This document shows, in pieces, positions 1 to 32,374 of a DNA stretch of 32,374 nt. The notes beneath the pieces are model-generated. The model did no database searches. It saw only the letters and a program-made list of their open reading frames with translations, and was not told the origin of the DNA. Source of the DNA: a virus (Duplodnaviria; Caudoviricetes); the IMG/VR virus record IMGVR_UViG_3300011335_000450, positions 1 to 32,374 of that record; one strand, written 5' to 3'. The number at the start of each line of letters is the position of its first letter. The stretch's first letter is position 1. A program made the translations under genes and the position numbers.

Positions 1-120
<120 letters not shown>

Positions 121-154
121 GCGGTTACAAATACCCACACTGACAGCAGGGTCT

Positions 155-461
155 ATATACCCCCGGGGGTATATTGTATACTTATAAGTTAACAAATTGA
201 GTGCTTTGTATACTTATACGTAAAAATATACAGAAATTGCAAAAACTTGCTGTCTGTGGGGGCCCCCCGCCCGGGGTGTCGGATGGGACCCTAAATGGGG
301 TGTCGCTAAAAAACAACGCCCCCTCATACCCTATGGGGTATCGCGCATACCCTACGGGGTATAGTACCGGCTTGGTCGCATACCCTACTGGGTATAGTAG
401 GCACCGAGGCGCATACCCTACTGGGTATAGTAGGCACCGAGGCGCATACCCTACTGGGTAT
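155..461. promoter_or_regulatory. Six ATACCC-N4-GGGTAT palindromes (CsoR/RcnR/FrmR-operator-like); five lie in a tandem array
   Basis: Copies at 157-172 (inside a perfect 20-bp palindrome 155-174), 326-341, 347-362, 380-395, 413-428 and 446-461; array spacing 21, 33, 33, 33 bp. Confidence 0.6.
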
Positions 462-477
462 AGTATGCGGGCCAAGC

Positions 478-624
478 TGGCATGGATCTTGCATGGCTAG
501 CAAGTATCGTGCCAACGTGGCATGGCACGCATTGTGCTATTAGCAAGAAGCATGCCAACGTGGCATGGCACGCATTGTGCTATTAGCAAGAAGCATGCCA
601 ACGTGGCATGGCACGTATCTTGCT
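478..624. promoter_or_regulatory. Array of seven sigma-54 (RpoN) -24/-12 boxes in alternating orientation within a 43-bp tandem repeat
   Basis: TGGCAYG-N4-KTGCW with GG-N10-GC spacing at 478-493(+), 499-514(-), 523-538(+), 542-557(-), 566-581(+), 585-600(-), 609-624(+). Confidence 0.75.
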
Positions 625-645
625 AGTGTGGCACGCAGGCTAAAT

Positions 646-670
646 GCAAATGAGAATGATTCGTATTCGC
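646..670. promoter_or_regulatory. Fur-box-like site
   Basis: GCAAATGAGAATGATTCGTATTCGC; core 649-667 matches AATGATAAT-N-ATTATCATT at 14 of 18 positions. Confidence 0.5.
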
Positions 671-738
671 AATGCGCACGCGAGGCCTAGGGGCCTGTCT
701 AGCGTGATTGCACTAATATAGTATGTCACGCGATTGCC

Positions 739-754
739 CTAGACGATCGTCTAG
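739..754. promoter_or_regulatory. Perfect 16-bp palindrome, possible operator
   Basis: CTAGACGATCGTCTAG, just upstream of the first promoter-like motif. Confidence 0.4.
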
Positions 755-822
755 TGCTGATCTATAACCACCCCCAATTGACCATGATAGTGTAAGTAAA
801 CCAAACCCCAAAGGAAACCACC

Positions 823-1143
823 ATGCAAACCCTCACACCATCACGCCACACCGGCGACCGCGACAACATGTTCACAATCAACCTGCCACGCATGCGTGGT
901 ATCTACAGCGACGCAAGCTTGTACCAAGGTTATAAGAAAAACGACGACGGCATTTACTGGGCCCTGCAACATTCGTCTTGTTTACAGGGCCATTACAGCG
1001 AGGCAGACATTGCCCATCGCGACCGCCTGCACAACATGAAACCCTTGGAAAATGGCGACATTGTGCTGATCAATGGCGAGCAGTACAAGACGCGCATTCT
1101 AGGCAATTTCAGTGACTGCGCCATTTTCGACAAGATCGATTGA
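823..1143 (+). CDS. Early hypothetical protein, 106 aa
   Basis: AAGGA RBS; follows motif copy 1; stop codon is the first triplet of the hairpin cassette. Confidence 0.8.
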   Translation: MQTLTPSRHTGDRDNMFTINLPRMRGIYSDASLYQGYKKNDDGIYWALQHSSCLQGHYSEADIAHRDRLHNMKPLENGDIVLINGEQYKTRILGNFSDCAIFDKID

Positions 1144-1228
1144 TGCGTGATGGCCTGCGTGCAGGCCATTGCAGATCAACCACCCCCAGTTGACCATAGT
1201 AGTATCACCAACCAAACAGGAGGCCATC

Positions 1229-1495
1229 ATGGCAATCGTTACCCTTTTCAAAGCAACATACAAACCCGCAACAAACACACGCGCGGCCAAGATCATGGTC
1301 CAACGTATGGACCTAAACGACAAGGCAGAGGCCATGCCGCTGGACTACAGCGCGAAAAACCTTACCCGCGCGGCCATCGTGGCATACGCTAAAAAACGCG
1401 GCCCACAATGGTGGTTGCCCACCGACGAGGACGACCTACAGTTTGTAGGAGACGAGAAAAACAGCAACGTCCAGTACTACATCACAAGCAAATAA
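1229..1495 (+). CDS. Early hypothetical protein, 88 aa (start revised)
   Basis: AGGAGG RBS before ATG 1229; the upstream extension in the ORF track is repeat sequence. Confidence 0.8.
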   Translation: MAIVTLFKATYKPATNTRAAKIMVQRMDLNDKAEAMPLDYSAKNLTRAAIVAYAKKRGPQWWLPTDEDDLQFVGDEKNSNVQYYITSK

Positions 1496-1552
1496 TGCGT
1501 GATGGCCTGCATGCAGGCCATTGCAGATTATTTTCAACAACAGGAGCACACC

Positions 1553-2296
1553 ATGAAAAAACCCACCGGCTACGTTATTTACCGCGGCCCATCGTTACTT
1601 GATGGCACACCAATTGTGGCCATTGCCCTGCTTGGTTCAAGCAATCGCAAGACAGGCAACATGGTGCAGACCTATATTTTGCGCGACGACATGCGCCCTA
1701 CACTGGCCGTCCAAACTGGCGCGGACAGCGCGATCTGTGGCAATTGCAAACACCGGCCATTTTTAGGTGGCGCGTGTTACGTGGTCGTGGCCCAAGGTCC
1801 TACTGTTGTCTTCAAGACAATGCAGGCCGGCAAATACCCTGACGCTACACCGGCCGACGTGGGCACCATGGTGGCCGGTCGCATGGTGCGTCTCGGCACC
1901 TATGGGGACCCTGCCGCGGTACCGGCCAACGTATGGCAGGCCCTGACAGCGCAGGCCGTCGGCCGTACAGGGTACACACACCAATGGGCCAACGAGGCCC
2001 TGCCAATGGACCACCGCGCAGACATTGCCCAGTTGACCATGGCCAGTGTAGACACAGTGGAAGAGGCCCAACAGGCCCGCGCCAGTGGCCTGCGTTATTT
2101 CCGGATCCGCTTGGCCACCGAGGCCCTGCAAGAGCGCGAATTTGTGTGCCCTGCTAGCGAAGAGGCCGGTAAGCGCAAACTGTGTGACACGTGTGGCGCG
2201 TGCAATGGCACGACCAAATCCACTGGCGCAAGCCCTGTGATTATTGTGCATGGCAACAAGGCCCGCAGATTCACAGAACAGCGCGCGACAGCATGA
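1553..2296 (+). CDS. Cys-rich phage protein, GP88/DUF7227-like, possibly Fe-S/radical-SAM-related
   Basis: AGGAG RBS; motifs NRKTG, CGNCKHR, CYV, RLGTYGDP, GYTHQW, CPAS, CDTCGAC; family recalled from motifs. Confidence 0.6.
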   Translation: MKKPTGYVIYRGPSLLDGTPIVAIALLGSSNRKTGNMVQTYILRDDMRPTLAVQTGADSAICGNCKHRPFLGGACYVVVAQGPTVVFKTMQAGKYPDATPADVGTMVAGRMVRLGTYGDPAAVPANVWQALTAQAVGRTGYTHQWANEALPMDHRADIAQLTMASVDTVEEAQQARASGLRYFRIRLATEALQEREFVCPASEEAGKRKLCDTCGACNGTTKSTGASPVIIVHGNKARRFTEQRATA

Positions 2297-2387
2297 TTGA
2301 TGCGTGATGGCCTGCGTGCAGGCCATTGCAGATCAACCACCCCCAGTTGACCATAGTAGTATCAGCAACCAAACAGGAGAAAACACC

Positions 2388-2600
2388 ATGGAAAAATTAT
2401 ACGCATTTCAACGTCGCATGCATTCAACGTGCCACTATTACCCGCGTGAGTATGGCGTGGCCATTAACTGGAATGCGCAGACGCGCAAGTGGGAAACCCT
2501 GACAATCAAAATGGACAGCAATCACAAGGCAGAATTAGAGGCCCTGTTGCAAGGCACCGACGGCCACATTACCCGCATCGACGGATTTTTCACCAACTAA
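2388..2600 (+). CDS. Early hypothetical protein, 70 aa
   Basis: AGGAG RBS after the cassette. Confidence 0.75.
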   Translation: MEKLYAFQRRMHSTCHYYPREYGVAINWNAQTRKWETLTIKMDSNHKAELEALLQGTDGHITRIDGFFTN

Positions 2601-2610
2601 GGAGCAGACC

Positions 2611-2991
2611 ATGATCAAGTTCAAAAAGACAGTGCCGGACGGCCGGCATAACACAGAGGCGCGTGATTGCACAGTGCGCGCATTGGCCCATGTGGCCGAC
2701 ATGCCATACAGTGAAGCGCACGCGCTCATGGCCTCATTCGGCCGTAAGAATCGACGTGGCGTGCCACGTGGTGACGTGGTCAGGGCCTACGCAAGCAAGG
2801 GCCTGACATACATCAAGCGCAACGACAGGCCCACACTGGCCCAGTTCATGCGCGAAGATGGCGCCAAGCATGAGCGCCTAGTGATCAACAAAACCGGCCA
2901 CGTGTTTGCGCTGATCAACGGCACACAGTTGGACATGGCCAAGTGCGGACCACGCACGCGAGTGCAAGGGTATTACGTGCCGGCAAAATGA
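2611..2991 (+). CDS. Putative papain-fold (C39-like) Cys peptidase
   Basis: AAGGAG RBS; DCTVRALA (Cys at a helix start) and GHVFAL..NG...D (His/Asp). Confidence 0.5.
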   Translation: MIKFKKTVPDGRHNTEARDCTVRALAHVADMPYSEAHALMASFGRKNRRGVPRGDVVRAYASKGLTYIKRNDRPTLAQFMREDGAKHERLVINKTGHVFALINGTQLDMAKCGPRTRVQGYYVPAK

Positions 2992-3068
2992 TGCGTGATG
3001 GCCTGCGTGCAGGCCATTGCAGATCAACCACCCCCAATTGACCATAGTAGTATCAACAGGAGAAAACA

Positions 3069-3257
3069 ATGAAGACAATCACAATCACACAAAAACAGTG
3101 GTCCAACCTTAACGTTGGCCTGCTGTATGAAATGGCCAAGTTCTTGGCAGAAGAGCACAGCGAGGACCTGACACGCGAAGAGCGCACAGACACCATCAAC
3201 ATGCTCAACGACGCAATACACGAGTACAACAAGATCAAAGAGGCATTCAAAGCATGA
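3069..3257 (+). CDS. Early hypothetical protein, 62 aa
   Basis: AGGAG RBS after the cassette. Confidence 0.75.
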   Translation: MKTITITQKQWSNLNVGLLYEMAKFLAEEHSEDLTREERTDTINMLNDAIHEYNKIKEAFKA

Positions 3258-3349
3258 AATACCTTAGAGAGTTTATCGAGGCCCTGATACTGGCCGTCCT
3301 GATCGGTGGCCCGCTGTTTTATTATTTTCTTTACGTAATGAAACCATGA
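3254..3349 (+). CDS. 31-aa single-TM peptide (not in ORF track)
   Basis: MKYLREFIEALILAVLIGGPLFYYFLYVMKP; ATGA overlaps at both ends. Confidence 0.65.
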   Translation: MKYLREFIEALILAVLIGGPLFYYFLYVMKP

Positions 3350-3444
3350 ACAACTGGCCATTCCCCCCATTCCCAAACCCACTAGACAAGGGCGCCAACG
3401 TGCCCCGATTCAACCCCGATAACTTCGAGGACGCGCCCTTTTAA
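3346..3444 (+). CDS. 32-aa Pro-rich peptide with SSB-tail-like end (not in ORF track)
   Basis: MNNWPFPPFPNPLDKGANVPRFNPDNFEDAPF; ATGA-coupled; stop fused to motif copy 5. Confidence 0.65.
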   Translation: MNNWPFPPFPNPLDKGANVPRFNPDNFEDAPF

Positions 3445-3492
3445 CCACCCCCAATTGACCATAGTAGTATCAACAACACAGGAGCACACACC

Positions 3493-3771
3493 ATGAAAAC
3501 AGCACGACCATACACCGACGACGTCGGAGGTTTTATCTACTACAAAAAGATGGCCGAGCAGGCCTCAAAGGTGGCCCACAGTAGCGCGCATGGTGTGTGC
3601 GTGACTGTGGATTACTTTAACGGGGACTACAAATTCGTTATATGGACACTGGCCCCCAAGGCCACCAATGGCATTACCAAACACGAATTGTTCGCAGAGG
3701 TCACAGACCAAGATCGATTAAACGCACACGTTATCGGTTTCACACAAAACATCGAGGAGTTGACAAAATGA
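3493..3771 (+). CDS. Early hypothetical protein, 92 aa
   Basis: AGGAG RBS after motif copy 5. Confidence 0.75.
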   Translation: MKTARPYTDDVGGFIYYKKMAEQASKVAHSSAHGVCVTVDYFNGDYKFVIWTLAPKATNGITKHELFAEVTDQDRLNAHVIGFTQNIEELTK

Positions 3772-3962
3772 GAAAATTTCCACTGTACATCATTGACAGA
3801 GCAGGCCAGTTCACCACGCAGGAATTCCCGTCGTACGAGGAGCAATGCGCGGCCGCGGACAAGTGGGAGGCCGGTGGCCACGAGACCTACTTCAATTACC
3901 TAAACGCAGTGATGCGTTACGACGCATTCAAACGATTCAACCAAGCACAAGGAGCAAAATAA
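3768..3962 (+). CDS. Hypothetical protein, 64 aa (start revised)
   Basis: GAGGAG RBS; ATGA overlap. Confidence 0.7.
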   Translation: MRKFPLYIIDRAGQFTTQEFPSYEEQCAAADKWEAGGHETYFNYLNAVMRYDAFKRFNQAQGAK

Positions 3963-4288
3963 TGAACCAATTTCAAAGCGCATACGAGCAGGGCAAAATG
4001 GACAAGTGGGACCGGATCACACAAACCATGGACCAAGTGCGTGCCGAGCACGACGCAGGCAAACACGTGGTGGTGTTCGAGTCCTTGTCCTACTGCCCCT
4101 ACACCGACGCGCCCATGGGCACCATGCCCCACATCGTCAAGGCCTGCGACACACGCGACGAGGCCGAGGGCCTGATCAATGACTACTTTGAAGACCACAT
4201 CGACAACGACGTGGTGGACGTTTACATTTACCCAAAGTACAAAGCGCCTAAACAGGCAACAACAGAATTTGACGACATTCCTTTTTAA
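3962..4288 (+). CDS. Acidic 108-aa protein ending in an SSB C-terminal motif (EFDDIPF)
   Basis: AAGGAG RBS; TAATG coupling; C-terminus resembles the bacterial SSB tail DFDDDIPF. Confidence 0.75.
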   Translation: MNQFQSAYEQGKMDKWDRITQTMDQVRAEHDAGKHVVVFESLSYCPYTDAPMGTMPHIVKACDTRDEAEGLINDYFEDHIDNDVVDVYIYPKYKAPKQATTEFDDIPF

Positions 4289-4337
4289 CCACCCCCAATT
4301 GACCATAGTATTACAACCAACCAAACAGGAGAAAACC

Positions 4338-4688
4338 ATGGATAAGACATACTGGACAGGCCAAGGCCGTTACCAAGCGCAGGCCGACGCGTTAGAAAAG
4401 CTTCTGCCAATTTTTGGCGTGGTGGAAGACGCCAAGGGCGCCAACAAGCACCTAGACACATTTAGGCGCGCAGTTAACTGCTACTACGACGTGTACAACA
4501 ACGGCCTGTGCAATCGGGCACGTGAGTTCAGCACACTGTTTAAAATTGCAGGCGTGGCCAAAGAGATCAATTCGCGTCGTGCCAACGGCATGCTGTCTAT
4601 GGACACGCAGGAGCGTATTGAGGACAAGATGGGCCTGTTCATACTGGCCGCGTTTCAGGAACAGTTTGTAGAGGAGACAACAGAATGA
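4338..4688 (+). CDS. Early hypothetical protein, 116 aa (start revised)
   Basis: AGGAG RBS after motif copy 6. Confidence 0.75.
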   Translation: MDKTYWTGQGRYQAQADALEKLLPIFGVVEDAKGANKHLDTFRRAVNCYYDVYNNGLCNRAREFSTLFKIAGVAKEINSRRANGMLSMDTQERIEDKMGLFILAAFQEQFVEETTE

Positions 4689-5212
4689 TCACAGTAGACA
4701 AATTCAACGTGCGCATTTTGCGCAAGGGTGACAAGTATGGACGTGAGTTCTGCCTGACACACGATGAGGACAAGCCAGTGGTCGAGTTCTACGACACCCG
4801 CTACCCACACACCGAGTATGGCCAGTTTGTGACACGTTACTATGTGGAGACAATCCTAGGCACCGACCGGTACGGCCGAGGCACCGGTGGCCTGATGTTG
4901 GATGGTGGCGTGCCGTCATGGACAGTAGGCGCCAAGGACATGGACACAGTGCGCGCATACCTGCAGGCCGAGACCGGCCTCAAGCGCAAGGTCGATGTGT
5001 GGTTTGGCATGATGACACATGGCCGGTTTGGCGTGACAGAGCACGACATTGAGCCCGCTGTGATCATCTATTCAATCGACGAGAAGGCCACCATGGACCC
5101 CGACGAGATCGAGGACTACATGGCCCTGCACCATTACGACAGTTACCTTGTGCCCTCCGAGTTCGTGGGGTACGTTACGTATTCATCGGACTACATTAGG
5201 AACATGCCCTAA
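4685..5212 (+). CDS. Hypothetical protein, 175 aa
   Basis: GAGGAG RBS; ATGA overlap; stop fused to motif copy 7. Confidence 0.75.
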   Translation: MITVDKFNVRILRKGDKYGREFCLTHDEDKPVVEFYDTRYPHTEYGQFVTRYYVETILGTDRYGRGTGGLMLDGGVPSWTVGAKDMDTVRAYLQAETGLKRKVDVWFGMMTHGRFGVTEHDIEPAVIIYSIDEKATMDPDEIEDYMALHHYDSYLVPSEFVGYVTYSSDYIRNMP

Positions 5213-5251
5213 CCACCCCCAGTTGACCATTACAGTACAAAGGAGCAAACC

Positions 5252-5506
5252 ATGAAAAAGTTACAGAAATTTATCAAAGCAGAAAACGACTGGCGTAAGT
5301 TGTTCGGCAACCCTGCCCTGACAATCGACACACCGGAGGGCAGGCAACACGTGGCAGAGTTGATCGACAATCAACTAAGCCCCGAGAACCTGTACTGTGA
5401 TGGCGAGATCAGCCACACAGAGGCGCAGATGAAGTACCGCATGCTATCAGGCGCGGCCAAAGACCTGATGAAAATTGACCCCAACGTAGTTATTTATGAA
5501 ATTTAA
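5252..5506 (+). CDS. Phage hypothetical protein, 84 aa
   Basis: AAGGAG RBS; LSPENLYCDGE motif. Confidence 0.75.
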   Translation: MKKLQKFIKAENDWRKLFGNPALTIDTPEGRQHVAELIDNQLSPENLYCDGEISHTEAQMKYRMLSGAAKDLMKIDPNVVIYEI

Positions 5507-5516
5507 GGAGAAAACC

Positions 5517-5783
5517 ATGGACAGCAAAGAACTAGCATCTATCGTGGCCGAATCAAACGGCCGTTTTGTCAGCGTCGTGTTCGTTAAGAAAGACGGCACA
5601 GAGCGCACCATGCTCTGCCGATTAGGCGTCACAAAGTACCTGAAAGGTGGCACGTCCAAGTTAGACGCGGACAAGTACCTGACAGTGTTCGACGTTAAAA
5701 AGGAAGAGTACCGCGCGATCAACCGCGAGACCATCCTATCGGTCAAGTTGGCAGGCAACACATACACACAGGAGGCCACATGA
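5517..5783 (+). CDS. WYL-like/SH3-fold protein (DUF2693-like)
   Basis: AAGGAG RBS; VxFVKKDGTERTM...VFDVKKEEYRAI pattern. Confidence 0.6.
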   Translation: MDSKELASIVAESNGRFVSVVFVKKDGTERTMLCRLGVTKYLKGGTSKLDADKYLTVFDVKKEEYRAINRETILSVKLAGNTYTQEAT

Positions 5784-5998
5784 TCGAGTACAAGATCGAC
5801 CGAGCCTGTGACGGGCAGGACGTGTTCTTTGACGGCAAGAAGGTGGGGTGGCTGTCGTTCGGTGACCTGCGTAGTCTGTATGAAGACAGGCGCCCTGTGA
5901 CCATGTTGATCATGGACAAGGGCACCAAGCACCACGACAGCATGGCCTCGGCCAAAGAGTACATCGAGGCAGTTTACAAACAACAGGAGACAGCATGA
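5780..5998 (+). CDS. Hypothetical protein, 72 aa
   Basis: AGGAGG RBS; ATGA overlap. Confidence 0.7.
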   Translation: MIEYKIDRACDGQDVFFDGKKVGWLSFGDLRSLYEDRRPVTMLIMDKGTKHHDSMASAKEYIEAVYKQQETA

Positions 5999-6489
5999 TC
6001 ACCCTAGCAACTCCAAAAGAACACCTAGCGTTTTTACTGGCCGAAGACAAGGCCTGTTTTGAGGAGGGCGACTGGGACCGCCTAGACAGAATACGTTTGG
6101 CCATAGACGACACACGCGAACAAATTAAAAAAGAGGATTCAATTAACATGAACAAATTATCAGTAAACCAACCACGTCCTAATTTGGTGGACGTGATCGT
6201 GGGTGAGGACAACGGGTGGGTGGCGGTGGCCATGTCCATGGGCATGCTTCGCGTGGAGGTCTACGACGCGAAAGGCGACGTGCTGAACGCGTTCAAAAAG
6301 GAATGGCCGGACGAGAAGAAACGTTTTAAGGTCCGCGCGTCGTACAGTGCTATGTGTGAGACCGAGGTCGAGGCACATAACATCGACGAGGCCTACGAGA
6401 TCGCTAAAAAATTGGACGGTGGTGTGTTCGACACACACTGCGACCCTGACGACTGGCACATTGAAGACGTATACGAGGTAACAAAATGA
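5995..6489 (+). CDS. Hypothetical protein, 164 aa
   Basis: AGGAG RBS; ATGA overlap. Confidence 0.7.
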   Translation: MITLATPKEHLAFLLAEDKACFEEGDWDRLDRIRLAIDDTREQIKKEDSINMNKLSVNQPRPNLVDVIVGEDNGWVAVAMSMGMLRVEVYDAKGDVLNAFKKEWPDEKKRFKVRASYSAMCETEVEAHNIDEAYEIAKKLDGGVFDTHCDPDDWHIEDVYEVTK

Positions 6490-6647
6490 ACACAAGACTT
6501 TTAAAACACGTGCGCACACTGTTTGTGCACGAATTCGTGCCCGCGAGCACAGCAAGGCACAACATACGCCAGTGGGTAAAATCTGTGCGCATGTTGGGTG
6601 ATAAGCATTTACTGGCCATCAAGGTGCCAAAGAAGGAGACAGCATGA
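6486..6647 (+). CDS. 53-aa basic protein (not in ORF track)
   Basis: MNTRLLKHVRTLF...RQWVKSVRMLGDKHLLA; GAGG RBS; ATGA overlaps at both ends. Confidence 0.7.
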   Translation: MNTRLLKHVRTLFVHEFVPASTARHNIRQWVKSVRMLGDKHLLAIKVPKKETA

Positions 6648-6868
6648 AAGCATTAGTATCTATATTAAAACGCGCCCAATCGTTGACGTCCACGATTAGC
6701 AACGACGAGGAAATAACACGCGAAGTAATAGACCTAGCGACAGAGTTAGACGCAGAATTAAATGAGTTGATAGGTTTGTTTGACCCAAACTGGATGTCAT
6801 ACGAGCAAGGGTATGAGTACGACCCCAAGCTTGTTGCCATTGCCCTAAACCTAGGAGAAAATAAATGA
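6644..6868 (+). CDS. Hypothetical protein, 74 aa
   Basis: AAGGAG RBS; ATGA coupling. Confidence 0.7.
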   Translation: MKALVSILKRAQSLTSTISNDEEITREVIDLATELDAELNELIGLFDPNWMSYEQGYEYDPKLVAIALNLGENK

Positions 6869-7083
6869 GATCATTGGAAGACTACGACATTCGCGACGTG
6901 GCCGAGTACCTGAGGGACTGGGGCTACGTGGTGACGGCACCGGCAGACGCGGGTGACGGCCTGTGGGTCAGCCAAGAGCAGTTGGCAGACATTGAGCATT
7001 TACTGGTGTGTGGCCAAAAAGAGGCCGCACAAAACGACCTGTTTGAACTATTAGGGAAAACCCTTAACCGGAGCGTGGCATGA
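6865..7083 (+). CDS. Hypothetical protein, 72 aa
   Basis: AGGAG RBS; ATGA coupling. Confidence 0.7.
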   Translation: MRSLEDYDIRDVAEYLRDWGYVVTAPADAGDGLWVSQEQLADIEHLLVCGQKEAAQNDLFELLGKTLNRSVA

Positions 7084-7298
7084 TTAAACCAATTACCCGA
7101 TTCACACTGGAAGACCAAATTATGGAGTGTTGGGGTGTCGTGGACGACATAGATATGGTCTACAGCAACGAGGCCCTGTACCAAGACGAGGACCGCATGA
7201 TGAACGTCCTACTAGGTATGCAGGAATTGTATCGACTGCGTTTTGAGCGCCTGTTCCAAACGTTTGAGCATTTAGTCCATGAAGGGAAGATCACATGA
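7080..7298 (+). CDS. Hypothetical protein, 72 aa
   Basis: GGAG RBS; ATGA coupling. Confidence 0.7.
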   Translation: MIKPITRFTLEDQIMECWGVVDDIDMVYSNEALYQDEDRMMNVLLGMQELYRLRFERLFQTFEHLVHEGKIT

Positions 7299-7450
7299 TC
7301 AACATACACGTGGCGTATAACGCTGTGGCAGAGCAGTGGGTGGTTTGGGCAGGGTCAGGCCGTCAGTACTTCGGAAAATCGCGCCTAGAGGCCATAGAGG
7401 CCTTTAAGGCCAGTATTCCACCGGATACACCGGTCAGGGTGGTGTACTGA
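7295..7450 (+). CDS. 51-aa hypothetical protein (not in ORF track)
   Basis: MINIHVAYNAVAEQWVVWAG...; ATGA coupling. Confidence 0.6.
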   Translation: MINIHVAYNAVAEQWVVWAGSGRQYFGKSRLEAIEAFKASIPPDTPVRVVY

Positions 7451-7546
7451 TGGCATTGGCAGGCCTTTTTGGTGTACTGGCCCTGTGGGCGGCCAAACAA
7501 CCGCGGTGGGCGGTGGTTTTACTGGCCCTGATCTGCTACTTTGATT

Positions 7547-7548
<2 letters not shown>
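7450..7548 (+). CDS. 32-aa hydrophobic peptide (not in ORF track)
   Basis: MALAGLFGVLALWAAKQPRWAVVLLALICYFD; TGATG coupling. Confidence 0.5.
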
Positions 7549-7718
<170 letters not shown>

Positions 7719-7733
7719 AAACTGGAGCAAACC

Positions 7734-7931
7734 ATGGCACGACAAGACGTAAAAAAGACCGGATGGCCAGTAGGGCTACTGCAGGATGACGACAATAGAC
7801 TGAGCAAGTGGTTTGCAAGCAGGCCCGACGCGAGGCACGTGGTAAGACGCAACATAAAGGAACACAATGAAAAGATGGACCAACTTAGACAAGGCGATCA
7901 TAGGGACAACCATGACGTACCAAGAGGGTGA
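7734..7931 (+). CDS. Hypothetical protein, 65 aa
   Basis: GGAG RBS; tail overlaps the next gene. Confidence 0.65.
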   Translation: MARQDVKKTGWPVGLLQDDDNRLSKWFASRPDARHVVRRNIKEHNEKMDQLRQGDHRDNHDVPRG

Positions 7932-8109
7932 GCGAGTGGCTGTGTTTGTGTACAGTGGCAATGAAATCATAAGCATACTTATGGAGCGGGACGGCATGGA
8001 GTGGGACGAGGCCATGGATTTCATTGACTTCAACATAGATAACACGTATATTGGCAAAGACACCCCACTGCTAGTGTGGCCAATAATCGACGAGGAGTAC
8101 GACCTATGA
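7867..8109 (+). CDS. Acidic phage protein, 80 aa
   Basis: AAGGA RBS; DGM..DEA.DFIDFN..TP pattern. Confidence 0.7.
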   Translation: MKRWTNLDKAIIGTTMTYQEGERVAVFVYSGNEIISILMERDGMEWDEAMDFIDFNIDNTYIGKDTPLLVWPIIDEEYDL

Positions 8110-8312
8110 ACCAAGATGACTTCAACGAGGCAGAGCGCAGGTCCAAGTTGCGCATGCAGGTGATCTACGAGGGCGCCAAAAAACCCAAGCGTGAATGGAT
8201 CGGCCTGACACCCGACGAGCAGGCAAGGATCTACATTGAGTGGGACGAGGACAAGGGGTGGGGTCCATTTTACGAGGCCATCGAGCAGGCCTTGAAGGAG
8301 AAGAACACATGA
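8106..8312 (+). CDS. Hypothetical protein with WxGLTxDE...F..AIE..LKEKN module
   Basis: GAGGAG RBS; ATGA coupling. Confidence 0.7.
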   Translation: MNQDDFNEAERRSKLRMQVIYEGAKKPKREWIGLTPDEQARIYIEWDEDKGWGPFYEAIEQALKEKNT

Positions 8313-8530
8313 AGGTGAAAGAACTAATTGCCCAACTGCAGACCTACGACCCCGACCTCATGGTGGTTGTGTCAGGGTACGAGGGTGGCGTGGAGGAGGC
8401 AGGGCACACCAGTGAGCACACCATAGCACTCAATGTCCACGAGGACTGGTATTATGGACCCCACGAGTTGATCAACGAGGAGGACCGGCACGAAGGCCAC
8501 GAGCGCGTGCAGGCCGTTTACGTACGATAG
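8309..8530 (+). CDS. Hypothetical protein, 73 aa
   Basis: AAGGAG RBS; MKVKELIAQLQ start. Confidence 0.7.
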   Translation: MKVKELIAQLQTYDPDLMVVVSGYEGGVEEAGHTSEHTIALNVHEDWYYGPHELINEEDRHEGHERVQAVYVR

Positions 8531-8541
8531 GAGAAGAACAC

Positions 8542-8718
8542 ATGAAGCTATACGAAGTGCCAAGACACAGCACAGTCATTTTGGAAGACGGCCAAGAGAT
8601 TTATTTTTACCGCGTCGATGGCGCGTATTCATACTGCAAAAACAAAGAGGGCGACGTGGTGCACTTGCCCGCGTGGTCCGACGTAACAATCAAGGAGCCC
8701 GCGCATGAACCGAGATGA
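8542..8718 (+). CDS. 58-aa hypothetical protein (not in ORF track)
   Basis: AGGAG RBS; MKLYEVPRHS...DGAYSYCK. Confidence 0.65.
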   Translation: MKLYEVPRHSTVILEDGQEIYFYRVDGAYSYCKNKEGDVVHLPAWSDVTIKEPAHEPR

Positions 8719-9103
8719 CATTACGCAGATGTTGCAAATAGTCAACGTGGACCCACGCACCATTGAGATGGTGCAGTTCGCGTACGACCAAGGGGTCAAG
8801 CACCCCGACCCCCAACAACCCAAGTGCAACCCGCACTCAAAGGCACCACACGGGTTTATGAGAGAGGCAAGCCACCAAGCGGCCCGTTACGTGTGCGAGT
8901 GTGAGTCATGGGACCCGTACGAGGCCGGCAGAGAGGACGGGGTGCAGGCCATGCTCAAGTACGAGAAAGACAACTACATACCCCTCACAGCCTCAGAGAT
9001 CGTGGACTGCGCCACAGCGGTGTACCAGTGCGACATGAACGACTTGAGCGATAACACGATTAAGTTTGCGCGCCACATTGAGCGACTAACATTGGAACGA
9101 TAA
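8705..9103 (+). CDS. Hypothetical protein, 132 aa
   Basis: AAGGAG RBS; CNPH..APHGF...CEC motif. Confidence 0.7.
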   Translation: MNRDDITQMLQIVNVDPRTIEMVQFAYDQGVKHPDPQQPKCNPHSKAPHGFMREASHQAARYVCECESWDPYEAGREDGVQAMLKYEKDNYIPLTASEIVDCATAVYQCDMNDLSDNTIKFARHIERLTLER

Positions 9104-9627
9104 TGAGACGACAGTTACTGACAGCCGAACAAGAGATCGAACTACACCACCGGATCGTGCAGGGTGACGAGGAGGCCCACGACCAGTTGGTGGAGGCCAA
9201 CATGGGCCTTGTGGTGTACATCGTGCAGAAGTTGCCGCAGTGGGACATGGCGGGGAGCATGACACGCGACGACCTACTGCAGGAGGGCTACATGGCCCTG
9301 ATGAAGGCCGCGCACAGGTGGAAACCGCAGGGAAGGTTTGCAAGCTACGCGCGCACACTGATCAAGAGCCAAGTGCTCAGAGCGGTAGAGAACAAGGCCC
9401 TACTTATTCACGTGCCGGTGGCGGTGCAGGAGGACCTACGCAAGATCAAACGCGTGGAGACCGAGTTGGCCCAAGTGCTGAACAGGGACGCCACACCCAA
9501 AGAGGTGGCCAAGTTGACGGGCCTGTCAGAGAGCAGGGTTCGCGACAGACTGGTGGTGAGTCAGAGACAACCGGTGTCACTGGACGCGTACAAGAAAGAC
9601 CAAATAACGGAAGAAGATTATGATTGA
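9103..9627 (+). CDS. Sigma-70-family factor, regions 1.2-3 only (no region 4)
   Basis: LLTAEQEIEL (1.2), LVEANMGLVV (2.1), DLLQEGYMALMKA (2.2), RFASYA (2.3), IHVPV...RDATPKEVAK...PVSLD (3). Confidence 0.85.
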   Translation: MRRQLLTAEQEIELHHRIVQGDEEAHDQLVEANMGLVVYIVQKLPQWDMAGSMTRDDLLQEGYMALMKAAHRWKPQGRFASYARTLIKSQVLRAVENKALLIHVPVAVQEDLRKIKRVETELAQVLNRDATPKEVAKLTGLSESRVRDRLVVSQRQPVSLDAYKKDQITEEDYD

Positions 9628-9880
9628 CAGAATGATACAACTAGCAGAGGCCTACAAGCGGTCGTACGAGTTGGAGCGGGCAAGGGCCGACCGACTTGTG
9701 GACGACGCCATGTTGGGCCGGTACCTGCGGCCCTTGTTTACTCGAGAGGCAGACAGGTGGACCATACACACGACCATACAGGGCGCCACGATAGACGACG
9801 CAATATGGAACCCCGACGCACACGATCAACTTGATAGCCTAGCGGCTGAGATGGAGAAGAGACATGAACCGCGTAATTAA
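9620..9880 (+). CDS. Hypothetical protein, 86 aa
   Basis: Coupled ORF in the + strand operon. Confidence 0.65.
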   Translation: MIDRMIQLAEAYKRSYELERARADRLVDDAMLGRYLRPLFTREADRWTIHTTIQGATIDDAIWNPDAHDQLDSLAAEMEKRHEPRN

Positions 9881-10199
9881 AGCCCTCATCGTCACAGGGT
9901 GCGCCCTATTTGAAGTGAGTGCTCACTCTCAACAGTTAACGATCGCACAACTTCAGGCGGCACTCAAGCACCAGTACACACCCGAGGCGGTGCAGGCCAC
10001 AGGCTACGTGCTAGGCGCGTACGACGCCATGACTGGGGTCGTGCACTGCCCCACAGGCATGACACCGACGCGGGACACCCTGCTCAAGTGGACGCGTGAG
10101 GGACTGGAGCGGTATCATGGGCCCAACAGGGGCGCCGACCACCTACTGGCGGCGGTGTTCGCACAACGCGCACCATGCGCTAAGAGGGGGCTGACATGA
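9864..10199 (+). CDS. Secreted Rap1a-like (T6SS amidase immunity fold) protein
   Basis: Signal-peptide-like N-terminus; GYVLGAYD...HCP...A..LL...PC pattern. Confidence 0.55.
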   Translation: MNRVIKALIVTGCALFEVSAHSQQLTIAQLQAALKHQYTPEAVQATGYVLGAYDAMTGVVHCPTGMTPTRDTLLKWTREGLERYHGPNRGADHLLAAVFAQRAPCAKRGLT

Positions 10200-10435
10200 C
10201 TAAAGAAATTAAGCACCAAATTTGTGGGGACGGGTTTATTCAATACCGCCCTGTAAAAACGCCACGTCGACCATTTGACGACGATGACATTCAGGAGTAC
10301 ACGCGGCCATGGAGGCCCCTGACAGACGAGGAGTTGCAGGCGATGTGTGAGAAGTGGAACATAATCTACGGCGGCCACGTCAGTGACTTTGCAAAAGAGA
10401 TCGAAATCAAACTGAAGGATAAAAACCATGGCTAA
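10196..10435 (+). CDS. Hypothetical protein with WRPLTDEE...FAKEIE..LKDKN module
   Basis: ATGA coupling; similar module in 8106-8312. Confidence 0.7.
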   Translation: MTKEIKHQICGDGFIQYRPVKTPRRPFDDDDIQEYTRPWRPLTDEELQAMCEKWNIIYGGHVSDFAKEIEIKLKDKNHG

Positions 10436-10667
10436 AGGCGACATTAGAGACGTGTGGGAAGCAAACCGAAAGCGCCTAGAGCGCAAGCGCGAGACCGAGC
10501 GCGAGTGGGCCAAAGCCAACAGGGACAAGGTGAATGCGTACAGGGCGGCCGCAAGGGCCGCAAGGGCGGCCGAGTTCGAGGCCAACAAGGTCAAGAGCGC
10601 GTACCATGCAGACTGGAAGGCCACCACCTACCAGTGCCCCGAGTTGACATACAGGGGGTTGGCATGA
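10428..10667 (+). CDS. Basic helical hypothetical protein, 79 aa
   Basis: AAGGA RBS. Confidence 0.65.
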   Translation: MAKGDIRDVWEANRKRLERKRETEREWAKANRDKVNAYRAAARAARAAEFEANKVKSAYHADWKATTYQCPELTYRGLA

Positions 10668-10870
10668 AACGTGCTAGAATGCTACAATTAGCAGAACAGG
10701 CGGGTTTTGTCATGTGGTCGGACTGTGACTGGAAACCGAAGGGTGCCACGATAGACTGGTCCTGTGACTACGACAAAGAGTTAAAAAAATTCACTAAACT
10801 GGTGGAGGCTGAGTATGAGCGGGTGGCTAATAGCCCTGACGGGGCTGATCTATGCGGGCGTGGCAGTTGA
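10664..10870 (+). CDS. Hypothetical protein, 68 aa (start revised)
   Basis: ATGA coupling; LAEQAGF...IDWS motif. Confidence 0.65.
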   Translation: MKRARMLQLAEQAGFVMWSDCDWKPKGATIDWSCDYDKELKKFTKLVEAEYERVANSPDGADLCGRGS

Positions 10871-10958
10871 GCAGGGGCTCAAAGGCAACACACCCATGTG
10901 TCTAACGTACCTAGGCTACGCGTTTGCAAACGTCGGCCTGTACAAACTAGCGAGTTGA
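10815..10958 (+). CDS. 47-aa membrane protein (not in ORF track)
   Basis: GGAGG RBS; MSGWLIALTGLIYAGVAVEQ...GYAFANVGLY. Confidence 0.65.
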   Translation: MSGWLIALTGLIYAGVAVEQGLKGNTPMCLTYLGYAFANVGLYKLAS

Positions 10959-10960
10959 TT

Positions 10961-11152
10961 ATGATCTCAGAAGTTGACATTAAAGATTTTGACTACATCA
11001 ACGTAGAGACAGTCAAAGAGAACGACGACGGGTCCTGTGAGTGCACCATTAACATGGGCCCACTGGCGACAAGGTACCTGCTAAATTTTGCTTTCATTGG
11101 CGTGCTCAAAACCGCCATTGCCGAAGGCAAAATGTTGACACCAAAGGAGTGA
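10961..11152 (+). CDS. Hypothetical protein, 63 aa (start revised)
   Basis: ATG just after the previous stop; ENDDGS motif. Confidence 0.6.
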   Translation: MISEVDIKDFDYINVETVKENDDGSCECTINMGPLATRYLLNFAFIGVLKTAIAEGKMLTPKE

Positions 11153-11153
11153 T

Positions 11154-11486
11154 ATGACAGACAACGAGCGCATGCAATACGAAGCCAACCTAAAGAAGTT
11201 ACCACCTGAGAAGGCGGCACAATGGACCGAGGAGGTCAGGGAGGCGTGGTTACGTGTGCGACGGGCGAGAAAGGTGTGGCGCGCAACGCGCACACCCGCC
11301 ACACGTTGTCTAGGGTCAGTCAAAGAGGACGGGCGCCTGACGCCCCTCTTCATTCCAAACACAGAGTACGTGCGCTACGAAGAAGCGTGGATCGACTACT
11401 GTGAAAACTACCAACCCAAATACATTTTTGAAGAGCGCGCACGTGCGGGCGAAGATGACGACGACTACGATTGGAGCAAGGCATGA
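11154..11486 (+). CDS. Hypothetical protein, 110 aa
   Basis: AAGGAG RBS. Confidence 0.7.
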   Translation: MTDNERMQYEANLKKLPPEKAAQWTEEVREAWLRVRRARKVWRATRTPATRCLGSVKEDGRLTPLFIPNTEYVRYEEAWIDYCENYQPKYIFEERARAGEDDDDYDWSKA

Positions 11487-12637
11487 TTTATATTTTTAGT
11501 CCTGAAGAGTGTGCTTCCATAGTTTCAGCTTTTGACGGCACAGAGAACAAAGTAAACGAAGACTCCCAAAACTATTACAAAAATAGTGAGGGACTGTATA
11601 ACCTGCCCGCCACACTGGCTTACGCGGACCGCATAACCAAACAGGTTCAAAAATACTATCCAAAAGCAACATTTGTAAATAGCTACACGCGTGTTTACAA
11701 AAGAGGAAGCTATCTTAAAATTCACACCGACCGCGAAGGTTTAGACATAACGTTGAGCGTGTGTGTAGAAGATAAAAACAACCTTGAATGGCCTTTGTAT
11801 ATCAGTGCAAAAAAGTACGAAAACAAAGAGTGGGATAGGTCAACAGACGACACAGAATTTAAAAATCAAGCCTTTGGAATTGTGATTCCTGTAGGTCAGG
11901 GCGCGATGATGGAAGGAAGGAAACACCCACACTGGCGTGAAGAGTTGTTGTGTGGGGAATCGCAAAGATCAATTTATGTGTTTTACCATTGGTCGGTGGA
12001 AACCAAAGCAAAAGACAAATCAATCACATTGTTAAAATCTACAGGTCCTGACGCGACTGTGTTCGGTAATTTTTTAGACCGGAACGAATGTCAAGAAATT
12101 ATAAACCACGCAAGCGCCAAGTTAGTTGCGTCGCAAGTGGTGGACGATAAAAACGGAGACTGGGTTTCACACGAGGGACGCACGAGTTCAGGCATGCACT
12201 TTTTAATTGGCGAAACGCCATTGATTCAAAAAATTGAACAAAGAATTTCAGACCTGACCGGCATCCCTGTAGAAAACGGCGAAGGCATACAAGTTCTTCG
12301 TTACGAAAAAGGGCAACAGTACAAACCACATTTTGATTATTTTCCGGAAGATAAAGAAGGATCAGCAACACACATTAAAAATGGAGGCCAACGAATTGCA
12401 ACATTTTTAATGTACCTGAACACGCCCGAAAGTGGGGGCGCAACTATTTTTCCTGACGCGGGGTTAGAAGTTCATGCACGAGAGGGCAACGCTTTATTGT
12501 TTAGATACAACACACCAACAGAAGACACCAAAACGCTTCATGGTGGCACACCAGTAGAAGCCGGTGTTAAATGGGTGGCCACAAAATGGTTACGTGTTAA
12601 TGAGTTTAAGGAGCAAGCAAATGAAAGCAATACTTGA
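11483..12637 (+). CDS. Tandem 2OG-Fe(II) dioxygenase; C-terminal domain is prolyl-4-hydroxylase-like
   Basis: Domain 1: HTD...HWR. Domain 2: RTSSG, QVLRY...HFD, RIATFLMYLN, GGATIFP, TLHGG.PV..G.KW. GGAG RBS before ATG 11483. Confidence 0.88.
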   Translation: MIYIFSPEECASIVSAFDGTENKVNEDSQNYYKNSEGLYNLPATLAYADRITKQVQKYYPKATFVNSYTRVYKRGSYLKIHTDREGLDITLSVCVEDKNNLEWPLYISAKKYENKEWDRSTDDTEFKNQAFGIVIPVGQGAMMEGRKHPHWREELLCGESQRSIYVFYHWSVETKAKDKSITLLKSTGPDATVFGNFLDRNECQEIINHASAKLVASQVVDDKNGDWVSHEGRTSSGMHFLIGETPLIQKIEQRISDLTGIPVENGEGIQVLRYEKGQQYKPHFDYFPEDKEGSATHIKNGGQRIATFLMYLNTPESGGATIFPDAGLEVHAREGNALLFRYNTPTEDTKTLHGGTPVEAGVKWVATKWLRVNEFKEQANESNT

Positions 12638-12827
12638 GTTCGAGTACCCTGACGACGAGGACAAACTGCGGTACGCACTGCACGGGCAGGACGCGATCTT
12701 TGCACTGTTGGACATATCAGAACAACTGCGCCTGCACTACAAGTACGAGGCAGACGGCAAAGAAATAATGGCCAACATAAACGAGTTGGTGATTGAGGCT
12801 TTAAAAATGTGTCAGGAAATGGGATGA
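12621..12827 (+). CDS. Hypothetical protein, 68 aa (start revised)
   Basis: AAGGAG RBS; MKAILEF start. Confidence 0.7.
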   Translation: MKAILEFEYPDDEDKLRYALHGQDAIFALLDISEQLRLHYKYEADGKEIMANINELVIEALKMCQEMG

Positions 12828-13180
12828 AAAAAATAATTTACGCAATCTATTTATTTGGTGCCATACTGGCGTCGGTGGTCGGGTATTTTTTAGACCCCAT
12901 CACAGCACTGGCCATCGTTCTAATCATGCCTATGGTGGTGATCACCATAATGGAAATGCAGGGGCTTGTACAATTTGGGTACCACGAGATGGAAGACAAA
13001 GACAGCGTGCTCGGTAAAGCATCACGCGAGGACCTGACAGCCGAGGAGGCCGCGGAGAAGTACGGGCAGGCGGTCATTAACGAGATGGACGAGCAAATTA
13101 AAGAGACCGAATTAGGTCTCATGGAAATGAAGCAGGCGCGAGAAACAGCGTACGACACACTGAGAGGTGTCAAAAAATGA
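12824..13180 (+). CDS. Two-TM membrane protein with acidic coiled-coil tail
   Basis: Hydrophobic N-terminal half; ATGA coupling. Confidence 0.7.
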   Translation: MKKIIYAIYLFGAILASVVGYFLDPITALAIVLIMPMVVITIMEMQGLVQFGYHEMEDKDSVLGKASREDLTAEEAAEKYGQAVINEMDEQIKETELGLMEMKQARETAYDTLRGVKK

Positions 13181-13213
13181 TAAACTACTCACCAAACACA
13201 AAGGCGCAAACAC

Positions 13214-15529
13214 ATGAACAAACCAACAGCACTAGCGGTTCAATTCGAGAACATCCCGATCAGCCTCAAGAAAATCTCCCGTTGGGTTTTGTGGAGGTTA
13301 GTCGAGGTTGGAGAAGAGTCGAACAAGCGGTGGTCAAAGTTACCACTGCAATCAAATGGATCGTCAGCAAGTTCCACAAACCCAACAACATGGTGTGATT
13401 TTTTACATGCACAAGAAGCTTATCAAACTGGCCGCTTCGATGGTGTTGGTTTTGTCTTTGATGGTAGCGACGGCATCATGGGCATTGACTTGGACGACTG
13501 CGTGGATGCCGTTCAGGGTCCAACGTCTCTTACGCCTGAAGCGCAAGCCATTAAAGACGCAGTCTTGGGGTACGCAGAAGTAAGCCCCTCAGGCACCGGC
13601 ATCAAGATCTTTACACGTGCACAGCTACACGCCGCGCACGTTGACCACGAGAAGGGTTTAGAGATATACCCCAAGGGCCGTTACTTCACAGTGACAGGCC
13701 ACACACTTGGTGGCAACATTCCCGATCAGGAACAGGACCTGCAACACATTGTGCCTGCACGTCGCAGTTACCGATCAGGTGATTCGTTTGCAGACTACAG
13801 CCCACCACTAGACGGGTGGGACTTGGCCCGCGTAGAGACCGACCTGTTGACACAGTTGGACCCTGACTGTGGGTACACAGAATGGTTGGCGGTGGGCATG
13901 GCCCTACACCACCAGTTCGGTGGCGACTACGAGGCACTGGAGTTGTGGGACCGGTGGTCTGATAACGACGGCGCCTGCGGGTCCTACGCGGCAGGACAGT
14001 GTGCGGCCAAGTGGGACAGCTTCGGCGGCACCGGTGGCACGACCCTCCGGTCACTGGTGTTCAAGGTCAACAAGACCAAAGAGGCCGCGGTGGTGGCCAA
14101 CGGCGAGAAGGTGCTCACAGGAGGGCCACTGAACCATGCCAAAGAGTTCTTGGCCAGTCAGTTCACGTGCGAGGAAGGCACGTCGTTGACCACGTACGCG
14201 AATGACATGTTCCAGTACAGGGGCACACACTACCAAGATATTGAAGAGGCCACAGTGCGGTCCCTGCTGTACACGTTCTTGGACCGGTGCAAGAAGTACG
14301 ACAAGAAGCAGAACCTGATGCCGTTCAACCCGACGCCTGCGCACGTGTCCGCGATCCTAGACGCGGTGCACGCAGTCACCCACCTGCCCAACACGGCCAA
14401 CACCAAACCACCGGTGTGGCTTGAGGGGTATGGTAAGGACAGACCAGACCCGAGCAAGTTGGTGTCACTTGAGAACGGCATTTTTCACACTGAGCAAAAC
14501 GTGTTGATCCCGCACAGTTTGGGATTCTTTACGCAGAACAGTTTGCCGTTTGCTTATGACCCTGACGCAACGTGCCCAACATGGGAGCGTTTCTTGCAGG
14601 ACATTTGGAACGACGACCCTGAGAGCATTACCTGCCTGCAGGAGATGTTCGGCTACATTCTGAGCGGTGATTCAACACAGCAGAAATTCTTTAACATCAT
14701 AGGACCGCGCCGCTCTGGCAAGGGAACGATCAACAAGGTGCTCGTTAGCCTCTTGGGGCAACACAACACAGTGGCGCCACAACTGGATGAGTTATGCGAT
14801 ACTTTTGGACTTCAACCATGGCTAGGAAAATTGCTAGCGAGTTTCACGGACGCACGAGCACCGGAGCGCAACAGGGGTGCTGTAGTGAGCCAGTTGCTCC
14901 GGATTGTTGGCGGGGATACTGTGACTGTGAACAGAAAAAACAAGGAAGCTTGGAGTGGTTATTTGCCAACGCGCATTGTGATCTACTCTAACGAGGCCTT
15001 GCAGTTAACAGAAAATTCAAACGCGTTAACAGGGCGCATGATTGTGCTGAAGATGAGCAACAGTTTCTACGGCAAAGAGGACACTTTTTTGGCGGACAAG
15101 TTGGCCAAAGAGTTGCCTGCTATTTTTAACTGGGCCATTGCAGGACAGCAACGTCGCATGGCGCGCGAGGGTCAGCGGTTCCAACAACCAACAACAGGGC
15201 GCGAGTTACTGGAGTTGATGGAGGAGTTGGGTAACCCGATTGGGTCGTTCGTGACAGACGCACTGGACTACGACCTAGAGGCGCATTCGTTGAAGGACGA
15301 CGTGTTCGTGTGTTGGCGCAAATGGGCCACTGCAAAGAACATACCGCCCGGAAGTGACATGGCATTCAAGCGCAGGTTTCTTGCGGCAACGCAGGACCAT
15401 CGCGTGACGGCCGCAAGGGTGCGCATCGAGGGTGAGTTGACCAACGTGTACCTTGGTTTGAAGCTGAAACCAAAAGCACAGAAGTACGTGGACAGTATCA
15501 GCAACTTTGAACGCGAGGAGATATTTTGA
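13214..15529 (+). CDS. Primase-polymerase + PriCT-2 + D5_N/SF3 helicase (P4-family primase/helicase)
   Basis: GIDLDDC, EVSPSGTG, GRYFTVTG (NrS-1-type prim-pol); WLAVGMALH...W..WS (PriCT-2); Walker A GPRRSGKGT. Confidence 0.92.
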   Translation: MNKPTALAVQFENIPISLKKISRWVLWRLVEVGEESNKRWSKLPLQSNGSSASSTNPTTWCDFLHAQEAYQTGRFDGVGFVFDGSDGIMGIDLDDCVDAVQGPTSLTPEAQAIKDAVLGYAEVSPSGTGIKIFTRAQLHAAHVDHEKGLEIYPKGRYFTVTGHTLGGNIPDQEQDLQHIVPARRSYRSGDSFADYSPPLDGWDLARVETDLLTQLDPDCGYTEWLAVGMALHHQFGGDYEALELWDRWSDNDGACGSYAAGQCAAKWDSFGGTGGTTLRSLVFKVNKTKEAAVVANGEKVLTGGPLNHAKEFLASQFTCEEGTSLTTYANDMFQYRGTHYQDIEEATVRSLLYTFLDRCKKYDKKQNLMPFNPTPAHVSAILDAVHAVTHLPNTANTKPPVWLEGYGKDRPDPSKLVSLENGIFHTEQNVLIPHSLGFFTQNSLPFAYDPDATCPTWERFLQDIWNDDPESITCLQEMFGYILSGDSTQQKFFNIIGPRRSGKGTINKVLVSLLGQHNTVAPQLDELCDTFGLQPWLGKLLASFTDARAPERNRGAVVSQLLRIVGGDTVTVNRKNKEAWSGYLPTRIVIYSNEALQLTENSNALTGRMIVLKMSNSFYGKEDTFLADKLAKELPAIFNWAIAGQQRRMAREGQRFQQPTTGRELLELMEELGNPIGSFVTDALDYDLEAHSLKDDVFVCWRKWATAKNIPPGSDMAFKRRFLAATQDHRVTAARVRIEGELTNVYLGLKLKPKAQKYVDSISNFEREEIF

Positions 15530-16179
15530 GCAACGCATATTTTCATGTTGACGTAGGGTTCTTTCCGGTGCCTGTAAAGATGTGCTTTACATCACAGGCG
15601 TTTTACAAGGTGCTGAAGGACCACGGCATTGCGGCACAACCAGAGATGGCGCCACTGGAGTTGGGCATCGCGGAGACACACAGCTTCTCTACACCAAAAG
15701 AGGCTATTGTCGTCGTGGTGTTCAACCTGATCGAGTGTGTTGACAACGCGGCCCTGCTGGCCAGTGTTGTGGCGCATGAGGCCACACACGTGGTGGCGCG
15801 TGTGTTAGAGCACATCGGTGAAGACGTGGAGGATTTTGGTGAAGAGTCTCGGGCGTACCTGACCGAATGGTTGGTGCGTCAAATGTTCACGGCCTGTTTG
15901 GTGGAGGTTGCCAAGATTGCAAAACGAAAAGAAAATCGAACAAAGACTGGTAAAAAAGGTCAAGGAGATGGGGGGCCTGTGCCTGAAGTGGGTAAGCCCG
16001 TCGATGACGGGGGTGCCGGACAGGCTAGTGTTCTACAACAGCCAAGTGATCCCAGTGGAGTTGAAGGACCCAAAGGGAAAACTAAGCGCAAGACAGGAGT
16101 TGATGATCAAGGAGTTGTTGGCGCGGGGGGTGAAAACCCACGTGCTATCAAGCGAACAAGACGTAGACCAATTCATTGA
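15526..16179 (+). CDS. HExxH-containing protein (putative metallopeptidase) with a disordered tail overlapping the VRR-NUC gene
   Basis: GAGGAG RBS and TTG start; VAHEATH...E.RAY. Confidence 0.6.
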   Translation: MSNAYFHVDVGFFPVPVKMCFTSQAFYKVLKDHGIAAQPEMAPLELGIAETHSFSTPKEAIVVVVFNLIECVDNAALLASVVAHEATHVVARVLEHIGEDVEDFGEESRAYLTEWLVRQMFTACLVEVAKIAKRKENRTKTGKKGQGDGGPVPEVGKPVDDGGAGQASVLQQPSDPSGVEGPKGKTKRKTGVDDQGVVGAGGENPRAIKRTRRRPIH

Positions 16180-16189
16180 CCAGCTATGA
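15908..16189 (+). CDS. VRR-NUC domain nuclease (true start possibly TTG 15917)
   Basis: EKKIE...GVPDRL...VELK...LS..Q PD-(D/E)xK motif; GGAGG at 15903. Confidence 0.88.
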   Translation: MPRLQNEKKIEQRLVKKVKEMGGLCLKWVSPSMTGVPDRLVFYNSQVIPVELKDPKGKLSARQELMIKELLARGVKTHVLSSEQDVDQFIDQL

Positions 16190-16668
16190 CCGACGACGAA
16201 GCCCACGAGGCTAAAAAACGAATCCACGTTGCCAAAACAATGTACAACATTAAACGGCGCGCCACTGCCGCAGGTATTCCATTTGAGTTGGATCACAACT
16301 ACCTGTGTGCAATCGCGCCGGATTACTGTCCAGTGTTTAAGACCAAAATCCTTTGGGGTTTTGGGCAATCGGGCACTGTGGGATCGAGCGGCCCCGATTC
16401 ACCAAGCTTAGACAAAATCATTCCTGAAAAGGGCTACGTGAAAGGCAACGTCGCATGGTTAAGCAACAGAGCAAACATGATCAAGTCCAACGCAACACAA
16501 GAGGATCTGTACAAGGTTGCGGACTGGACACACGAAAAGATAAAGGAGGTAAATAATGGAGGTGCACGACCGCCCCCACTTGGCGACCCTGCAAATACCT
16601 ACATCACTCGCCCCACGCGTCATCGCATTGTTAACGACGTTACAGCAAGGGAAAGAGCAGGCTATTGA
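16186..16668 (+). CDS. HNH-like endonuclease
   Basis: KRRA...IPF.L...CPVF...SPSLDKI.PEKGYVKGNV.W.S.RAN.IK. Confidence 0.7.
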   Translation: MTDDEAHEAKKRIHVAKTMYNIKRRATAAGIPFELDHNYLCAIAPDYCPVFKTKILWGFGQSGTVGSSGPDSPSLDKIIPEKGYVKGNVAWLSNRANMIKSNATQEDLYKVADWTHEKIKEVNNGGARPPPLGDPANTYITRPTRHRIVNDVTARERAGY

Positions 16669-16804
16669 TGTTGACATTAAAAAATTTACACCCCTACCAA
16701 CAACGACTGGTGCAGGAGAGCAAGACTCAGCCGCACATGGGCCTGTTGATGGACATGGGACTGGGCAAGACGATAACGGCCCTGACAATACTCAGCCAAC
16801 TTGA
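16556..16804 (+). CDS. Small overlapping hypothetical protein, 82 aa
   Basis: Strong AAGGAGGT RBS 6 nt before the ATG; overlaps both neighbours. Confidence 0.45.
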   Translation: MEVHDRPHLATLQIPTSLAPRVIALLTTLQQGKEQAIDVDIKKFTPLPTTTGAGEQDSAAHGPVDGHGTGQDDNGPDNTQPT

Positions 16805-18005
16805 GGGCAAGACGCTGATCATTGGCCCAAAGGCCGTCGTTAAAAACGTTTGGAAACAGGAGGCAGAAAATTGGACGCACACAGAGAAGATGAAGTTTGC
16901 CCTTATTGTGGGAAGTCCACAAGAGAGGCTGAAAGCGTTGCAGAGCGATTCGACCGCGTATTTGATCAATGTCGAGAACGTGGTCTGGCTGTTCGAGCAA
17001 GCCTCATTACCGCGTTGGAAGACATTAGTGATCGACGAGTCAAGCAGGTTCAAGAATCCATCCTCGAAACGATGGAAGACCTTGAAGGGACAATTGAAGA
17101 ACTTCGAGCACAGGTACATACTTACAGGAACACCAACCCCGAAGTCGTACTTAGACCTGTGGACCCAAGTAGGTATATTGGATTTGGGCCAACGTCTCGG
17201 CAAATCGATGACTTCATACAAGGAGAAGTTCTTCGAGCCAGACACCCGAGATCGTAGGACGGGCATGGTGTGGAGTTGGAAGTTAAGACCCAACGCCAAG
17301 GAACAGATCGACACCCTGATTGGGGACATTTGCGTATCCCTGCGCAAGGAAGACTATCTGACCATGCCACAGCGTCAGGACATTGTGCACACCATAGAGT
17401 GGGAGAAGGGACCCAAACAGGCCTACAACACCATGCGCAAGGAAATGGTTGTCGAGGTGGAAGAGGAGACACTGACCGCGGCGTCTGCCGGCGTGCTCAC
17501 AGGCAAGCTACTGCAAATGACCGCGGGGGCCATTTACTCAGAAACCAAAGACGTGGTGCACATCCATGACACCAAACTGGAATACCTGACCGACATGTTG
17601 GACGACACACCCACAATTGTGTTCTACAACTTCAAACACAGCCTAAAACGGCTTCAGGGCGTTTTTCCTGACGCGGTGCTACTCAGCCCTGACGACGAGA
17701 AAACAATCGCTCTATGGCGCTCTGGTAAGGTCCCAGTGCTACTTTGCCACCCTAAAAGCGTGGGAATTGGCCTGAACCTGCAGTGCAACGTGGGTGACAC
17801 GGCCCAGATCGTATGGTTCGACCTACCATGGTCCAGTGAAGACTACCTACAAGCCAACGCGCGCCTGTTCCGACAGGGGCAAGAAAAGCCTGTAATTATT
17901 CATCACCTGACAATGCAAAAAAGTATTGACAGTCAGGTCATGGACGTGCTAGAAGGGAAGATCGATATGCAAAACGCGTTAATGAACGCGCTCAAACTTC
18001 AATGA
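16665..18005 (+). CDS. SNF2-family (SF2) helicase
   Basis: DMGLGKT, DESS, LTGTP, GIGLNLQ, QANARLFRQGQ. Confidence 0.93.
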   Translation: MMLTLKNLHPYQQRLVQESKTQPHMGLLMDMGLGKTITALTILSQLEGKTLIIGPKAVVKNVWKQEAENWTHTEKMKFALIVGSPQERLKALQSDSTAYLINVENVVWLFEQASLPRWKTLVIDESSRFKNPSSKRWKTLKGQLKNFEHRYILTGTPTPKSYLDLWTQVGILDLGQRLGKSMTSYKEKFFEPDTRDRRTGMVWSWKLRPNAKEQIDTLIGDICVSLRKEDYLTMPQRQDIVHTIEWEKGPKQAYNTMRKEMVVEVEEETLTAASAGVLTGKLLQMTAGAIYSETKDVVHIHDTKLEYLTDMLDDTPTIVFYNFKHSLKRLQGVFPDAVLLSPDDEKTIALWRSGKVPVLLCHPKSVGIGLNLQCNVGDTAQIVWFDLPWSSEDYLQANARLFRQGQEKPVIIHHLTMQKSIDSQVMDVLEGKIDMQNALMNALKLQ

Positions 18006-18298
18006 TCAAAGTAAACGCCACCATCCGCAGGCTTTCAGACGAAGAGCCGGATCCTCTTGAGCACGAGGATTCGTCCTCCGAACCTACCACCGGCGGCATG
18101 GGTTGGGCGCCGTGGGGACCAGACACCATCCAAGACGTGTACAACGTCGTGGCGGAGAAGCTGACCCCACAACAGAGGGAAATCATTGAGGCGCACCTGT
18201 CAGGGTACAACTACCATGATCTGGCAGTGACCCAAAAATACTGGCGCTACCATTTTGCGGCGGCGGTTGCTAAGATACGAAAGGAGTTAAAATTGTGA
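18002..18298 (+). CDS. Stand-alone sigma-70 region-4-like HTH protein
   Basis: LTPQQREII...GYNYHDLA...AVAKIRKEL resembles region 4; the HTH turn looks about 4 aa short. Confidence 0.5.
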   Translation: MIKVNATIRRLSDEEPDPLEHEDSSSEPTTGGMGWAPWGPDTIQDVYNVVAEKLTPQQREIIEAHLSGYNYHDLAVTQKYWRYHFAAAVAKIRKELKL

Positions 18299-18489
18299 AC
18301 GGGTACATAGTAGAATATGTCAAACAAGGGTGGCCTACAATAGACATTCAGGTTGACGCCAAGCACCCCATGTTCGAAAAAGATCAAGACGTGCTGTCAA
18401 TATGGCACTTTGAGAACGAAGACGAACGGGATTTCATACTGCGGGATTTACGCAAGTTTAGAGAACAGCAAACAAAAGGATTAGCATAA
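18295..18489 (+). CDS. Hypothetical protein, 64 aa
   Basis: AAGGAG RBS; GTGA overlap. Confidence 0.7.
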   Translation: MNGYIVEYVKQGWPTIDIQVDAKHPMFEKDQDVLSIWHFENEDERDFILRDLRKFREQQTKGLA

Positions 18490-18680
18490 TGGCAAACGAA
18501 GCAACAAATTTATTAACATCTTTGGGCGTAAAACCAAAAGAGCAACGCATTCAGGAAATGGCCGGAGCGGTGACACGATTAGTGGTAAACGAGGCATTAC
18601 GCGAAGCCAAGGCCCGTGCACAGGTGCGAGACGCAAATACTCAGGTGCAGAAGGTCGAAAAGCCCTCGCAAAATGGGTAA
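18489..18680 (+). CDS. Hypothetical protein, 63 aa
   Basis: AAGGA RBS; TAATG coupling. Confidence 0.7.
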   Translation: MANEATNLLTSLGVKPKEQRIQEMAGAVTRLVVNEALREAKARAQVRDANTQVQKVEKPSQNG

Positions 18681-18728
18681 TTCTATATAGGAAAGGCCTT
18701 TTTAGGCCTTGAATATAAGGTATACACC

Positions 18729-19118
18729 ATGGCAACGAAATCCAAATACGAGTTCAAAACGGAGATGTGCGACCAACTGATAGAGTTGGGCAAGGTAGGC
18801 GCGTCCCAAAAAATGATGTTTGCAAGTGTCGGAATCAGTTCCGCGGCCGCGCAGACGTTCAAGAAAAACCACCCAGAGTTTGCGGAAGCACTGGACATGG
18901 CCATCACCCACTCACAGGCTTACTGGGAAACCCAGTTGCTTGCCAACGTGGAGAACAAGGCCTTTAACAGCAGGGTGGCTGAGATCGCGTTGAGGGGTCA
19001 ATTCCCCTCTGACTACCGCGACGACAAGAGCAGTAAGCTTGAAGTCAAGGCGGACGTCGTGTTGGATTTTTCAGGTGCGGTTACCGACTTGATTACGGCG
19101 CTCAAAAAAGCGGCGTAA
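18729..19118 (+). CDS. Probable terminase small subunit
   Basis: N-terminal HTH, HPEFAEAL...AYWE, C-terminal beta-strand tail; pattern recalled from phage TerS proteins. Confidence 0.6.
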   Translation: MATKSKYEFKTEMCDQLIELGKVGASQKMMFASVGISSAAAQTFKKNHPEFAEALDMAITHSQAYWETQLLANVENKAFNSRVAEIALRGQFPSDYRDDKSSKLEVKADVVLDFSGAVTDLITALKKAA

Positions 19119-19124
19119 CAATAC

Positions 19125-19178
19125 GTCGGCACTTAGCAATAAGTTCCGACATTTCGTAAGCCCCGAGAGGGGCTTTTT
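19125..19178 (+). terminator. Two GNRA-loop hairpins; the second is a Rho-independent terminator
   Basis: GTCGGcACTTA-GCAA-TAAGTtCCGAC (19125-19150); AAGCCCC-GAGA-GGGGCTT-TTT (19158-19178). Confidence 0.8.
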
Positions 19179-19202
19179 CACCTTTGCATAAAGGAGAGCA
19201 TC

Positions 19203-20324
19203 ATCGCTACACATGCACTACTCAGTGCCTCAGGGTCCAAACGTTGGATGTCATGTACACCCAGCGCGCGACTAGAGGCCTCACTCCCCGAACCTAAACG
19301 AAAAGCCGGCGCGTTCGACTTCAGCCAAGAGGGCACCACAGCCCACACCATGGCAGAGGCCAAGCTACGCCGGCATTTTGGACAGATGACGGCCAAGGAG
19401 TACAACGAGGCGATTGCAGAGGTCAAGGCAACACCTTACTACGACGAAGACTTTGAGGCGCACGTAGACAACTACGTGCTCTACGTTCGTTCGCAAATTG
19501 GTGAGGGCGATACCCCTTACTTTGAGCAACGAGTGGACTTCAGTGAGTGGGTGCCTGACGGGTTCGGCACAGCCGACGTGGTCATAATGAGCGAGAACAA
19601 GGTTCGAGTAATCGACCTGAAATTCGGCAAGGGGGTGCCGGTGGACGCCGCGGACAACCCGCAACTGAGGCTGTATGGCCTTGGTGGTTGGTACAAGTAC
19701 AAGGACGAGCACCCAAACATCACCCACGTCGAATACACCATTCACCAACCCCGACTGGACAGCATCACCACCGAAACAGTGACGCTAGAAAGTTTGCAAG
19801 ACTGGGCCGTGCATGTAGTAAAACCCAAGGCCAAAAAGGCACACGCCGGCCAAGGGGAGTTCATGGCAGGAAGCCACTGTCAATTCTGTAGGGCCAAGTC
19901 ACAGTGCAGGGCCCGAGCAGACTTTAACAACGTGGCCGCGGCGGCTGATTTCAAGGCGCCAGCACTCCTGTCAGAAACCGAGTTGATGAAGATACTCTCA
20001 GACGCGGCTAAGACACGCAAGTGGCTTTCCGATGTTGAAGAATATATGTTGACACAGGCAACGGACCATGGCATAGTGCCTACTGGTTACGAGTTGGGGC
20101 AGACAAGCACAAATCGTAAAATAGAGGCGCAAGAGGATGCGGCGAAAAAGTTGCAGAAAGCAGGGTTTGATGATATATTCACCACACCTAGTTTAAAATC
20201 TGTGGCACAATTGGAAAAGCAAGTGGGCAAGGGGCACCTCCAAGATATTCTTGGTGACCTGATTGTCAAACCTGCAGGCGAGCCCAAGTTGGTCCCGTCA
20301 AAAGCCAGAGAAGATTTTGCGTAA
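19203..20324 (+). CDS. DUF2800 Cas4-like PD-(D/E)xK exonuclease; apparent ATC start
   Basis: HALLSASGSKRWMSC, EGTTAH, FGTAD, IDLKFG, QLRLY, HCQFC...C. Confidence 0.88.
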   Translation: MATHALLSASGSKRWMSCTPSARLEASLPEPKRKAGAFDFSQEGTTAHTMAEAKLRRHFGQMTAKEYNEAIAEVKATPYYDEDFEAHVDNYVLYVRSQIGEGDTPYFEQRVDFSEWVPDGFGTADVVIMSENKVRVIDLKFGKGVPVDAADNPQLRLYGLGGWYKYKDEHPNITHVEYTIHQPRLDSITTETVTLESLQDWAVHVVKPKAKKAHAGQGEFMAGSHCQFCRAKSQCRARADFNNVAAAADFKAPALLSETELMKILSDAAKTRKWLSDVEEYMLTQATDHGIVPTGYELGQTSTNRKIEAQEDAAKKLQKAGFDDIFTTPSLKSVAQLEKQVGKGHLQDILGDLIVKPAGEPKLVPSKAREDFA

Positions 20325-20384
20325 GTAGGGTATTGGGAGCCGCCCTTTTTAAAGGCTCTCGAACAAGTAAACAAGGAGGCCAAG

Positions 20385-20900
20385 ATGGCCAAAGTTAGTG
20401 AAAAAGTGGTTACCGGTAAAGTTCGTTTTTCTTATGTCAACGTGTTCAAAGCCGTTGCAATGGAAGAGGGGATGACACCCAAGTTTTCTGTGTCGATCAT
20501 TATTGACAAGAAAGACAAGGACACGATTGACAGAGTCAACGCGGCGTTTGAAAAAGCCAAGGCGGCAAGCGCCACGCTTTTTGGTGGCACAGTGCCTAAG
20601 GGCCTTAAAGGCGGCCTGCGTGATGGTGATGCTGAGAAGGACGACCCTGCGTACGCAAACTCGTTTTTCATCAACGCCAACACGTACCAAAAGCCCGGCG
20701 TTGTTGACGCTGATTTGAACCCAATCATTGACCCAGAAGAGTTGTATTCTGGTTGCTACGGCAGGGCGTCTTTGACGTTCTACGCGTACAACCAACAAGG
20801 CTCCAAGGGTATTGCCTGCGGTTTGAGCAACTTGCAAAAGTTGTCTGACGGCGATCGTTTGGGCGGTGGATCTTCTGCCGCTTCGGACTTCGCGGTCTAA
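20385..20900 (+). CDS. Phage single-stranded DNA-binding protein (DUF2815)
   Basis: AAGGAGG RBS; VRFSY, LRDGD, YSGCY, GIACGL.NLQK..DG..LGG. Confidence 0.88.
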   Translation: MAKVSEKVVTGKVRFSYVNVFKAVAMEEGMTPKFSVSIIIDKKDKDTIDRVNAAFEKAKAASATLFGGTVPKGLKGGLRDGDAEKDDPAYANSFFINANTYQKPGVVDADLNPIIDPEELYSGCYGRASLTFYAYNQQGSKGIACGLSNLQKLSDGDRLGGGSSAASDFAV

Positions 20901-20910
20901 GTAGGTTGGT

Positions 20911-20936
20911 GGGTTGTAGCTTATAAGCTACAACCC
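20911..20936. repeat. Perfect 26-bp palindrome after the SSB gene
   Basis: GGGTTGTAGCTTATAAGCTACAACCC. Confidence 0.8.
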
Positions 20937-20965
20937 TAATTTGTTTAATATACTGAACATTTATT

Positions 20966-21145
20966 ATGATCAAACTTGAATTTACTGTCGATGAAACTAA
21001 CCACATTCTTGGTTTGTTGGGCAAGCTTCCCTTTGCTGAAGTTAACATGACCATCATGGCCATTGTTGACCAAGGCCGCCCACAAGCAGAAGCTTTAGAA
21101 GCCGCGAAAGCCGCAGAAGAAGCCAAAGAAAAAACAGAAGAATAA
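20966..21145 (+). CDS. 59-aa hypothetical protein (not in ORF track)
   Basis: MIKLEFTVDETNHILGLLGKLPFAEV...; followed by a terminator. Confidence 0.65.
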   Translation: MIKLEFTVDETNHILGLLGKLPFAEVNMTIMAIVDQGRPQAEALEAAKAAEEAKEKTEE

Positions 21146-21162
21146 ATTCTGTTGCACCCGAC

Positions 21163-21189
21163 GCCCACTCTCACGCGTGGGCTTTTTTT
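21163..21189 (+). terminator. Rho-independent terminator
   Basis: GCCCAC-N8-GTGGGC-T7. Confidence 0.75.
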
Positions 21190-21213
21190 GTCTCTAAAAT
21201 TTATCACCATAAA

Positions 21214-23082
21214 ATGAACCAATACCAACAATACATTCACAAGAGCCGTTACGCTAAGTTCATGCCAGATCAAAATCGACGTGAGGACTGGAACGAAACT
21301 GTAAACCGCTACGTGAACTACATTTTTGAAAAGACCCCCAAGCTTGATCCTGCCCTGTATCAAGATATTTTTAACGCCATATCTGGCCATCACATCATGC
21401 CGTCAATGCGCGCCATGATGACCTCTGGAAAAGCCGCCGATCGTGACAACACCTGTGTATACAACTGCTCATACCTCCCCGTGGACGACGTCAAGTCATT
21501 TGACGAAGCCATGTTCATTCTGCTCTGTGGTACAGGTGTCGGCTTCTCTGTGGAATCTAAGTACACCAACAAACTGCCCGACGTGCCAGAGCGCCTGTTT
21601 GAGTCCAGCCACGTTATCAACGTGCACGACAGCAAAGAGGGTTGGGCAAAGTCTTACCGCCTGCTGTTAGCCAACCTGTACGCCGGCGAGATCCCAAAAT
21701 GGGACGTGAGCAAGGTGCGCGCCGCAGGCACGCCCCTGAAGACCTTTGGTGGCCGCGCATCCGGTCCAGAGCCACTGGTTGACCTGTTCCACTTCACAAT
21801 CAAAATCTTCAAGGCCGCACAGGGCCGCAAGCTGAACACGCTTGAGTGCCACGACATAATGTGCAAGATCGGTGAGGTTGTTGTGGTGGGTGGCGTGCGC
21901 CGCTCTGCCATGATCTCTTTGTCCGACCTGAACGACGAACGCATCCGCTACGCCAAGTCCGGTAATTGGTGGGAGACAGCAGGACACCGCGCACTGGCCA
22001 ACAACAGCGCGGTGTACGACGTCAAACCTACTGTGGGCACGTTCTTGGAAGAGTGGACGTCGCTGTATAACAGCCACTCAGGCGAGCGCGGTATCTTTAA
22101 CCGCGAGGCCGCCAAGGCCGCGGTGGCCAAGTACGGCAAGCGTGACCCCAACTTTGAGTTTGGCACAAACCCCTGCAGTGAGATCATTCTGCGCCCCTAC
22201 CAGTTCTGTAATTTGACAGAGGTAATGGTGCGTCCTGAGGACACACTGGAGAGCCTGAAGCAGAAGGTGCGCATGGCGGCCATTTTAGGCACCATACAGG
22301 CCACGTTCACACACTTCCCGTACCTGCGTAAGGTCTGGCAACGAAACACCGAAGAAGAGCGTTTGTTGGGTGTGTCATTGACCGGCATCTACGACCACAA
22401 GGTTACGAGTAACCCAGACGGAGCCGCGTTGTGGTTGCCCCAGTTGCGTTTGGTTGCTGAAGAGGCCAACGCTGAGTTTGCAGACCTGCTTGGTATTCCA
22501 CGCTCAACAGCCATTACAGCCGTTAAGCCCAGTGGTACAGTGAGCCAGTTGACAGACACAGCAAGCGGCATTCACCCACGCCACTCACCCTACTACGTCC
22601 GCCGCGTGCGCGGTGACATGAAGGACCCACTGTCTCAGTTCTTGGTTACCCAAGGCATCCCCAACGAGCCCTGTGTGATGAAGCCTAACAACACAATCGT
22701 GTTCAGCTTCCCACAAAAAGCGCCAGAGGGTTTGACCACACGCGACGACATTGACGCGATTGACCACTTGGGTCTGTGGCTGACGTATCAGCGCCACTGG
22801 TGTGAGCACAAGCCCTCTGTGACCATCTCGGTCAAAGAGAGCGAGTGGCCTAAGGTGGGTGCGTTTGTTTGGGACCACTTTGACGAAATGTCAGGCGTGT
22901 CGTTCTTGCCCCACGACGGCGGCACGTACAGACAGGCCCCGTACGAAGAGTGCACCAAAGAAGAGTACGATACACTGTTGGCGCAAATGCCAACAATCGA
23001 GTGGGCAAAGTTTGCCGAAAACACCGATAATGTGGAAGGCGCTCAAATGCTTGCCTGTGTGGCCGGCGTATGCGAACTTTAA
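21214..23082 (+). CDS. nrdJ: Class II (adenosylcobalamin-dependent) ribonucleotide reductase
   Basis: YNC, GTGVGF, GGVRRSA, TNPCSEI, CNLTE, KPSGTVS, C-terminal CxxxxC; no beta-subunit gene nearby. Confidence 0.92.
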   Translation: MNQYQQYIHKSRYAKFMPDQNRREDWNETVNRYVNYIFEKTPKLDPALYQDIFNAISGHHIMPSMRAMMTSGKAADRDNTCVYNCSYLPVDDVKSFDEAMFILLCGTGVGFSVESKYTNKLPDVPERLFESSHVINVHDSKEGWAKSYRLLLANLYAGEIPKWDVSKVRAAGTPLKTFGGRASGPEPLVDLFHFTIKIFKAAQGRKLNTLECHDIMCKIGEVVVVGGVRRSAMISLSDLNDERIRYAKSGNWWETAGHRALANNSAVYDVKPTVGTFLEEWTSLYNSHSGERGIFNREAAKAAVAKYGKRDPNFEFGTNPCSEIILRPYQFCNLTEVMVRPEDTLESLKQKVRMAAILGTIQATFTHFPYLRKVWQRNTEEERLLGVSLTGIYDHKVTSNPDGAALWLPQLRLVAEEANAEFADLLGIPRSTAITAVKPSGTVSQLTDTASGIHPRHSPYYVRRVRGDMKDPLSQFLVTQGIPNEPCVMKPNNTIVFSFPQKAPEGLTTRDDIDAIDHLGLWLTYQRHWCEHKPSVTISVKESEWPKVGAFVWDHFDEMSGVSFLPHDGGTYRQAPYEECTKEEYDTLLAQMPTIEWAKFAENTDNVEGAQMLACVAGVCEL

Positions 23083-23091
23083 GGAGCAAAG

Positions 23092-23238
23092 ATGAAAGAT
23101 AAAATTTTACGAATTTGTGAAAACGTTCTTGGTGCTTTTACTATGTTAGTGGGAATAATTGGCGCGGCATACCTTGGCTTTATTGCCCTTGGTTTGTGGG
23201 CCCATTTACACCAGTACGCACTGAGCGCTTTCAAATGA
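23092..23238 (+). CDS. 48-aa single-TM protein (not in ORF track)
   Basis: AAGGAG RBS; hydrophobic core; ATGA overlap with the next gene. Confidence 0.65.
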   Translation: MKDKILRICENVLGAFTMLVGIIGAAYLGFIALGLWAHLHQYALSAFK

Positions 23239-23540
23239 AAGAAGGCGTCAAGTACGACGGCGATAAGATACGATGGTCCCTACTGCCCCTCGGGGCGGTT
23301 AGGGAAGTCGTTGAGGTGCTTGAGTACGGCGCCCATAAGTACGCACCAGACAACTGGCGCAAAGTCCCAGACAAAGAGCAACGTTACTGGGACGCGGCCA
23401 TGCGACACATTGTCGAGTGGAAAATTGGTGATAATTTAGACAGCGAGACAAACAAGTCACACCTAGCCCACGCGGCGTGTTGCTTGTTGTACTTACTGGC
23501 TTTTGAACAAGAAGCGCGCAACGAAAAAAGTGTGTTATAG
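23235..23540 (+). CDS. DUF5664 dATP/dGTP diphosphohydrolase-like protein
   Basis: KYD..K.RWSLLP...V..YGA.KY...NW...AAMRH...D.ET...HLAHA. Confidence 0.85.
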   Translation: MKEGVKYDGDKIRWSLLPLGAVREVVEVLEYGAHKYAPDNWRKVPDKEQRYWDAAMRHIVEWKIGDNLDSETNKSHLAHAACCLLYLLAFEQEARNEKSVL

Positions 23541-23546
23541 TTTGAG

Positions 23547-23611
23547 GGTGTTTCATGGTGAGTCCTTGGTTGGGCTTTTAGCAGGGGAGGCAACTTCCCT
23601 GCTCTTTTTTT
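23547..23611 (+). ncRNA. Candidate small RNA with an anti-RBS/start-codon seed
   Basis: Extended -10 TGtTATAGT (23533-23541); seed TTTCATGGTGAGTCCTT; ends in an intrinsic terminator. Confidence 0.4.
23580..23611 (+). terminator. Rho-independent terminator
   Basis: AGCAGGGGAG-GCAA-CTTCCCTGCT-C-T7. Confidence 0.85.
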
Positions 23612-23645
23612 AACGCAGATTCGTCTGCATGCCTTAGGAGCAGTT

Positions 23646-25589
23646 ATGTCAGTTCTTTCAATCGACTTCGAGACCCGTAGCAGGGTCGATCTCAAGGTCC
23701 ACGGCCTTGATGTTTATTCATCCTCCCCCACAACAGAAATCATTTGCATAGCCGCAGGGTACACCGCGGACGACGTGCAGGTGTGGACGCCCGATCAGGT
23801 ACCCCAGTGGGTGTTGGACCATGCGGCGAATGGCGGCCTAATCGCCGCATGGAATGCGTCGTTTGAGCACCACATTTGGAACCGCGTAGGCACCCGCTTT
23901 GGGTGGCCTGAGATCCAGTGGGATCAACTGATTGACTCCATGGCCATCGCGGCCGCAAACAACATCCCCCAAGACTTGGACACGGCCGGCGATGTAATGC
24001 AGGCAGACTTCCAAAAAGACAAGCGCGGTAAGAAGCTTATTCAACTGTTGAGCAAACCCAAGCGCGACGGCACGTTCAGCGAGGACCCAGTGATCATGGC
24101 CGAGATGCTTGAGTACTGCAAGCGCGACGTGCAGACTGAAATTGCGATCGTCGGAAAGTTACGCAAACTGTCACCATCCGAGCAGTCTGTTTGGGTGGCC
24201 ACGCAGAAGATCAACCAACGCGGTGTTCCAGTGAACCCCACAGAGTTGAACAACATTATGAACGTGGTGGATCACGAGATGAGCCACATCAACGAAGAGA
24301 TCACGCGCCTGACCGGTGGCATTGAGGTGTCCAAGCGCGAACAACTGCTTAACTGGTTTAGGTCCAAGAACGTGATGTTGACAGACATGCAGGCCGAAAC
24401 AATTGAGAACGAGGCTAAGAAGACCCACACCGACCCAGACGTCAGTAAGGTGCTGAAGTTGCGCTCTGAGGGGTCTAAGACGTCTGTCACCAAGTTTAAC
24501 AAAATGGCCGACGTGCAGGTGGGTGGACGTATTCGTAACGGTCTGGTATACCACGGCGCCTCTACAGGACGTTGGGCCAGTCGAGGGATCAACCTGCAGA
24601 ACATTGCGCGGCCCGCGCTGTGGATGAAGGACCAAGACATTGCAGACGCGGTGCAGATCGGTCTGGAGCATGGTGGTTACTTGGCCATGAAGGAGCGCTT
24701 TGGTGACCGCGTGATGGACGCGTGCTCGTCGATTGTGCGCAACGCCATCAAGGCGCCTGAAGGGTACACCTTTGTGGACGCTGACCTGTCATCGATCGAG
24801 AACAGGGTGGCGTCGTGGATCGCGGGCCAGAATGACAAGGTGGAGTTGTTCCGCCAAGGTCTGGACGAGTACAAGACGTTCGCGTCAACAAGCCTGTACA
24901 AGGTGCCCTACGAACAGGTGACCAAAGACATGCGTCAGGTCAGCAAGTCTGCTGTGCTCGGTTGCATGTTTGGGCAGGGCGCAAAGGGCCTTGTGGCCTA
25001 CGCTGAAGGCATGGGGGTGATGTTGGACCTAGGACAGGCAGAGAACGCTGTGAACGCGTACAGGCTGTCTTATGCCAAGGTGAAGAACTGTTGGTTCCTA
25101 ATGGGCCAAGCGGCCATCGACGCCATCAAGGAGCCGGGAAGCCCGTTTAAGGCCGGTAAGGTAACGTTTAAGGTGCTTAAAGGCGCGTTGTGGATGCAAC
25201 TGCCCAGTGGCCGCTTAATTTGTTGGCAAGCCCCTGAGGTCATTCAGGAGCACACGCCATGGGGTAAGTTGGCTGACGTGGTGTATGTCACCAGTCAGAA
25301 CACTTTCACCCGCAAGTGGGGCCGCAACAAGCTTATTGGGTCTAGCATCTTCCAGTCCGCCGTTCAAGGAACCGCAAGAGATTTTCTTGCCGAGGCTACG
25401 CTTGAACTGGAGGGTAAAGGCGTGTCGGTGATTAACCTGATCCATGATGAAATTCTTTCGTTATGCCGTGTAGAAGACGCGAAACAAACTGAAGAATTGG
25501 TGATGAAGTCATTGACCACACCACCAAGTTGGGCGGGAGATTTCCCGCTTGCGGCAGAGTCTTGGATCGACACACGCTACCGCAAATAA
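23646..25589 (+). CDS. polA: Family A DNA polymerase (3'-5' exonuclease + polymerase), APSE-like
   Basis: IDFET, AWNASFE, TGRWAS, motif A DLSSIENR, motif B RQVSKSAVLGCMFG, motif C IHDE. Confidence 0.93.
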   Translation: MSVLSIDFETRSRVDLKVHGLDVYSSSPTTEIICIAAGYTADDVQVWTPDQVPQWVLDHAANGGLIAAWNASFEHHIWNRVGTRFGWPEIQWDQLIDSMAIAAANNIPQDLDTAGDVMQADFQKDKRGKKLIQLLSKPKRDGTFSEDPVIMAEMLEYCKRDVQTEIAIVGKLRKLSPSEQSVWVATQKINQRGVPVNPTELNNIMNVVDHEMSHINEEITRLTGGIEVSKREQLLNWFRSKNVMLTDMQAETIENEAKKTHTDPDVSKVLKLRSEGSKTSVTKFNKMADVQVGGRIRNGLVYHGASTGRWASRGINLQNIARPALWMKDQDIADAVQIGLEHGGYLAMKERFGDRVMDACSSIVRNAIKAPEGYTFVDADLSSIENRVASWIAGQNDKVELFRQGLDEYKTFASTSLYKVPYEQVTKDMRQVSKSAVLGCMFGQGAKGLVAYAEGMGVMLDLGQAENAVNAYRLSYAKVKNCWFLMGQAAIDAIKEPGSPFKAGKVTFKVLKGALWMQLPSGRLICWQAPEVIQEHTPWGKLADVVYVTSQNTFTRKWGRNKLIGSSIFQSAVQGTARDFLAEATLELEGKGVSVINLIHDEILSLCRVEDAKQTEELVMKSLTTPPSWAGDFPLAAESWIDTRYRK

Positions 25590-25632
25590 GGGCGAAGAGG
25601 GGGGTGGTTTGGTAGCCACTCTTCTCCCCCAA
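25590..25632. terminator. Imperfect hairpin between convergent transcription units
   Basis: GGGGGGTGG...CCACTCTTC stem in the 45-bp gap between the two stop codons; no U-tract. Confidence 0.4.
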
Positions 25633-25634
25633 GC

Positions 25635-28600
25635 CTATAAGTGTGTCAAACCACCCTGTGCGTAGTTCACGCCGTACTTGGTTTTTAGTCGTGGGTCTTT
25701 CCACGATGTTTTCTCTACGTCACGCGCCAGCACCAGTGGTCCAGCCTGAATCTTCTCAGCCGCGCTCCATACAGGTTGCATGTCGGCCTTGTCGTAGAAC
25801 TGTGACCCGCGGTATGGGTTCATACCGATTTGGCGCCATGTGGGGTCTTTTAAGGCCTCTGCAAGCATCCTACGGACCTCGTCGTTGCTTGTGACTTGGT
25901 TGTCACCAACCATCATGGCAAACGGCGCCTTGCCTTGACCCTCTTCAAGTGCCAAGGGGGTCATTCCTTGTTCTCTGGTTCCAAGGCCCGCGCGAATAGC
26001 CCTATTGGGGTCAGACTGGAACTCCACGTTCTTTAAGTGGCCTGTGTGACCATAGGCAATTGGTTTGCCTCCGCTTGAAGGGTCGTGCATTGTGTCCACG
26101 TAGGTACCAAAACGCTCGTACGCAGGAATGTCAAGGCGGTTACCAACGCGCATGCCCTGTGGTGCAAATAAATTCACACCCAAAATACCCTTGTCCTCAA
26201 CCTGATTTCTATTTAGTGCAGAAGCAATGTCTGTGTCAGAGTGTGCTCTTGGCACTTCTGTTAACGGGCGAATTGGCCTGCGCTCGTTCATAATGCGCAG
26301 GTAGTCAGCCTGTGATATTTTGCCTGTCATGTACGCTTCAAGCGCTTGGGCCAGTTGGGGGTCCTGCTGTTGTTTATATGGTTTTGCGTTGGCCTTACGC
26401 CAAGACTCAAGCTTCTCAGGCGTCAGCTTGAGTATGTCGTACGCTGACTCAGCAAGTCGCGTCAAACCACCCACCTTACCACCACGATCAAAGTGCTGTA
26501 CCTGACCCCCCTCTGCAAACGCACTGGACTGCAGATCTTTAATCCACTCTTCAGTAATCAACTGACGTGGGTAGACGCGCTCTGAAGCGCCCTCAGGCGT
26601 GTAGCCCAAGGTATGCTCATAGTAGCCGGGTTGCTTTAATGAGCCAGACTTCTTAGGCATTGTGTTGCCTGTGTCTGTACGCCATTGTTTTTGGAAGTCG
26701 CGCAAAGACAACTCAGACGGCACCGGTTGGTATGTTACGCCAAGGTCTTCGCCATATAGTTGGTAAGGGTACGCTCTGTTTAAATCTGATCGAGCCGCTT
26801 GTTCTGTTTGACCAGACAGTTTGAACGCGCGAGGACCCATAGCAAAAGAGGGAGCGCCTTGGGTAAGTGGGTCGCTCATCGAGTTTAGGATGTTTTGATA
26901 ATCAAAAATACGGCCCTTAGATTTGCCCATACCCTCGTTACCAAACGCATGGTTTGCAATCGCTTTACGCGTGTCAAACGTGTCACCATATTTCTTGAGC
27001 ATGTTCTGGTCCAGAACATCAAATCCCTCAATTGCGTCAAACTTTGGTTTGGCAATACCTGAACTTAAACCTCCTGTTTGCATGTACCGATTGATCTCGG
27101 CAATTTTTTCAGGGGTTAAGTTGTGTTTATTTTTATAGAATTCTTTAAGCAGTTTGTCATACACCACTTGATTTGACTGGTGCATGTTCTCTGAGCCAAG
27201 CAAGGGCGCAAAGATCTGACGCTCTGCACCACCATAGCGGGGGTCAGTGGCCAAGTTTGAGATTGCCGTTGCTGTAGAGGGCTTGCCAGAGCCCCAAACG
27301 CGGTTAGCGTACTCAGGGCGCGCTAAAGAGTTTGCGCTGTAGCTAGGGCCTCCAACGCCGCCCATGCGGTCCGCTTGGGTTGGTACAAAGTACTGGCCAA
27401 GATAGTTCTGAGCCCAGTCAGATAGTTTGCCTACCTTTTGACTACCAAGTTGCCACGCGGCTTTTGCCGCACCAGTACGTCCACCACCATCAAAGTGCTC
27501 AACGGCGGACAGTCCGCCGTCCGGCTTTTTTATTGCACCACCTTTTTTTAACTTAGGCGGTGTGCCATCTGGTTGCAGGGTTGATTTGGTTTGGTCTTTA
27601 GTGTTGAAAACATCCCACACTTTTTGCGCCGCTCCACCGATAACACCCGCCGCCGCACCAAATGCTTTAGCTTTCGGGTTGCCTGACGCAGTTGCTCCAA
27701 AACCAGCAGAACTAATTGCACCAAGGCCTGCACCGACAGGGTCATTAGCCCCGCGTTGGTATGCGTCCGCGGCTTGAATGGCCGCCAAACCACCGGAAAC
27801 AGCGTTAGCACCTTGACCAAAGCGTGAGCCGGGGCTCACTGTTTTAGGTGTTGGCACACGCTCCAACGCAAGAGGAGCGGGGTATTGCGGCAACCCCTGT
27901 AGTAAAGGATGTTGTTGAAAGATTTGTGGCGGGCGAGCCGGTGTTGCGTTAGGAGGAAGCATAAGACCTGTTGTCTTATCAAATTGAACTCCGGGCATCA
28001 TGGCTTTGGCTTGGCGTTCTTTTTTAACGCCTTCTTCACCCATTGCTCCTGCTTCTTTCATACTTAAAGCTTCTTGGCCTTCAACAAAAGGTATTGCTCC
28101 TCTGTATTGGCCTAAAGACCAATTGCTTATGTCAGCACCTTGCACTTTAGCCGCAGAATCCATTAACTCTTTACGCAACTTCAACGCGTCATTGTGTGCT
28201 CTCACGTCGGCGTCATACTGAGCCTGTAAAGCTTGATTGCGGATTTGTGCGGCTTGCATTGGAATTTTGCTTTGAGAAACTTCCGCCTGAAATTTTTCGC
28301 CCGACTTAGGTTTGTCTTGTCCAAACGTAGCACCAGCGAGAGCACCAACAACTCCCGCGCCTTGAACAAAAGGATTTAAAAACCTATTAGAGTCTTGTCT
28401 GGTAATTTTATCAATCTCGTCTAACGCGTCGAGATCCAAAGGGGTCACTTCGTATGTGCCGCTTCCAAGTTTATTTTCTTTAGCCATTGGTTGTACTCCT
28501 TGTGGCGCCGTAGTTTGTGTTGCCTGTGCTACTTGTGTTGCTTGTGGCGCCGTAGTTTGTGTTGCCTGTGGTACCGTTGGTTGATAGCCAGCGTAACCTC

Positions 28601-29000
28601 TAACTTTTTGAATATGATTTAACGCGGCGGAGCTTGCTTTTCCGTTTGTAAAGTAATCGCTATTTGGGCCATCGTGGTAAGCAATCAATGTTTTATCAAC
28701 ATCGCCTTTGTATTTGTCATATAACATTTTTCCATACTTAACACCGCCACGAATATTTTCTGCTTCGTTGTAACGGTTGACACCCATGTCTTTGGCGGCC
28801 GCCTTACCGAGCATCATCACACCAAGAGGGCCTGATCCAGATTTTTTGTTTTGGTCAAAACCACTTTCTTGCATGGCCATAGCAAGCGCAAGTTCTTGTG
28901 GAAACCCTTGCGCTTGCGCTTCCGCAATGACGCGCTTGGCAGTTGCCTGCCGTCTAGCGTCAAGCCTAGTTACCCAATCAGGAACGTTGTTTTGCGCCAT
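25635..29000 (-). CDS. Large virion/ejection protein: N-terminal soluble lytic transglycosylase plus GG-motif-delimited modules
   Basis: QESGF, GVMML, NIRGG..Y, AYHDG SLT motifs; repeated [FY]xxGG motifs. Confidence 0.8.
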   Translation of the reverse strand: MAQNNVPDWVTRLDARRQATAKRVIAEAQAQGFPQELALAMAMQESGFDQNKKSGSGPLGVMMLGKAAAKDMGVNRYNEAENIRGGVKYGKMLYDKYKGDVDKTLIAYHDGPNSDYFTNGKASSAALNHIQKVRGYAGYQPTVPQATQTTAPQATQVAQATQTTAPQGVQPMAKENKLGSGTYEVTPLDLDALDEIDKITRQDSNRFLNPFVQGAGVVGALAGATFGQDKPKSGEKFQAEVSQSKIPMQAAQIRNQALQAQYDADVRAHNDALKLRKELMDSAAKVQGADISNWSLGQYRGAIPFVEGQEALSMKEAGAMGEEGVKKERQAKAMMPGVQFDKTTGLMLPPNATPARPPQIFQQHPLLQGLPQYPAPLALERVPTPKTVSPGSRFGQGANAVSGGLAAIQAADAYQRGANDPVGAGLGAISSAGFGATASGNPKAKAFGAAAGVIGGAAQKVWDVFNTKDQTKSTLQPDGTPPKLKKGGAIKKPDGGLSAVEHFDGGGRTGAAKAAWQLGSQKVGKLSDWAQNYLGQYFVPTQADRMGGVGGPSYSANSLARPEYANRVWGSGKPSTATAISNLATDPRYGGAERQIFAPLLGSENMHQSNQVVYDKLLKEFYKNKHNLTPEKIAEINRYMQTGGLSSGIAKPKFDAIEGFDVLDQNMLKKYGDTFDTRKAIANHAFGNEGMGKSKGRIFDYQNILNSMSDPLTQGAPSFAMGPRAFKLSGQTEQAARSDLNRAYPYQLYGEDLGVTYQPVPSELSLRDFQKQWRTDTGNTMPKKSGSLKQPGYYEHTLGYTPEGASERVYPRQLITEEWIKDLQSSAFAEGGQVQHFDRGGKVGGLTRLAESAYDILKLTPEKLESWRKANAKPYKQQQDPQLAQALEAYMTGKISQADYLRIMNERRPIRPLTEVPRAHSDTDIASALNRNQVEDKGILGVNLFAPQGMRVGNRLDIPAYERFGTYVDTMHDPSSGGKPIAYGHTGHLKNVEFQSDPNRAIRAGLGTREQGMTPLALEEGQGKAPFAMMVGDNQVTSNDEVRRMLAEALKDPTWRQIGMNPYRGSQFYDKADMQPVWSAAEKIQAGPLVLARDVEKTSWKDPRLKTKYGVNYAQGGLTHL

Positions 29001-29002
29001 TC

Positions 29003-30811
29003 TTACGCTTCTCCGGGATACTTAGGAGGATTCTTAATTTGCATTGTTTTGGCTGTGTTGTAGTAATGATCGCGTTTCATTTCCTTATACACGGGACTAC
29101 TCTTAAACTGTTGCCAACTCTGACCGGATTTTTGCGCTTGTTCCCACTTGTCATTTATTTGCTGTGCGTTGGCACTTGCAATTTCCAGCATCTTCATTTT
29201 GACCATCATGTTTCGCGCAGAATCTCGGTTGATGTCTCCAACCGCACGCTCTACTAACTCGCGTTCAAAGTTAGACACAGCGCCTTGACCTTTCATTACG
29301 CGTTGTGCGTAATCCAAGTTGATTTGGGCCATACTGGCTGTAATACGTGTCCAAGCTTCCAAACGTTTTGGATTGTCTTTTGCGCCGGGGTCAACCTGCT
29401 GTAAGAAGTCGTTAATGCCGGGAACGCTGATAGAACCAAACTGGCCAATTTGAACACCGGATTTCATTAAGCCAGCGATTGCAGACCCTAAAGAAGGTTG
29501 GTTCAATTTAGCAAACAAATCTTTATGTTCTTTAACGTCCTGCATCACCCTGTTGGCAAGCAAAATGTTAGTTGGTGCGGCATCCACAGCGGCGCGCAAA
29601 GCGCCTTGTTCCGCGGCAAATGTTTCGGCCATTTTTTCGGCTTCTTTTGTGTCACCAGCAACACCAACAGCGGCCTCTTTAGCTTGTTGTTCAATAGCTT
29701 TTTTGTTTCTTTCGGCCTCAAACTCTGCATAAGAAGGAGAACTTCTTGGGTTAGGGTTCGGCATGTTTAAAATACTTGCCAAAGCTGGAGAAACGTTGCC
29801 ACTAGGTGCAGTTGATACAGCCGGCGCGGGCCTAGGTGCAGGGGCCGCCGCTACAGGTGCAGGGGCCGCCGCTACAGGTGCAGGACCTCCAACGGGTGCA
29901 GGAGCCGCCGCTACAGGTGCAGGGCCTCCAACAGGAGCAGTACCTCTAACCGGGGCATTAGGTGCTGTTGCAGGAGCGCCACCAAACTGTGAAGGCACGT
30001 TAAACATTTTGCCGATAATTTCTGCGGCGCTTGTTTGCATTTCTCGACCTGCGTTAGCGTCGTAGTATTTAAACGGCTGGTACATGTTGCCTGCTTTAGC
30101 CGCTGTAATAATTTGATTACGAACGTCAGGAGGCAAGAAACTCAGTTCACGTTGCAAATCTGTTGGCTTGGTTAAAGTCAACATTTGTTTGAGCGCCTCT
30201 TGTGGGTTGGATACGGCCAACTGTGCCAGTGTTGCCGCTTGTAGCGCGTTTAATGGAGGAGCCTCGGCACCACCTTGAGGAGCCGGTGCCGCACCACCTT
30301 GAGGAGCCGGTGCCGCACCACCTTGAGGAGCCGGTGCCGCACCACCTTGAGGAGCCGGTGCCATACCGCCTGCACTTGGTTCAGGCAGTGGGGGTAGTCC
30401 TTGTGCGGCGCGCAAGGTGTTGTTAATCATGCGTTGCTGATTAGCCGCTTGCATCTTCTCTTGCAACAGGCGGTCTTCTTGTGTCTTCAACTGGGCCATG
30501 TTGACACGCATGTTGAACACATCTTGGTCGTTGGTGCGCTCTTTGGTGCTCTGCGCCTGCATGTTCTGGGCCATCTCGTTTTGGGTGCTACCAAGAACAG
30601 AACGCATTTGGTCCATGCCCTGCTGAAAGCTACCTTTGTAAGCTTGACGTTGCTCAATCATTTGTTGGAGGTAGTCGCGGATACTGGCGCTGTCGTCCAT
30701 GCCGAGTGCGACGCCCTTGTTGCCAAGAACGTTCAGTCCGCTCTTGCCAAGCATTTCGCCTTTTACAAGCGGCAGTCCGCCTGTTGGTTCAGTCGTTGTT
30801 GGGATTTCCAT
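29003..30811 (-). CDS. Putative DNA-ejection/internal virion protein with Pro/Ala repeats
   Basis: Gln/Ala-rich helical sequence; GQGAVSNFE motif; position among virion genes. Confidence 0.65.
   Translation of the reverse strand: MEIPTTTEPTGGLPLVKGEMLGKSGLNVLGNKGVALGMDDSASIRDYLQQMIEQRQAYKGSFQQGMDQMRSVLGSTQNEMAQNMQAQSTKERTNDQDVFNMRVNMAQLKTQEDRLLQEKMQAANQQRMINNTLRAAQGLPPLPEPSAGGMAPAPQGGAAPAPQGGAAPAPQGGAAPAPQGGAEAPPLNALQAATLAQLAVSNPQEALKQMLTLTKPTDLQRELSFLPPDVRNQIITAAKAGNMYQPFKYYDANAGREMQTSAAEIIGKMFNVPSQFGGAPATAPNAPVRGTAPVGGPAPVAAAPAPVGGPAPVAAAPAPVAAAPAPRPAPAVSTAPSGNVSPALASILNMPNPNPRSSPSYAEFEAERNKKAIEQQAKEAAVGVAGDTKEAEKMAETFAAEQGALRAAVDAAPTNILLANRVMQDVKEHKDLFAKLNQPSLGSAIAGLMKSGVQIGQFGSISVPGINDFLQQVDPGAKDNPKRLEAWTRITASMAQINLDYAQRVMKGQGAVSNFERELVERAVGDINRDSARNMMVKMKMLEIASANAQQINDKWEQAQKSGQSWQQFKSSPVYKEMKRDHYYNTAKTMQIKNPPKYPGEA
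30265..30363 (-). repeat. 24-bp coding tandem repeat, about 4 copies (APAPQGGA)
   Basis: GCACCACCTTGAGGAGCCGGTGCC units; further PAPVAAA/PVGG repeats near 29830-29940. Confidence 0.9.
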
Positions 30812-30813
30812 AA

Positions 30814-31626
30814 TTAGTACTCGCCTTCACCAAACGTGCCACTACCACTTCCATAATAATCTAACGTATTATTTTGCATTAAATCATTCAACCATTTGTA
30901 CGATGATTTGCCACTTAAAGCCTCGGTCAACGCTGTACCACCACCACCAATTGCACCAAGCCCTGCCAAGAAGTTAGCATAGTCACCCTTAGAGGTTTCT
31001 GTTGCAACGCTCTTGTTGGTTGCTGGTCCCATGTTGTTAATAATGTCGCTGTACTTGGCCAGTGTGGGCAAGCCGCCCATCATCTCTTGGGTTGCTGTGT
31101 TTAATGCGGTGGTGCCGTACTGCGCACCCACATTACCCAAAGCCTGACCCGCTTGGATAGACTGTTGCATTGCGTCCATGGCCGCTTTGTTTTGTTGTTC
31201 AGACAGCGTGGTCAACGCCCCTGCACGCGCGGTGTTAATAGCTGTTTGGTCGCGTAAAGAACCATAGTTACCCGAAGCAATACCACCCGCGCCAACCTGA
31301 GACGTAATCTGTGGGAGGATTTGGTCCAACTTGGCGTTTTGAGACGCAAACAAACCACCTAATGGGGTAGCTGTGTTGGGAGCACCAGTGGCAAGAAACG
31401 GGTTAGCGTTGGCCGTCTGCGCTGTTTGTAGACCGCTAATTGCCGTTGTGAAAGGGTTGGATGTTTGGCTGTTGAGATCGCCAATTAAACCGGCCGCAAC
31501 AGTGCTCCCCGGGGCCGTGGCCGCTTGGTATGTCTGTGGTGCCTGTGTGGCAATGTTTTGTTGTGCAGTAGTAAACCACGTCGGCAGTGTTGTGTTAACT
31601 GTACTTTTTGAATCAAAAACGCTCAT
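30814..31626 (-). CDS. Putative ejection/pilot protein, 270 aa
   Basis: Ala/Gly/Gln/Thr-rich; AAGGA RBS; ATGA overlap with the upstream gene. Confidence 0.6.
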   Translation of the reverse strand: MSVFDSKSTVNTTLPTWFTTAQQNIATQAPQTYQAATAPGSTVAAGLIGDLNSQTSNPFTTAISGLQTAQTANANPFLATGAPNTATPLGGLFASQNAKLDQILPQITSQVGAGGIASGNYGSLRDQTAINTARAGALTTLSEQQNKAAMDAMQQSIQAGQALGNVGAQYGTTALNTATQEMMGGLPTLAKYSDIINNMGPATNKSVATETSKGDYANFLAGLGAIGGGGTALTEALSGKSSYKWLNDLMQNNTLDYYGSGSGTFGEGEY

Positions 31627-32374
31627 TTTCTTCCTTTCATGTGCGCGCTAGATAGATATTCTAGCGGGCCTTTGCTTTCTGGTGGCAACTCGCCCGGGGG
31701 GTTAGAGTGCTTGTGTTCGCGGATTGTTTTAATAAACTGGTCCAAAATATCTGCACCAGAGTCACTGGAGCCGTTACCTAAAGCAGACACGACGTCTGCA
31801 GGCAACACAAATTCGCTGTTAGCCACCATGGCGGGGATCTGGTCTGACGTACCATCACCACGACCTTGGATGTAGGTTGTTCCCGCGCCACCCTCAGAGT
31901 AGAACTCTGGTTGGCCCATGGGGTGCTCGGGCACCATGCCTCCCTCTGCGAAGGAGAAGAAATTGATTAAGTCCAAAGCAGGGGCCTCTTCTTTGTTTTT
32001 TTCCTCTTCCTTTTTATCCGTTTCTTCTTCGGGTGTCAAGGTTTTTTCAGGAGTGGATTGTGGTATTGCTACACCCGCCAAGCTAAATAGCAGGGGGTTC
32101 AAAATTGGCGCGGCTTCATACGCGTTTTTGTAAGACAGCTTTGTGTCCGCGGCAAGGACCGGTGTTGGCGTGTACGCGGCGCCTGACCCAATTCTTGTTG
32201 CAGGGGACGGCGTTGGCGTTGGCGTTGGCGTTGGCGTTGGCGTTGGCGTTGGCGTTGGCGTTGGCGTTGGCGTTGGCGTTGGCGAAGGGGCCGGTGCAGG
32301 AGCAGGAGCAGGTGCGGGTGCAGGGGCCGGTGCAGGAGCAGGGGCCGGTGCAGGGGCAGGGGCCGGTGCGGGCG
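31623..32374 (-). CDS. 3' part of a virion protein, truncated by the window end; (PA)n/(PT)n linker and GxGDGTSDxIPA...EFV domain
   Basis: The frame of ORF 31623-32102 stays open to the window end; FAEGG and YSEGG motifs. Confidence 0.8.
   Translation of the reverse strand, partial: PAPAPAPAPAPAPAPAPAPAPAPAPAPAPSPTPTPTPTPTPTPTPTPTPTPTPTPSPATRIGSGAAYTPTPVLAADTKLSYKNAYEAAPILNPLLFSLAGVAIPQSTPEKTLTPEEETDKKEEEKNKEEAPALDLINFFSFAEGGMVPEHPMGQPEFYSEGGAGTTYIQGRGDGTSDQIPAMVANSEFVLPADVVSALGNGSSDSGADILDQFIKTIREHKHSNPPGELPPESKGPLEYLSSAHMKGRK
32211..32374 (-). repeat. Coding hexamer repeats: (CGTTGG)12 = Pro-Thr, followed on the + strand by Pro-Ala repeats
   Basis: Direct reading of 32211-32282 and 32288-32374. 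Confidence 0.9.

Follow-up and report, generated by a model that had tools for sequence, protein, structure and literature searches.

The leader of the window (the whole stretch of 32,374 nt analysed here, a linear IMG/VR record, IMGVR_UViG_3300011335_000450, approximately 50% complete) appears to be a non-coding modular array in which sigma-54 boxes are combined with putative CsoR-family operator sequences and a weak Fur-like box. In our view it is clearly more likely that these arrays are real host-protein sites than that any single function proposed for them is correct. Among the functions, we give nearly an even chance to the leader being a likely short terminal repeat that would load host proteins onto the entering DNA ends. 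In this mechanism pre-existing host DNA-binding proteins would occupy the ends during cell entry, before any viral protein, and would act structurally, as a cap or an anchor, and not as a gene switch, so that the end may be shielded from exonucleases or end sensors, or held while the rest of the DNA is injected.

Layout of the leader and its variation among relatives

The left boundary element, at which the contig breaks, consists of a poly-A tract and, after it, 9-bp CCCTGAACA repeats (7..102, + strand); the same boundary was kept in the relatives, with a terminase-side gene to its left. It is followed by a perfect 20-bp palindrome with an ATAC-N8-GTAT core of the CsoR-type geometry (155..174), kept in 20/20 relatives; none of the csoR genes in the bacterial loci searched had this exact 20-mer next to it. 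Three anchors consisting of A-tracts and G/C-tracts and ending in GTGTCGCTAAAAAACAAC (241..317, + strand) were also present in 20/20 relatives, the last of them having itself served as the search pattern for relatives. Further to the right are located five ATACCCTAC-NNN-GTAYAGTA units 21–33 bp apart (326..465, + strand), seven sigma-54 (-24/-12) boxes on alternating strands (478..623), a degenerate Fur-like box (646..670) and an invariant right anchor, GCGCACGCGAG (674..684, + strand; 15/15 relatives). A poorly conserved segment (702..754) then precedes the first CCACCCCCARTTGACCAT element (768..785, + strand; 14/15 relatives), which stands ahead of the early genes, and the first early ORF (823..1143, + strand), encoding 106 aa without family assignment.

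The preliminary description had recognized here a gene-free leader of about 600 bp, and this was borne out: the longest stop-free frames across the leaders of the relatives varied from 50 to 158 codons, the indels consisted of whole units, and the structured-RNA search gave no Rfam match within window 1–8000. The motifs it listed were present as well, including six ATACCC-N4-GGGTAT sites (157, 326, 347, 380, 413 and 446) and seven sigma-54 boxes, five of them strict (478+, 500-, 543-, 586- and 609+) and two relaxed (523+ and 566+). Strict sigma-54 and ATACCC motifs were absent elsewhere in the window, and in the comparison with shuffled controls none of 3000 dinucleotide shuffles of 150–760 reached the observed count of either (shuffle means of 0.005 strict sigma-54 sites and 0.0007 ATACCC sites). 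The claim that many unrelated motif families follow one another was thus correct in that the motifs exist and are far in excess of chance; most of the copies, however, belong to a pair of tandem arrays, one of 33 bp x 3.7 (343–465) and one of 43 bp x 2.7 (498–615), and are therefore not independent. Likewise, the ATACCC-N4-GGGTAT palindrome regarded as the unit does exist, but the conserved unit is the longer ATACCCTAC-NNN-GTAYAGTA. Three other listed elements were found in the window but proved unconserved and probably lie outside the system: the GCGTGA...TCACGC pair (702–731; 0/15 relatives), the 16-bp palindrome (739–754; exact in 3/15 and within two changes in 8/15) and two TTGTATACTTATA copies starting at 174 and 206 (174..218, + strand), which were kept in 2/20 relatives and are strain-specific.

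Relatives were collected by a single-anchor scan, which yielded 18 viral loci, 17 of them genuine; metagenome loci, some of them redundant, were added. The remaining locus, L454, was unrelated on inspection and was dropped. Between the anchors the relatives contained 0–6 ATACCC units, 5–9 sigma-54 boxes and 0–2 Fur-like boxes within a span of 267–425 bp; two of them (L451 and L453) had no CsoR units and nine sigma-54 boxes, against 2–6 units and 5–7 boxes in the others. The modules therefore expand, shrink or replace one another between fixed anchors in the 17 relatives, which is the swapping of arrays among related phages that had been envisaged earlier. The invariant anchors are better candidates for phage-protein sites than the variable modules, and those at 241..317 are a candidate phage packaging or end signal.

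The + strand genes of the window encode a primase, helicase, exonuclease, ssDNA-binding protein, ribonucleotide reductase, DNA polymerase and a sigma-like protein, and the virion proteins are encoded on the - strand from the right side of the window. In two relatives (G001 and G003) the poly-A tract has to its left a 290-aa ORF and then the terminase large subunit (TerL), read leftwards, indicating that the leader occupies the divergent gap between the packaging and early genes; it lay between the terminase and the early genes in those relatives that reach far enough. The 290-aa ORF before TerL (L204:7197-8069, G001) had no Pfam match and, being thinly covered or absent in some runs, seems to vary among strains. 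The CCACCCCCARTTGACCAT element, likely a phage promoter, occurs seven times (768, 1180, 2337, 3028, 3445, 4289 and 5213), and a sigma-70-family phage protein (window 9103–9627) is a candidate for its reader. This protein matched regions 1.2, 2 and 3 without a region 4 match and belongs to a family of 173–177 aa with about 30 homologues.

Several other features were observed in the same record. Two inverted poly-A/T plus CCCTGAACA copies (window 7–120 and 7547–7721) bracket the whole early region; in four relatives such copies are 7.5–9.6 kb apart, with the early region in the same orientation, and they might be origin-like or invertible. Four copies (1143, 1495, 2300 and 2991) of a 34-bp element, the 20-bp core of which is palindromic, lie directly 3' of early genes, and three of these copies are followed by the promoter-like element. 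A perfect 26-bp palindrome (window 20911–20936) separates the ssDNA-binding protein and ribonucleotide reductase genes, and a 2OG-Fe(II) oxygenase fused to a ferrochelatase-annotated domain is encoded in a low-GC stretch (window 11471–12637) absent from one run. At least half of the sampled words of the window were detected in 18 public runs, labeled mostly as freshwater, drinking water, aquaculture and river.

Assignment of the motifs to host regulators

The regulator identities suggested in the preliminary description fared unequally, with support from the spacing control for sigma-54 and from bacterial loci for the CsoR family, and a weak case for Fur. The five strict and two relaxed boxes satisfied the consensus TGGCAC-N5-TTGC with the fixed GG-N10-GC spacing. 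The divergent strict pair was estimated to occur in ~500 IMG/VR stretches (based on 125 fetched stretches with 16 of the 64 parts scanned), against 2 stretches when each spacer was made one base longer, indicating that the exact sigma-54 spacing is selected. Three boxes on the same strand were estimated for ~330 viral stretches as compared to 46 in 596 Gb of prokaryote genomes, numbers that do not convert into a per-base ratio because the viral base total is not given. The 244 fetched viral triple-box loci formed 121 sequence clusters with freely varying flanks, in which the free positions were T-leaning before the box and A/T-leaning after it, and the same lean is seen in the published sigma-54 consensus (PMC12316311). 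A terminase match was present in 15 of 43 unrelated sigma-54 array loci (44 long-flank representatives minus the window family's own cluster; one match weak) and in 4/24 loci of a comparison set with shorter loci; the difference was not significant (p = 0.16), which makes the proximity to terminase suggestive only.

Cultured phages gave little in this respect: none of 14 annotated phage records with TerL, polymerase or Fur-like similarity, among them the nearest matches of TerL and of the polymerase, had a sigma-54 array (two single boxes were found), two T5-like records had no strict box, and in cultured phages neither the leader nor the sigma-54 array gave BLAST matches other than short Fur-like ones, which belonged to T5-like and other enterobacterial phages. 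Compared to bacterial sigma-54 promoters (PMC12316311), the consensus and spacing are alike, but the leader contains seven boxes in overlapping range on both strands within 150 bp, of which one at most is able to serve the downstream genes, and no activator site was identified. Two unrelated sigma-54 arrays (L072 and L125) adjoined a gene for an anti-restriction protein (phrog_7245), and long arrays of sigma-54 boxes were also present in bacterial assemblies (L221 and L228, with 4 and 14 triple matches).

The ATACCC unit was defined from 70 copies across the phage family, in which ATACCCTAC-NNN-GTAYAGTA was invariant and can be read as two TAC-N8-GTA half-site pairs with a 5-bp offset. The operator cores of CsoR, FrmR and CstR are 17 bp long (PMC5057107; PMC5146963; 10.1101/2021.07.25.453692) while the core in the window is 16 bp, and because of this difference both HipB and CsoR-family candidates were tested. 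Upstream of CsoR-family genes the 16-bp class was found in 3/23 cases and the 17-bp class in 5/23. The exact 16-mer occurred in 64 out of 401 Gammaproteobacteria genomes (one flagged unpublished), as compared to 6/8 genomes with one sulfur-linked CsoR-family clade (p = 0.0003). In bacteria it precedes genes for SoxC, sulfide:quinone reductase, cytochrome bd, a sulfur transporter, MBL-fold and OsmC proteins, and also unrelated genes. In Gammaproteobacteria with one CsoR-family clade (loci L383, L401 and L486-L493) the 16-bp operator class marks a sulfur/respiration regulon.

The full 20-bp unit was found in 118 metagenome loci, 8 of which belonged to the phage family of the window and were removed. 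Of the remaining 110 non-phage loci, 32 contained a CsoR-family gene, and HipB-like genes were absent from all of them. The association depended on the center of the unit: with NGG, as in the window, a CsoR-family gene was present in 31/51 loci, against 1/59 with other centers and 1/56 in control loci. The 32 CsoR-family proteins fell into 12 groups at 60% identity, hence these neighbors do not represent one lineage. Over 20 bp, the copy at 347 did not differ from sites in 18 bacterial loci carrying a CsoR-family gene, nor did the copies at 380, 413 and 446 differ from a site in one such locus. At the level of sequence, the assignment of the ATACCC unit to the CsoR-family operator class holds. 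The other neighbors in these loci were mixed, with TauE in one and many unrelated or unnamed, so that sulfur is the best lead and not a proven signal; where the neighbors can be named, they link the CsoR-type site with sulfur and not with copper.

The doubled TAC..TAC/GTA..GTA layout resembles the consensus of TTHA1953, a sox regulator, whose operator has a 4-base center (PMC10318464), one base longer than that of the phage unit. An ATAC/GTAT inverted repeat around a G/C tract is shared with the CsoR/RcnR operators of Bradyrhizobium CsoR, E. coli FrmR, S. mitis CstR and Thermus TTHA1953, but, unlike the known operators of this kind, the phage unit is arrayed and unattached to a regulated operon. 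The 19-bp TACNNTAC-N3-GTANNGTA pattern alone was unenriched in Gammaproteobacteria (10/401 genomes, below the reversed control). In viral stretches paired sites of the 17-bp type (N5) numbered 19 as compared to 54 with N4; in unrelated viral loci many of the paired ATACCC sites resembled internal promoters, 4/24 were near a terminase, and no CsoR or HTH gene was found beside them among 36 ORFs. Five partial phage records contained no CsoR, sigma-54 DNA-binding or HTH_3 gene, although with records 34–50% complete a phage-encoded binder may be unseen.

The Fur-like box at 646..670 matched 13 of 19 positions of the E. coli Fur consensus, a score reached by 8.2% of shuffles, and by itself is therefore no better than chance. 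Its palindromic form was nevertheless kept within two changes in 12/15 relatives, which had better boxes than the window. The variant of this box found in the phage family was present in 4/121 bacterial genomes and in none of the controls, and in one of the four it preceded a TonB-dependent receptor. It also occurs in tandem in the terminal regions of two T5-like phages (L188:1500-2020 and L189:190-360), where the Fur-like boxes adjoin DnaA boxes. The accessible text of the T5 preprint mentions neither sigma-54 nor Fur (10.1101/866236). The Fur identity of the box in the window is thus a weak assignment.

Probable terminal position of the leader

The location at a genome end is suggested by contig depth, which was derived from assembled contigs without read ends and is not equal to copy number, with the left limit out of view. 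The contig covering approximately 65–521 had a depth of 243.7, 207.9 and 120.6 in runs X3, X5 and X7, respectively, against 81.8, 94.5 and 58.2 for the early genes and 112.1, 94.8 and 65.6 for the terminase side, i.e., 2.1–3.0 times the early genes and 1.8–2.2 times the terminase side. In X7 the depth went down to 61.8 from about position 700. There was no step in X9 (11.1 vs 13.2; ratio 0.84) and X4 was noisy, which leaves the step in 3/5 runs. Strains sharing the leader could inflate its contig depth, but the minor strains listed in X5 and X7, with depths of 5–9, were too low for a doubling. It is likely from these contig depths that the leader lies within a short terminal repeat of the virion DNA. 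A long terminal repeat of 7.5 kb of the T5 type was rejected, since there was no step at 7.6 kb and the depth at 1.2–7.5 kb equaled that beyond 8 kb in X3, X5 and X7. The best cultured match of TerL was Caulobacter phage RW (42.8%), in the record of which about 2.9 kb of genes are repeated at both ends.

Possible roles and relation to known systems

Position and interchangeability favor DNA-end loading among the three functions first offered, i.e., a decoy for host regulators, a protein-loaded ratchet or shield for the first-injected DNA and a sensor of the metal and nitrogen state. The sites are bidirectional, clear of any detected sigma-70 promoter, exchangeable and placed where the DNA would enter first, so a role in which the presence of a bound protein outweighs its identity would fit them. 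Sigma-54 holoenzyme appears suited to capping an end, because without an activator it forms a stable closed complex (PMC12316311). The location at the end could also reflect merely where non-coding DNA is tolerated. Loading, titration, sensing and the other roles are not mutually exclusive.

Somewhat unlikely, although the foremost of the alternatives, is a decoy, in which hundreds of array copies produced by replication would titrate sigma-54 holoenzyme, a sulfur-linked CsoR-type repressor and Fur, so that sigma-54 stress responses are muted and the genes for sulfur oxidation, sulfide detoxification and iron uptake are derepressed without a phage protein. The high copy number and the consensus quality of the sites agree with this, a terminal repeat would double the site dose, and the genes behind the bacterial 16-bp site, if derepressed, could raise the energy supply. 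A decoy, however, needs no fixed place, yet the arrays are found at one place in the phage family, and the replacement of CsoR units by sigma-54 boxes at the same spot in L451 and L453 is unexpected for a specific regulon target.

The sensor, in which bound host regulators would gate early transcription according to the nitrogen, sulfur or iron state, is improbable and the least supported of the three functions first offered. It has a precedent in the CtrA sites within terminal repeats of Alphaproteobacteria phages, documented by EMSA and reporter data (PMC9437464), and the 609+ box, the last before the early genes, is a perfect consensus and faces them. The first promoter-like element (768), however, lies 100–440 bp downstream of the sites and is not overlapped by them, six further such elements would serve the early region on their own, and close relatives differ in their set of regulators. 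No + strand sigma-70 promoter was detected within window 1–1300, the first promoter-like element being 300 bp away from the CsoR-type units; together with boxes facing both ways, this agrees with the earlier remark that the sites are too many for one promoter.

We consider it still less probable that the repeats serve phage proteins, whether the terminase or factors of replication or transcription, or that they arose by neutral tandem expansion and resemble host motifs by chance. They do adjoin the packaging genes and consist largely of tandem duplicates, and half of the genome is unseen. On the other hand, all 121 unrelated clusters have a fixed -24/-12 geometry although the distance from box to box is free to vary, the drop from ~500 to 2 followed a change of a single base in spacing, and the unit has exact counterparts among bacterial operator sequences.

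Finally, a HipB-type (XRE) antitoxin operator, phage copies of which would stabilize HipB and keep the HipA toxin inactive, since operator DNA slows the Lon degradation of HipB (PMC3376134), is the least probable reading: a tandem pair upstream of hipB-hipA in one genome includes a 16-mer identical to that in the window, the sites fit an 18-bp TATCC-N8-GGATA-like palindrome, and a matrix from 31 hipBA operators put the six sites in the top 8 of 32,357 positions, but their scores were at the low end of those of the training sites, the hipBA operators are spaced by 27–28 bp as compared to 21–33 bp in the leader, and CsoR-family genes were present in 32 of the 110 bacterial full-unit loci, against none with a HipB-like gene.

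Host-regulator sites in phage terminal repeats are already known, being published for CtrA and proposed for DnaA in T5. The CtrA sites of phiCbk-like and vB_BsubS-Delta phages are situated in direct terminal repeats and gap regions (PMC9437464), and the leader shares with them the concentration of host-regulator sites in terminal repeats or non-coding gaps, the turnover among close relatives and the independent origin in unrelated phages. The CtrA phages, however, use one regulator at promoters that it activates or represses, in contrast to the sites for two or three regulators in the leader, arranged in dense, bidirectional, exchangeable tandem arrays overlapping no detected promoter. The injection-stop region of T5 has eight DnaA boxes, for which docking of the host protein during injection was proposed (10.1101/866236). 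Both phages have non-coding, repeat-rich DNA at an end (here a likely one) and inverted elements flanking the early region, but T5 possesses a 10-kb repeat and two-step injection (10.1101/866236), while the window has no depth step at 7.6 kb. In a similar way, the Spo0A/Spo0J sites of Bacillus phage phi29 and the LexA sites in temperate phages (both cited in PMC9437464) recruit host DNA-binding proteins to phage DNA, as is predicted for the leader; those, however, are promoter-linked or segregation sites with known switches and not tandem end arrays. A search of mostly open-access main texts yielded no publication that describes sigma-54 or CsoR arrays at phage ends. New at the leader are the composite array, the natural exchange of one regulator for another at a single position, and a palindrome whose sequence would place it in a 16-bp CsoR-family operator class.

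A wider generalization is tentative and seems to us less secure than the end loading at this leader: many unrelated lytic phages may have evolved a gene-free, plug-and-play end cap made of arrays for tightly binding host regulators (sigma-54 holoenzyme, CsoR-type, Fur), which would protect or pull the incoming end before phage expression and maybe act later as a sponge rewiring the sulfur, nitrogen and iron regulons. By what means the naked end of a linear phage DNA persists and gets into the cell ahead of phage protein synthesis is a question described as open for T5 (10.1101/866236), and it becomes testable with single-gene host mutants because the leader names candidate host proteins and exact sites and its variants swap the regulators. 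The match to the 16-bp operator hints that the host carries such a CsoR-type repressor, and this operator class with its sulfur-linked regulon would be useful for the annotation of bacterial regulons. If titration is the true role, host metabolism would be reprogrammed by DNA alone, which surveys based on genes would miss.
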